From a bacterium (GTDB taxonomy: Bacteria; Hinthialibacterota; Hinthialibacteria; Hinthialibacterales; Hinthialibacteraceae): a DNA stretch of 64,000 nt. Shown here in pieces: positions 1-64,000 of the stretch; positions within the stretch are counted from its first letter, which is position 1; each line of letters starts with the position of its first letter. Made by a program: the position numbers and the translations under genes. The notes beneath the pieces are model-generated. The model made no database searches. It saw only the letters and a program-made list of their open reading frames with translations, and was not told the origin of the DNA. The stretch spans positions 62,148 through 126,147 of the forward strand of contig CAXXSM010000036.1 of assembly GCA_963663405.2 (NCBI GenBank). The letters are read 5' to 3'.

Positions 1-740
1 ATATTATCAGACGAGCCGTTCTGATAGGCTAACCGAGTCAGATTTTCGGCGGCGGTTTGCAGATCCGGGGTGGCGGTTGTATATTTCCAAATCTCATAGG
101 GAGAGACTAAAAAATCAACAACACTGCCGGTTAAGCCATCGCTGCAAAAAAGAAAACACTCCCCTCCGAAAAGGGGAATCTCATTAATATCCGCTTTTAT
201 GTTCGATTCAGGGCCTAAACACTGCAGCAGAGCGGACGCCATGTAGTGTAATCCCGCGTCATCTCGAACTTGATCGAGTGTGTATAGGCCCCGGTCGATC
301 GCGTCCTGGATCGCAGTGTGATCACGTGTTCGCTGGATTGCGCCTTTTTCTTCAATCTGATACACCCGGCTATCGCCGATGTTTGCGATCCAGAGAGACT
401 GGTCTGTCACTATCCCCAACGCCAACGTGGTTCCCATTTCTTTGAGGTTTGGATCTTCGGCGCTTTTTTCTTTCATGTGGCGTTGGATCGTGTGGATCGT
501 ATCCCTTATCCAGGTTTCCACCTGGTTATTATCCGCAGGGGGTGTTTCAATCTGTTTCGTGATCACATCGATCGCGAGTTGGCTGGCGATCTGTCCACCC
601 GCGTGTCCTCCCATTCCATCACAGACCGCCACGAGACCCCGAATTCCTCCACGGGGCGTCTCATACATTTCGCAGATATAATTGTCTTGATTTTCGTCTC
701 TGCGTCCTGTTATGGTGGTTCCAACACATTCGATTTTCAT
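1..740 (-). CDS. PP2C-family Ser/Thr protein phosphatase (3' end runs off the window)
   Basis: Translated by hand from ATG at 740: GRRDENQD, VAVCDGMGGHAGGQIAS, MGTT, ANIGDSRVY, TRDH, FCSDGL, GSSDN. Absent from the ORF track because it is open at the edge. Confidence 0.93.
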   Translation of the reverse strand, partial: MKIECVGTTITGRRDENQDNYICEMYETPRGGIRGLVAVCDGMGGHAGGQIASQLAIDVITKQIETPPADNNQVETWIRDTIHTIQRHMKEKSAEDPNLKEMGTTLALGIVTDQSLWIANIGDSRVYQIEEKGAIQRTRDHTAIQDAIDRGLYTLDQVRDDAGLHYMASALLQCLGPESNIKADINEIPLFGGECFLFCSDGLTGSVVDFLVSPYEIWKYTTATPDLQTAAENLTRLAYQNGSSDN

Positions 741-749
741 CCCTTGATC

Positions 750-1748
750 CTATTTCTCATGGTAGATCAACGCGGCGTGTCCCATCTCGATCCGGTCTCC
801 ATCTTTCAACTCCCGGCATTCATTCGCCTCCATTCGTTCGTGGTTGAGAATGGTCGCGTTGCGGTCGGGATCGTATGGGTCGGGGATGTTTTCAAGGATA
901 TATTTACCATCAAAAAATTGCAGTTTAGCTTGGTGACTCGATACGGTGGGATCGTTCAATTGAATGTGCGATAAAGGAGGACCTGGCAGACGGCCTAGTG
1001 TATACTCCGGTGTCTGGTTGACCGATCCCTGGGGACGAATCAAACGGATTTCTTTTAGCTCAGAACCACCGGCCACTTCGAACCATCCCGGCAGGATTTT
1101 CACTGTACCCGCCTGGATCGCTTCTTCTTTCGCCACTGGAGCTGTGATTTTCTGGGTATGATCGGCGACTGTCACGACCGCCGTGCTGTCAAAATGGGGA
1201 AGCGGGGAGCCGGACCAGCCCCCCAGCAGTAATACGATTAATAAAATCAATACGACCACAACCGCTCCAATCAAGCCGATCAAGTACCAATTCGCGCCGG
1301 TTTCCTCTTCCTGTGGGGTGGATTCCTGCGTCGATTCTTCCGCTGGAACGATTGGCGCCGGCGCTGGAGTGGTTTCAACTACGGCGGGTTGCGGGGCCGG
1401 GGAAGCGTCCAGCGCCTCCCGTTTGTTTTCCATAATTAAATAGGAACTCGCCGCTTGCTCGAACGCCACGTATCCTTCAACCCGGTATCGTTTATTGAGT
1501 TCAGGATGGCGTTCGCTCTTTGAAATGATGATGATCTTATCCCCCCAATTATCCTTGAGTTCATAGGCGATCGTGTTTTCGGCTTTTCCCTTATCCCATC
1601 GCTCGATTAATCCTTCCACCGTCACGTAAGCGTTCACCAATTGGCCGTCATTGATCTGTTTGACGATCCGTTCATTTTCTTCGCAGTGGATGGGATTAAT
1701 CAGAAATATAACAAGAAATAGAAAAAAAACAGACAAAAAACCTCTCAT
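750..1748 (-). CDS. Single-pass membrane protein with signal peptide, OB-fold-like ectodomain, Pro/Glu linker and C-terminal FHA domain
   Basis: FHA motifs TLGR, DPTVSSHQA, RNATILN, ELKDGDRIEMG; TM segment WYLIGLIGAVVVVLILLIVLLLGGW; directly upstream of the PP2C gene. Confidence 0.85.
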   Translation of the reverse strand: MRGFLSVFFLFLVIFLINPIHCEENERIVKQINDGQLVNAYVTVEGLIERWDKGKAENTIAYELKDNWGDKIIIISKSERHPELNKRYRVEGYVAFEQAASSYLIMENKREALDASPAPQPAVVETTPAPAPIVPAEESTQESTPQEEETGANWYLIGLIGAVVVVLILLIVLLLGGWSGSPLPHFDSTAVVTVADHTQKITAPVAKEEAIQAGTVKILPGWFEVAGGSELKEIRLIRPQGSVNQTPEYTLGRLPGPPLSHIQLNDPTVSSHQAKLQFFDGKYILENIPDPYDPDRNATILNHERMEANECRELKDGDRIEMGHAALIYHEK

Positions 1749-1916
1749 GAATCTCTCCTTTATTTTGTAAAAATCGCTCGAACGCTACGTCCCATTTTTC
1801 GCGCTGTTTATAAATAACAATACTTGCGCCGCCGTGTTTTTAAAATCCCTGCATGATTCCATGTTTTTACTATGCTTTGAGATTAAATTCTGGTTAAAAA
1901 GAAAGATCCTAAGCGC

Positions 1917-4160
1917 TCATTCCAGTGTATAGCCGATCCGCAGTGTTCCCAGCCATTGTTTTTCCTGGTAGACAGCCGTTGTCATTTCATGGATTGTCTT
2001 TTCGTTCCAGGTATGGGTTTCGTAAAGAAAGTATGGATTCTGGTTGGCTTTGGTATTGTTGAGAATTACGTCAGGAATGCTGGGCGGTTCGGTGTGAAGG
2101 ATTTCGATTGCCCCGTCTTGTTTTTTTCTTCCCGCCACGATTATATACTCCGGCTCCGCCAGCCACGCGCGGGCGTTGAGAGTGGCTTTTACCCAATTGT
2201 CCCATGTCAGTGATTGCGCTTTAAAAACCCGCCCGAGTGTTTTAGTCATTTGTGATCCGCATGTATACGCTAAATGCGTTTTCAGCGCCAACCAAGTTTT
2301 TTCATTCATCGGCTCGCTTTGGATCTGCCTTACCATGGATTGTTCTTCCAGCGCCCGGAGCCGGTTGTCGTAACAGAACACAACTGCGCCTTTCGCTTCG
2401 CCTTTTCTTGCAGGAACGATGATCGCCGCCACCCGGAAACGTTCTTCTTCCCAATCCACCCAAATTGGATTATTGATCCGTGAGAGATCCAGATGACGCA
2501 TGGAAGGATATAAAACGCGCAGGTTTTTCCCCTCAAGTTCCGGAGCCGTTGAAAAAACAATCACACCGGCGCTGTCAATAAAACCGATCCAGCGCACGTC
2601 TTCCATGTCTTGGTATTCTTTTGTTATTTCCTCAAATTCACTACGCTTTTTCACACTGGGCAGAACGGAAGCGAGGGAGCGCGCTGCGATTCCATGCCAA
2701 TAGCCTTTCCAGAACAGGGGAAGATGCAGCCATAAAGAATTGTTCCACGGTGGAATCCGCAGACGGTTGTAGAGGATCGATTCCGCAGACGAGAATTGAA
2801 ATTCTCCGCTATACGCTCTTGCTTGAATTCCCAGCAGTTCATCATCTCCCTCCGCTCTCGCGCCGTGAGTGTATAACCATTTCGCTGATAACCTTGCCCC
2901 GGCGTAATCAAAGATCGCCAATTGGCAATTCAGTATCTTTTCATAAACCGCTTCGGAGGGTTGGATTTTGATAGCCTGTTCATAATACTGAATTGCTTCG
3001 TAAGGCTTTTCTTTATCCATCAACAAGTCTGCCAGACGCTCATAATACTTAGGCGATCTTTTTTTCCCCGTATCGCTTTCTCTCAGAATTTCTTGCAGCC
3101 GGTCTAGAATTTGTATACTTCTGGATACATCAATGTCTAAGTATGTGCCCTGCGCCCATTCTCGCATGGATTCCAAAAAAGGCGTTAAATTCGTTATAGA
3201 ATAACGTGTCAGGAGCGTGTTCATTACAGCGTCCACATCCCCTGTTTCTTCTATTGTCCCAAGAGCCGCCGCCCATTCCCGTTCTCTCCATTTTTGTAAA
3301 ACATCGTCAACCGGTGTGGCGGTTATGTCATGGTGGAATTCATACGGGGGGGATTGGATTGTGATCTGATACGTCCGTTCTTTGGAGCCGGGATTCCAGT
3401 CCCGATCCACAAATGTCAAATGGTAGAGATTCTCTTCCGGGGATTCGTTTTTTTTGAGTGAAACAATCCCGTTCACCGCTTGGGGCGTATCGGGGAAATA
3501 GCGTTCGAGAGGCATGGACGCGCCTTCGCTCCATGTGGCGTTTTCAATGGTTGAAGAAGGAAACGCGATCGTAATGTCTGTTTCTTTTAGGTTGGTGATG
3601 GGTTTCTTGTTTTTTCCGGATAGACGGAATTGAATGGAGAGGATAGGAAAGTTCTCGCCGCTTTCTTCTGTTACGATTATTGTTTCTGGAACATCCGGTG
3701 TTTTTATCGTCTCGGCCGCAGTAAGCTTCGGGGTTTGTTTCTCGGTGGTCTCGGCAGAACCGGGTGTGTCTATTTCCTGTTTTTCTGGTTCTATTTGACT
3801 CGATTGTTCCGGTATCTCTTCCTCCGGCGCTGTGGATGTGTCAAAAGTGGGGGGAACTTCTCCATCTGTAAATTCGAACGTCATAGTGGAACTGGCAATC
3901 TGTTCCCGTTGCGCTTCAGGTTGTTTAAGTGAGTAGGGGATCTCATCATCTGTGTTCATAATTAATCCGGTTGGTTCAAGAATTACCCCGGCGCCTTCCG
4001 AAGCTGTATCGATGGGCGCTTTTGGAGAATTCGTTTGACAGGAAATCGAAAGAAAGGCGCTGATACAAACGCAAGCAACAAATAGATTTCGTTTTCGATT
4101 ATACCTTATTTTATTCTCTTTCATCCTTTGCCTTATCCTTAGTCCGGTTCTATTTTTCAT
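1917..4160 (-). CDS. Putative lipoprotein with TPR region
   Basis: Lipobox-like FLSISC, acidic Pro/Thr linker, TPR-like YYERLADLLMDKEKPYEAIQYYEQAIKIQP. Confidence 0.7.
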   Translation of the reverse strand: MKNRTGLRIRQRMKENKIRYNRKRNLFVACVCISAFLSISCQTNSPKAPIDTASEGAGVILEPTGLIMNTDDEIPYSLKQPEAQREQIASSTMTFEFTDGEVPPTFDTSTAPEEEIPEQSSQIEPEKQEIDTPGSAETTEKQTPKLTAAETIKTPDVPETIIVTEESGENFPILSIQFRLSGKNKKPITNLKETDITIAFPSSTIENATWSEGASMPLERYFPDTPQAVNGIVSLKKNESPEENLYHLTFVDRDWNPGSKERTYQITIQSPPYEFHHDITATPVDDVLQKWREREWAAALGTIEETGDVDAVMNTLLTRYSITNLTPFLESMREWAQGTYLDIDVSRSIQILDRLQEILRESDTGKKRSPKYYERLADLLMDKEKPYEAIQYYEQAIKIQPSEAVYEKILNCQLAIFDYAGARLSAKWLYTHGARAEGDDELLGIQARAYSGEFQFSSAESILYNRLRIPPWNNSLWLHLPLFWKGYWHGIAARSLASVLPSVKKRSEFEEITKEYQDMEDVRWIGFIDSAGVIVFSTAPELEGKNLRVLYPSMRHLDLSRINNPIWVDWEEERFRVAAIIVPARKGEAKGAVVFCYDNRLRALEEQSMVRQIQSEPMNEKTWLALKTHLAYTCGSQMTKTLGRVFKAQSLTWDNWVKATLNARAWLAEPEYIIVAGRKKQDGAIEILHTEPPSIPDVILNNTKANQNPYFLYETHTWNEKTIHEMTTAVYQEKQWLGTLRIGYTLE

Positions 4161-4455
4161 GTTTAATATTGGTATAGAGTCCCCGGTCGACGGCTCTCGC
4201 CAAGTCTCTTAAGGAATTAGAGAGTTCTCTTGGAGAGATGCGTCCTTTGACTTTTACCACAATCGGCCAGGCGCTATCGGCGTAATCTTCTCCAACCGAA
4301 AGGCAGAGAGCCGTTTCTCCCTCAATTTTCATTTTCGAAGGTCCTCGTGAGAGCGCCCGTGGCACAGCGTCTTCTTTCGGCGCTGCGACATAAATCATAA
4401 CAAGTGGTCCCGCTCCTGGTTCTGTGCGCTTTGTCTTCGATTCTTTTGATTTCAT
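4150..4455 (-). CDS. Hypothetical protein
   Basis: 101-aa ORF overlapping the start of the next gene; no motif recognised. Confidence 0.5.
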   Translation of the reverse strand: MKSKESKTKRTEPGAGPLVMIYVAAPKEDAVPRALSRGPSKMKIEGETALCLSVGEDYADSAWPIVVKVKGRISPRELSNSLRDLARAVDRGLYTNIKHEK

Positions 4456-4868
4456 TAATTTACCCTGTTTTTACATTCAAGCCCTTTCCATCCTACAGAA
4501 TGGGGGATTGAAAAAAATCTGTTGATTTATGTTCCTCGATGGAACAGGAACAACCATAACATGACGATTCGGCTGCAATTGAGGTCACTATTGATGGCTA
4601 ACACGAAAGCCTTTTTAGGAATTCTTTTAAAAACATGAAAAACCGCCATTAATAAACCTGAATTACCGCCAATATATTATAGTATATAATATTCTTTCCT
4701 TTGAAATATTTTCCCATTTTTAGGCGTATCTTTTATCAACGATACCATCATGAATGAGATCGCAACTTGCAAATGCTAATGAGTTGTGATAGTGAATTCG
4801 TATGCGATAGTTTTGGAAACTCATTTTCATCATAAATCTTATCCCAAAAAAGATCGAGGAATTTTACA

Positions 4869-5825
4869 GTGAGCCAACATATGTACGATGAATTTAACAG
4901 ACAATTAATAGAAATTGAAGAACGGCGGCGGCAGAAGAAAAAAATCGGCGAACGCTTAAAACAGGCGCAAATCCAGCTGAACTCGGAACAGGACCGCCTT
5001 TCGGCGCTGCAGGAGCGGTTGGATAAAGAGGAAGGCGATGTGAAAAAACTGGAAGGAATGAGCCTCGCCTCGATGTTCTATTCTGTGTTGGGTGGGAAAG
5101 ACGAGAAACTGAAGAAAGAACGGCAGGAATTTCTCGCGGCCAAGCTTCAATATGATGAATGCGCCGAATCGGTTCAGGCCCTGCAGGATGAGACGGAGGC
5201 GCTTACAAATCAGTGGAACGGCTTCAGCAATCTGGAATCAGAATATCAATTGATCCTCAATCAGAAAGAACAAGTCCTGTCACAATCAAACAGCGGCAGC
5301 GCGCGGCGCTTGGTTGCTTTGACGGAAGAATTCGCGGATATACGGTCGGATGCGCGCGAAATCAAGGAAGCGATCCAAGCGGGAAACGCCGCCCTGCGGT
5401 CGCTCAATCAAGTCGTGAATTCGTTGAACAGCGCCCGGAATTGGGGAATCGGCGATATGATCGGCGGAGGCTTGATCGTGACGGCGATCAAACATTCCAA
5501 AATCGATTCCGCCCGGTCGGAAGCCAATCAGGCTCAACGGCTCCTGCGAAATTTTCAACGTGAGCTCGCCGATGTGCAGGATGAACCGCATTCCAACCTA
5601 ACCGTTGAAATCGGCGGTTTTACGAAATTCGCGGATTATTTCTTTGATGGATTGATCTTTGATTGGATGGTTCAATCCCGCATTAACCGCTCCCGCCAAG
5701 AAGCGGAAAAAGTGTTATCAAAGTTGGAGCAAACAATCCAGCGGCTGCGAGCCCGTGAAACACAGATCAATCAACGTGTTGATGAATTGGATCGAACCCG
5801 GACAACGCTGATCAAAAACGCATAG
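4869..5825 (+). CDS. Coiled-coil hypothetical protein
   Basis: GAGGA RBS before GTG; long heptad-rich helices with glycine-rich GDMIGGGL and FADYFFDGL segments. Confidence 0.75.
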   Translation: MSQHMYDEFNRQLIEIEERRRQKKKIGERLKQAQIQLNSEQDRLSALQERLDKEEGDVKKLEGMSLASMFYSVLGGKDEKLKKERQEFLAAKLQYDECAESVQALQDETEALTNQWNGFSNLESEYQLILNQKEQVLSQSNSGSARRLVALTEEFADIRSDAREIKEAIQAGNAALRSLNQVVNSLNSARNWGIGDMIGGGLIVTAIKHSKIDSARSEANQAQRLLRNFQRELADVQDEPHSNLTVEIGGFTKFADYFFDGLIFDWMVQSRINRSRQEAEKVLSKLEQTIQRLRARETQINQRVDELDRTRTTLIKNA

Positions 5826-6109
5826 GTGTTTCATCTACAATTTGATTCGAAAATCGAACATTCGAATCCTTCCACTGTCTTTGATATCTGACCGGCTCCA
5901 GTTCCTCCACTAATACTGACAAACAATTCCAATCCCATGCCTGATCCTTGAATCAAGATAATTTCCTCGTATTTCGATTTATGTGAAATAATAAAAATAC
6001 CTGCTTTGTACTCATTCTACTCGTGTCTGCGTAGTATATAGTAAGAACTATAGTTCCCACGAAACCAACTTAGATATCGTATCCATTCAGGATAGCTCAA
6101 TATGCTATT

Positions 6110-7894
6110 ATGGAGGTATATTGTCATGTGCCAGCGTTTGTTCAATGCAGTTTCCATCTTTTATTTTGCTTGTGTGATGTCTTGTGTTTTTGGACGATGC
6201 GAATCACATATCCAAAAGGATTTGTCGCCGTGGCGAATGGGGATCTGCTGAACCGGGAAGAGAAAAACGATTGGATTCGAGACGAATGGAAATCCCTATC
6301 TATATCGCCGGGCATGCCCTATCTTTTCGCCGGGCCGTACAAAACCGCGAAATGGACGGATAATGGGATGACCTTCGAGATCTACATCGCGGATGAAAAT
6401 CGCTTAAAAATGACAGTCGATCAGTTCGAGATCTACGCCCGCATTTTCCAATACGGTTCGGAGTTATATGGAGAACCAGCGCGCCCGGTTTACCGTTTAG
6501 TGGGCAGCGCCGTCGCCGGAGTGGCGAATTCAATCACCAATGGGCATATCATTGAAATGTATCGATTGGAGGATATACGTGTGAACGCGCATGAGATGGC
6601 GCATACCTGGTGGGGTGGCTTAGTATCGACCTATGGAGAGGGCGGCGAATTTCTCAGCGAAGCCCTGGCGGAATTCACAGCCCGATGGATATTGAATGTG
6701 ATGGAAAAAGATCAGGATTATTATAATATTCTGGATGGAACAATTATTGGTTGGAAGCAAAGACGATATTGCGCTTATCTTCCTGCGGACAACTATGATC
6801 CCCATAATTTTTCCCGCTTGATCGTCCCAGCAAATACCAATTTTAGACAGGCTTCAGTAAGACATTGGGGCGTTCTGGTGGTGAACCAGATCCGTCAGGT
6901 TCTTGGAGATGATGTCTTCTTCCGATGTATGAGAACGTTCGTGGATACCTTCAGGGGACGTCAGGCCTGTATCGAGGATTTCTTCCACACAATTAAAACG
7001 GTCTCTGGAACAGATTGGACTCCATTGCTGAAAGGAATGTTGTATACATCGGGATTCGCCAGTTACCGGGTAACTGGATTGGAATCCAATAAACACAGTG
7101 ATGGCTATCGAACAACAGTACGGATCGTGAATAAGGGAGAAATTGGATTGCCCTGCCCCATGCTGCTAAAAACGGTTGGAGGAGAGAATCGAAAGACGAT
7201 CGCCGTGGAAGCTGGGCAGGAGATGGAATTCACCTATACGACATCGCATCGGGTCCTCGATGCTATCATTGATCCGGAGATGACGACGGTTCTGCAATAC
7301 CACCCGGTTCAGAAACTGTGTCTCTATAAAAAAATGCTGGAGACGATGGATGGCTATGGCAACAACGAGGCGTACGGGGCGTCATATTTACACTATGCGC
7401 AAGGCGCCTTTGACAAGGCCGTGGAACCCGTCACAGATTATTTGAACGATCGAATGAAAGATAATCATGTCAACAGTATCGAAGAATACGTGAAGAATCA
7501 TGGTTGCAATGAGTATGTTTTCATGCGTGGAATCTTCCACCTGGCGGCAGGCGATTCCGAACAGGCGGAAAAGGATATCAAAATCGCTTTCCCGCAGATG
7601 CTGGACGCGCTGGAACATGACGGAGCCGTAAGCGCGCCCAATCACTACTATCAAACCGGTACGATTCAAAAGAAGGACTTAAATGAATATCTGAGCCTGC
7701 TGGGATTGATCGCTGGACGCGAATTTTCCTTTGATGAGGGGATGAAGGATGAAGCAAAAATCGAGAAAATCAAGGAATGGAAAGAATGGTGGGAACAAAA
7801 AGGCAAGCAGAGAAAACTCGATTTGAAACCAATCCACAAACGATTTGAAGCCCAGCGTTTGGCGTTCCGCAATAGCGTGAACCTGACCGATTGA
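6110..7894 (+). CDS. M1-family (gluzincin) aminopeptidase-like protein, probably 5'-truncated
   Basis: AHEMAHTWWG followed by LSEALAEF (HExxH...E). No signal peptide, and the N-terminal domain appears to be missing before MRITYPKGF. Confidence 0.75.
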   Translation: MEVYCHVPAFVQCSFHLLFCLCDVLCFWTMRITYPKGFVAVANGDLLNREEKNDWIRDEWKSLSISPGMPYLFAGPYKTAKWTDNGMTFEIYIADENRLKMTVDQFEIYARIFQYGSELYGEPARPVYRLVGSAVAGVANSITNGHIIEMYRLEDIRVNAHEMAHTWWGGLVSTYGEGGEFLSEALAEFTARWILNVMEKDQDYYNILDGTIIGWKQRRYCAYLPADNYDPHNFSRLIVPANTNFRQASVRHWGVLVVNQIRQVLGDDVFFRCMRTFVDTFRGRQACIEDFFHTIKTVSGTDWTPLLKGMLYTSGFASYRVTGLESNKHSDGYRTTVRIVNKGEIGLPCPMLLKTVGGENRKTIAVEAGQEMEFTYTTSHRVLDAIIDPEMTTVLQYHPVQKLCLYKKMLETMDGYGNNEAYGASYLHYAQGAFDKAVEPVTDYLNDRMKDNHVNSIEEYVKNHGCNEYVFMRGIFHLAAGDSEQAEKDIKIAFPQMLDALEHDGAVSAPNHYYQTGTIQKKDLNEYLSLLGLIAGREFSFDEGMKDEAKIEKIKEWKEWWEQKGKQRKLDLKPIHKRFEAQRLAFRNSVNLTD

Positions 7895-8110
7895 AAAACG
7901 CTAAATGAATGCGGAAGGAATAAAACTAGCTTATTCATTCTGAATAATAGTGAGAGAATATAAGTATCTTACTTAACATATCCTGCTGAATATCTCCTGT
8001 GAATCCAAAAATCCTCAATCAGCCCATATGAGTTGAATCGCAACACTTTCCTGCCATCCCCAACCTATGGTACCATTCCAGAATAATAAAAAACAAGGAA
8101 TGAATAATCA

Positions 8111-9052
8111 ATGAGTGAAAAGTTAATCCTTTCGTATGGGGAGACCTTGTGGGATTTGTTGCCCGCTGGGCCGGAACTGGGAGGCGCGCCATTTAACTTC
8201 GCCTACCGCGCGCGGTCGTTGGGGGATAGGGGGATCATTATCACCCGCTTGAATCAAGACACATTAGGCCGTGACGCTTACGAGCGCATGTTGAATCTGG
8301 GGATGGAGACCACCTTCGTCCAATGGGATGAATCAGCGCCCACGGGAACCGTTGAGATTGCCCTCGACGAAAATGGAGAGCCGGATTATTACATCGTGCC
8401 CAATGTCGCGTACGACAACATTGAATTGAATGAGCCGTTGCTCTTGATCGCTTCCCAAGCGGATTGCCTCTGCTTTGGCACACTCGTTCAACGCGCCGCC
8501 ACATCTCGAAAAACGCTAATGCGCGTACTTGATGAGTGCGGAGAGTGTTTAAAGGTTCTCGATATCAACCTGCGAAAGAATTGTTATACTAAAGAAACAA
8601 TCTCCGAATCGTTGGAACGGGCGGATATCTTAAAATTGAACGAACAAGAAGCTCCGTTTACCGCTGAACTCTTCGGTTTTTCCTCAGATTCTATTCCTGC
8701 ATTCTGTGCGGCCGCGATTGAGAAATGGTCTCTTTCACACTGCATGGTCACACTGGGTGAAAAAGGCGCTTTCGCCGCGTCCGCAGACGGAACGCAAGTG
8801 TACGATCCTGGCTATGCGGTTGGATTAACGGATCCTTGTGGATCGGGTGACGCGTTCACAGCAGGTTTCATTTATCGTTTGCTCCGGGAACATCCCCTTC
8901 ATGAATGTTGCGCGCTCGGAAACGCCTTGGGCGCGATGGTGGCTACACATTCCGGCGCTACAACTCCCATTGAACAAGCGGAAATCGACCATTTTTTAAA
9001 GAGTGACCGCAAACGGATTGTTGAATCTTCTCTGGAAAAATATCGAGTTTAG
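8111..9052 (+). CDS. PfkB-family carbohydrate kinase (fructokinase-like)
   Basis: GETLWD, GGAPFNFA, DINLR, LKLNEQE, VTLGEKGA, DPCGSGDAF. Confidence 0.93.
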   Translation: MSEKLILSYGETLWDLLPAGPELGGAPFNFAYRARSLGDRGIIITRLNQDTLGRDAYERMLNLGMETTFVQWDESAPTGTVEIALDENGEPDYYIVPNVAYDNIELNEPLLLIASQADCLCFGTLVQRAATSRKTLMRVLDECGECLKVLDINLRKNCYTKETISESLERADILKLNEQEAPFTAELFGFSSDSIPAFCAAAIEKWSLSHCMVTLGEKGAFAASADGTQVYDPGYAVGLTDPCGSGDAFTAGFIYRLLREHPLHECCALGNALGAMVATHSGATTPIEQAEIDHFLKSDRKRIVESSLEKYRV

Positions 9053-9080
9053 GAGTAAGAAAGTTTTTCCGGTTATAACT

Positions 9081-9401
9081 ATGACGAAAACGGCGTTGAC
9101 AGATCCCAGCCACTGGGTTGAACGATATGGAGATTCTCTGTATCGTTACGCGCTCCTGCGGCTGCAGAGCAGGGAACTGGCGGAGGATTTGATCCAGGAA
9201 ACATTCGCCGCGGCGTTGCGGAACCGTTCTTCTTTTTCCGGTCATTCGTCAGAACGCACATGGTTGATCGGGATTTTAAAGCATAAAATAGTGGATTACC
9301 TGCGCGCGAAATATCGCGAACAATCAAATGTGGCTTTGTCCGTTGAAATGGATCGTCTTCGTACCCGACCTTTTACTATAACGCCGCTGGCGAGACCATA
9401 A
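9081..9401 (+). pseudogene. Truncated ECF sigma factor (region 2 only)
   Basis: LYRYALLRL...AEDLIQETF...SERTWLIGILKHKIVDYLR, then unrelated sequence and a stop; no region 4. Confidence 0.8.
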
Positions 9402-9510
9402 GTTCTTCTCTTTACATTGGATTATAGACATGCTATACAAAAAGCCTGTATGGATGTTTAATCTGATCTCAAATCGGATATTGATAAGATTGTAATGTAA
9501 GGAGATTAAA

Positions 9511-10773
9511 ATGATTTGTGTATGGTTGAAAGACAAAATGAATTCTGTTTCGTCTATTCTATTTATCTCTTTATTTACTGTGGTTTCAGCGAATGCTGAT
9601 GTCTCACGTTGGACCCATTTCACAATTGACAATCCTTTACCCGCCAAAGAGTGGGGAACCGGTGGGCCTACTATTGCGGATTATGATGGCGACGGTGATT
9701 TAGACCTTGCGCTATCCAGGCGTAGAGCCCAAACCGCCTTTTGGTATGAGTATGTGGAAGACGCGAAGTGGATTCTGCATATTATGGGATCTTCCGAACA
9801 CCTTGCCAAGACATTGGGATCAGCGGCGCTTGATATCAACCATGACGGTCATTTGGATGTCGCATTTAGTCATATCTGGTTTGAAAATCCCGGAAATTTA
9901 GCCGAAAATCCAAACGCTCCCTGGCCCGCGCATGAATACGATGGCGGTGGACATGATGTTGTCGCGGCGGATATCAACAACGATGGCAAGGAAGATCTGG
10001 TGGCGGACCTGGGATGCGCGTGGTTCGATTCTGTGAAGAACCTTGAAAAAGTGACTATCTGTGGTCCATTGGATATTCATGGCGGAACGGCGCCCAACGG
10101 TGTGGGCGATTTAGATGGAGATGGCGATATCGATGTCGTCACGCCGGGCCTTTGGTTTGAAAATCCAGGAAACGGGCGTGGAACATGGCGCGAACACAAA
10201 TGGCCCCATACACCGATCCCAAACGCGTCGTATGGAACGAGTATCCGTTCATGGGTCGTGGATCTGAATGGGGACGGGTGGAATGATATTGTTTACAGCG
10301 ATTGTGACACAGGATGGTCCCATGTCTATTGGGTGGAAAATACCGGCGAAGGCGCTGGGTGGAAACTGCATCCGCTTGCTGATCCTCCCACCGCTCCAGG
10401 TGACGTGCCCGAAACGGGATCGTTTCATTCCTTATGCGTCGCGGACTTCGACTTGGACGGCGATTTGGATATCTTCGCCGGTGAACAAGAAGATCCAGAC
10501 ACATACATGAAAAGCAGTGGGAAACTGGCGATGAAACCGGTTGGTTTAAAAGAACGAGGCGTCATCTGGGAACATACTGGCTCAAAAACACAGCCTACGT
10601 TTACACCCGTCGTCATCCATACTGACAATCCCGGTTGGCATGACGCCCAAGTTGGGGATGTGGACGGCGATGGGGATATGGATATTGTGACTAAAATCTG
10701 GAATCGGGATGGGTTAACTTATCACGCAGATTTTTGGCGGAATGACAGTATTATCAAACCGAAAAATAAATGA
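9511..10773 (+). CDS. Secreted FG-GAP/VCBS repeat protein
   Basis: Repeated DxDGDGDxD motifs (DYDGDGDLD, DINHDGHLD, DLDGDGDID, DVDGDGDMD) and WFENPG; signal peptide. Confidence 0.9.
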   Translation: MICVWLKDKMNSVSSILFISLFTVVSANADVSRWTHFTIDNPLPAKEWGTGGPTIADYDGDGDLDLALSRRRAQTAFWYEYVEDAKWILHIMGSSEHLAKTLGSAALDINHDGHLDVAFSHIWFENPGNLAENPNAPWPAHEYDGGGHDVVAADINNDGKEDLVADLGCAWFDSVKNLEKVTICGPLDIHGGTAPNGVGDLDGDGDIDVVTPGLWFENPGNGRGTWREHKWPHTPIPNASYGTSIRSWVVDLNGDGWNDIVYSDCDTGWSHVYWVENTGEGAGWKLHPLADPPTAPGDVPETGSFHSLCVADFDLDGDLDIFAGEQEDPDTYMKSSGKLAMKPVGLKERGVIWEHTGSKTQPTFTPVVIHTDNPGWHDAQVGDVDGDGDMDIVTKIWNRDGLTYHADFWRNDSIIKPKNK

Positions 10774-10847
10774 TAGTTTAATATGAAGCATTTTTGAGAG
10801 TAAATGCCATACTGAAAACGGATATCAGATATTCAAAAGGGAATCCA

Positions 10848-11273
10848 ATGTTACTTAAAACAGGGGCGATTCTGCTGACTATCAGTTCTGGATTCAATGC
10901 GTTACTCGCAAGTGCTATCCTAACGATCTTGATCATTTTCAAAAAAAACGCGCCGTTTCTTTATATTGTTTTTGACGAAACGGCGATCTCTCAACTGAAT
11001 TCAAAAATCATCGCCATGACAAATTCATTGGCCGTCTTGTTTAATGCAAGCGCGGCGTCGTTTTCTATTTTGAGTATTTATGTAATCTAGTCAGGTTTGG
11101 CGCAGGGGAATCCGTGGGCGTATTGGATTTTACTGATCACACATGGACTTTCGTTGGCCTGTGGATTTATGCCAGACGCAATGATTGGCAATCAAATCAT
11201 TGGCGCCAACTTGGTTTTCAGTGTTATCTTTCTCCTCGGTTTTGGTCTTGCCGGTTATGCGATTTACAGATGA
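10848..11273 (+). pseudogene. Small multi-pass membrane protein interrupted by an in-frame TAG at 11088-11090
   Basis: The hydrophobic frame continues after the TAG (SGLAQGNPWAYWILLITHGL...GFGLAGYAIYR) to TGA at 11271-11273. Confidence 0.65.
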
Positions 11274-11289
11274 CAAGACAAAATCAAAA

Positions 11290-11640
11290 GGGTGTAACTC
11301 GCGCTTCTCGCTATGCGGCCTGTTCCCAGATTTCATTGATCATCTCTTGATACGGATATAATTTATGTATGTTTTGTTGAATGCGACGGCGCTCTACAGG
11401 CGTTCCATAACGTGATAAATATCGATGATGCAGACTGTATCGACTTCATAGGCTTCGGTTTTTTCCACAACACCCGTTCCCCGTCCATCAAACAAACGAC
11501 CGCCTTTTTTCCAGCATAATTCGCCCAAGATTCAAAAGGCCGTTCCATAGATCTCTCTCGATTTGATCGATCGGGATTCCGTTTACGGCCGCTTCTTTCA
11601 CCTCATTCTACAACGCGGCAAACTGATCTTTCGACTTGAA
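11290..11640 (-). mobile_element. Internally deleted IS remnant, ISKra4-like (copy 1)
   Basis: Terminal IR GGGTGTAACTCGC at 11290-11302; transposase-like fragments IDQIERDLWNGLLNLGR, VVCLMDGERVLW and (other frame) CIIDIYHVMERL; about 230 bp similar to 17049-17279 in inverted orientation. Confidence 0.65.
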
Positions 11641-11937
11641 AATATTCACTAATATCGATGATCGCATATGTTGTTGTTATGCTTGAATCAGGCCACATAA
11701 TAGCGATTGAAAGAGTGTTATTTGCAGTTTTTTCAGATTTGATGAAAGGCAGTTTGATGTTTTTATTCAATTTATTAATCAAATCTTGAAATTCATTTCC
11801 TGTAAATGCAACTTTCTCTGATTGATCGAAAATTCACGATACGATTAAACAGATTCTATACCACTTTGGAAGAAGAAAAGCCATTGTATTTGTTACTATG
11901 AAACTGAAAAAATATATTGAACAAGAGTGGCAGCTCA

Positions 11938-14136
11938 TCAAAATGGATTTGAGGGTATGATTTCCCACGCCTTGACTGATTTGACATGAGCAGGCGCGCC
12001 ATTCGAGAATAGAGTCACGCCTACACTGTCTTTACGTGTTGGATAAATCCGCCTCATAACCGCCTGACGGCTATTGGAGAAGACTTCGACAACCGATTTA
12101 TCAATAAAAACACGCAGTGTGAGAGATTCGTTTTCTTTCAATTCCAATGGGCCCGCTTCGATTCCTTTTGGACTATTCGTTAATCCTGATTTGTTAGTAT
12201 CAATTTTCAGTTTGTTGTCAGTTGCGTCATAATAAACTAACGTTTCTTCCTCATGATCCGGCGCCACGCAAACCTTGAGACCATACTGTTTTGCCTCTTT
12301 GTTTTCGAATTGAATGGCAAGTTCTAGACTATTGCCATGAATTTCATTGAGACGCAATTCTGAATTTGCATCCACGACCAGGTTGTTTATCCGCTTAGGA
12401 TTGTACCGAAGGAGTTCGATTTCTTTGGGGACATCCATGCGTAGAGAGCCATCTTCCGCGAGTGACAATACACGCGGCAGACTCATTGTTCCTGACCAGC
12501 CGAAATCCTTGCGCACCCCAAATCCGGGTGTATCAAATATCCACGCCCACATGATCCGGCGCCCTCGATCGTCAAGAAGACTCTCCGGAGCGAAGAATGA
12601 ATTATCCACCCAACTCATTTTCTCATGAAACTCCGGATGGAACTGTTCATTCTCCCAACGGCCAAGATAGTAGCGGCATCCGAGTTTATGACTGATGCAA
12701 AGAAGCATACGCCGATCGCCGATTTTGAAAAAGTCCGCGCAGGATACATCCTCATCGATCGAAACGCCATCGACGGGATTGGCCATCAAATCGCCTACGT
12801 ACTTCCATTCCCCCGCCATACTGGGACTCTTCACAACGGCGGGGCGGTTACCGCCAAAGATCGCATAATAGGAATCATCCTCAACCCAACCATAGGGATC
12901 CCATGACCGGTATTTGCCATGAGAAGGATCCCCCTCGGTTGTCTTCGGTGTGATCGGATTTGTGTCGAGTTTTTTCCATTGATTTAAATCATCGTCAAGC
13001 GCAACCGCCAACGCATTCCCTTGGCCAACCTGGTGATAACACATCGTAGGGACGCCGTCTTTATTGAGAAAGCAGTTTCCGCTGAACATCCCACCAATCA
13101 GGTTGGTATCATGAAAACGCCAGTGGAACAGATCTGTGCTGGATACATGCCCCCAATGATGATCTTGTTGGCCATTACGATCATCCTGGAAAATATAGAA
13201 AAGGTGATACCGGCCCTTCCAATAGATTGCGCCATTCGGATCGAAAGGCATACAAACGCCTTCCGGAACAACAAAGTGATAGCCAGGTCGATGAGGATCA
13301 CGGAGGAGTTTCTCACGAAAGGCGCGGGAACAATCAGCGGGCGTTCTTTGCGCGATCGCCGCATTTTCGAGTGGCTCCGCGGAATTCGAAGCCATCATAT
13401 ACGCGCCTCCCTCTTCAAGTATGAGTTTCCCATCCTTAACGCTTGCTTTACCAAAGAGCATACTCGATGAATAGGTTTTCATTGAATCAAAGAGAGTCCC
13501 GTCCTCAAAATGCCACCATGCCAAAGGCTTAGGATCCGATTGTGTGTTTGGTTTCAATCCGGCGATCGTCTCTTCGCTAAGCGCTTTGTCATAAATCCTA
13601 GCGTCATCGATTTGACCGGAAAAGAATCGATTATTTGGATTGGCGTCGAGATGCCGCAAGCCGAGTAAGACTTTGCTATCCATTCCGAACGATTCCGCGC
13701 CTGACGTTTCATACTCCGCATAGAGGCTTCCATTGCGATACATCGTAATATGGGCGCCCTTATAAACGATGGCGATTTGTACGAACGTTCCAGAATCAAC
13801 CGTTTCGTTGGGAAAGTGATCTTGTTCTTTATGTGTACGGCTGAAACTGTTACTGCCGGGCATCCACTTTGATTTCGCAATCTCACCAAAAACGATACTA
13901 TCAAACACTCCGCCCGATTTCTCGATCGTCAAAACACCTCCCCCCCTCTGATTCAAGTTGGCGGGAGAAACCCAAACGGCCAATGTCTTATCTGTAATAA
14001 CGATTTCGGATTCTGTTGCGAGCGCTGTTATCGAAAGAATCATGAAACTGGAAATGAGAAAAAATGATAGTTTCATTTTCCAATTCAATGGTGTCAACAT
14101 GAAATCCATCCTTTCCGTTTGAGCGTTGTGAATCAA
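11938..14136 (-). CDS. Secreted GH32-like glycoside hydrolase with N-terminal LamG-like domain
   Basis: FDPNG, YHLFY, WGHVSSTDLFHW, FSG, WDP, FFAPES, MSLPR, FIDKSVVEVF; LamG motif FSGQIDDARIYDKALS. Confidence 0.88.
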   Translation of the reverse strand: MIHNAQTERMDFMLTPLNWKMKLSFFLISSFMILSITALATESEIVITDKTLAVWVSPANLNQRGGGVLTIEKSGGVFDSIVFGEIAKSKWMPGSNSFSRTHKEQDHFPNETVDSGTFVQIAIVYKGAHITMYRNGSLYAEYETSGAESFGMDSKVLLGLRHLDANPNNRFFSGQIDDARIYDKALSEETIAGLKPNTQSDPKPLAWWHFEDGTLFDSMKTYSSSMLFGKASVKDGKLILEEGGAYMMASNSAEPLENAAIAQRTPADCSRAFREKLLRDPHRPGYHFVVPEGVCMPFDPNGAIYWKGRYHLFYIFQDDRNGQQDHHWGHVSSTDLFHWRFHDTNLIGGMFSGNCFLNKDGVPTMCYHQVGQGNALAVALDDDLNQWKKLDTNPITPKTTEGDPSHGKYRSWDPYGWVEDDSYYAIFGGNRPAVVKSPSMAGEWKYVGDLMANPVDGVSIDEDVSCADFFKIGDRRMLLCISHKLGCRYYLGRWENEQFHPEFHEKMSWVDNSFFAPESLLDDRGRRIMWAWIFDTPGFGVRKDFGWSGTMSLPRVLSLAEDGSLRMDVPKEIELLRYNPKRINNLVVDANSELRLNEIHGNSLELAIQFENKEAKQYGLKVCVAPDHEEETLVYYDATDNKLKIDTNKSGLTNSPKGIEAGPLELKENESLTLRVFIDKSVVEVFSNSRQAVMRRIYPTRKDSVGVTLFSNGAPAHVKSVKAWEIIPSNPF

Positions 14137-14431
14137 TCAAGCACATGATTGTACCATAATAGAGTCAGCGTCATCTACTCCTGTGCGGCGCGTATATTCC
14201 TAGCGGTGGGATCGTACCATCAAAAGGCAGAATGAAGCAATAGGCGCCGTATCTGACCGCAATCATTTCGGATCTTGACGCTACAGTGGGCTTCTGCGAG
14301 AATCGTAATGATTCAATCGCAAGGTTGTTACGATACGGATTTCAAATAATGAGTCGCTATAAGATCTCTGGCCAGTTGTTATTACTGAACCGGTATTTTG
14401 TATAAATACCTGTTTAACGCAAATCATCGGA

Positions 14432-15982
14432 TTGACATTTCGACTCTCAAATGGAGCTGCCATGCGCCATCGAAAACGAAAGCCTGTTTATTACTGTTTG
14501 CTGATCATCTTATTATCTGTCTTATCGTTCTCGGTGATTGGCAGCGAACCAGAGAGTATTTTCAACGAAGAATCCGGCTACACGAGGTATGTCCGATCCC
14601 ATCTGGATTGCGTGACACTGCGTTCCGCCGACAGATATGGCTCGGTCCACACACGGATGTGGTTGGCGGCGATCGATATCACGACAGGCGGCTTACCGGA
14701 AAGTCCGTTGCCGCGTGAGTTGCGATGGTACAGGAAGATTACTTCTCCAAACGGCTCGAATCTTTACTGGGACCAACCGACAATTCTTGCCGCTTATGCG
14801 TTGAGCGAATACACGAACGAAAAACGCTATGCCAATAGCGCTGATGGTTACATCCTTGATTTTCTCAAACGGTGCGTGGCCGAAAAGAGTGGTTTGTTTC
14901 AATGGGGAAATCACATCTACTACGATGTGGTGCGCGATCAAGTTCACCCTTTCAATGGTGGATATCATGAATGCCGTCCCCACACACCCGCTTGGGAAAC
15001 GTTTTGGAAACACGATCCGGAAACGGCCGCGGCTGCGATTCGAGCGATGGGACAAGCCCACATCAAGAACAAAGAGTCCGGTCAATTCTGCCGTCACGCA
15101 AATCCGAACGCCACTCCCGGCAAATTCACAGAGGAGGAAGCCAAATACGCAATGCCGTTTCTCGAGGCCGGAGCGTCTCTGATTGATTCGTTGTGCTGGT
15201 TGGCGAAACAAACCGAAGATCGCAAAGGAGAACTGATGGAGTTGGCATTACTTGCGGCTCAATACAGTTTTGCTCAGCGTGACGTAACGACGGGGCTGCT
15301 GCGGAATCAGCCGGTGGAAAAGCGGTGGGACTACTACGCGTCGACAACCGAGATCGGTTTGTGGGCAGGCAGTCTGCTGCGAGCAAGCGAATACACGGGC
15401 GAGGAAGAGTTCGGACAAATTGCAGAGGCCGCGATGCGATCTTGGCTCCAATTTGGCTTCGACGAGAACACCGGCAAGTACTACGGACGGTTGGCCGTGG
15501 AAAGTGGCCTTCCTCAGCCGCCCGAGGCGCCACGAGGTTGGATACCGCCCATGTATGCGGAAGTTTTCGATATCCACGAGCGTCCGACGCATAACTATCC
15601 AATGCCGATGGCGGAGACGTGTCTGCGGCTCTACGAAAAAACGCGGGATCCCCTCTTCGGACAAGCCGTCGAGCGATGGGTGACTCACATCCGCAACAGC
15701 CTGCCGGCCAATGACGGCCGAGGCGCCTACGCGGAAGATTACGGCCGGGTAATTCATTTTCTAACTCGGGCCTCTTTGTCGTTGAGCCGCTCGGAATATC
15801 GGACGCTCGCGCAACAAATCGCTGATGAAGCGATCGGCCACTTGTTTGTGGAGGAGGCGGGTATGTTTTGCAGCCACCCCGGTGAAGATCGCTGTGACGC
15901 CGTTGATGGTCCGGGCATTCTGTTGCTGGCCCTGCTGTATTTAGACACCGGAATGGAACCCGAAAGCGCATTTGCATTTTAG
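14432..15982 (+). CDS. Secreted alpha-helical barrel protein, loosely similar to PL2 pectate lyases
   Basis: Signal peptide (likely start 14462); SNLYWDQP, YANSADGY, SGLFQWGNH. Family assignment from memory only. Confidence 0.55.
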   Translation: MTFRLSNGAAMRHRKRKPVYYCLLIILLSVLSFSVIGSEPESIFNEESGYTRYVRSHLDCVTLRSADRYGSVHTRMWLAAIDITTGGLPESPLPRELRWYRKITSPNGSNLYWDQPTILAAYALSEYTNEKRYANSADGYILDFLKRCVAEKSGLFQWGNHIYYDVVRDQVHPFNGGYHECRPHTPAWETFWKHDPETAAAAIRAMGQAHIKNKESGQFCRHANPNATPGKFTEEEAKYAMPFLEAGASLIDSLCWLAKQTEDRKGELMELALLAAQYSFAQRDVTTGLLRNQPVEKRWDYYASTTEIGLWAGSLLRASEYTGEEEFGQIAEAAMRSWLQFGFDENTGKYYGRLAVESGLPQPPEAPRGWIPPMYAEVFDIHERPTHNYPMPMAETCLRLYEKTRDPLFGQAVERWVTHIRNSLPANDGRGAYAEDYGRVIHFLTRASLSLSRSEYRTLAQQIADEAIGHLFVEEAGMFCSHPGEDRCDAVDGPGILLLALLYLDTGMEPESAFAF

Positions 15983-16071
15983 TGGGGATAAAAACCAGTG
16001 GCCAATACAGTTGCGCGATGAGCGGATGGTCACGGCTGCTTTAACCGCTCCGCAAACATTGAATTTTTTAT

Positions 16072-16571
16072 GGCTCATCCGGAAATTGGGCGCATTGCGT
16101 TTTTTCTTAGGAAATTTCACCATATTTTGTAAGTTTTATCATTGTGATACCTCAAATTTCCTAGGAAAAAAGCATCGATACTCCGTGATCTGTTAAATGT
16201 CAAAAGTAATCTGTCAAATATTTGTGTATCTTATTCTATGATTATCTAATCTTTGAATAGACTATCGGAATATTGATTATTGGGTGTTTTGCAATCTGTT
16301 TTTTAAAATGATCAATACAAGGATTTCTTTAAATCTTAGCAAGTTTTTCAAGATTCTTAAGTATAGAATATTCAATCAGTTATTAACAAAGAAAAAATAG
16401 AATTGGTATTATCCGTATAACTGTGGAGCGTGTGGATAACGGCTTTATCGTTATCCAAGTGGCTGTGGGCAATATCGATAGATTTGTCCACAGACACGTC
16501 ACGATCCATAGGGCTTTCGATTACACTTTTTATTAAAAATTCAATCGATGTGCCCAATTTCCGGATGAACC
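16072..16571. mobile_element. 500-bp MITE, ISL3-like ends
   Basis: 24-bp terminal IRs GG(C/T)TCATCCGGAAATTGGGC(G/A)CAT at 16072-16095 and 16548-16571; perfect 8-bp direct repeat TTTTTTAT at 16064-16071 and 16572-16579; no transposase. Confidence 0.85.
16409..16492. promoter_or_regulatory. Cluster of DnaA-box-like 9-mers
   Basis: Perfect TGTGGATAA at 16431; TTGTCCACA at 16484 (1 mismatch); TTATCCGTA at 16409, TTATCCAAG at 16451 and TGTGGGCAA at 16464 (2 mismatches each). Confidence 0.5.
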
Positions 16572-16920
16572 TTTTTTATAGTAAATCCGAGAAAATTGTG
16601 TCAAGTGTAGCTTGGATCGCTGTAAGTATTATTGACCCGGATTTAAAAGACGCTTTTTAACAGCCGTTAGCACATGGTTTTTGATTTTTCTCATTTCGTT
16701 GGCGCCGATAAATCTCCAATTCTGGTTCCGATTGGTAAAATTTAATCGTGTAAAATCAAATCTCAACTTTCCCATTCTCATTTTTGACCAAGAAGTTAAG
16801 TAATCTTTGGATCCGATTCCTTCCTGCTCAACGAGTCGAGAGTATAAGAGCCTTGAGGATCAATGGAGTCGCTGCATGAATTATGTCCATAGAGGTTCGA
16901 TTTACAAGTCTGAATCAAAC

Positions 16921-17279
16921 GGGTGTAACCCGCTGAGTTCGATTTCATAACGTATTGATAGTATTATAATTAGTGTAATTATTGGCTTGTTGAAAAGGGC
17001 CTTAACAGGTATAACATTAGTCCATGAAAACTATGTATATCCTGACTGATTATGCTGGAAAAAAGGCGGTCGTTTGTTTGATGGTCGGGGAACGGGCGTT
17101 GTGGAAAAAAGCCAAGGCCATGAAGTCGATACAGTCTGCATCATTGACATTTATCACGTCATGGAACGCCTGTGAAGCGCCGTCGCATTCAACAAAACAT
17201 ACATAGATTATATCCGTATCGAGAGATGATCAATGTAATCTGGGAACAGACTGCATTGCGAGGAGCGCGAGTTACACTC
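16921..17279 (+). mobile_element. 359-bp non-autonomous ISKra4-like element (copy 2)
   Basis: Left IR GGGTGTAACCCGC at 16921, right IR GCGAGTTACACTC at 17267-17279; same transposase fragment as copy 1. Confidence 0.7.
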
Positions 17280-17299
17280 TTTTCTTTGATAGAGGGATC

Positions 17300-17410
17300 G
17301 TGTGATTGTCTGAACCATGATTCGAAGGATTATAGGATTTCCATGATTAATAATTACGCAGGCCTGAGCCGTGCGTAGGCGGCTTGAATCATGCAAATCG
17401 AGAAAATCAA
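17300..17410 (+). repeat. Palindromic TGTCTGAACC-type dispersed repeat (copy A, 3' arm truncated)
   Basis: GTGTGATTGTCTGAACCATGATT...GGATTTCCATGATT...AGGCCTGAGCCG...GAAAATCAA, matching 20734-20855 in direct orientation. Confidence 0.8.
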
Positions 17411-17670
17411 TGACGTGTTAGCTTAAAAGTGCCTATGCTATGTAATTATGGTGTTTTCAAAGGTTATATCTTCTCCTCAATAAAAAGGGATTGGTGAATA
17501 TTTGTATTGTAATGATTCGTTCCATTTTTTTTGTGAATGTGAATATAGTATTGACATGAAATTCATTTTGATGATAGTATTGATTTACATTTTTTTCTGT
17601 TGACTTACTTTTTTTAGATCCATAAAGTGGATCTGTCTGGGTTGAGTGAGGGAAGTTTTTCCCAATACAG

Positions 17671-17750
17671 TCAGATAAAGCCAAACCTGTTGTGAAACAG
17701 GGACGGAAAGCTGCGGGTCTTGTTTATAAAGAGACAGCCGGGCCGCCTGA
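17671..17750 (+). ncRNA. Cyclic di-GMP-I (GEMM) riboswitch aptamer
   Basis: GCCAAACC...GTGAA...GGGACGGAAAGC...GGGTCT...GACAGCCGGGCCGCC matches the GEMM-I consensus; TCAG/CTGA closing stem; lies in the 5' UTR of the gene at 17823. Confidence 0.9.
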
Positions 17751-17778
17751 GTGAGTTTGTAGGCGGCTCGGTTTTTTT
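17738..17778 (+). terminator. Intrinsic terminator overlapping the 3' side of the aptamer (expression platform)
   Basis: CCGGGCCGCCT (17738-17748) pairs with AGGCGGCTCGG (17761-17771), followed by T7. Confidence 0.85.
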
Positions 17779-17822
17779 ATGTTTCAATAAAAATTGACAT
17801 TCCATTATCAAGGAGGCTGTTC

Positions 17823-20492
17823 ATGTTAGAGAGAACGGTTCGTTTCATCACAGTATTGTTTGTTTCCGTATTTTTTACATCTTTAGCGAGCGCAGCGGTG
17901 CCGGGGATTATTGGGTACCAGGGACGAGTGATGGTGGATGGATCACCCTTTGATGGGACGGGACATTTCAAGTTCGCGATCGTGACATCCACCGGTGAGA
18001 TTTTATGGAGCAACGATGGGACGGCCGGGACGAATCTCGTTCCCGGTTCCGCGGTTTCGCTTTCCGTGAACGAAGGATTGTTCTCGCTTGGATTGGGGGA
18101 TACGAATCTGGAAAAAATGGATTATGTGATTCCGCCGGATATTTTCAGTAATCCGGAAGTCTATCTGCGGGTCTGGTTCAGTTCGGATGGATCAACGTTT
18201 GAGCAACTCTCGACCGATCAGCGGATTCTGGTTGTCGGCTATGCGATGGAAGCGGCGCATGCGGAAGAAGCCGATCAGGCGGCCACATCGAATCACGCCG
18301 ATGTGGCGGATGCCTTAACCGGTTTCGATATCACAACGCTCTGGGGGCTGACAGGCAACGCGGGGACCACGCCCGGAACTGATTTTCTGGGGACAACGGA
18401 TAATCAGGCTCTCGAATTCAAAGTGAACAGTCTACGCGCGATGCGGCTGGAACCGAATCCCTTCTCTCCCAATGTCATTGGTGGAAATCCTGGAAACAGC
18501 GTCACAGCGGGGATGTATGGCGCTAGTATTGGTGGTGGTGGACAGGGAGGACAACTCAATCAAGTAACCGCCCATTTTGGAACCATCGGTGGTGGCCGAA
18601 ACAATACGGCAGGAGCTGTCGATTCGACCATTGGAGGAGGATTTACTAATACCGCATCCGGTGAAAGAGCTACCGTTGGTGGAGGACAAGGCAACACCGC
18701 GAGTGGGAATTATGGAACCGTCGCGGGAGGGCAAAGCAACACCGCGGAAGGGAATTATGGAACTGTACCGGGAGGATTGGATAACACTGCGGAGGGAATC
18801 TTAAGTTTCGCGGCGGGCCGAAGGGCAAAAGCGTTGCACGATGGTAGTTTCGTCTGGGGAGACAAAACCAACGCAGATATTGAATCCACAGGGGAAAATC
18901 AGTTTGTGGTTCGGGCCAATGGGGGGACGTTTATTCATGGAAATATGGATGTTTCGGGAACGGCTGAAGTGGATCAACTTACTGTTACAGGAACGTTAAC
19001 CGCTGATACATTCAAAGCGAAAGATTCTGATCACGCCGATGTAGCGGATACCCTAACCGGATTCGATCCCAATTCAAAATGGGGACTCTCTGGTAATACG
19101 GGAACGATTCCGGGGACTGATTTTCTAGGCACAACGGACAACCAGGCTCTTGAATTCAAAGTGAACAATCAACGCGTGATGCGGCTGGAACCAAACTCCT
19201 TCTCTCCCAATATCATTAGTGGGAATCCTGGAAACAGTGTTACAGCAGGGATGTATGGCGCCACTATTGGTGGTGGTGGGCAGGGACAGGGAAATCAACT
19301 TAACCAAGTAACCGCCCATTATGGAACCATCGGTGGTGGCCGAAACAATACGGCAGGAGCTGTCGATTCGACCATTGGAGGAGGATTTACTAATACCGCA
19401 TCCGGTGAAAGAGCTACCGTTGGTGGAGGACAAGGCAACACCGCGAGTGGGAATTATGGAACCGTCGCGGGAGGGCAAAGCAACACTGCGGAGGGAATCT
19501 TAAGTTTCGCGGCGGGGCGAAGGGCGAAAGCGCTGCATGATGGAAGTTTCGTCTGGGGTGACAAAACCAACGCGGATATTGAATCCACAGGGGAAAACCA
19601 ATTTGTGGTGCGCGCGAATGGCGGGACGTTCATTCATGGAGATCTCACTGTTACCGGAAATGTATCGGTGCCAGCGAAATGGCCAAGTGGATTTGAGGTA
19701 ATTACGGTCAATCTACCTAATCTAGCGGCCGGTTCCAAACCATTACAACTTGTCAATATAAACGCGGGGGTATTTCGAATAGGTAGCCTGAACAGCGATC
19801 CGGATGCAGACTCTTTGGAGAAACCTCAACATAGTGTATTTATCAGTAAGGATTATTACATGGGGAAGTATGAGGTGACGCAGGCGCAGTGGGAGGCGGT
19901 GATGGATGGGAATCCATGGGGAATCAGTACAACTCCTTCGTATTTTAGCGGGAACGACCGTCCTGTGGAGATGGTTAGTTGGTACGATTGCGCGCGATTT
20001 TGCAATCGATTAAGTGAGATGGAGGGAAGGACGTCCGTGTACGATCTGTCAACGTGGGCGATTGATTATGAAGCGGATGGGTATCGGATGCCGACGGAGG
20101 CGGAATGGGAGAACGCGTGCCGCGCGGGGACTACGACGCGGTATTATTGGGGGGATGATTTGAGTTATACGGAGATCGGGGATTACGCTTGGTATTATTA
20201 TAATTCATCGTCACAAACACATGAAGCCGGTTTAAAACTACCAAATGCCTGGGGCCTATATGATATGAGTGGAAATGTCTGGGAATGGTCTAATGATTGG
20301 TATAGTAGCACGTATTATACCATTGAAAATAAAATCGATCCAACCGGTGCGGCAACGGGCTCGCTCCGTGTGCTTCGCGGTGGCGGTTGGGGCTACGGCG
20401 CCGAGGACTGCCGGTCTGCGTTTCGCTACTACTACTCGCCCGGCAACCGCGCCAGCTCCGTTGGCTTCCGGCTCCTGAGGTCTTACCCTTGA
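17823..20492 (+). CDS. Secreted fibre/adhesin-like protein with Gly-rich 14-aa repeats and a C-terminal FGE-sulfatase (CLec-fold) domain; probable DGR target
   Basis: AGGAGG RBS, signal peptide, YQGR...GLFS...YA N-domain, xTVGGGxxNTAxG repeats, then YEVTQAQW, PVEMVSWYD, RMPTEAEWE, NAWGLYDMSGNVWEW, RVLRGGGW, GFR. Confidence 0.9.
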   Translation: MLERTVRFITVLFVSVFFTSLASAAVPGIIGYQGRVMVDGSPFDGTGHFKFAIVTSTGEILWSNDGTAGTNLVPGSAVSLSVNEGLFSLGLGDTNLEKMDYVIPPDIFSNPEVYLRVWFSSDGSTFEQLSTDQRILVVGYAMEAAHAEEADQAATSNHADVADALTGFDITTLWGLTGNAGTTPGTDFLGTTDNQALEFKVNSLRAMRLEPNPFSPNVIGGNPGNSVTAGMYGASIGGGGQGGQLNQVTAHFGTIGGGRNNTAGAVDSTIGGGFTNTASGERATVGGGQGNTASGNYGTVAGGQSNTAEGNYGTVPGGLDNTAEGILSFAAGRRAKALHDGSFVWGDKTNADIESTGENQFVVRANGGTFIHGNMDVSGTAEVDQLTVTGTLTADTFKAKDSDHADVADTLTGFDPNSKWGLSGNTGTIPGTDFLGTTDNQALEFKVNNQRVMRLEPNSFSPNIISGNPGNSVTAGMYGATIGGGGQGQGNQLNQVTAHYGTIGGGRNNTAGAVDSTIGGGFTNTASGERATVGGGQGNTASGNYGTVAGGQSNTAEGILSFAAGRRAKALHDGSFVWGDKTNADIESTGENQFVVRANGGTFIHGDLTVTGNVSVPAKWPSGFEVITVNLPNLAAGSKPLQLVNINAGVFRIGSLNSDPDADSLEKPQHSVFISKDYYMGKYEVTQAQWEAVMDGNPWGISTTPSYFSGNDRPVEMVSWYDCARFCNRLSEMEGRTSVYDLSTWAIDYEADGYRMPTEAEWENACRAGTTTRYYWGDDLSYTEIGDYAWYYYNSSSQTHEAGLKLPNAWGLYDMSGNVWEWSNDWYSSTYYTIENKIDPTGAATGSLRVLRGGGWGYGAEDCRSAFRYYYSPGNRASSVGFRLLRSYP
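18291..19640 (+). repeat. Internal duplication of the fibre module (about 18291-18940 and 19029-19640)
   Basis: Both copies run from HADVAD.LTGFD to ANGGTFIHG; the core 18579-18742 / 19323-19485 appears identical at nucleotide level. Confidence 0.9.
20358..20492 (+). other. Putative DGR variable region (VR)
   Basis: Abrupt shift to GC-rich, adenine-poor codons; NNC triplets ggc-tac-ggc, tac-tac-tac and gcc-agc-tcc between invariant RGGxW, CRSA.R and GFR anchors. Confidence 0.7.
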
Positions 20493-20501
20493 GTGCTTTT
20501 A

Positions 20502-20715
20502 CCCTATAGGGCTTGGAGGGAGAAAACTCGGAGAACGGAATAGGTAGAGAATGGAATCTGGAATGAACGGGCGGCGGCGAAGCGATAGCCGGCGTCCGCC
20601 CGTTAAGGCTCCGGCGCAAGCGCCGGTTCATGGAAGATGGAATGAACGGTGGTAGAAGGAAAGATTTGGAGTTCATAAACCGGAGAGGGGCGCTGGGGAG
20701 ATATATCTCCCCAGC
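20502..20715. other. GC-rich hairpins downstream of the putative VR
   Basis: CCCTATAGGG (20502), AACGGGCGG...CCGCCCGTT (20566-20604), CCGGCGCAAGCGCCGG (20611-20626) and a perfect 24-bp palindrome at 20692-20715. Confidence 0.7.
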
Positions 20716-20733
20716 TCGCGCGGGATTTGAATA

Positions 20734-20855
20734 GTGTGATTGTCTGAACCATGATTATAAGGATTAAAGGATTTCCATGATTTAAAATCAAGTAGGCCTG
20801 AGCCGCGCGATGGCGGCTTTTATCAAGTAAATCATGAAAATCAAGGTTCAGACAA
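20734..20855 (+). repeat. Palindromic TGTCTGAACC-type dispersed repeat (copy B, complete)
   Basis: Ends TTGTCTGAACC (20740) and GGTTCAGACAA (20845-20855); body matches 17300-17410. Confidence 0.85.
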
Positions 20856-20911
20856 AATATTCGGTGGGCTATAAAACTGATCCACCCTATATCAACAAAG
20901 GAAAATAAAAA

Positions 20912-22030
20912 ATGAAATCGAAAATTATAACCATAGCATTTCTACTGTGTATTATTCTATACCCACCCGGATTACATGCCGGAGTAGAGATCAATCCCAA
21001 CGGGATAGGCTCAGGAGCCCACGCGTCAGGCGGAGGCTCCATCTCAATGTTCGCCGCGCTGGAGACAGGAGGAACATCTTCGTCAGGGAATGGTCGAGTA
21101 ATAATTCATTCCGGTTTCATCGGGCAACTATCAACCGGCGGAAGCAACACAGCGCCCGTTGTCGATCCAAATATCGATGTGCTCGTGACCGGCTATCAAG
21201 CCGATTTAACAGCAATCTTCACCGATCCAGACGCGTCTGACACACATACCGCCTCGATTGATTGGGGAGATGGATTTACATACCCAGGTGTGGTCACACC
21301 TGGAACCGGTGGAGGTACCGTGACGGGAAACCATCTCTATACGGGAGATGGGATCTACACAATTACAGTGACGGTTGAGGATTCACCGGGTGAAACCGGA
21401 TCGGCTGATGTGACGATCTGTATCTTCTCGTATCTAGTCAACAGTGATGGAACGGGAGGCGGTGTCAACAAATACTGGCCGGGAACGCTCGGATATTTCG
21501 ACGCATGGTGGACCGCGACGGATTACGCAGGCGGTGATTCGAGCAATCCAGCGTATCCCTTCTATCCCGCCTGGTGCGCGTATTTGGATACGCTCATCCA
21601 GCTGGGCGTATGGTACAACAATGTCGGAATGTATTCCTCCCTGACCGATACGTGTTCATTGGTTGACAATCCAGAAAACCTGGACTTGGTGAATTACTTA
21701 TTATTTAAATATCGTCTTGGAACGTATATCCCATATGGCGCAACCAATAGAGAAATCCAGGCGGTGATTTGGCGGCTCCTCTTTAACAGCAGTTTTAAGT
21801 GGGATGAGACCAACCATGTGCCGGATGGAGGAATTACGTGGGATATTGGCATCGCTGATCAAGTCTATACGAATGTGTTAGGTGGATCGCTTCCCCCGTA
21901 TGATAGTAATGACACACTTCCTATCGTTGTTATCATCGATTGCGGCGATCAGGTGAATTTGATTGAGATACCTTATTACATTTTTGTTGAATTATTATCA
22001 CGTGGGATCGTGGTGGATGGGTGTCTGTAA
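20912..22030 (+). CDS. Secreted protein with PKD domain and putative Cys-Gln thioester domain
   Basis: Signal peptide; PKD motifs IDWGDG and HLYTGDGIYTITVTVED; C-terminal region with YPAWC, DLVNYLL and EIQAVIW. Confidence 0.75.
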   Translation: MKSKIITIAFLLCIILYPPGLHAGVEINPNGIGSGAHASGGGSISMFAALETGGTSSSGNGRVIIHSGFIGQLSTGGSNTAPVVDPNIDVLVTGYQADLTAIFTDPDASDTHTASIDWGDGFTYPGVVTPGTGGGTVTGNHLYTGDGIYTITVTVEDSPGETGSADVTICIFSYLVNSDGTGGGVNKYWPGTLGYFDAWWTATDYAGGDSSNPAYPFYPAWCAYLDTLIQLGVWYNNVGMYSSLTDTCSLVDNPENLDLVNYLLFKYRLGTYIPYGATNREIQAVIWRLLFNSSFKWDETNHVPDGGITWDIGIADQVYTNVLGGSLPPYDSNDTLPIVVIIDCGDQVNLIEIPYYIFVELLSRGIVVDGCL

Positions 22031-22299
22031 ATAATCATATCTGTTTGCATCCGTTTTACGGCTTTTACAATCTCGCAGAGCGCGGCTGAACTTTTCGTTT
22101 ATGGGAAAGCGGTTCGATTACGCTGGGAGTAAATCTCCTACACGATTCATTTTCGAGAAAGCATTTGATAGAACGACCGAAGGTGTGCCGCCGCGCAGTT
22201 TCTTTTTTTCTCAATCATTATTCCATCGCTATTGAAGTTGAATTTTGAATCTGTTAGGATCAAACAAGAATTGATTATATTCTTGTTTTTAGGAGGTTT

Positions 22300-23763
22300 A
22301 TGATGAGAATACGGTTTGGGTATCTCAGTCTTATTTCCGTTTTTCTGTTGGCCGGTTGCGCTGTAGCTGGCGCGGATACCGTAGGATACTGGAAGTTCGA
22401 CAACACGAATGTCGGAACGGCGTTGGATCAGAATGTTGCATTTCAGGATTCCAGCGCTAGTGGTTTAACCGGTATATTGGGGCTGCCGTTCAGTTCACCC
22501 GGTTCGGCGCCGGGGCCGTCCGGTTTGGCGGAGGATTTAGCCTTATCGCTGGATGGGGAAGCCTGCCTGATCGTGGATGATTCGGATGCTGAATTGTTGA
22601 ACATTCTGGCGCCTCCCATGACGCTTGAAGCGTGGATTCGCGCGGACGAAATGCAGGATGGGCATGTCGGACTCGTCAGTTACGGCGTCCCCGGCGGCCG
22701 GGATGGCCGGGGCGGATGGAAACTGGGACTCAACAATGGTGACCTTTTATTCACTACATTCGGCGTTGTGGATGTGTATTCTTCTGTTCCTTTCCCATAT
22801 GATGGCGCGTGGCATCACATCGCCGCCGTCTACTCAGACGTAGACGCATGGGTGCTCTTTTACATTGACGGCGAGGAATTGGGAGTCGTGGAAGAGAGCC
22901 GTGCCTTACTGGATCCCTCTTCCAAGGAATTAAATATTGGAGCGCAGTATACCTCGATCGGCCGCTTTCTGGGGGATATTGATCGTGTGCGGATTTCCAA
23001 TGCGGCTTTATCGGAAGATGAACTGGACACCGATCCCGCGAATGTAAAACCTGTGGTTGAGAGCACACTCGCGTTTTACGATTTCGATGAAGGCGCCGTT
23101 CCTTATGACAGCCAAGGCGCCGAACCCACACGTACGGCGATTTCGTTGGAAACCTGGGTTGAAACGAATATTCCCCGTACCAATATGAATCTTCCAACGG
23201 TGGAAGAGAACAGCCCCTCTGGTGAAGCGGGTGATATGTCGCTGTTATTTGATTTAGACGCGGGCAGCCGCGCGTTTGTGATGGATCCGGACGGGTTGTT
23301 GGATTTTAGTGATGGCAGCTGGACGCTGGAGGCGTGGGTGAGCACCGAACTGATGAGTTTGGAACGTATGGTATTGTTTTATTACGGCCGGCCCGGTGAA
23401 GGCTATTCTTTGTCAATTAACGAGGATGGAACGCTTCAAGTGACCACACTTGGCATCGCCGACCTGCCTTCCACAAACGCCATTGTTCCGTATGACTTGG
23501 AATGGACCCATGTGGCCGTCTCCCATGTAGCTGGTGAATCGATCAACTTTTTCATTAATGGCGAGTTAGTCGAAACCCAGGAGTATACAAGACTTACGAA
23601 TCCCGCCAACGGGGGCGTTCTCTACATTGGCGCGGAATATAATGGCGGATTGCCGTTCTTCGGTAATATCGATCGGATCCGGATCAGCAATAGCGCGCTT
23701 GCGGCGGAGGATTTGGACTCGAATGCGGTTGTTGTTGATATCTCGATGTGGCCTTTATATTAA
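22300..23763 (+). CDS. Secreted protein with two LamG-like jellyroll domains
   Basis: Two repeats of TLEAW...WxHxA...FxIxGE...IGAxY...FxGxIDRxRISNxAL; ends DISMWPLY. Confidence 0.88.
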   Translation: MMRIRFGYLSLISVFLLAGCAVAGADTVGYWKFDNTNVGTALDQNVAFQDSSASGLTGILGLPFSSPGSAPGPSGLAEDLALSLDGEACLIVDDSDAELLNILAPPMTLEAWIRADEMQDGHVGLVSYGVPGGRDGRGGWKLGLNNGDLLFTTFGVVDVYSSVPFPYDGAWHHIAAVYSDVDAWVLFYIDGEELGVVEESRALLDPSSKELNIGAQYTSIGRFLGDIDRVRISNAALSEDELDTDPANVKPVVESTLAFYDFDEGAVPYDSQGAEPTRTAISLETWVETNIPRTNMNLPTVEENSPSGEAGDMSLLFDLDAGSRAFVMDPDGLLDFSDGSWTLEAWVSTELMSLERMVLFYYGRPGEGYSLSINEDGTLQVTTLGIADLPSTNAIVPYDLEWTHVAVSHVAGESINFFINGELVETQEYTRLTNPANGGVLYIGAEYNGGLPFFGNIDRIRISNSALAAEDLDSNAVVVDISMWPLY

Positions 23764-23796
23764 TCCTCTACTAATCCATAACGATTATAACATTTT

Positions 23797-23842
23797 AAAG
23801 CGGCCACTGGCGATTGCATTAACGCCAGTGGCCGCTTTTTTT
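23797..23842 (+). terminator. Intrinsic terminator
   Basis: AAAGCGGCCACTGGCG / CGCCAGTGGCCGCTTT stem followed by a T-run. Confidence 0.9.
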
Positions 23843-23951
23843 ATTTCTCTCTTTTCTCTTCTTCGTTTGAACGCGCTCAAATTATGAGTATACTGTTAGG
23901 CTGAAATCAATTGTTCTATGCTCCATTCATTTTCAAGCAAGAAAGGAAAAC

Positions 23952-26030
23952 ATGATGAGACTTTTCTATTTGTTGACACTTAGCCTTTTTGTCTGTTCGT
24001 TGGGCGCCGCTCAGCCTGTGTACGTTGATTTGGCGGATTTATTCGATACTGACGTTGTAGTGGAACCAGGGGGAGCGGGGTTGACCGATCCGTTGGATGA
24101 AGAGGACGGGTGGATTGACGGCGCGTCATTGTCTAAATCGTATAACAGCGAACTGCCAACTTTCACGCAGGATGGATCGACTTCCTTTTTCTTCGCTCCG
24201 TTGGACGCCTCTGGATTGGACGCGCTGGCTCTGAATGGGCAATCGATCGCCGCCCCAGTGAGACATTATGAATCGCTTGATCTGGCGCTGCTTTCCGCGC
24301 CGGGATCGTTTGGGTATCCATTTGACAGGATTGAATTGCGGTACATGGATGGTTCAAGCGATTCGTATCGATGGGGGCCCGTCGCCGGATGGTTCGCCAG
24401 TCCTACAGCTTTTGACAATACTCGATATTCGTATACGGATTCCAGCAGCGTGGAAACGATCGCCTCGTTCCCTACTAATTTCTCGGATGAAGAGCTGATC
24501 TATTTACTGCAGGAAAGGGGAAATGGGAACTCCGGGGGTACCCGCTTCGTGGATGGAACCGGATTCGTTCTGTATGTCTTTGAAGATTTACCATTGGATA
24601 TGGAATCGGCGAAATTGGGAGTCACCGTCGGGAATAACTTTGTTGTGTCCGCCGCGGCCTATTATTTCAATCCAGAAGATCCGGTTGAAGTCGAGAGCTA
24701 TACTGTGCTTGCCAATTCAATGGAACTCTACGATGGATTTGAGCATCGGGCGCTGGGGAATTTAAAATTGTATGAGTTCGATGTTTCGCCCTTTTTAGCG
24801 GAGCAGACGGGAGAATTGTATGTCTTATTGACCGACGCGACGCCGGGAAACGGGTGGGGGCCATACATTCAAAATATCAGTCTCTATACGGGTGAGTATC
24901 TGACGTTTGAAGAAACCTTGGAACCTGTTGTTGACACCAGCGAGGCGAACGTATACGCCATGTTTCAAACCAATGGCGGCGAGGATGAGAGTCCTTATCT
25001 CTATGACAACAGTGGTTCCGGCCCGTCAAACCGGGATCATCGATTCGCCGATGGCGCAGGTTCGATCACCTATCGCTTCGATCTGCCGGACGATGTGACG
25101 GACGCTCAGCTGACGGTCGATATGGCGAATAATTTTGTAGTGAGTCTGGGCGGCCCCACTGGCGTGGTTCGATACGCGCAAATGTCTCCCGGCACAGCGG
25201 ATGAGAGCAATTATCTCATCGATGAAGGCGGCAGCATTTTAGGCGGAAATTACCGCTTCGCGGATGCGGCCGCGTATATGGTCTACCAATTCGATCTGCC
25301 GGATGATCTCACCAGCGCTGTCGCGCAGATCAATGTGGGCAATCAGTTCATTATCGAAGTGGCCGGTGGAACAGACAGCGCGTTTGAAATTGAATACGAT
25401 TGGGTGTTTGATTCAGGAGAGGAGACGCGGGATAACAGCAATCTAGATGTATACGAAGTCTCTCTCGATCCCTATTTGCAAAACAATCCGGAAAACATCG
25501 TGCAGATCCGGCTTTCCGATGGGATTCCCGCGGATGGATGGGGACCCTATTTGACGGGGATCGCGATCGTCAATCAATCGGGAACGGATGAAGATCCATT
25601 TACCGAAGTGTTGTCTTCCATGGACTTGTTTGGCGATGATATTCATACGGAATACAACAAAGACTATTACACGATCGATCTCTCGCAGGTTCTCCAATCG
25701 GATAATCCGGGGAAAGAAGTGTTTGTGAAATTCACGGATGGCAGCACGGGCGATGGCTGGGGACCGGGAATCTTCTGGATGGCGGTGTACAGTGGATCGA
25801 TCGATATTCAAACGGATACGCTTGTATTCAATGATTTAAAAGCGACGAGTGGGGAACCCGTAAACTATGGCCTTGGATTACTCAGCCGCCGGTTTCCAGT
25901 GGATTCATCAAAGAATCTGTCTGAGATTGTGTTCCCCACGCAGCCGGAGATTGAATCGGATGTAGTCTACCTGCTTGGGGCGACACTGAATGCTGTCGAT
26001 AACGCGGTTTCTGATTGGATGATGTTCTGA
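23952..26030 (+). CDS. Acidic secreted protein with three internal repeats
   Basis: Signal peptide; three RFxD...N(N/Q)F and three GWGP motifs; ends AVSDWMMF. Confidence 0.8.
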   Translation: MMRLFYLLTLSLFVCSLGAAQPVYVDLADLFDTDVVVEPGGAGLTDPLDEEDGWIDGASLSKSYNSELPTFTQDGSTSFFFAPLDASGLDALALNGQSIAAPVRHYESLDLALLSAPGSFGYPFDRIELRYMDGSSDSYRWGPVAGWFASPTAFDNTRYSYTDSSSVETIASFPTNFSDEELIYLLQERGNGNSGGTRFVDGTGFVLYVFEDLPLDMESAKLGVTVGNNFVVSAAAYYFNPEDPVEVESYTVLANSMELYDGFEHRALGNLKLYEFDVSPFLAEQTGELYVLLTDATPGNGWGPYIQNISLYTGEYLTFEETLEPVVDTSEANVYAMFQTNGGEDESPYLYDNSGSGPSNRDHRFADGAGSITYRFDLPDDVTDAQLTVDMANNFVVSLGGPTGVVRYAQMSPGTADESNYLIDEGGSILGGNYRFADAAAYMVYQFDLPDDLTSAVAQINVGNQFIIEVAGGTDSAFEIEYDWVFDSGEETRDNSNLDVYEVSLDPYLQNNPENIVQIRLSDGIPADGWGPYLTGIAIVNQSGTDEDPFTEVLSSMDLFGDDIHTEYNKDYYTIDLSQVLQSDNPGKEVFVKFTDGSTGDGWGPGIFWMAVYSGSIDIQTDTLVFNDLKATSGEPVNYGLGLLSRRFPVDSSKNLSEIVFPTQPEIESDVVYLLGATLNAVDNAVSDWMMF

Positions 26031-26037
26031 TAACAAG

Positions 26038-26598
26038 ATGGTTCAAACTCAATCCAGTTCATTTACGTTGATTGAACTTCTCATTGTCGTCGCGATCATT
26101 GGGATTTTAGCCGCGATCGCTGTTCCCAATTTTCTGAACGCGCAGGTGCGGGCGAAAGTGACCCGCGTCGAAGCGGATTTCCGGACTCTGGCGACAGCGT
26201 TGGAAGCCTACCGGTTGGAATTTGGTAACTATCCGGTCGCGCATCTAATCGATCAACAGATCGCGTCAGGTTCCGCGATAAGCCGCTTTTCCGCGTTGAC
26301 GACGCCGATTTCATATATTTCGTATTACCCCGCGGACCCATTCGGTCAACCGCGGCAAGACGGTGTCTTTCATACGGAAACATACGATTATTACGATTGG
26401 ACATCCGCGAAAATCGCCAATAACGCGCCACAGTCAACTCGTGGCGCGTATTGGCGGATCGCCAGCGCCGGGCCGGACAAGATTCAACTGGTCGGCACGC
26501 AGGTCGATTACGACGCCAGCAACGGTATGCTGAGCCTGGGCGATATTGTCCGCGTAGGAGCCCAGTGGATGCCGTTTGATCGAAGGCGATTGCAGTAA
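26038..26598 (+). CDS. Prepilin-type N-methylation domain protein (pilin/pseudopilin-like)
   Basis: SFTLIELLIVVAIIGILAAIAVPNF; LTTPISY, DPF, SAGPD, YDASNG. Confidence 0.92.
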   Translation: MVQTQSSSFTLIELLIVVAIIGILAAIAVPNFLNAQVRAKVTRVEADFRTLATALEAYRLEFGNYPVAHLIDQQIASGSAISRFSALTTPISYISYYPADPFGQPRQDGVFHTETYDYYDWTSAKIANNAPQSTRGAYWRIASAGPDKIQLVGTQVDYDASNGMLSLGDIVRVGAQWMPFDRRRLQ

Positions 26599-26620
26599 AC
26601 CAGTATTTACACCGTCTATT

Positions 26621-26928
26621 TTGTCAGAATCAGGATGGACCGGATTTTTAGGATAAACAGGATAAGGTATTAAATAGTCATCCTGAATATCCTACCCATC
26701 CTGCATATCCAGATTCAGACAGAAATTCACCGCTACGCTAACAATCCATCCCATCATACACATCGCCATTGCCGCAAATCCCATATCTTGATTCCAATCC
26801 ACCTACTTGTCTATTCTACATTAGCTTTGTCAGAATCGGGATGGACTGGATTTTTAGGATAAACAGGATAAGGTATTAAATAGCCATCCTGAATATCCTG
26901 CCCATCTTGTATATCCAGATTCAGACAA
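26621..26928. repeat. Two direct copies of a ~100-bp palindromic repeat (26621-26721 and 26827-26928)
   Basis: TGTCAGAATC...(GGAT)n...(ATCC)n...GATTCAGACA; same architecture as the repeats at 17300 and 20734. Confidence 0.88.
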
Positions 26929-27042
26929 ATATTTACTGCATTCCGGGTAAAATAACACCCTGATCTCACCAAAAAACAATCTGCAGGCCGAAGGCCAAAG
27001 AATTAAACCTTCAGCCTTCTACCTTCAACCTAATCCCCTCCC

Positions 27043-27806
27043 TCAAGGCAATTGAAGTGGAATCATTTTGATATTACGGTAAGCGACGGGGCCGTGGTCT
27101 CCCTGCAGCATCAACGGGCCCAGCGGCGCTTCTTCTTTATCCGGCATATGAGCGCGGGTCGGGCCGGTCAAGATCACGTTTTCATGAACGATCGTACCGT
27201 TATGAACGATGATTAAAAACTTGGCGTGTTCAATCAATTTTCCATCTTCGTCAAACCGGGGCGCGCGGAACACCGCGTCGAAGGTCTGCCATTCGCCGGG
27301 GCTTTGCTGGCGTTGATCGCAGGTGGATGGCCGTCATATGTTTCCCCATCTTTATATCGCGCGTACACCCCGCCGCAGTCGGAAAAGTCGACCTTATCTT
27401 TCCCCCAGCTGTCGAAGACCTGAATTTCATACAAGCCTTGAAAATAAACTCCCGAATTCGATCCCAACGGCACGCAGAATTCAATGTGAAGATAGCAATC
27501 CCCATGCTGAAACTTACTCAACAGGTTACTCGTCGGTTTCCCATCGGTTCCATTCACCATGATTCCTTGCCCCGGCTTCACATCAAACAATTTTTCGTTC
27601 TTCTCATTGATTGAAACGGAGCCGGCCGTGACCCAGGCGTGATTCGCGTGAAGCCCTACCCATTCCGAAAAATCGTTTCCATTAAATAAAGTAATGACTT
27701 CGCCCTTCGTCTCAGACGCGGCGGCGATTCCTGGAAGGCAAACCATCATCAGCGCCCCCATCAACACCCAAGCGGCGCCCTTTAATATTTTGATGTTCGT
27801 ATTCAT
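27043..27806 (-). CDS. DUF1080 / 3-keto-disaccharide hydrolase family protein, one frameshift near 27295
   Basis: LFNGNDFSEW, NSGVYFQGLYEIQVFDS and LMLQGDHGPVAYRNI split over two frames; GGAGG RBS before ATG at 27806. Confidence 0.85.
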
Positions 27807-27935
27807 GTACTGTCTCCTCCATCCAGATAGAATGAATAAAGCGCCTATAGTATGACGCGCATTCGCGCGAGACGACAGGTTTATCCAACAGGGTATTAAG
27901 AATACGTCAAATAGGAACAACACAGGAGATTCATA

Positions 27936-28261
27936 ATGAAGCCGTATTTAACAATAACAAAACTAGAAGATTGCCTCGCGGAAAGTCATAAGCAGCCGGT
28001 GATGATTTTAAAACACAGTAAAACCTGCCCTATTTCATCCATGCGAAAGCCCAGGTTGACCGCTATCTGAAAGAAGGAACCGCGCCTGTCTACTTAGTGG
28101 TGGTTCAAAAAGAACATCCTCTCTCACAAGAGATTGCGGACCAGTTAAAGATCAAACACGAAAGCCCCCAGCTGATCATCCTTAGAGACGGCGCGGTTCA
28201 CACTTTTTTCAACCATTACCAAATTGAAGAAGAGACTATCCGCCGCGAATTAGCAAAATAA
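27936..28261 (+). CDS. ytxJ: YtxJ/BrxC-like monothiol thioredoxin-fold protein, frameshift near 28040
   Basis: Hand translation gives LKHSKTCPIS and, in the next frame, SQEIADQLKIKHESPQLIILRDG; AGGAG RBS. Confidence 0.8.
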
Positions 28262-28297
28262 AAACGCGGTCCAGAGGACAATCCCTGGACCGCGTTT
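28262..28297. terminator. Hairpin between convergent genes
   Basis: AAACGCGGTCCA / TGGACCGCGTTT. Confidence 0.8.
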
Positions 28298-28322
28298 CCA
28301 ACTAGTTTATTACAAACAGATG

Positions 28323-31300
28323 CTACTCCTCATAGAAATGCAAGAACACCGGATTCTCATTTGTAACGTCAATCTCACCATACAATGAATGCGTAATCGT
28401 AGCGGGAAGATTGTAGACCGTATCCCCCGCCGTTCCAATCACTCTACGGCTTCAATCGGCTCTTCTGTAATTTGTACCCACCGCGTATTGTTCGCGCGGG
28501 GAGGATCGCCGATGATGAATTTATACAAATGCGCTTTACCGGGATTTTCTTGTTGACGGTGAATTGCGCCGTTTCCGGGGACGCGGTGTAGAAATAAGAC
28601 ACATTGTTCTTGTACCGCCATATCGCGCCCCATTTATCCCCATCGGCTGTGGTCCATCCGCAGGTCATCGTATTGTCTTTCTCCGGATCATCATCCTCCC
28701 GCCGATCACTCTGCGCGGGAATCCAGACTTGATACTCCTCATTAAGGCCTAAATTCCATCTTCCGGCGCTCCGGAGGAATGGAGCGCCTGACCGATGGTC
28801 CGAATCACCCGGTCCGAGCCGGATTCAGCCGTTCTGAACCATCCTGTATCATAGGAGGTGTCTCCATTGTAATGGTGAACCCAATAGAGGCAGTAATCCC
28901 AATGACTCCCCGATTCAGACTGCATCGTCGCATCCATCAAAATCGTACGCAGGTAATAAATGCCCTGTGTGCGTTCGTTGGCGTCCGCGCATCCATATAC
29001 ACTGTTTGGATTGGGCTAAGCCCATATTCAGAGACAGCGTAGCGGGGATAGTAATCATAGAAATGACAGATGGTATCCAGCGTATCAAGGCGTTCGATCC
29101 ATTCCTTGGTTCCTTCCCCTTCATGCAGATATTCAGGGGGCGCGATACCAGGATAACCATTGATGGCGATAATCTCAGGCAATAATTCGGTTGATCCATC
29201 CGCTGTTTCTATAATTTTCTGGATAAATCCATTGAGAAACGCCAGCCCGGTCCGGCCGTTGTCCTCTTTCCAAGGACTCGACACACCTTCCGTGATAAAA
29301 TCAAGGATCGGTGACTTTCGATGCTGCCACTCAAGATAGGCAGGTTCGGCCACCGTGTTTTGATCCGCTCACGCGCGGCGAGATAATAATCCGCGAAGAT
29401 CTGACCCGCATAGAAACAATTGCCATCCAGATATCCCCATTTTTCCTCTTCTTCATTGCCCAGCTGCACGCCGATTAACGTCGAACCAATCGCGCCGGGC
29501 ACAGCCAGTTCGATTAATTCCAAACGGTATTCCACCCAATCCGCGTAGCCTTCAGGATCGCAGGTATACCGCCGCTCGAATTCATCCGTATTCTGATCGT
29601 ATGCGATTAAATCCAAGTTCCACCAGCAGTCACTGCATGTCAATGGATGAAGGTCGCAGTCGATCCCATAATGGAGATTCCCACAACCGAACAGCATAAT
29701 CATTTTCATCCCACGTTCCTGCGCTTTTAGAACCATATCAATATTGTCCCGGAACGTTTCTTGCGCAAAGTAACGGATGATTGTTTGATTGTCATCGTTC
29801 ATCTCATCGATATCATCTTCCGTAGGCTCATAACTCGCGTAACTCTGAATACTCGCGCCGAATTGAGGGACCGATAGAGCGGGGATTGGCGTCTCAGTGG
29901 ATTCAGGAACAGGTTTATCATATTCGGGATCTACCATGACAAGACGGAGTGATATCGATGTGGAACTGATAAACGGCTGCATTTTACCGCGGGCGGCCGA
30001 ACGGCAACCTACTGGATCGCCATTCCAGAATCCGCCGCGTATCACACGCGAATCCCCCGAAACAGGCCCGTCAGGATCGGTCTTCGAACCGGTTTCATAC
30101 GGTCCATACCAATCATGGCACCATTCGTAACAACCGCCGCTCATATCATAGATTCCCCAATTGTTCGGTTTCTCTCCCCAACGGGCCGTGTCCGGCCATA
30201 GGAGTTGTACCAGTTCCAGGCGTACGCGTCGATCTGTTCGTATGTGGGATCGTTCCCCCAATAGTACCGTGTCGCCGTTCCTGCGCGGCAGGCGTGCTCC
30301 CATTCCGCTTCCCTCGGCAACCGGAACTCGCCCAATCCCATATCGTTCAAGTTCTGAATAAATTCCAGACAGTCATACCAATTCACCGATTCTACGGGAA
30401 GGTTTTCATCTCCCCCGAAAAATGAAGGATTCTTCCCCATCACCGCTTCCCACTGCGCTTGGGTGATGAGATATTTACTAATATAAAATCCTTTGGTGAG
30501 AATCACTTGATGCTGAGGCCCTTCTTCCTCAAGCCGCTCTTGTTCATTGTCCGGACTGCCCATCAGATACGCCCCTGCCGGGACATAGACCATTTCTAAA
30601 GGTTTTACATCTTCAGAAAGATTGGGGATCTCAATCACAATCGTCTCTCCCCCTTGCTTGGGAAGAGTCGGCGTTGGACTGACATACGGCGTATCCGTCG
30701 GCGTCAACGTCGGAGTCGAGGTAGGGAGCGGTGGAGATGTATGTGTTGGAATCGGCGTTGGTGTAGTAATCCCATAGTTTTCCGGAACACTCAGGCGCGC
30801 CGGATCGAGTTCATCATTATTTAAGAAATCCGCGTGATAGAATCTCTCAATATCAAAGAGATAAACATCGAAATTATCCAAATATACTGTAAGCGGATCG
30901 TCCTCACTCGTGTTGACGATTTGAATCAATGGTTGGAAACCAGTGGAGGGAGGCACAAAGAATGTCGAAAGCCTCTTATATTGATTCACGTAATACGATC
31001 CATCGCTCGCGGCGTGAGTAGAAATAAACACCGGTGAATCCTGCCCGACAGTGGCGATCGTAATCGATGAGTGCGCCGCGTCCGATCGAACCGAACAGCG
31101 GATCATGGCCGCATTTTCCGTTTCAATCATCGGCCCGAAAATCATCAATCCTTCCCCGGATCGGCGGTAATAATCGCGCCAACGCCATCCGTGGCGTCTT
31201 CAAACGCTTGGTCCATTGGAATAGCGCCGTATTCGATTTCCGCTCGCGGATATGTGTCAAATCCAGCCCCCATCACGGTGAATTCATCGCCATCGGAAAA

Positions 31301-31843
31301 ATCGAAACGGTCCGGTTTCGTTGGAGGCTCTGTAGGAGTGGGGGTGGGCAACGCTTCATCGAAATAAACAATATCATCGGAGGTGATTTTATCCACCATC
31401 GAATCCCCGCTGGTTTCATCCTTCCAAATACCATAAATAGTAAATTGATAGGCGCGGCCAAACTGAGGGCCGTCATCAAACGCGGGATTCATATGATAGA
31501 TGTTGGAATCCGCGTCCTCTTTCCATTCAAAAAAGTCCTCACTCGTTTCCCGCCAGCCAATAAACGCGTCATCATTACTTCTGTCAATACGCGCATAGAG
31601 GTGATACTGAGTGTAATCATCCCGCTCAAGATGAAAGCGGATCACCAAAATTCGCTCGCTGGGATCATCCCAATCGGTGATATTCAATAAATCTTCCGTC
31701 GAATCAAGATCGTCCGTCACGATCAGCTGGTTAAGAGGAACATCAACAGATCCGTCATATCGGTTCATCGCGGACATGGCGTTCAACGCAAATAAAAAAA
31801 GAACAAGCAGCTGAATCGCTTTAACACAAACACGCGGAATCAT
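28323..31843 (-). CDS. Large secreted modular protein split by several frameshifts: two unrecognised domains, PT linker, FGE-sulfatase domain and clan-GH-A-like catalytic domain
   Basis: Abutting ORFs 31145-31843, 30141-31148, 29209-30303, 28937-29353 and smaller pieces; FGE motifs ITQAQW, RLPREAEWE, WGIYDMSG, RVIRGG; QLGNEEE and VSEYG. Confidence 0.7.
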
Positions 31844-32245
31844 GATTTTGGTCTCCTGTTAAAAAAATAATTGATTGAACGATAGAACGGCAAAAGCCGG
31901 AAAATAGATTATATCCCCCAAGATACGATCATTCATAGAGGCGCCGCATAGAGACTATACGGATATATCGTCATATGAGAATGATTATAACGCCACGCAT
32001 TCTATCTTGAACAACGATATAACACGCCCGGCGTTTTGTCCGCTTTTTTTGTTTTGAATTCATTTTTCAGAATGCTTTCTAGTAAGATCAAACAGACAGC
32101 AGGGAAATTTAACTTGGGAGAATATTCGGGAATGATCACCAATCATGAAATATTCTATAGATAGATCCTCTATTAGATATAAACAGAATGATCTCAATAC
32201 ATATGACCCATTCCAATAACTCTCACCGAAAAAAGGGGTGGTATT

Positions 32246-33779
32246 GTGACTCGTTATTTCTCATCGTCATTGTTGTCTCTTTTCACTATTGGATCAGCGC
32301 TTTTATCTCTTCCTATCTCAGTTCATAGTGACTTTCCTATGGCCACACCGGAAAGCCAGGGGCTTTCCAGTGAGTCGTTGAATGAATTGGGGGATGTCGT
32401 TCAGTTCTATTTTGATAACGAAATGATTGTAGGGGCGGAACTACTCGTTATCAAAAACCGCTGTACTGTTTTCCACCAAGCCTACGGTTGGATGGACCGG
32501 AAAAAAGGAAATCGATGGCGCTGAATTCCATATTCAATGTCCGTTCGATGACCAAGCCATTCACCGGCGCGGCGGCGCAAATGTTAATCGATGAAGGAAA
32601 ACTCCAACTCGATGATCCCGTGGCGAACTACCTGCCTGGATTCGACAATGACAAATCAAGAGCCATCACCATCGAGCAGTTATTAACACACCGGGGCGGA
32701 TTGCCGCTAAGCCTGCTCATGGATTTAAATTTTGATTATAAAAACTTATTTGAACTGGGAGACGCGGCGGGTATTAATGGTCCGATCTATCCTCCGGTAG
32801 CAAATTCTGGTATAGTGACGCCGGCTCAGAATCATTAGGCGCTGTGGTCGAATCGTATCGGGACAACCGTTAGACGAATTCATCACAGAGCGATTACTCA
32901 TTCCATTAAGTATGAACGATTCGTTTTCCTTCAATCTCGAAAGTTCGAACGATCCATTATGGGATCGGGTATGTAGCCTCTATGTTGGATTTACCGGAGA
33001 TTGGACAAAATATTGGGAACCAGCTGAACAGTCGTTCTATCCATTCGTTTTCGGTTCACAAAGCCTTTACAGCACGCCTATGGATTACGCTCATTTCCTG
33101 GCGATGTGGATGGATGGTGGATTGACAAGCGTCTGGCGAACGGATTCTATCCACCGAAGCGATCGGGCGCACTCTGGCGCCAGTGTCCGAATTGACATCC
33201 CTCGGTTCCGATATCCGTTCGCCTTGTGGCTTTGAGGGATTATGGGGATTTTACGGGCAAATGTCGGTTCTTTACGTTCCTTCAGAACATCTCAGCGGCG
33301 CAAAAGCGGAAGTAATCGGCCATAGTGGATCGGATGGAACCATCGCCATGGCTTGGCCGGAACTCGATTTAATCATCTGTTATTTCACCCAATCACGCAA
33401 TGGACTGACCGCGATCAAAATCCAGCGGGATATTGACCGTTTGCTGATCAATCCAGGAAAGACGCCAATCATACCGGAAGAATATAAGCCTTACGTAGGT
33501 ATATACCAAGCCAATTCCGGCGCCTACAGGGGGATGGAATTTACCGTCTTTATGTTCAACGGCAACTTGACAGTGGATATACCCAATATTTTATTCTTTG
33601 AGTTGCAAGAGCCAACAAGCGCAGGCTTTTGGAAATTTACGATGGATCCCAGCGCATTCATCACTTTTGAAGAAGACGCAGATGGAATCGTAACCGGCAT
33701 GCGATTTCACGAACCCGGCGCGACGCACTATTTGACTAAAATCCAAACCACTCCGGTATATGGCTGGTACCTATATTGA
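32246..33779 (+). CDS. Beta-lactamase-related serine hydrolase, frameshifted
   Basis: SMTK (SxxK), LDDPVANYLP, QLLTHRGG, LYSTPMDYAHF and GHSGSDG across four abutting ORFs; ends PVYGWYLY. Confidence 0.82.
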
Positions 33780-33815
33780 ATTTCGATATTCTATAATTGA
33801 AAGAAGAAACTTATT

Positions 33816-36143
33816 CTAATAACCGGAAAGCAATTCAGCGGGAACACTTCCCGTATTCGGCAGGAGATAAACTTCAAGATTATCCACATAAACGGTCACT
33901 TCATCCGTTCCCATTTGATTGGCGAGTTGGAGGATTGGAAAAACACTTGATCCAGGAGGATCATACAAGAGCGTCAACCGTTGGTAATTCTCTTGAAAAA
34001 TACCTGAATCAGCGGGGATGTTGGTACCAATGGAACCATCCATTGACCCATCCAACGCCGCCAGCGCCACAGCCGCGCCAGGGCCGGTGGAATGAATGGA
34101 GACTCGAAGAAGGATTGAGCCTTCGCCCGCCTCGATTCTTGGAAACTGAAGAAGCTCCACTTCCCCTGGGCCAGCCGTGATCCACGCCCCCCAACCGTCA
34201 CTCATGGAATTGGAACTCGCCGGAATCGCTCCGGTTTCAACCAGGCCTCCGGGCGCGTTGATATATCCACCCGGCATGACGGTAAACTCGTCCCCGCTGT
34301 CGAATGAAAAAACTCTAAGAGGGATTAAATCCGTCTGCGCAACCGGAGTGGCGGTCGTATAAGAAGTAAGTTTCTCCGCTGGAACACGCCCTTCTTTTGG
34401 AATTAGATAGACCTCCAGATTGTCTAGATACACGCTCAGGGACTGCGTTCCATTCTGATTGAATACTTGGAAGACTGGCGTAATCGTTATCCCTGGAGGA
34501 TCGTAGATCATGGACATTTGTTGAAACCGGCCTTGATATAGCGCGCTATCCGCGTTGAGATTCGTTGCAATGGAACCGTCCATCGAACCATCGAGCGCCG
34601 CCAGCGCGATCGACGCTCCGGCGCCGGTCGAACGAGCTGAAACACGGATCAACGCAGCTTGTTCCCCCACATACAAGGTGGGAAACTGTAGAAGTTCCAA
34701 TTGCCCCGGCCCGACGGTAATCACAGCGGCCCGCCCTTCGTTCAGCCCCTCTTCCTGTTCCATGAGTTCCGCAATCATGATTTCCCCACCGGGCGCTTGG
34801 ATAAATCCTCCAGGAATGGCTGTAAATTCTTGAGTGGAGTTGAACGGAATCCATTTGATCCGCTCCAACTCAACACTCGGTTCAGCGCCGCTTCGATAAT
34901 GGAGAGAATAGGCCCCGCCTTCCCCCGTTTCTTCCCGTATACGAAGATAGTAGAGACCACTGCGGTCAGGTGTAAAAACAATTCGAAAGTTCAGATCTTC
35001 CCCGCTGTCGTCATCGCTTACGGACGGCTCCAATGTTTCCGAGTAAAAAAATTCGCAAAGAGGATCGGCGTCTCCAGAAGAAGTAAATTCATAAAGTATC
35101 CCCGCCTCAAGAACAACCTGGAACCAATCCGCCTCATCCGTTGGCGATAGGTTATGGGGACCGTGGATGCGTTCATCCAGTGTGGGAGCGTCAAGCGCCG
35201 ATGCGCCATATATGTTATCATCATTCGGGTCCCATTCATCCATCCAAGAAGATGTTTCCGGCAGCGATCGATATTGAAGTGTGTAGGCGCCAGTGGAGCC
35301 GGGATCGTGTAAGCTCACACGCAGAAAATAGGCGCCCTGCCTATCCGGCGTATACATCAAATGGAAATTATACCCAGTCCCACTATCATCATCCTGCGCG
35401 GCGATAGCGCTTCCATTCGTGTGGAAGAGAACGCCCACCGTATCCGAATCCCCCACACTCCGAAACTCAACCGGCTCACCCGCCGGAAGAACAATCTGAA
35501 ACCAGTCATAAAGATCGGACAAAGATAGGCTATGTGGACCGTGCGTCTGCTCAGACACATCAGGAGCCGGAAGAATGACCGCGCCGGTAAATGTGTCATC
35601 AATCGAATCCCATTCATCAACAACAGGAACCGGCGCTTCACTCACCATCCGGTAATGAAGCGTATAGGGAGCATTCTCTTCTCCAAGCGTACGCACGCGC
35701 AGCAGGAATTTCCCATCCGCTCCCGGTGTATAAAGAAGATTTAAATTTCGCTCCAAATCCACAGCGTCATTATTGAATACCAACGTGACGCCATCCGGAT
35801 AAAACAATTCCCCCACAAGAAACGATTCCCCGGGCGAATAAAACTGATATGAACAACCCTCAGACAAGGTAAAAAGAAACCAGTCATACCGATCCTCGCT
35901 GGACAGAATATGAGGCCCATGCGTCCCTTCCCCCTCAGAAGGAATCTCCAGCATGGTAGCGCCTTGATACACATCATCCCTCGGATCCCAAACGTCCAAA
36001 TCCAGCGCGATCACCGTTTGGAAACCAGAGAAAATGAGCGCGGAGAACAAAATGTAGAACAAAGTGTAGGGTGGGCTAAAAGCGAAGCGTAGCCCACCAT
36101 CCACTTTATCGAAAATGAAATTCATTAATAAATTTAAAAACAT
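33816..36143 (-). CDS. Secreted protein with three PPC-like repeats and two copies of an unrecognised ~160-aa domain; start uncertain
   Basis: Three DxWD..DD...GA...HGPH.LS..D..DWF...DDDSG repeats; two LDGSMDGSI...YDPPG...VYxDNLEVY domains; the 5' end overlaps a REP. Confidence 0.8.
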   Translation of the reverse strand: MFLNLLMNFIFDKVDGGLRFAFSPPYTLFYILFSALIFSGFQTVIALDLDVWDPRDDVYQGATMLEIPSEGEGTHGPHILSSEDRYDWFLFTLSEGCSYQFYSPGESFLVGELFYPDGVTLVFNNDAVDLERNLNLLYTPGADGKFLLRVRTLGEENAPYTLHYRMVSEAPVPVVDEWDSIDDTFTGAVILPAPDVSEQTHGPHSLSLSDLYDWFQIVLPAGEPVEFRSVGDSDTVGVLFHTNGSAIAAQDDDSGTGYNFHLMYTPDRQGAYFLRVSLHDPGSTGAYTLQYRSLPETSSWMDEWDPNDDNIYGASALDAPTLDERIHGPHNLSPTDEADWFQVVLEAGILYEFTSSGDADPLCEFFYSETLEPSVSDDDSGEDLNFRIVFTPDRSGLYYLRIREETGEGGAYSLHYRSGAEPSVELERIKWIPFNSTQEFTAIPGGFIQAPGGEIMIAELMEQEEGLNEGRAAVITVGPGQLELLQFPTLYVGEQAALIRVSARSTGAGASIALAALDGSMDGSIATNLNADSALYQGRFQQMSMIYDPPGITITPVFQVFNQNGTQSLSVYLDNLEVYLIPKEGRVPAEKLTSYTTATPVAQTDLIPLRVFSFDSGDEFTVMPGGYINAPGGLVETGAIPASSNSMSDGWGAWITAGPGEVELLQFPRIEAGEGSILLRVSIHSTGPGAAVALAALDGSMDGSIGTNIPADSGIFQENYQRLTLLYDPPGSSVFPILQLANQMGTDEVTVYVDNLEVYLLPNTGSVPAELLSGY
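36066..36100 (+). repeat. GTAG-family REP 1
   Basis: GTAGGGTGGGCTAAAAGCGAAGCGTAGCCCACCAT. Confidence 0.9.
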
Positions 36144-36190
36144 ATTACATCCAATAATCGTCCTATCATCGATATTCCAAAACTTACTTT

Positions 36191-36224
36191 TGGTGGGCTA
36201 CGCTGCGCTTTTAGCCCACTCTAC
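36191..36224 (-). repeat. GTAG-family REP 2, inverted relative to REP 1 (REPIN-like doublet)
   Basis: TGGTGGGCTACGCTGCGCTTTTAGCCCACTCTAC. Confidence 0.9.
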
Positions 36225-36260
36225 TCGATACTACTCGATACTTCTCGATAAAACATACAT

Positions 36261-36812
36261 TTATTCACCCATACATTGATTGATTAAACCATCTGGCATA
36301 CTTTCACCCCAATCAATTGTATACAAACTCATACCCACATATTTTTTAAAGGTTGACCATTTCCAGTCTTTTGGGGAACTAACATAACCATGCTTAACTG
36401 GATTGTAATGTATATAATCCATATGGTTATAATAATCATCCTGATTACGAATGCGATGTTCCCAGAACCGACGTTGCCAAATCGATTGCTCTCTTTTTCG
36501 GATACGGGATGAGGAACGTTGATTTACTGTTGGTTTCCATTTTTTATACAACCGCGTAAAACCTGATTTTATTAAATTCCAACGAACAGAAAAATTAGAA
36601 TCTCCCTCCGGCAATTTCCATAAGACATGAAGATGATCGGGTAATAATACAAAACCTCCTATCCGAAATGGATGGGAATGTTTCACAATGAGTAAGGATT
36701 TCCGAAGAAGATTCCAAACCTCTTCACAATCAAAAATCGCCTGCCGTTTATAAGTTACTACCGTAAAAAAATACCAAGATCCTGGTGTATAGCATCTTCG
36801 ATATTCCGGCAT
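36261..36812 (-). CDS. rayT: REP-associated tyrosine transposase (RAYT)
   Basis: MPEYRR...WYFFTVVT, VLLPDHLH (HUH), IWQRRFWEH, DYIHYNPVKHG, WKWST; flanked by REPs. Confidence 0.95.
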   Translation of the reverse strand: MPEYRRCYTPGSWYFFTVVTYKRQAIFDCEEVWNLLRKSLLIVKHSHPFRIGGFVLLPDHLHVLWKLPEGDSNFSVRWNLIKSGFTRLYKKWKPTVNQRSSSRIRKREQSIWQRRFWEHRIRNQDDYYNHMDYIHYNPVKHGYVSSPKDWKWSTFKKYVGMSLYTIDWGESMPDGLINQCMGE

Positions 36813-36896
36813 TGATTTGTCTTTCTTATATATAAAATGTCGTATGTACTTTGCTGGGCGCGCTGTGTGGCGCTGTATGGCGCCGTATGGCACTGT

Positions 36897-36931
36897 GTAG
36901 GATGGGCTAAAAGCGAAGCGTAGCCCACCAT
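36897..36931 (+). repeat. GTAG-family REP 3
   Basis: GTAGGATGGGCTAAAAGCGAAGCGTAGCCCACCAT. Confidence 0.9.
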
Positions 36932-37307
36932 CTACTAAATCATAAAAAGTCACAAAAAAAAACCAAAAATCAAACTCCATCAAAAAACTTCTGTATGATA
37001 CCTCTATAATTTATATTTGGCGCCCTACTACTCGTAATTGTTATCCCACTCCTTCTATTCTCGTCTTCATTTCCAAGAATTTGAGAACAATATCACCCTC
37101 CCAACCAAGAAAAGAATTTCTGGATATCGTTTCAGTTCCAATTCATTCTTAACGATAATAAATGAGATACGCTTTTACTCTATAATGAATGCGTTTTTGA
37201 GCATCTATATCTGGTAGGCGCAATATAAAGAGACACCCATATAATGGGGTAGTAAAGTAATTCCCTGGTTTACATGATTACTTGAAACTAAAAGGCGGCT
37301 TTTCGCC

Positions 37308-40300
37308 ATGATGTGGATTCAACGTCTACTTATTTTCATAACAACGTTATTCTCTTGTGTTTCTGGATTCGCTCTCGATGAGCCTGTGCCATTATCCGTA
37401 GACGCCGGAGTGGAAAAGACTACTTATATCCTCCATCCAACGCCTCTCGACGCCACGGTCCAGGGAGGCGATGGGGCGTATATCTATACCTGGATCATCC
37501 GGTTTGGACCTGATCTCGATTACAGCCAGCTGTCCGCCACAAATGTGGAAGATCCAATATTCACTCCTTCGCTTAGCGGAACATATGGGCTGGAACTTAC
37601 AGTCGTATCCGGTGAAAACGCGCCGGTCCGCGATCTCGTTCTCATTACGGTACAGGATTTATTGACCGTTAACGCCGGACCCGATATCTCGATCCGTATC
37701 CTTCAACCCGCGCAACTTGATGGAACCGCGCAGGGAGGTGGAGCCAGTTACATTTACCTTTGGGAGATCGTATCCGGACCGGATACTGACTCAAGTCAAT
37801 TTTCAGCGGTAAATGTGGAAGATCCAACATTCACGCCTGCCACCTTAGGAACCTATGTTCTCCAATTGACCATCGATAACGCCGTCCAAGAGCCTGTTAG
37901 CGACACAATCACCGTTGTTGTGCTACCAACGATTTCGGAGAACACCGCGATAGTAACCGATGGTGTGGACACCTACGACGACCTGAGCGGAGATGTGGAT
38001 TTCGATCCGATCTCCAGACGGGAATTAGTCATCCGATGGAATTTCGAAGGAGAAAATGTCGAATATTTGAACGTAAAGGATATTCAGATTTACGTTCGGA
38101 TTAACTACGAGGATGATTACACATACTTAGGAAAAACCGGCACAGGAGCCGCCACATTCTATTCCTGGAACTCGGACAATGCGCTTCCCGTAGAACCCCT
38201 ATCTGTCAAACGCGCTCAATCCCGCGCACAATACGTTTTTCCATCAGCGTCTGGATCAATTGATCCACGGTTCATCAATGGGCCTGAATTTGGGAAACTC
38301 TATCAATTCCGCGTCTATTTTTTAACCAAAGACGGTTCGCCTTTATTCTATGGCCCATTTGACACAGTAGCCTCGGTGGCGTTTCTCCGGAAATACGAAA
38401 CACCCACACCATTTATCACCTACACACCAACAAAAACACCGACGGCGACGCAAACGCCGACCATCACAAATACGCCGGCGGAAACCCTCACACCAACCAT
38501 TACAAATACACCGACGGAGACGTTAACTCCATCCAACACACCGACGGTGACGAACACACCCACATTCACTCATACGCCAACCGCGACATATACGCCAACC
38601 GTAACCAACACGCCGACGGTCACTCCTACATATACGCCAACCAATACGCCAACCGCGATCTATACATCCACCCCAAAGCCTCCATACGTTGAAGAGGCCG
38701 TCACACTCTACGTGAACCGGACCGCTGTTATCCGTCAGATCGCCGAAGAGGGTCAATCGGCGTGGTTCCGTTTCCAGACCAATTCAACAGGCGTGTACAC
38801 GATCGAGACGCGCCGTGCGCCGGGACAGGTATCCCTGGACACGATAATGCTCCTCTATGGACCGAACAGCGTATCCCCATTCATCACAATGGATGATGAC
38901 GGCGGATTGGGAACATTGTCAAAAATCACGGAAACGCTGCTGGGAAACAGCGTCTATTACATCCAAGTCATCGCATACGATCCTCCAACCGGTTACTATG
39001 GAATCGACATCATTGAAGCGGAACGAAGCTCTACACCAGTTCCATTCCCAACGATGACAAGTGTTCCTACAAAAGAACCGGCGCCAGGGGACGCGCAAAT
39101 CCGCATCAATCCGCTTACATTACAATTCCCAGCAGGCGTTTCAACCAGTGAAACAGCGTTATCCGAAAACAAGAAACTCTTATCGCCAGAATCCGATCCA
39201 GACTACCGCGTATTTCTAAAAACAGGAACCATCGATGCGGATGATCATACAAGTAGAAGCGTTTATCAATCTGCAATTGCGAATGAAACCAATTGTACAA
39301 AACATTTCCTGATCCAATTCGATCAGCTGCCTTCCCAGGAAGAGAAAGAACAACTGGCCACGCAGGGAATCACTTTATTAAGTTACATCCCCAACTACGC
39401 CTATTGGGCGGCGGTTGATCCTGATTCCAACGCTGCATTTTCTCTTTCAAATAAATCTGTTAAAGATCGAACGCGCTGGTCGATTCCCGCATCTTCCCTC
39501 ATAAAACTCTCCCCCGCCGCGAAAGCGGGTCTTTTCCCAAACAACGCCCGGAGAGACGACGGGCGGGTGGAAACTCACGTTCTCATCTTTGCGGATGTAG
39601 ACGCCAATAACGCGGAACAGATCATAGAAGAATCGGGAGTGGAATGTCTTGGTTGGACATACCCGCAAACGATGCGGGCCGCCTGCCCACCGGAATCACT
39701 CGAATCACTGGCTTCACTCGATATTGTCGAATGGGTGGAACCAGCGCCCGCGCCCAATCAGAAAGACAACGCAGACGCCGCCCGGTTATCGAATGTGACG
39801 GATCTCTATTCAATGCCATATGAATTAAACGGGAAGAACGTAACCATAGGCCTATGGGATGAAGGGCGCGTCTATCCACATCATGATTTCGGATCGCGGC
39901 TTATTGCCGGTGATTATGGCTCATCCATCAGCGATCACGCCACCCTCACCGCGGGCGTTCTCGGTGGATCGGGAGCGGGAAACGCGCTGGCCAAAGGCAT
40001 GGCGCCCGCCGTGACGCTGCGGTCATACGATTGGGAAGGCGATACATTTGAAATGCGCATGAGCGCGCGTCTCGGTGTCCGGCTGACCAATCATTCATAC
40101 AGTGAAATTGTGGGATGGCATTTCGACGAGGCGTCAAACGTTTGGATGGATTACGGCAATTCATTCATGTTTGGGAATTATACGTCCACCACACAGGAAT
40201 GGGATCGTGTGGTTCAAGAAACGAATCTCATCGTATTCAAATCCGCGGGCAACGACCGGAGCCAAGGCCCAGACGCATGGAATAACGGCCCTTACAGAGA

Positions 40301-42443
40301 TGGGCCCTACGATTCCCTCCCACCGGTCAGCAACGCTAAAAATATCATCACGATCGGAGCCACAACGGATAACGGCGCCATGACCTCCTTCAGCGCCTGG
40401 GGACCAACCAACGACGGCCGCGTCAAACCCGATCTCTGCGCCAATGGGCATGGATTGATCTCAACTCTTCCGAATAACGGCTATGGCAATTCGTCTGGAA
40501 CCTCGATGGCTGCGCCCGCCGCGTGTGGAGCCGCCTCGCTGCTTTATCAACTCTACCAATCCGAAACGGGCGAAGAACCGAAGCCGGAAACAATGAAAGC
40601 CCTTCTCATTCATGGCGCGGTGGATCGGGGCCGAACCGGCCCCGATTACGTATACGGTTGGGGAACAATCGACGCGAAACAAAGCGCGGATTTAATCAAG
40701 GGACGATCGTGGCGAACCGGATCACTGATCACTGGAATCGCGCGGACCTACCAAGTAATAATTCCCCCCGGCGCGGAGAAACTGAAAGTTACCCTGGCGT
40801 GGACTGATCCACCTGGCTCCCCTTCAGCGGTGAAGGCTTTGGTAAACGATTTGGATTTGCTGCTGACAGCCCCATCCGGCGCGCTGCATTGGCCTTGGGT
40901 ATTGAAAAAAAATCTCCCTGGCTGGACCGCTTCGCGGGGCGTAAACACAGTAGACAACATTGAACAAGTATCAATTAACAATCCAGAACCAGGCGTATGG
41001 ACCCTCGAAGTCCAGGGAACCGCAATCCCATGGGAACCACAGGAATACACACTCGTTTCCGAATCGTTCCAGCAAAGCGTTTCTCCACAATCATTCCACA
41101 TTTATAACGATGGAACGGGAACGCTGGATGTGACATCCATGTCTCTAGAAGATGGCGATTGGATCACACTCTCCCCCCAAGCGCCATTCTCAATCGCGCC
41201 TGGAGAAGAAAAGAAGATAGCCGTCTCAATCGATCGCAGCCGGGCTCCGCAAGGAAACGCAACAGGCAGAATTCTTGTCCAATCCAACGATCCTGACAAG
41301 AATCCATTCCCAAATGGCGTCTATGTATATATCAACACAAATGTGGAACCAACGCCAACGTTCACACCCGTTCCACCGACAGCGACATTTACTCCAACAT
41401 GCACACCAACCGCTACGGCGACGAATACACCTACAGCCACCTTCACGCCACAGCCTACCTCCACACCAGTGGTTCCTACAAAGACTCCGGTTCCAACAAA
41501 TACAGCGGGGCCACAGCCGACATCCACGCCGGTTATTAGACGATACACCTTCGATCCTCTTCCACTCACATTGGAGTCATTTGGATTTTTCCACTCTCCG
41601 GAAGACGCGAGTGTTCATATCGATCGTATTCCAGAAGATTACGAACGGTTTGAAGCGACGAATGGTGTCGGCGTGAGTATTGAACTACAAGCGGGACAAT
41701 CTGTAACCATCTCAGGATCGCCGATCAACGTACAAGAAGAACCGGTTCGTGAATCGGTCTGGTTCAATGTGAACAATGCGCAGGTTCAAATCGCCTTCGG
41801 CGCATTCACGGAAATCGATGGAAATTCCAGCGCTTATACATACTCTCTGCTCAATACATTGGAACTGGCGGAAAATGAATGGAGGAAAAACGAGATCGAA
41901 TTCGCCGCCGGGTATACCCGCGTCACCCCCTTCCTAATCGTGTCCAACGAAAGCCAGGAAGACGCGCTCGTCTATTTTGACAATTTGGAAATCGCGCAAA
42001 ATGAGCCATCCACACTTGGAACACCGATTGATCCCGGCCCTTGGCAGCCGAATCTATGGATTTCCGAATCGGACGCGGGACTCGCATATGAAGATGGATC
42101 AGCGCTTGTTTTAGAGAAATGGACACAGCATAAGATCAGCCGATTCGTAATGGCGTATGAACAAACAACGTATCCCAACCGCGTCCATGTGGAGATTGAC
42201 GTAATCAAAGAATTTGGAACCACAGGTTCATTAACACTTTGGACGGGAAACGGCCCCAGCGCGTTTCAATCCAGTGTCCCCTTGGACGAGTTACCCATAG
42301 GGGAAATAAAAACCATCCAACTCTCCGGTGTTACTACGCGGAACGCTGGAGCCATGCACATCACAATTCAAATCGCTGGAGAAGACCGGCAACGCGTTCG
42401 GATTGAAGAGGTAAGGATTTTTGAAGCGGAGTATTCTTATTAG
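37308..42443 (+). CDS. Large secreted S8 (subtilisin-like) serine peptidase with PKD-like, PPC and PT-linker modules
   Basis: Catalytic triad contexts [15 protein letters not shown] and SGTSMAAP; SAGN, KPDL; two long Thr-Pro linkers. Confidence 0.92.
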
Positions 42444-42536
42444 ATTGAAACGCGAAGTGAATTAAAGTAACGCAAAAATAGAAAAAAACATATCCTTAGC
42501 GTTCTAGTCGAATCTCGGTATGTACTCACTTTTAAC

Positions 42537-42573
42537 GAAAAAACGGTGGGACTCAACCACAGAGCCCCACCGT
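42537..42573 (-). terminator. Intrinsic terminator for trpB2
   Basis: ACGGTGGG / CCCACCGT stem with an A-run on the left (U-run on the minus strand). Confidence 0.75.
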
Positions 42574-42608
42574 CTTCAATTCATTCAACTTGTAATACGA
42601 TACCTCTA

Positions 42609-43970
42609 TTACGCGCCGGGCACTTTGGGAAGTCTCGACAACGCCTCGGCTACTTTCTCCGCCGGATATTCATAATCCTGCAGTTCATTCGCTAGATACG
42701 CGTCATATGCGGTCATATCGAAATGACCGTGGCCGCAGAAATTGAAGAGGATCGTCTTTTCCTTGCCTTCTTCCTTGGCTTTCAAGGCTTGGTCCACTGC
42801 GCCGCGGATCGCATGCGCGCATTCCGGAGCGGGAATCACGCCTTCCGTTTTCGCAAAGAGAATCGCCGACTCGAAGGTGGCCAGCTGCTGCAGCGCGACC
42901 GGAGTCACCAATCCTTCTTCGATCGTGCAAGACAGCAATGGAGCCAATCCATGATATCGCAAACCACCGGAATGGAAAGCGGGCGGAATGAAATCATGTC
43001 CAAGTGTGTGCATACGGATCAGCGGCGTCATTTTCGCGATGTCACCGAAATCGTACGTCAACATGCCTTTTGTCATGCTGGGACACGCGGCGGGTTCTGT
43101 CGCGATGATCTCGATATCCTGCCCATTCGCCTTGTCGACCGCGTAGGGGAACGCCAAGCCCGCGAAATTACTGCCTCCACCCACGCAACCAACTACGACA
43201 TCGGGCGTTGTGTTGATTTTCTCAAACTGCTTTTTCGCTTCCAAACCGATGATCGTCTGATGAAGCAACACATGATTGAGCACACTGCCCAACGCGTACT
43301 TCGTATCATCATGCGTAGCGGCGTCTTCCACCGCTTCACTGATCGCGATCCCTAAACTGCCCGGCATATCCGGATCTTTTTCAAGAATGGCGCGGCCCGT
43401 GTTCGTCACGTTACTCGGACTGGGATAAATATCGGCGCCCCACGCGCGGATCATCGACCGGCGGTAGGGTTTCTGCTCGTAACTGACCTTCACCATATAG
43501 ACGGTGCATTCCAGATCGAAGAAACTGCACGCGAAAGACAGCGCGCTGCCCCATTGACCCGCTCCGGTTTCGGTCGAAATCCGCTTCACGCCTTCCTGCT
43601 TATTGTAATACGCCTGCGCGACGGCGGTGTTTGGTTTGTGACTGCCCGGAGGGCTGACCGATTCTTTTTTATAATAAATCTTCGCGGGTGTGTCCAACGC
43701 TTTTTCAAGCCCGTACGCGCGGTACAAGGGCGTCGGACGCCACAGCGTTAAAATATCCAGAACCGGTTCGGGAATATCAATCCACGGATCTGTGCTCATC
43801 TCCTGCTGCAACAGCGCCATCGGGAAAATCGCCGCCATTTTTTCCGGCGCGATCGGTTCTCCTGTTCCCGGATCCAAATACGGCGCAGGCGGAGTCTTTA
43901 AATAGGGGGCGATATTCAGCCATTTCTTTGGGATTTCATCTTCGGTAAGCGTGATTTTTCTGTGGAGCAT
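42609..43970 (-). CDS. trpB2: TrpB-like PLP-dependent enzyme (TrpB2)
   Basis: [63 protein letters not shown]. Confidence 0.95.
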
Positions 43971-44172
43971 AATCTCTTCCTTTTTATTCACATTCTTTTC
44001 CGGCGCCGCTGGGATTTGACATAGCGCAAAAACTTGGACGGGCCGTCATTAAAATTATACTAAATTAAATCAATTGATCCCGCTTACCAAGTGGAACGAG
44101 TCAATTTACAGAAAAAAAGCGGGTAATGTCGCCATCACCCGCTCGAATACGTGTTTTATTATAAAAATAGTA

Positions 44173-45291
44173 TTACTTTTTCAATTTCTTACATTCGCAG
44201 GCCGCAGCGGTTTTGTCCTCAGCCTTGGCGCACTGCGCTTTCTGGCAGCATTGCGTACACTTCGCTCCATATTCACGAACGAAATCAACGCATTCCTTAA
44301 TTTCTGGAACCGACGTGGTCCAGTTGTGCTCATATTCGATTGAAATATTGCCCGTAAATCCTTGGCGCTGCAGTTCGTCCAACGCGCCTTTCAGATCCCC
44401 GGCGCCTTTACCATACGGCACATCATGCGCGCCGGACTGATCCGCTTCTTCGCGTGTAGGGCTGAATTTATTGAGATCTTTGAGATGGCAGCTGATAATC
44501 CGCCCATCCAGAATCTTCAAACCGTCCACCGGTTTGATATTCGAACGCATCCAATGACCTGTATCCGCGCAGGCGCCCATCCGGCAATCGCGGTCTTTCA
44601 CACACGAAAGAACATATTCCGGATCCCAATATTTATACTCCGGATGCTGGCCGCTCTTCCCATGATTGTGTATGGCCAGTTTGATGTCATATTCCTTCAC
44701 CAAGTTTTCAAGCAAATCAAAACACCCTGCCGCCGGTTCTGATGTGATGCAGGGAATTCCCATCACTTTGGCGAAATCAAACACTTTCCGATTGGCTTCC
44801 TCATCGTTCCCCATACCGACAACGCCGTAATTGACCAGTTTGATCCCTTCTTGGTCCAATTTGATCTTCGCCTTGGCCCAGACATCAACAGGAGATTCAT
44901 GACTGAACGGACGGGGATCATCCGGACTCAGTTTCTGTCCCGGATACGCTTCAATCACTTTACAGCCGGTTTCTTTCGTCTTCTCAATCGCTTCGAAAAA
45001 CGAATACCGGTTGAAAGAATACGCCTGGCAGCCAATCAGAAAACCACCAACCCGCAAACCGCAACCATCATTCGCGCAACTACAGGGACAAGAAGCGCAG
45101 CATTTTTCAGCTTTCGGGCATTGCCTTTCACTCGCGCAGCATTTCGCCTCCGCTTTCGGACATTGCCCCTCACTCGCGCAACAAGTTTCATCGCTCTTTG
45201 CGTTCTCAGACGCGAATGTCTCAATCGGCGCGGCGCTTAATGCGATCAACGCGATCGCAGCAATAATACTGAATGTGAATAATCTCTTCAT
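44173..45291 (-). CDS. Secreted sugar phosphate isomerase/epimerase (TIM barrel) with Cys-rich extensions
   Basis: QAYSF, IEAYPG, AIHNHG, CADTGHW, HLKDL, SIEYE; signal peptide starting MKRLFT. Confidence 0.88.
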   Translation of the reverse strand: MKRLFTFSIIAAIALIALSAAPIETFASENAKSDETCCASEGQCPKAEAKCCASERQCPKAEKCCASCPCSCANDGCGLRVGGFLIGCQAYSFNRYSFFEAIEKTKETGCKVIEAYPGQKLSPDDPRPFSHESPVDVWAKAKIKLDQEGIKLVNYGVVGMGNDEEANRKVFDFAKVMGIPCITSEPAAGCFDLLENLVKEYDIKLAIHNHGKSGQHPEYKYWDPEYVLSCVKDRDCRMGACADTGHWMRSNIKPVDGLKILDGRIISCHLKDLNKFSPTREEADQSGAHDVPYGKGAGDLKGALDELQRQGFTGNISIEYEHNWTTSVPEIKECVDFVREYGAKCTQCCQKAQCAKAEDKTAAACECKKLKK

Positions 45292-45622
45292 ACTGGTTTT
45301 CCTCCATTTATTCCTTTTTTTCAATCGTTGATCCGCAGCTCATCGGTATGAATCCTGCAAAAAAAGAAACACCCCGAACAGCGCGGCTTTGGAATACTGT
45401 GGATTATATCGAAAATATAACAATTCCAAGACCCGCATCGAACGCGGATACCCAAAATAGTATATCTTCGCCCAACGAATCATTACTAAAATGGTAATGA
45501 TTAAAATTAAAAAAATTTTTTACTCAAACTTATTTTCCTTACGAGTTTTCATTTCGAATAAAAATTTCTTTTTTAAACGATATAAGAATAAAAATGAAAA
45601 TAAACCAAAACCTTACCTTTCT

Positions 45623-45862
45623 TCAATATCTTCCTTCCTCGATAAGATCCCGCACGTTTAAGCCGCCAAGAGAATTCCTTTCGGATAATTTATCTAATTC
45701 TTTAAATATTTGACGAATACGATCAGTGGATGGGGAGTGAACAGGAATCAATTGCGCAATAGGAGATCCATGTTTCGTGATCGTGAAACTTTCCCCCTTC
45801 CCGACACGGGCGATCAACTCAGAGAAATGATTTTTTGCGTCGGTTAATTTGATCTCTTCCAT
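45623..45862 (-). CDS. Phd/YefM-family antitoxin
   Basis: DAKNHFSELIARVGKGESFTITKHGSPIAQLIP...DLIEEGR; AAGGAG RBS. Confidence 0.88.
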   Translation of the reverse strand: MEEIKLTDAKNHFSELIARVGKGESFTITKHGSPIAQLIPVHSPSTDRIRQIFKELDKLSERNSLGGLNVRDLIEEGRY

Positions 45863-46309
45863 TATGAAACACTCCTTAGAATAAAAACCTTCAACCTTCA
45901 ACCGAAACACTTATAGAGCTATTTTTGCGGCCTTCCCCCTAATATATAGGGGGCCGCAAGCTAGCAGCGGCCATCATCAAACGAAGCGCTGTGAAAGGAG
46001 CCTTGGATCCCACGTTTTTGATTAGAGATGGAAACGTGAAATCAAGGCGAATCGGCAGCATTCCTGGAATAAACGCCACGATCCATCGCATCATATGGAT
46101 CGCCCTATGGTTCCAGAAAAAAAGGAATCCGGCGGAATGGTGGAGCAGACGCCGGGAGCCTCATCCGTACCGTGAGGCAGCGGTTCGGTTTTGGATCATG
46201 GGTCAAAGAAAGACGCAGCCAACGCAAATGATACAAACCCTAAAAAAGTTGGGCGCCCAACACAATCAAAAATGAAGGAGAAAAAAAAGAGATTCAATCC
46301 ACAGTATGA

Positions 46310-47215
46310 TTAATAATAAAGCGGCCAATTAATAGCGGACGACTCCCTTTCCGGACTGTTGGAATCGAGTATGACGCCGTTCCCCGTGCGGAAATAATCC
46401 ACGGTGATCTGGCCGCGTGTATTCCCCTGAAAACCGATCTGAATAATCCCATCCGCGTCAACATCGGGCGTTCCCCATCCATTCCATCCACTGCCGGGCA
46501 TATCCACTAAAGCCGGTTCATCGAAATTTCGGTCGATGTACAGTGTCCACGGTGAATGGTCGCCCAACGCGCGTTCGGGCCAATCATCGCCCTCAAACGC
46601 CTCACCGAAATTAATCAATGGATAGTTGATCACCTTCTCGTCATACAAGAGATAATCCAATTCACACACAAAAGTAATGACATGAAATTCCGAAAAGTCT
46701 ACAGCGGCTTTCGGCAGGTTTTCGTTCGCAAAATAGCGGCTTCCGATTTCATTCTTGTCAAAACTGCATAACCACGTTCGCCCATTCGAGTATGTGTCAA
46801 CCTCTCCACCGGGCTGATTTTTAACCGGATAGATAGACGCGCGGTCACCGTGGTCATCAGGAGCGCCGTTATTCGGTCCTCCGATCTGATCTACGCGGAC
46901 GCGGAACTCATACGTAAACGCCCATACATCCACACTCAGATCATCCGGCTCGATCCAAGAGACATCATGCGTCAAATAAATAGTGGAACTATCCGCTCCC
47001 AGCCGTGTGACGGTAACTGTGCCGTCACTATTTTGAGTAATATCCGCCTGCGTTCGCGGTGGTTGGAAAATATACCATCCTTCCGCCTCGTAATCATCGA
47101 GTACACTGACGATATCCCACTCCTGCGCGAAAGCGACGCTCGATGCCAAAAGAACAAACAACGTGATCGCAATCCTTTTCATCAGAATAACCTCCCATTC
47201 GGACGTATGTTTCAC
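46310..47215 (-). CDS. Acidic secreted hypothetical protein
   Basis: Signal peptide MKRIAITLFVLLASSVAFA; ends SSAINWPLYY. Confidence 0.8.
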   Translation of the reverse strand: MKHTSEWEVILMKRIAITLFVLLASSVAFAQEWDIVSVLDDYEAEGWYIFQPPRTQADITQNSDGTVTVTRLGADSSTIYLTHDVSWIEPDDLSVDVWAFTYEFRVRVDQIGGPNNGAPDDHGDRASIYPVKNQPGGEVDTYSNGRTWLCSFDKNEIGSRYFANENLPKAAVDFSEFHVITFVCELDYLLYDEKVINYPLINFGEAFEGDDWPERALGDHSPWTLYIDRNFDEPALVDMPGSGWNGWGTPDVDADGIIQIGFQGNTRGQITVDYFRTGNGVILDSNSPERESSAINWPLYY

Positions 47216-47552
47216 AAATATTCCTCAACCTATCATATTATTCATGCGAAAGCAATGTTTTTTTGTTTTGGAAAAGCCTATTGCCTTGAATTGCTGGCTA
47301 AAAATGAAGCATAGATCTCCATATCGTTGACCTTACTTATATCCTTAAAAATCTACAGGCCGATGTTCAAAAAAAAAACATCCGTCCTCGATATAATCCC
47401 CCCTCTCAATTTTCAACAGGATATCTTCTTCATACGAAGGATAAAACATCCGTTTTTATTGCTTGATTTACAATTAAAAATGATCGTTTCTTCATTTGAT
47501 TCATGCTACGATATGGTTGGTGAGTCACCACCTTTAGGAAGGATTAAAAACC

Positions 47553-50500
47553 ATGCAAGGACGTCTCGCGCTTTTATCTTTGTTGATCTTACAAACCATC
47601 GCGTCATACGCTGATTTTCCCACCGAATATTTCCCTGACGGGCCCCGGCCGCGTTTGTGGTTGACACAAGAGCGGCTCAGTGAGCTGCAAAAGGCGCGGG
47701 ATATGGAGGCGTTCGTCTGGCAGGAATTCTCCAGTGAAACCGATCGCTATTTAACGGAGGATCATTGGGACGGTCCCGCTCCATTGATTCCTTATATGGC
47801 GCTGATGTATGTTCTAACGGAAGATCAAAAATACGCCGATCGCGCGTTCGAATTAATGGATCAGCTGCCCGATACACCGGAACCCACCTATTCCATTTAT
47901 ACTCATCATTGTTATGCCGCATTGGCGTTTGATTGGCTCTATACCAACCCCGCTATGACACCAACGCGGCGGGAGACCTACGCGCGCCAGATGACCGGTT
48001 GGAGCGATCTCGTATGGCAAGAGATCAACCATGAGGGAACCGTGAGTGAATCATCAAGAGAACTCATCGCTTCGGGAGCCGCGCATCTGCTTTTCGGCTG
48101 CGCGTTATATGGGGAAACGCCGGAAGCGCAAACGATGTTGGATCGCGCCTGGCTCCTTTGGGAACAAGGCCAGGGGCCTGTGGAGGAAGCGCGGTCAATC
48201 TCTTCCATGATTCGTGAAACGATCGGCGGGCATTGGTATCGAGGGATGCCGCTGTTCCAAGGCATTGACCAAAATGGATTGACTGTGTATTGGACGACTC
48301 TTCGAACCGCTTGTGGATACGATATCGATCAAATGGAACCAGAGTTAGCCCCCTTCTGGCCCAATGTCCTGCGGACAATACTCGATCTGACGGACCCTCC
48401 CCGCGCGCGTTTTCATCACACGGGTGAAACAGGCAATGAAAATGTGATCGTGGAATGGCCCTGGGCTCTCGCGTTGCTCAATCAAGCGATCTATCTATCG
48501 GCTCAATCCGGAAATGAGAAATGGGCTTCATATGGACAATATTACGCGGAAGAGATCGATGGGCGGATTGAGTATATTAATGATGATTTCTGGCCGTTTT
48601 TCTTCTTTACTCCCTCAGTGGAGAACGTTGATCCATATCACGCTGGAATTCCCCCAATCCGATACTGTCCAGGATTGAAATGGCTGTTTTTCCGTGATAG
48701 TTGGGAAACGTCGGCGAATTGGGGAATGCTGTCGGGACAGGGCAGTACAAACATTGATGGCCATATGTTGGATGTAGGGCATTTTACGCTTTGGCGGGAA
48801 GATGATTTCTTGACCAAGGATTGCCCGCAAAATTCCTCCTATTATGGAACCTGGCAGGCGTTTAATTCTCTCTCAATTCAAAACGGCGAGGAAAACGGTA
48901 AGCCGATCCAGTCAGAGCCGCGGGGCCCTGCGTCTTTCGAGCGGTATCGGATCAATAATACCGAACCGCTTTTCGCGTACGCCATGATCCAGGCCGATGA
49001 CCAGTGGGATGGTGAAGACATCGCCCGTGTCGATTCTTACCCGCCGCCATTTCTTTTGGGCCGGAGATTATTCAATTATTCTCGACCGTGTGCGCACAAA
49101 CGATCCAGGCTGGGTAAAATACCGGCTGCGCGCGCTGACTCCCCCAACATTGGACGGGAAAACAATTTCGCAGCTAAGTCCCAACGGCAAACATAAACTC
49201 TTACACCGCACTCTCTCTCCTGATAACTGTTCGTTTCAATTAATCGATGAGACCACCGCTTGGGATGGCAAAGTCGATGATTGGGTCATCGATTTGAACG
49301 ATCGGAAATGGCAGTATGAAATCCAAGCGGATAACACGAACCGGGTGAATTTTCTAAACGTGATCCAAATGGGACCCGTGGAAATGCAGGATTTCGACAC
49401 GCTGCAATCCATCATGGGAAATGGAAACCTTGGCGCGCGGCTGGGGGATTGGGTCGTTGTCTTCATGGATGAAAATCTGCTTCGATCGGAGACACAGTAT
49501 ACCATCCAATCACCAGTTCCGGGGATGAAGCATCTCGTCTGTGACCTGGAAGCGGGTGTTTATGTTATCAATATCAATGGAACGGATTCGCGTCTCGCTG
49601 TGGTCCAGGAGGGAGACAACACAGCTTATTTTGAAACGGACACAACGCAGAGTCCATTGATCGTGGCGCTGTCTCAAACCAACGAAATCACTCCAACGCC
49701 AACGATTCCGCCAACCACTACCCCGCCGTCAAGTACTCCAAAGCCGGCCGCCACACACACGCCTCAAATCTCTCCCACACCCTCACCAACGCTGGGGCCG
49801 ATGATCTGTGTGGATGATGATAACACAACCGGCGCCGAAGACGGCACGGCGCTGCATCCATATAACACGATTCAGGAAGCGATCGACTCCGCTCCGATGG
49901 GCGAACAAAAAACAATCGTGGTAGCGGCGGGCGTTTATCAAGAGAATCTTGTGATCGAGAATAAAATCATTCAACTCCAAGGCGGGTATGCGGGAGGTTC
50001 CGCGGTCATGTACGCCAATGGAGAGGGAGGCGCGTTTGTTGAACGTAATCCCGAATCGGCGGTTGTTACCTCAATCCAGGGCGATGGAACTTCATCCGTC
50101 GTGACGTCGATTGAATCAGAAACCATCATAGATGGTTTCCATATTACGGCTGGAACCGGATACCGGGATATATACATCGCTCAAGGCGTCGCCATTCATG
50201 GAGGGGGGATTTATTGTGTTGGCGGCGGGATTCGTATCCGGAATAACATTATTGAGGGAAACGATATTCGCCATCCCGGCTCTCCCGATCTAACAGGGAA
50301 CGGCGGGGGGATTTACGTTGATGATTGTGAATATTTCCATCTCAACAATAACATTATTCGGAACAACTACGGAGGACGGGGAGCCGGCGTCGCGGCGCTG
50401 AATGTAAACGGCGCGTCTATCCATAACAACATCATCCAAGGCAATGTCGGAATTAGCGATCATGGAGGCGGGCTCTATCTCAGCGGTGATTTGGATATTT

Positions 50501-53500
50501 ATGAAAATATCATTGAGAACAATGAAATCGGCCGTGATTTAGGTTGGGGCTGGGGTGGTGGGATTATTGTATTCGGTTTGAATACAAACGCTGTGTTTTC
50601 ACAAAATATAATCCGCCATAATTATTCACCCAATTCAGGCACAGGCGTATATGTCGATGAAGCGGCGAGAGCGGATCTCTACCATGATTTAATATACAAG
50701 AATGAAGGAGAAACGGGGGCGGTCGCCGTGGATGGTGGAGAAGATGGAGAATCCAGCCTTTCACTAACAAATTGCACGATCGCCGATAATCAAGGCCGAG
50801 CCGATCTTACCGGACATGGGCTGCGGGTGGAATCGCTTGCGCGGGCGAGTGTGTTGAATTGTATCGTTTGGGGAAACGGCGGCGATGATTTTGATGAATT
50901 CGATCCTGGAACACTCACCGTTCAATACACCGATTCTGAAGAGCCGATCGCAGGTACCGGCAATTTCTCAAGCGATCCATTATTCGCCGATCCTGAAAAT
51001 AACGATTATCATCTGCAATCCACAGGCGGGCGATGGGATCCCACGATGAATAATGGAGATGGCGGATGGATTCTAGACGCGTTCTATAGCCCATGTATCG
51101 ATAAAGGGGATATCAATTCAGAGTATTCTGTAGAGATAACTCCCAATGGAGGGCGGATCAATGTAGGAGCCTATGGTAACACCCCGGAAGCCAGCCGCAC
51201 CGATCCAGACTATATTCCACCGGTTAACACACCGACTGAAACGTTGACTCCTACTGCAACCGGAACGCCTGCTCCGACAGTAACGCTTGTTCCAAGTCCC
51301 ACTTACACACTAACTCATACAGAGACGCCGACATTTACACAGACACCGACGATTACGCCGACTCCAATCCCCCCAAGTTTAGAACTGCTGCGAGTGTTTA
51401 CATTGAATTCTGCGAATGAGTTTATTGAAATCCCCGGTGGATATGACTCGTTCCCAAGCGGATCATTTGAAATGGGCGCGCTTCCGGATGGGCCGGAGGA
51501 TATGACGGACGGTTTTGGAGTTCGCATTATCGCTAAGCCGGGAGAGGTGGAACTTTTACAATTTCCGCCATTGCCTCTGGGCGAAGATATGGCGGCGCTG
51601 CGTGTGACAGTCCGTGCGGATCGTCCGGGAGCCGCTGTGGCGTTCGTGGGGCTTGATGGCTCGATGGATGGATCGATCGCGACGAACATTCCCGCAAACA
51701 GCCACATTTTCCTTAACGAGTATGACCGGATGACAGTCGTATTCGATCCCCCTGGAACAATGGTGGTTCCAATCATTCAGGTTGATAATTTGCGGGGATT
51801 TGAAACGGTTACGGTCTATTTCGATAATCTGGAAGTCTATAAGCTTCCTCATGAGGGATATATTCCCCACCGCTTTTTGCATGGAGAGACTGTTGAACTC
51901 TCTCCCGTAGCGCCCGGAGAGAAAACACCCATTCCAACGCCTTCGACAATCTGCCTTGATGACGGCTGTGAGTTAATCCGCGTCTTTCCGTTTGAGGCCG
52001 CTTCGGAATTCTCTGAATATCCAGGAGGATTCATTGATGCCGCTTCGGGTACCGTTGTTCTTAGTGAGATCCCCAGCGGCCCGGATGGATTCACTGATGG
52101 CCAGGGGGCTGTAGTAACAACGGCCCCGGAGCAGGTTCATCTGTTGATGTTTCCAACGTTGGATGTTGGTGAGGATATGGTTCTCCTGCGTTTATCAGTA
52201 CGATCAACCGGTTCAGGAGCGGCGGTGGCGCTGGCGGCGGTGGATGGCTCGATGGATGGTTCGATCGCGACATTTATTCCCGCGGACAGCGCGATCTTTC
52301 AGGATGAATACAAGCGTATGGTCATCGTGTATGATCCACCAGGAACCAGCGTTGCCCCTGTCTTCCAATTGGCGAATATCGGCGGTCACGAAGACGTTGC
52401 CGTTTATATCGATAATCTGGAAGTGTTCCGGCTGCCTCGAATGGGATACATACCGAATCAATTACTATACGGCGTGTCCATTGAACCAACGCCTCCTCCA
52501 ACCGATACGCCGGTTCCTTCACCAATACAAGAAGACACATTTATACCAACACCAGAAGCCACGGTTCCACCTACATCCATTCCAACACAACCCGCAGGCC
52601 GTGATGGCTTGTTCCAAGGAATCGGCGGGGGGGGAGCGCTCTTCTCACCATCGATGAGCGTTCACAATCCGGATACGATTTTCCTATCCACCGATATGGG
52701 CAACCAATATTACAGTCATGATTTCGGACGCCACTGGAAGAATATCGATTTCAGACAGTTTCAAGGAAACCGGTACTCCACGGTCCGTTTCACATCCGAT
52801 CCATCCATCTTGTATGGAATATCCGTGACGGATGATTTGCGCGGAGAGCGAAGCACACCGATGAAAAGCCTCGATGGAGGACTGACGTGGGAGCCGCTGA
52901 CGGTTGATCCAACTGATCCAGGACTTGGCGGGGAAGCGTATTCGCTCCACGCCGATCCATATTCAACCGGCCGCCTTTTTGTCGCTGATTATGGTGAACT
53001 CTATTTTTCCGATGATGGAGGAGACAGTTTCCGGCTTGTGTATGAAACCGATCATGGTGGAGGCGTCTATGTGGGTGGAGTGTTTTGGGATGGAAACGAT
53101 ATTTTCCTTTCGACATTGGATGGTTTGTTGGTCTCCACAAACGGTGGAGCGGATTTTGAACTCTCTTCGATTGGCGGCATTCCCGAAGGGAATACGATCG
53201 CATCCTTCGCGGGAGCCAAAGAGAATGGAACCATCCGTTTCTTTGTAGTAACCAGTTCAGACAACGTATGGAGCGGTATGGATGATCTCGATTTCCTTTG
53301 GGGGTACACAGGCGTCTACCGCTTGGATTGGGGGGAAGAAAATTGGACCCGCGTCAATGACGAGATCCCGGAATGTGTCATCCCGCAATTTGTGGGGATG
53401 GCGTTGAATGACATCGATACGGTCTATGTGGGCGGCGGGAAAATCTATCCCTGCGAGGGAGAGCCGATTGTTTGGAAAAGCGCCGATGGTGGAGAAACGT

Positions 53501-54798
53501 GGGAAGATGTTTTCCTTACAGAGGACAACGGAAATATCGCGACAGGATGGTGCGGCGATGGCGGAGAATTGAATTGGGTCTGGGCTGAAGTCGCGTTAGG
53601 ATTCACCGTCTCGCCAATCGACGCTGACCGGGTTTTGATCTCTGATTATGGTTTCGCTCATGTGACCGAGGATGGAGGAGCCAGCTGGCGCGCGGCGTAC
53701 ATTGATCCCGCGTACGTAAATCCCGCAGGCGCCCAAACACAGCCGGGGCGCGCCTATCAGGGAAACGGTCTTGAAGACACAAGTTCCTGGTGGCTCCATT
53801 GGACCGGCGCAAATACCTTAATTGCGGCCTATACCGATATTCGAGGCATCCGCAGCGCTGACGGCGGCCAGACCTGGATATCTGGCATTAGCATGGGATT
53901 GCCGCACAACAGCACGTATCATATTGTTGAACATCCTCTAACAAATACATTATACGCGGCTACATCGTCAGTTCATGACATGTATGAAAGCCTGTATTTA
54001 GAAGATGTCCGGATTGATGATGGAGAAGGACATGTGGTTCTATCCGATGACGAAGGGGAGAGTTGGCAATTGCTGCATGATTTCGGCCATCCCGTTGTCT
54101 GGCTGGCTCTCGATGCGGACAACGACACAATGTACGCCAGCGTTGTTCATAGTTCGGAAGGCGGAATTTATGTGACCCATAATCTAAGCGCGGGCCGATC
54201 CTCTACTTGGACAAAACTGAGCGATCCACCCCGCTCGAACGGCCATCCCTTCAATATCCATGTGTTGAACGACGGCGCGTTGCTTGCAACGTATTCCGGA
54301 CGGCGGGATGAAAACCGGGATTTCACCGAAACTTCGGGAGTGTTTTACAGCGAGGACGGAGGCGCCACGTGGAAAGATCGCAGTGATTCGGGCATGTTAG
54401 TTTGGACTAAAGATGTAGTGATCGATCCACACGATCCCACACAAAACACATGGTATGTCACAGTATTCAGCCATTGGGGAGAACTCTATCCCTATGAACG
54501 CGGCGGGATTTATCGCACCACCGATCGCGGCCTGCATTGGACGCGAATCAGCGATCTCTACCGGGTTGAATCCGTCGCAATACATCCAAACAATCCAAAC
54601 CTGATGTTCGCGACAACGGAATTCGAAGGATTGTGGCGTTCGGATAATCTCACATCGACAAATCCAACATTCACCCAGTTGGAGAGTTATACCTTCCAGC
54701 ATCCAACGCGCGTCTTTTTCAATCCCACCGATCCAAACAAAATATGGATAACCAGCTTTGGGGGTGGATTAGTGACACTTGATGTAGGGGCACAATAA
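47553..54798 (+). CDS. Giant secreted modular protein (about 2,400 aa, one frameshift near 49040): heparinase II/III-like region, right-handed beta-helix, two unrecognised domains and a BNR/GH74-like propeller
   Basis: PRLWLT, FFRDSW, GHMLDVGHFTL; NNII..N..GGG repeats; many SxDGGxTW Asp-boxes; ORFs 47553-49196 and 48997-54798 join at GATTCTTACCCGCCGCCAT. Confidence 0.82.
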
Positions 54799-55204
54799 AA
54801 AAGTGATTATGAAAAATATATAGTTATAGCCTCCATATAGTATGAAAAGAATTTAATCAATATTAAATTTATTAGATAAATGAGTTCTCAATAAGTTATA
54901 AATTAATTATTAAAAGTTGTAAATTGGAGTTGACAAAGAAAAGATTAAGCTTATTCTCTAACAAGAAAATAATCGAATAAGTGATAAATTTTTATAAGGA
55001 ATAGTGTTTATTTCATTAATAAAGTGATTATTAAGAAGTAAAACTATCGTTTATATTATTTATTTTTTTCTATCCCTTACTTCTTAGTTTCTTTGATAAG
55101 AAAACAGTATGGATGAATAACTCTAGCAAGAATCATATATTTATGATATACGATTAACGATAAATTAGCAAATAAGTGAAGCTTGTAACATGGAGGTATA
55201 ATAG

Positions 55205-56470
55205 ATGTCTTTTTTAGAAGGGATAATTAGTAGTTATCTAGCAAGCCAATTTATTGCAGCTGGTTTATGGGGTTTAATTGCCATTTTGTTTGTTCTTTAT
55301 GTTGTTATATCTAATCGGTTTAAACATTTTATAGTTATTCATAAAAAGATTGTATCAATTATCATTCCTATTATTACAACATTATTCATATTATTAGAGA
55401 GTAATGTAATTTCTCAGATCGTAATATTTATATTACAAATTCCAATCTTAATGTATTTATTTTATTCTCTTCCTGAATGTGTAACTGAATCTTCTAAACC
55501 CGAATCTGAATCCATATTTACTAGTTTAATAAATAATTTAAATCAGAAAATATATAGTAAATCTGAAGAAACTAAAATATATTATGAAACACTATGCGTT
55601 TTATTGTCTTCATTGCAAGATATAGATACAATTTTTAATGAATCATTTTGGCGTGGAAATCATGCAAATAATAATTTTGAACCAGCAATCTTGCCTAATG
55701 GAAATGAAGGTACTACTTTAGAATTAATATTAAATAATAAAATTGTTGATATCTTAAATAAAACACCTTTTCCTTATACATCATGTTCTCCCAAAATACA
55801 TCAAAAAGCGAATATAGTAAGTGATGTTGGTGTATATTCAGAACTGAAATCAGATTTTAGATGGTTCATCGATCCTTTAGACGGTACTCGTTTAATAAAA
55901 CGTAGATTTACACTTTTTTCCGTTTGTGTTGCATTGTGTAAGAAGGTTAGTGAAAATGTATTTAGTCCTTTACTGAGTTTAATATATATACCTACTACTA
56001 AGGAGTTATTTTTTGCTATAAAAGGAGAGGGAGCCTTCTTAAATAATTTTGATAATAAACTTACGATTGAGAATAAACCATTAGATAATTCATTTATCTA
56101 TGTACAATATCCAAATATAGATTTATTAATTAATAAAAAGAATGATAAATTTAATAAGGAGTGTGATATAATCACCGATCTTTTTTCGAAGGTTCATCGT
56201 ACTCATGGATTAAGATTGGCAAGTATCGGGTTGGCTTATCTTGCAAAAGGAACTTATGATGCTTATATTGATCTTGGTAATAATACCCTATTTATTGATA
56301 TTGCAGCAGGTATGCTAATAATACAAGAAGCAAATGGTGAAATTAGACCTTTAATTATATCCAATGATGACAAAAAATGTGCAAAAATTTTAGATAGAAT
56401 TCCACTCATAGCTGGAAGTAATAAAATTATCAACCAATTCTTTGCAAATTATACGGATCTAGAATTGTAA
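55205..56470 (+). CDS. Membrane-anchored inositol-monophosphatase-fold protein with degenerate motifs
   Basis: About three N-terminal hydrophobic helices; WFIDPLDGT, LFFAIKGEGAFLN, LAYLAKG, DIAAGMLIIQEANG; GGAGG RBS. Confidence 0.85.
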   Translation: MSFLEGIISSYLASQFIAAGLWGLIAILFVLYVVISNRFKHFIVIHKKIVSIIIPIITTLFILLESNVISQIVIFILQIPILMYLFYSLPECVTESSKPESESIFTSLINNLNQKIYSKSEETKIYYETLCVLLSSLQDIDTIFNESFWRGNHANNNFEPAILPNGNEGTTLELILNNKIVDILNKTPFPYTSCSPKIHQKANIVSDVGVYSELKSDFRWFIDPLDGTRLIKRRFTLFSVCVALCKKVSENVFSPLLSLIYIPTTKELFFAIKGEGAFLNNFDNKLTIENKPLDNSFIYVQYPNIDLLINKKNDKFNKECDIITDLFSKVHRTHGLRLASIGLAYLAKGTYDAYIDLGNNTLFIDIAAGMLIIQEANGEIRPLIISNDDKKCAKILDRIPLIAGSNKIINQFFANYTDLEL

Positions 56471-56472
56471 AA

Positions 56473-57231
56473 ATGAATATTAATTACGAAGATATCAAGT
56501 TGCTTGTTGTACAAGTAGGAAAAGAAATCAATGAACAGCAAAAACAAGTTCATGTATATGAAACTAAAGAAAATGATGACATCGTTACTGATAGTGATTT
56601 ATATGTAGAAAGAATGATATATGAAGAAATAACTTCAAAATATCCCCATCATGGATTTGTAAGTGAAGAAATGGGTGAAATCAATGCAGACCGTGAGTTT
56701 GTTTGGGTATTAGATCCAATCGACGGAACAAAACATTATAGACGTGGATCTTTTTTGTACTCTATTTCACTCGCATTACAAAGAAATAATGAATTAATAT
56801 ATGGAATTGTTTATATTCCTAAATTGAACTATCTCTACTCTTCAATAAAATATAAAGGTGCTTATCTAAATGACAACAGAATCTTCTGTTCTAAAGAAAC
56901 CAGTATTTTAAATTCTATTATTTGTATGGAAATTCCGAGTCATAATTCCGAATCGATTAAATTGGAATGGTCTTCTAATAAAATAGATAAACTTATTCGA
57001 AATGTTTGCCGTATACGTATTATTGGAGTTGGTTCAATTGGTTTGTGTATGTGTGCAGACGGTCAGTTTGATGGATATTTAAATATAGGGAGTAATTCAG
57101 AATTCTATGATTATGCAGCTGGGCAATTGATTTTGCAAGAGGCGGGTGGAAAATTTTCCTATAATAATGGAATTATTATCGCTGGTCCATCTGTTATTCA
57201 TGATAAATTGTTAATGTTGATAAATGAATGA
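56473..57231 (+). CDS. Inositol monophosphatase family protein
   Basis: DIVTDSDLYVE, FVSEE, WVLDPIDGT, YDYAAGQLILQEAGG. Confidence 0.92.
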   Translation: MNINYEDIKLLVVQVGKEINEQQKQVHVYETKENDDIVTDSDLYVERMIYEEITSKYPHHGFVSEEMGEINADREFVWVLDPIDGTKHYRRGSFLYSISLALQRNNELIYGIVYIPKLNYLYSSIKYKGAYLNDNRIFCSKETSILNSIICMEIPSHNSESIKLEWSSNKIDKLIRNVCRIRIIGVGSIGLCMCADGQFDGYLNIGSNSEFYDYAAGQLILQEAGGKFSYNNGIIIAGPSVIHDKLLMLINE

Positions 57232-57413
57232 AATTGCGCATGTTTTCTATATATGATTGTGTATTTCATTATATATAAAAAAAGACCGCTGAATTCGGGA
57301 TAGGCGCCCAAAAACAGCGGTTGGGGAGGTTATTACATTTAGACGAGCTGCGTCTAAATTTTGTTCCTTATGAATTAATTTTATTTCTGTTTTTTTTATT
57401 TATTACTTATGAA

Positions 57414-58247
57414 TCAGTTGGCTTGAACAAAAACCATAAGCCCCGCCCCCAGATCGGGCTCTCGCAATTTCTCAAGGGCTTGCGCCTGAATCTGCCGAAC
57501 GCCTTCCGCCGATAATCCTAAAATCCGTCCCGCCTGCCGGAGGCTGACCGGCTCTTTCTGATCGTCCAACCCAAAACGGCACCGCAAAACGTCGCGTTCT
57601 TTCGATGAGAGCTGCTTGAATGCTTTAGCGACGTTTCGTTTTAATTCTTCGATCCAAAGATGGTGGCGAAGCGGCCCTGCGACGTCGATCTCCATGCGGT
57701 CTTCCATCGATTGGCCTTCTTCATCCTCCGCATGGATCGAAACCGTTGACGTGCCGAGATGGTAGATATACTCGACCTTCTCTTCTTCCATCCCGATCGC
57801 TTCCGCGATTTCGCCGTAACTGGGTTTCCGGCCGTTATGTTTGATAAATCCGTACTCAAAATTCTTTATTTTTTTCAGCGTTCCGACTTTATTAATTGGG
57901 ATCGTTACCGTCCGGGATTTCTGTTCGATCGCCCGTTGCATAAAAAGCCGGATCCACCACGCCGCGTAGGAGATCAAGCGGCATTCTTTTTTTAAATCGT
58001 ACCGGTCGATCGCTTCGATCAATCCCAGATTCCCTTCTTGGATCAAATCGGGAATAGGGATGCCTTGATTGCGGAACGATAGCGCCATCCGCACTACAAA
58101 CCGCTGATTCGCTTCGACCAGTTTCTCTCGCGCCTGCGGATTCCCCTGACTCACTGATTGAAGCAGTTTTTTCTCTTCATCCGCTTTCAGGGGTTTGTGA
58201 TTGATTCCTTTCAACAACTTTTTAATCGCGGAGCCATCAACACTCAT
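57414..58247 (-). CDS. RpoD/RpoS-type sigma-70 factor lacking region 1.1
   Basis: LVEANQRFVV, DLIQEGNLGLIEA, SYAAWWIR, region 4 LSAEGVRQIQAQALEKLR. Confidence 0.92.
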   Translation of the reverse strand: MSVDGSAIKKLLKGINHKPLKADEEKKLLQSVSQGNPQAREKLVEANQRFVVRMALSFRNQGIPIPDLIQEGNLGLIEAIDRYDLKKECRLISYAAWWIRLFMQRAIEQKSRTVTIPINKVGTLKKIKNFEYGFIKHNGRKPSYGEIAEAIGMEEEKVEYIYHLGTSTVSIHAEDEEGQSMEDRMEIDVAGPLRHHLWIEELKRNVAKAFKQLSSKERDVLRCRFGLDDQKEPVSLRQAGRILGLSAEGVRQIQAQALEKLREPDLGAGLMVFVQAN

Positions 58248-58617
58248 GATAACTCTCCCTTCTTCACATACCGCCAACGCAAATAATAAAACAACAGAGT
58301 AAATTGTTCTCCTATATATCTAGTGTCAGGACTCGCTAAAAAGTTGGAAAATAATTTGAAATATTTTATATTTATTTGTAACTCAAAAAAAACAATGACT
58401 TAGGCTTCAATCGAATTATGGGGTTTTTATCATTTGTTACTTCAAGAGGATTCATTTTGTTACAAACATCGTATTGGACAATTGATTACCATCATCATTC
58501 AAAAAAATTTAAACAAAACCCACGACAACCCATTCAAGATCGCGTACTATGATAGGTTGAAATGTGTGCGACTAACGGTCACCTGAGCCAATTTGTAAGG
58601 AGAGAGCGCCTTTTCTG

Positions 58618-59739
58618 ATGTCTGAATCCGTTGAAATACGTGTCTGTTTTATTGCGCCGAAAATTTATCCGCTCTTCAATCCTTTGATCCGCGTTCCTTA
58701 CAGTGGAGCCGAGGCGCAGCTCTACGAACTCGCATCGTGTTTTGGACCGGGGCAGGATTTGGATATCCACGTAATTACGGATGATTACGGGCAGGAGGAA
58801 GTGGAATATTATTCTGGCGTTCTGGTATACCGTCACGGATTCGAAACGCGGCAAAAGCCATTCATAAAACGGTTGTTTTCACGCGGCTCATCATTGTGGG
58901 ATCTGCTGGAAAAAATTGACGCTCAGATCTATATCCTTGCGGCGCCCTGCGGCGCAATGAAAGAGATCGCCGAATTCTGCCGGAAAAAACGGCGTTCGTT
59001 CGTATATCGCGTCTCGCATTTAAGAGAGTGTGATGGCAGCTATGTCCGATCAAAAAGCCGGGAAGGCGCGCAGTTTCAATGGGCGCTGAAAAACGCGCGT
59101 TTTGTGATTTGTCAAACTGAGGAACAGAGGCGGCTCTTGAAACGCCGCGAAGGGATCGAGGCGCAGGTGATCCCGAATACAGTTTCCTCTCCCCCTCCAT
59201 CCAGTGTGGGGCGGACGGATGTGATTTGGGTGGGGCAGGCGTTGGAATGGAAACAACCGGAACTGTTTTTACGCCAGGCGGTGACGCTCCCAAATCAACG
59301 CTTCACGATGATTTCTATGCCTGTCGATATAGAGTATTTTGAAAATCTGGTCGAAAAAACCCGCGCCGCGCCTAATTTAGGTTTCGAAAATTCCGTGCCC
59401 TATCAAGAACTCTCTCCCTTCTTTGAACGGGCGAAACTACTTGTGAATACATCGCGCTATGAAGGATTCCCCTTCGTCTGGACACAAGCGCTTGCGTACG
59501 GCGTTCCCATCGCGAGTTTGAATGTGGATCCCGATGGAATTCTTGAAAAGGAAGAAATTGGAATCTGCGCGCATGGCTCCGAAGCGCGGCTCGCGGAGAC
59601 GATCCAAGATCTTGTGACCTACGAACGGCAATGGCGGCGATACCACGAAAACGTCAAACGCGTCTTTGAAGAACAATTTTCGCTTCAACAGATCAAACAG
59701 GAATACTTGAAATTATTCGTCCAATGCCTCCATCGATGA
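58618..59739 (+). CDS. Glycosyltransferase family 4 protein
   Basis: SGAEAQ, WVG...WKQP, NTSRYEGFP...QALAYGVPI. Confidence 0.88.
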   Translation: MSESVEIRVCFIAPKIYPLFNPLIRVPYSGAEAQLYELASCFGPGQDLDIHVITDDYGQEEVEYYSGVLVYRHGFETRQKPFIKRLFSRGSSLWDLLEKIDAQIYILAAPCGAMKEIAEFCRKKRRSFVYRVSHLRECDGSYVRSKSREGAQFQWALKNARFVICQTEEQRRLLKRREGIEAQVIPNTVSSPPPSSVGRTDVIWVGQALEWKQPELFLRQAVTLPNQRFTMISMPVDIEYFENLVEKTRAAPNLGFENSVPYQELSPFFERAKLLVNTSRYEGFPFVWTQALAYGVPIASLNVDPDGILEKEEIGICAHGSEARLAETIQDLVTYERQWRRYHENVKRVFEEQFSLQQIKQEYLKLFVQCLHR

Positions 59740-59767
59740 AAAGGTAGGTTTTGCGTAATGGAGGACT

Positions 59768-60724
59768 CTATGCCAGGGCGTTAAAAATGGGATTAACGCC
59801 TTTCGACATACCATGTATACGTTCTTTTTCACCACCCGACAAACGGATCCCCTCTTCCGCGATAGAAAGGGCCATGCGGAAGAGCGATTCTTCTCCCGGC
59901 GGGATTGCGGCGGTGACTCCTTTGGATAATGTGAATCGCAGGGCCAGTGACGCTTCCCGCTTATCGGTCAGTGGTTGATACCAGCATTTGGGATAGGCTT
60001 TCCTGTTCGCGTCTTCGGGCCAGCGGGTTTTGGCCATCGCTTTCAGCGCGAGGCAGGCGGTGTTTTTCTCTTTCGCTTTCGCGAGGACCTGTGGGCCAAA
60101 GTTTCCCTGATACCAGCAGACGTAGTTAAAAGGGAAGAGGAGGGAATCAAAATCGAACCGATCCATCAGCGCTATCGCCGCCTCGGCGGAATGAGCGGAA
60201 AAACCGATGTGGCGAATAAGGCCTTTCTCGCGGGCTTTGACGAACGTCTCCATCGCGCCGTCCGGCGCGAAGACGGTTTCCACATCTTCTATGGTGGTCA
60301 TCGCGTGAAGTTGATAGAGATCGAAATGATTCGTCCGCAATTTCTTCAGGGAAGCGTGTAGTTCTTTTTCGGAGCCTTCCTTTGTTCGTTCAGTTGTTTT
60401 ACAGGCTAAAAAGACGCGGTCCCGGTAGGGTTCCAGAGCGGGGCCCAAACGGTCTTCCGCGTTTCCATAGGTAGGCGCGACATCGTAATAATTGATTCCC
60501 CGTTCAAAGGCTTCGGCCACGACGGTGTCCGCGTGGGATTGCTCCACTCCACTGACAACGATTCCACCGAAACCAATAATGGAGAGATGTATCCCTGTAT
60601 TTCCGTATTCTCTTTTCATTATGCCTCCATCCGGCGCCGCATATCCGGATGTTTCTGTCATAGAGGCGCAGGCGCCTGCAATACCGGTCACCGCTGTTGT
60701 CTTAATAAAATCCCGCCGGTCCAT
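59768..60724 (-). CDS. Aldo/keto reductase with twin-arginine signal
   Basis: MDRRDFIK; GINYYDVAPTYG, FLACKT, DLYQLH, IGFSAH. Confidence 0.92.
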   Translation of the reverse strand: MDRRDFIKTTAVTGIAGACASMTETSGYAAPDGGIMKREYGNTGIHLSIIGFGGIVVSGVEQSHADTVVAEAFERGINYYDVAPTYGNAEDRLGPALEPYRDRVFLACKTTERTKEGSEKELHASLKKLRTNHFDLYQLHAMTTIEDVETVFAPDGAMETFVKAREKGLIRHIGFSAHSAEAAIALMDRFDFDSLLFPFNYVCWYQGNFGPQVLAKAKEKNTACLALKAMAKTRWPEDANRKAYPKCWYQPLTDKREASLALRFTLSKGVTAAIPPGEESLFRMALSIAEEGIRLSGGEKERIHGMSKGVNPIFNALA

Positions 60725-60740
60725 GAGAATCTCCTTTTGG

Positions 60741-61534
60741 TTAAATCTTCACTTTTTTCTTGATGATCACATAAATGATAAGGATGAAAACAGCAAAAAA
60801 ACCCGCATTTACGAGGAACGATATCACTAAATTTTCTTCCTCGGATAATCCGACCAATGTCTTGTCTACGGCGCGGGTGAATAAATCGAAATCCGAAACA
60901 TCGCCAATATCGATAAACGGCAAACTAATTCCCAATCAACATCGATATCCTGTACTTTGACTAAAAGACGGTTTGTTCCTTCTTTCAATGTGGCGTCGAC
61001 AAGATCGTCATCGATTCTGAGGGCGCGTGGCATCCATTTTTCATGGATCAATTTCCCATTTAACCAAACTTTTATAGCGTCATCGCTTCCCAGGGCCAAG
61101 AACACTTCTTCTTCCGTCGCTTTCACGATTTCGGAGTAGGCGTAAACAACCGCGTAATCGACGGCGCCATAGATAGCCGTGAAATCGATTTTCGTTTTCA
61201 CACTGTTATAGAGTGTCCATGTATATTCTTCATTCTTCCATTGGAATTTCATATTCTCGGTGGGTTGAATCCCGCTTTCTCCTCCTTGTTCCGAAAGAAA
61301 ATCGAAAGCGAAGGCGAATTTCTGATCTTCGGGAGTTGGTATTTCATGCGAATCTCCGGTTGTGATTCCTGTCGCGGATTGAACGGTGAACGGTCCGCAA
61401 AGAAGCCAATTCTTGATAAACGATTTGCTTTGATACTCCATCTGAGGAACCACATCCGATGCGGCTTGAACTAGGGAAGGGATGCTGAAAAGTAAGTATA
61501 AAATAATATATTGAATGAATGTGTTTTTATTCAT
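60741..61534 (-). CDS. Secreted beta-sandwich protein with C-terminal TM anchor, frameshift near 60920
   Basis: WLLCGPF, YAYSEI, GSDDAIKVWLNG, GTNRLLVKV; the adjacent frame gives FFAVFILIIYVIIKKKVKI. Confidence 0.65.
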
Positions 61535-61981
61535 TGTTGGTGTTTGTGTGTATTGATATCATGGATTTTTAAAAAACATCTTTATAAATATAACGCTTAT
61601 AGGAGAAAAAGATAGTGGAAATTTCATTGGAAAATACGGTTTATTACTGTTTGACTGGAATCATTTATTATTCCTAACTTGCTTCTCTATCAAGTCTATT
61701 CGATAATTTATTTCTGGTTTTGTTACCAAGTTCTTAACGAGTTTCGTTTGTCAATTTATTCTCGAATGGCGAAGTAAATCGGAATTCCACTCAATGTTAT
61801 TCCAACACGATATTTATGAACTGTCTATGAACTCAAATTTCTACCCTTGAACTATCTGATGTAAACGTCTTTCTAGCAAGTTTCATTTAATAATTATATA
61901 ATAGTAAAGGAGATATACTGAAAAATGATTGTTTTGAGTAGTCGGTTTAAGAGACGCTAGTAGTCAGGATGATTCAATCGT

Positions 61982-63223
61982 TTGGATGGAACTCTTTTCT
62001 GGACTGAAATCGTTTTGTATCCAGCCGAATTTGATTCCCAACTTCGGATCGCCGCTTCAGTTCGTGATATTACTGAACGTAGAAAATTACAATCGCAGTT
62101 GTCCAATCGCAGAAAATGGAGTCTGTTGGACGGCTGGCGGGAGGCGTTCGCGCATGACTTCAATAATATGTTGAGTGTGATTCTCGGTTATTCACAGGTC
62201 GCTTTGAATCGTATTGATCCTTCCGAACCGATCCATGGAACATCCAAGAAATCGTAAAAGCGGCGAACCGATCCGCAGATCTCACCCGGCAGCTGTTGGC
62301 TTTTGCCAGGAAACAAACAGTTTTGCCCAAGGTATTGAATCTGAATTCGATCGTTGAAGGTATGCTTAAAATGCTGCAGAGGCTGATCGGGGAAGGTTTT
62401 CAAATCCAGTGATGATTTATGGCCGGTCAAAATGGATCCGAGTCAAATCGATCAAATCCTGGTCAATCTATGTGTCAATGCCCGTGACGCGATCTCCGAA
62501 TGTGGCAAGATCATAATCAAAACGGGAAATACATACTTAGATGAAAAGTATTGCGTTGAACACGTTGGTTTTATAGCAGGTGAATATACGCAACTCACAG
62601 TTAGCGATAATGGGACCGGTATGGACCGTAAAACTCTCTCCCAAATATTCGATCCATTCTTTACCACCAAGAAAGCGGGGGAAGGCGCCGGTCTCGGACT
62701 GGCGACTGTCTATGGTATCGTCAAGCAGAACAATGGATTCGTGAACGTGTATAGTGAACTCGATCATAGAACCACTTTTAAAATCTATCTCCCTCCATTG
62801 AAGGGAGACATCGGTCAAAGTCAGGTTGAAAGTCCAGCGAAGCAGGAAATCCGTGGCGATGAAACTGTGCTTGTCGTTGAAGACGAGTCGTCGCTCCTTG
62901 AACTGTGTAAACAGAAATTGCAAGAACTTGGGTATTATGTGCTGGACGCCGCCACGCCAAGTAAAGCCATTGAATTGGCTGAGACTCACACCGGCGACAT
63001 TCATCTGCTATTAACCGATGTTATCATGCCTGAAATGAATGGACAGGATTTATCGAAACAGTTGCTTACCTTGTATCCAGACATGAAGTGCCTCTTCATG
63101 TCTGGGTATACAGCGAATGTAATCGTTCATCACAATGTTCTGGATGAAGGTGTTCATTTACTCCAAAAACCATTTACGATTCAGTCACTGGCGATCAAAG
63201 TGCGCGAAGTGATAGACGGGTAA
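61982..63223 (+). pseudogene. Hybrid sensor histidine kinase/receiver, 5'-truncated and frameshifted
   Basis: PAC tail RDITERR, AHDFNNML, NLCVNARDA, DNGTGM, GLGLATVYG, receiver LLTDVIMPEMNG...KPF; no upstream coding sequence. Confidence 0.8.
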
Positions 63224-63259
63224 GAACGAATTATTCTTGCTAAAGAATCAACGAATGAT

Positions 63260-63293
63260 AAGAGGGTATGGATTGGTTCCATACCCTCTTTTT
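63260..63293. terminator. Hairpin terminator between convergent genes
   Basis: AAGAGGGTATGG / CCATACCCTCTT followed by a T-run. Confidence 0.85.
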
Positions 63294-63318
63294 ACGTTAA
63301 CAACAGCGTGGATTTGAT

Positions 63319-64000
63319 CTACGTGGATAACATCGACACCCAGGCGTTTCCGTTGTTGTTGCTTTCAACGGCTTTTTCGATGAAGGCGATGCCCATGCGG
63401 CCGTCATCGACGGTGGCGTATTTTGATCCATCCGCGCCCTTATATGTTCCCGCCTGGTAAGCGCGCACATCGGCTTCGAAACAGCGATGCAGACGCGCGA
63501 AGGCGTCGTGGAAGGCTTCGGGGTGGCCGGAGGGGATGGTCGGTTCGGCCATCAGGTCGTCCGGTAGATCGCCGAGGAAGCCATCATTGGGCTGCACTTC
63601 ACCACGCCAGTAGACGCGGTCGGGTTGTCCCGGCAGATGAATTGTGACGCATTCCGGCTCTTCTGCCGCCAGATCAATGTGCCCAACTCACCGTTCACCT
63701 CAATACCGAGGTCGTTTTTGTGGCCGATTGCGATCTGGGAAGCGCGGACCAGCGCTTTACCGCCGTTCGAGAGTTCGCAGTACACTGTGAAATGGTCGTC
63801 CAATTGACGGCCGCCGACGAAGGTTTCCAAATGCCCACTCAAGCGAGTGACGTTCAAACCTGTGACGAAACGCAGTTGCATGAGCGCATGGGTGCCGATG
63901 TCACCGCCGCAGCAGCTCGCGCCGGCGCGTTTGGGATCGACGCGCCATTCCGCCTGCATAACGCCCTGGTCTTCCGTGCGGCTGGCGAGCCAACCCTGAA
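63319..64000 (-). CDS. Gfo/Idh/MocA oxidoreductase (C-terminal part; frameshift near 63660)
   Basis: QGWLA, WRVDPKRAG...GDIGTHA, ASQIAIG, PSGHPEAF, TVDDGRMG. Confidence 0.88.

Follow-up and report, generated by a model that had tools for sequence, protein, structure and literature searches.

A candidate two-gene surface-fibre system behind a c-di-GMP-I-type riboswitch: a fibre with a DGR-type variable tip and a partner with a thioester-like domain

Variable proteins of the C-type-lectin (CLec) fold that are diversified by DGRs include Mtd of Bordetella phage BPP-1 and TvpA of Treponema. The mosaic adhesive trimer (MAT) fibres of Bdellovibrio bacteriovorus are described as having a base domain that presumably binds a still-unidentified surface element (Caulton 2024, PMC10769870). 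Thioester domains (TEDs) are, according to Walden 2015 (PMC4450167), found exclusively in Gram-positive bacteria, and they are still described as Gram-positive in a 2026 source (PMC13685950). For Clostridioides difficile, control of adhesins and pili by c-di-GMP riboswitches has been reported (PMC6200980). Here we describe a locus within a 64,000-nt stretch of bacterial DNA (the window) that we consider, with somewhat better than even confidence, to be a two-gene surface-fibre system turned on by a second-messenger riboswitch, the partner acting as a base adaptor.

Gene order and the riboswitch

The aptamer, the fibre gene and the partner gene follow one another in this order, all on the (+) strand, in an assembly that is 82% complete and comprises 170 contigs. 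The features of the locus are as follows.

17551-17580, (+): promoter-like site (TTGACA, 18-nt spacer, TAGTAT; 10 of 12 positions; consensus scan only)
17671-17751, (+): c-di-GMP-I-type aptamer, GGC variant (Rfam RF03167 and RF01051)
17736-17780, (+): expression platform, terminator hairpin and U tract (minimum-free-energy folds, coordinates)
17823-20492, (+): fibre gene, 889 aa (ORF)
17895-18317, (+): fibre base domain, residues 25-165, MAT N-terminal-like (NF053851)
18531-19664, (+): two UspA1-head-like trimeric stalk segments, residues about 237-421 and 510-614 (PDB matches)
19746-20480, (+): FGE-sulfatase/C-type-lectin-fold tip, residues 642-886 (PF03781)
20349-20460, (+): variable region, VR (31 sites unlike the C6 paralogue)
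20461-20605, (+): conserved element 3' of the VR with a terminal G+C-rich hairpin (no difference from C6 over 105 nt)
20731-20860, no strand assigned: dispersed-repeat copy inside the fibre-partner spacer (many blastn matches across contigs)
20912-22030, (+): partner gene, 372 aa (ORF, same direction as the fibre gene)
20981-21136, (+): partner N-module, residues 24-75, predicted fibre-base plug (tblastn, alignment, hhalign, complex prediction)
21146-21409, (+): PKD domain, residues 79-166 (PF18911, PKD_4, E 2.8e-7)
21431-22027, (+): diverged thioester domain, residues about 174-372 (model, fold search, invariant columns)

Promoter-like sites in the region are no more numerous than in shuffled controls. 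The fibre gene has a ribosome-binding site (AAGGAGG) 8 nt upstream of its ATG. The spacer between the two genes is long (419 nt) and contains hairpins and a dispersed repeat; this repeat, of which a second copy stands at about 17297-17410, probably does not belong to the fibre-partner system. The genome encodes the Omp85 family, which marks the host as an outer-membrane bacterium.

The riboswitch named in the preliminary description of this DNA is real: the aptamer scored 70.8 bits against RF03167 (c-di-GMP-I-GGC; gathering score 59, E 9.4e-15) and 62.6 bits against the canonical c-di-GMP-I model RF01051 (cut-off 35). The ligand of the GGC-variant aptamer is most likely c-di-GMP. The terminator hairpin has 14 bp (17736-17749 paired with 17760-17773) and shares its 5' arm with the 3' part of the aptamer, an arrangement found in all six riboswitch copies of the genome, among which the 3' arms vary. 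Since the terminator competes with the aptamer, the element is built like an ON switch, in which ligand binding should permit transcription. Expression at high c-di-GMP, as originally proposed, agrees with such a design, the ligand itself being a prediction.

Downstream of the six copies we found an ORF with a fibre base domain in five cases and a thioester-like protein in the sixth; conversely, five of the six base-domain ORFs of the genome sit behind a riboswitch copy. This pairing is confined to the present genome and is conserved neither in relatives nor in other phyla: the switch was found in none of the 23 external fibre loci scanned, and the 12 riboswitch regions taken from three relatives' genomes contained no fibre.

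The fibre, its variable tip and its partner

The fibre begins with a signal-like segment, followed by a base domain that matches NF053851 with 24.6 bits (E 1.9e-5), below the cut-off of 60. The model is matched by 20 of the 26 members of this base-domain family (best E 4e-13), and the domain is present in 24 external loci. The stalk segments match the PDB entries 3pr7 (E 8.6e-20) and 3ntn (E 5.6e-8). The tip, residues 642-886, matches FGE-sulfatase (PF03781, E 2.1e-49), the sole Pfam match of the fibre; a search of Pfam failed to identify any membrane-anchor domain, and with this and the lectin-fold C-terminus an autotransporter was rejected. Two sister fibres (C110 and C29) carry Peptidase_S74 at the C-terminal end.

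A comparison with the paralogous gene on contig C6 revealed 31 differences within the 112 nt of the VR, one in the preceding 126 nt and none in the following 105 nt. Most of them (26 of 31) fall on codon position 1 or 2, and substitution of A at all differing sites yields what we read as a template rich in Asn and Thr, as is usual for DGRs. The VR is a G+C-rich block within an A+T-rich gene, and the element behind it, whose G+C-rich hairpin was read from the sequence, is a candidate DGR target-recognition element. As far as sequence can tell, the difference pattern supports a footprint of DGR diversification; together with the tip match, it bears out the initial reading of a fibre-like secreted protein with a VR-like CLec end. 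A blastn search (word size 7) found no template repeat for this VR in the 82%-complete assembly, and no cognate reverse transcriptase was found nearby or elsewhere in it. The single DGR reverse transcriptase (RT) of the assembly lies on C100, in a cassette with bAvd, RT, TR and two targets; it was rejected as the source of this VR, its template fitting its own targets instead. Of the remote DGR invoked in the preliminary description, the footprint at the tip thus stands and a matching template repeat is missing from the assembly; the proposed search for the RT located one cassette, with a template unlike this VR.

The partner consists of a signal-like N-terminus, an N-module of about 50 aa, a PKD domain and a diverged thioester domain; a 93% identical orthologue occurs in another sample. 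For the modelled thioester domain (pLDDT 67, a middling confidence), the top eight of 48,161 chains in VIA-align were thioester domains (Z 9.0-6.1; next match Z 3.3), as were all top ten Foldseek matches. The candidate thioester residues are Cys222, Gln283/Trp287 and Gln347. Four elements (WC, IQ..W, Q and E) are invariant across 19 paralogues; the residue after the Cys is Tyr in the partner and Asp in more than 90% of the paralogues. The paralogue motifs and the model agree with the three motifs and the secondary structure given in Walden 2015 (PMC4450167); Cys222 and Gln347 lie 125 residues apart, compared with 129-153 for the solved Cys-Gln pairs of that paper. The domain falls below the Pfam TED threshold and has no PDB sequence match; of 46 distant profile hits, three reach Pfam TED within the stretch that was matched. 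Overall, the model-based evidence supports that the partner carries the thioester-domain fold and the three motifs of the family. This result and the PKD_4 match at residues 79-166 confirm the co-oriented, secreted PKD protein with Cys and Gln motifs that had been noticed at the outset.

In this genome the N-module has only three tblastn matches, on C36, C6 and C110, each of them behind a fibre gene. C39 offers a further case, in which a collagen-like fibre is followed by a thioester domain with a more canonical module directly joined to it. The module aligns with external partner modules (hhalign probability 53%, E 1.3e-4), and a profile built from the latter missed all three copies of the present genome at E <= 10. 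Of 24 external loci fetched, 23 had a callable fibre ORF, and in nine of these, in other phyla, a module with this layout is encoded directly after the fibre homologue. The suggested resemblance of the Gly/Ser-rich N-terminus to fibre-adjacent proteins is thereby upheld; of the riboswitch-fibre-partner order proposed for comparison across genomes, the fibre-partner half recurs and the riboswitch-fibre half does not. The C-terminal cargo differs among loci, the N-module being constant: the C6 partner ends in Dockerin_1 (ten cohesin matches in the genome are over the cut-off), and those of Chloroflexota carry a YLP-box sorting motif at the C-terminus. Given a dockerin or YLP-box in place of the thioester domain, the most fitting interpretation of the partner is an adaptor whose anchor can be exchanged.

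The complex prediction suggested for the fibre trimer and the partner N-terminus gave a passing result: one N-module contacted all three base domains with ipSAE 0.64, 0.66 and 0.58 (best of three controls 0.00; partner pLDDT 60-66; at least 67% of contacts agreeing between runs). In the calibration set of the prediction tool, this ipSAE mark was reached by 116 of the 157 solved complexes and by 2 of the 215 mismatched pairs; the calibration is only rough here, with our own alignments and three copies supplied. This prediction and the gene order, in three loci here and in other phyla, support a link between fibre and partner.

Proposed mechanism and its alternatives

In the mechanism that we propose, the ligand, most likely c-di-GMP, would keep the aptamer closed and thereby block the competing terminator, so that the fibre gene is transcribed; transcription would probably continue into the partner gene. 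The exported fibre would trimerise, with a MAT-like base, a stalk of two UspA1-head-like segments and a tip of the C-type-lectin fold. The ligand-binding surface of this tip would have been rewritten through mutagenic retrohoming directed to adenines, with a template repeat located elsewhere or lost as the source. The partner would be exported as a monomer and place its 50-aa N-module on the three-fold axis beneath the base (one module to three chains). With the PKD domain as a spacer, the thioester domain would link the base of the fibre through a covalent bond to an amine, in our view one on the producer's own surface or matrix.

It is possible, though we think it unlikely, that the switch senses a nucleotide signal other than c-di-GMP, which would uncouple expression from the usual high-c-di-GMP sessile state: the variant model outscores the canonical one, the GGC variant is a separate Rfam family, and one c-di-GMP-II variant reportedly tells cGAMP isomers apart (PMC13715770). 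On the other hand, the canonical model was also passed, well over its threshold, and the genes under the switch encode surface fibres and adhesin-like proteins. Such genes are typical content of c-di-GMP regulons. A relic VR, left by a DGR that wrote both paralogous tips and has since been lost, with specificity now fixed, would account for the missing template repeat, for the non-fitting template of the only DGR RT, and for the presence of just the two paralogous versions in contigs from public runs. However, contigs at a depth of 2-4 cannot reveal rare variants, the assembly is incomplete and fragmented, and the identity of the 105 nt after the VR in both loci is expected of a recognition element under selection; present fixation of the tip thus appears to be the lesser possibility.

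As to the partner, its thioester domain could be the business end of the system, with a fibre-borne partner bonding a foreign target (prey, host or particle) found by the tip. This reading can draw on Gram-positive adhesins, whose thioester domains form bonds with fibrinogen and other host proteins (Walden 2015, PMC4450167); yet the predicted contact is with the base domain, at the far end from the variable tip, the position of the thioester domain is taken by anchoring devices (a dockerin or sorting tag) in sister loci and other phyla, and the C-terminal occurrence of this domain on 18 or more unrelated secreted proteins of the genome is the distribution of anchoring domains. We find target bonding doubtful. 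A contact at the base end makes it more likely that a covalent bond tethers the fibre than that it binds its target, and the covalent attachment first envisaged would accordingly keep its thioester fold and motifs but change its role. That fibre and partner are merely independent neighbours, the partner simply belonging to a set of some twenty secreted proteins with thioester domains and the predicted contact being an artefact, is quite improbable. The long, repeat-bearing spacer, the weak sequence evidence for module homology and an interface that is predicted rather than measured speak for it, but the module stands solely after fibre genes here (including C39) and is retained while the cargo changes, the pairing recurs in other phyla, and all three complex controls scored 0.00.

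Comparison with described systems

In our preferred reading, a riboswitch-controlled fibre with a base adaptor, the fibre resembles the MAT fibres, which are likewise secreted, keep the N-terminal base domain constant and exchange their C-terminal tips, and of which the S74 subgroup ends in an S74 chaperone domain, as do the C110 and C29 sister fibres (PMC10769870). The family described here matches NCBIfam Bdello_MAT_N (NF053851), the present base domain being a distant relative below the curated threshold. The present fibre differs in its CLec/FGE tip with a DGR-type VR, in its UspA1-head-like stalk, in the position of its genes behind riboswitches and in the candidate base partner encoded next to it. 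The stalk recalls trimeric autotransporter adhesins (UspA1, YadA), in matching the UspA1 head; unlike these, the fibre has a lectin-fold tip at the C-terminus and no Pfam membrane-anchor domain.

As in CLec-fold DGR proteins, a sharply bordered VR stands at the C-terminus of a CLec/FGE-sulfatase-fold domain; behind it come a conserved stretch and a G+C-rich hairpin. In contrast to those systems, the assembly holds no cognate template repeat or RT nearby or elsewhere, and the genome's own C100 cassette has a different template.

The thioester domain has the same fold as the Gram-positive TEDs (Cpa, SfbI, CpTIE, BaTIE), with the Cys on a beta strand, Q and W on a central helix, and the C-terminal Gln again on a beta strand at similar spacing, but is C-terminal where theirs is N-terminal (PMC4450167). 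It also lacks an LPXTG anchor and an isopeptide stalk, comes from a host with an outer membrane, and is too diverged in sequence for Pfam TED. Finally, as in C. difficile, an aptamer of the c-di-GMP class stands in the leader of surface-protein genes, although the aptamer variant, the phylum and the kind of protein are different (PMC6200980), and the six copies here make up a small regulon of fibres.

Locus architecture and the riboswitch

The locus consists of three co-oriented elements, the two ORFs being separated by a spacer of 419 nt, in a source assembly of 8.44 Mb (170 contigs, 82% complete) in which the window is C36:62148-126147:

17671-17751, + strand, c-di-GMP-I-GGC aptamer (RF03167)
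17823-20492, + strand, fibre ORF, 889 aa (ORF call)
20912-22030, + strand, partner ORF, 372 aa (ORF call)

The neighbouring genes encode secreted hydrolases (including glycoside hydrolases), peptidases, and LamG, FG-GAP and PKD proteins. A phage origin was dismissed, as none of the 18 ORFs scanned was phage-like. A consensus scan of the + strand of the fibre-partner spacer, which is a weak guide to co-transcription, detected neither a promoter nor a terminator. A repeat of ~115-130 nt occurs on both sides of the locus (20731-20860 and ~17297-17410); it has dozens of copies over many contigs, commonly as tandem pairs, and its appearance is that of a small non-coding element, mobile or REP-like.

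RF03167 was the sole Rfam family above threshold in the entire window (70.8 bits versus a gathering score of 59), and the canonical c-di-GMP-I model RF01051 passes at the same site (62.6 versus 35 bits). The GGC variant of the c-di-GMP-I aptamer was reportedly defined by Weinberg in 2017 (in PNAS); we know of no ligand established for it. The leader, when folded alone, forms a 14-bp hairpin (17736-17749 paired with 17760-17773) followed by a U run, and the hairpin's 5' arm also makes up the aptamer's 3' part. Since the two structures share this strand, aptamer and terminator are mutually exclusive, so that bound ligand should permit read-through; the design predicted from the fold should thus be that of an ON switch.

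The genome contains six aptamer copies above threshold, in all of which the terminator takes its 5' arm from the 3' strand of the aptamer; the 3' arm sequences vary among the copies. Five of the six are located upstream of an ORF with the fibre base domain (residues 25-165 of the window fibre), namely on the contig of the window (C36) and on contigs C6, C110, C29 and C64, the last ORF being broken after 74 residues. Conversely, five of the six base-domain ORFs of this genome sit downstream of an aptamer. The sixth aptamer (C85:28319-30375) precedes the gene of a secreted protein of 326 aa that carries a diverged domain of the thioester-like kind; the open frame on its other side is 2791 aa long and matches cohesin and dockerin. 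At C64:13723-16803 the aptamer is followed by the first 74 fibre residues only (92% identical to the window fibre) and then by two ORFs resembling transposase genes; this appears to be a fibre locus interrupted by insertion. A short base-domain ORF at C87:12034-16609 (locus L090) has no riboswitch, and a thioester-like domain is found ~3.5 kb downstream of it, ending or just following a 1137-aa ORF.

The preliminary description had suggested testing whether the order riboswitch-fibre-partner is conserved across genomes; outside this genome its fibre-partner half recurs. Base-domain homologues are present in 24 loci of other genomes (Anaerolineae and other Chloroflexota, Candidatus Sumerlaeota, Verrucomicrobiota and one gammaproteobacterial bin). 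A fibre ORF could be called in 23 of these (none in L081), and in 9 of the 23 a small secreted protein of the same layout is encoded one or two genes further on. The fibre-partner pairing is widespread. On the other hand, the 23 external fibre loci that were scanned for RNA families (all but L086) contain no c-di-GMP aptamer of any kind. Within the order the aptamer is present in five of 26 genomes, counting the source genome. In three of the others, where it precedes other secreted proteins, 12 regions downstream of it contained no base domain, thioester domain or partner N-terminal module at E <= 0.01.

The fibre and its variable tip

The fibre starts with a signal-peptide-like segment (residues 1-24), followed by the base domain. 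NF053851, the N-terminal domain of the Bdellovibrio mosaic adhesive trimer (MAT) fibres, is matched by 20 of 26 members of the base-domain family at E <= 0.1 (best 4e-13); the window domain scores 24.6 bits (E 1.9e-5), which is below the curated cut-off of 60. Two internal segments of the stalk match the head of UspA1, a trimeric adhesin (PDB 3pr7, E 8.6e-20; 3ntn, E 5.6e-8), and residues 642-886 form an FGE-sulfatase domain (PF03781, E 2.1e-49). About 45 FGE-sulfatase domains were found in this genome by tblastn with the fibre tip as query. Another such gene of the window (29209-31148, - strand) reads as two overlapping ORFs and is therefore probably frameshift-broken. A search for orthologues of the variable region (VR) with the fibre tip returned no near-identical fibre, the matches being dominated by proteins with multiple FGE domains. 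Sister fibres on C110 and C29 share the base but end in Peptidase_S74 tips, FGE tips being the alternative among the sister fibres. A trimeric, UspA1-head-like stalk with exchangeable tips, the S74 type included, agrees with the MAT fibre superfamily.

A genome search with the end of the fibre gene gave a single other match, on C6 (88% identity), where the order of aptamer, 753-aa fibre and partner is the same. The ungapped comparison of these paralogues revealed 31 differing sites within 20349-20460, as compared with one difference in the 126 nt before and none in the 105 nt after this stretch; ordinary divergence resumes farther upstream. The variable sites, 26 of them at codon positions 1 or 2, correspond to fibre residues 843-880 at the C-terminal end of the CLec/FGE-sulfatase-fold domain, and the VR is G+C-rich inside an A+T-rich gene. 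Writing A at all 31 differing sites gives, in our reading, an Asn/Thr-rich template of the kind typical of diversity-generating retroelements (DGRs), with which the differences between the paralogues are compatible. This pattern is a strong footprint of mutagenic retrohoming in which the two genes received their copies from a single template, and past diversification of the VR is well supported.

The preliminary description had suggested a remote DGR as the source of this variation. No template repeat (TR) for this VR was found in the 82%-complete assembly (blastn, word size 7); the search returned only the two VRs and a third, unrelated FGE tip on C72. The two reverse transcriptases (RVT_1) encoded in the assembly are a group II intron maturase and a DGR enzyme on C100, the latter accompanied by bAvd, a TR and two targets. 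This DGR was considered as the source of the window VR and rejected, since at the nucleotide level its TR aligns to its own VR and not to that of the window. Four public runs, inspected as contigs at a depth of about 2-4 and hence blind to variation within a population, contained the two paralogous VR versions only.

Two further features of these tips were recorded. The FGE tip at the contig end C72:1-1000, the third in the genome with such a stretch, terminates in GFRLVRSYP and carries a VR-like region 69% identical to that of the window at the DNA level; a separate template may target it. At 20606-20629, in the spacer 3' of the VR, a G+C-rich hairpin of 24 nt (CCGGCGC...GCGCCGG) is absent from the C6 paralogue and is the sole indel in an otherwise near-identical stretch of the two loci.

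The partner: an N-terminal module and a putative thioester domain

The partner carries, after its signal peptide, a Gly/Ser-rich module of ~50 residues that ends in GFIGQL. By tblastn this module was found three times in the genome, always in the gene directly after a riboswitch fibre (C36, C6 and C110); the C29 fibre has no module-bearing neighbour. The remainder of these proteins consists of PKD and thioester domains on C36 and C110 and of a dockerin on C6, the genome as a whole containing 10 cohesin and 18 dockerin matches above cut-off. A search of a contig database (genome_contigs) with the full-length partner gave no relative. Several of the Chloroflexota partners end in a putative YLP-box sorting motif (NF050076; one above cut-off and two just below). 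The YLP-box is terminal or mid-protein in the partners of loci L064, L070, L075, L076 and L077, in two of them with further domains after it.

The sequences can be aligned over their whole length with no large gaps. Evidence from sequence for homology between the modules of this genome and the external ones is modest. A profile-profile comparison, which aligned 44 columns, gave a probability of 53% (E 1.3e-4). When the external modules were made into a profile and searched against all 74,717 six-frame ORFs of the genome, it recovered only the partner on contig C39 (E 0.0046) and missed the three riboswitch-fibre partners. A regular expression written post hoc from the external modules, and therefore descriptive, matched 8 of the 24 external loci and none of the 74,717 genome ORFs. 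The C39 contig (C39:1-2100) begins within a fibre with long collagen-like Gly-X-Y repeats, followed by a partner whose module runs straight into a thioester domain, the latter containing one frame break. By its sequence, this partner, combining an external-type module with a thioester domain, bridges the two groups. The pilus proteins PamT and PamR of CPR bacteria, which gave weak NCBIfam matches far under the cut-offs, were dismissed after comparison with PMC13278184.

The preliminary description had suggested modelling a fibre trimer with the partner N-terminus, and the complex predicted in this way scored above its controls. Three base domains (alignment of 26 rows) and one module (12 rows) gave ipSAE values of 0.64, 0.66 and 0.58, as compared with 0.00 for the best of three controls. 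The runs share at least 67% of contacts, with pLDDT of 60-66 for the partner and 91-92 for the other chains. Of the 157 solved complexes in the calibration set of the tool, 116 reach this mark, as do 2 of its 215 mismatched pairs; the counts apply only roughly here because our own alignments and three copies were used. In the predicted complex a single module contacts all three base domains, using three successive stretches of its chain; on the base side the contacts involve the conserved GYQGRV strand (residues 6-16 of the modelled piece) and residues 91-116. The model supports, short of proof, an arrangement in which one partner plugs the base formed by three fibre chains.

The last ~200 residues of the partner have at least 18 paralogues in the genome (a profile retrieves 23 ORF pieces), which occupy the C-terminal ends of LRR proteins, a subtilase, a 2904-aa giant and others. 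Invariant columns in the alignment of 19 paralogues comprise Trp-Cys, Ile-Gln...Trp, and a later Gln and Glu. An AlphaFold model built on this alignment (pLDDT 67, pTM 0.73) was compared with 48,161 representative chains without a prefilter. The best eight structural matches were all thioester domains (TEDs) of Gram-positive adhesins, namely Cpa, CpTIE, FNE, BaTIE, TIE86, SfbI, a pneumococcal domain and SaTIE (Z 9.0-6.1, rmsd 3.4-4.5 over 137-158 residues), the next match having Z 3.3. The best ten Foldseek matches were likewise all TEDs, albeit with weak E-values (best 1.2e-2).

Three motifs of TEDs are described by Walden et al. (PMC4450167): a Cys motif in a strand ([YFL]C-hydrophobic-hydrophilic), a central helical TQxx-hydrophobic-W, and a Gln in a later strand. 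The Cys-Gln pairs listed there are spaced by 129-153 residues. The first is present as the invariant WC of the 19 paralogues (strand 63-65 of the model; Cys222 of the partner), with Trp preceding the Cys instead of the Y/F/L of Gram-positive TEDs; the window copy reads WCAY and most paralogues WCAD. The second is present as IQAVIW with invariant Q and W (helix 122-134; Gln283 and Trp287 of the partner), beginning with Ile where the Gram-positive motif has Thr. The third is a looser fit: the invariant Gln190 (partner residue 347) adjoins the predicted strand 191-197 and follows the Cys by 125 residues.

Sequence profiles place the family at a distance from known TEDs. None of the 19 paralogues matches the Pfam TED family PF08341 even at E <= 10, and a search of PDB sequences with the thioester profile gave no meaningful match (best E 0.22). 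A profile search of 1.84 billion representatives retrieved 891 proteins at E <= 0.001, and among the 150 matches listed, 46 distant ones were scanned, of which three pass Pfam TED over the matched stretch. Relatives recognized by name came from Omnitrophota, Balneolales-like bins, Dehalococcoidaceae, cyanobacteria and Bacteroidetes. As PF08341 is missed by the paralogues and passed by three of 46 relatives, the domain is regarded here as a diverged relative that falls outside the Pfam family. The organism encodes Omp85-family proteins and therefore has an outer membrane. Its RecA is at most 74% identical to any match, the matches being scattered among many phyla. Overall, we call the partner tail a diverged putative thioester domain in a host outside the group in which the family is known.

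Proposed mechanism and relation to known fibres

In the mechanism that we propose, the ligand would open the switch, and fibre and partner would be produced and exported; the fibre would trimerise with its variable lectin tip facing outward, and the partner would plug the fibre base and tether it via its own tail. The earlier suggestion for the thioester-like motifs was covalent capture of the target. The tails found at this position (a thioester domain here, a dockerin on C6, a sorting tag in Chloroflexota) can all be seen as fixing devices, and by this analogy we lean towards a fibre tied to the surface or matrix of the producing cell rather than covalent capture of a target. A bolder reading, which we offer tentatively and consider somewhat doubtful, is that the partner would be the long-sought holder of MAT fibres: three short strands of one chain would fill the three-fold base, and the tail would serve as an exchangeable anchor. 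In this outer-membrane bacterium the thioester domain would, in response to a second messenger, form the covalent bond that attaches a hypervariable, DGR-written lectin fibre to the cell surface or matrix. If this were true, thioester domains would be a general covalent sorting device outside Gram-positive bacteria. The pieces are small and soluble enough for direct testing.

The locus would join four known parts, a c-di-GMP-class riboswitch, a MAT-like fibre, a DGR-type variable tip and a thioester domain, and our literature search found no published description of that combination. The putative tail domain would extend thioester domains to outer-membrane bacteria and suggests an anchoring role for them. 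Trimeric autotransporter adhesins possess a C-terminal membrane-anchor domain, whereas the window fibre has none (FGE-sulfatase is its only Pfam match). MAT fibres, according to Caulton et al. (PMC10769870), divide into those with S74 and those with non-S74 tips, a division mirrored by the sister fibres of this genome. In the portions of the MAT-fibre literature available to us no base partner is named. A concrete candidate for the surface element to which the MAT base domain presumably binds is the partner described here, for which an interface has been predicted.
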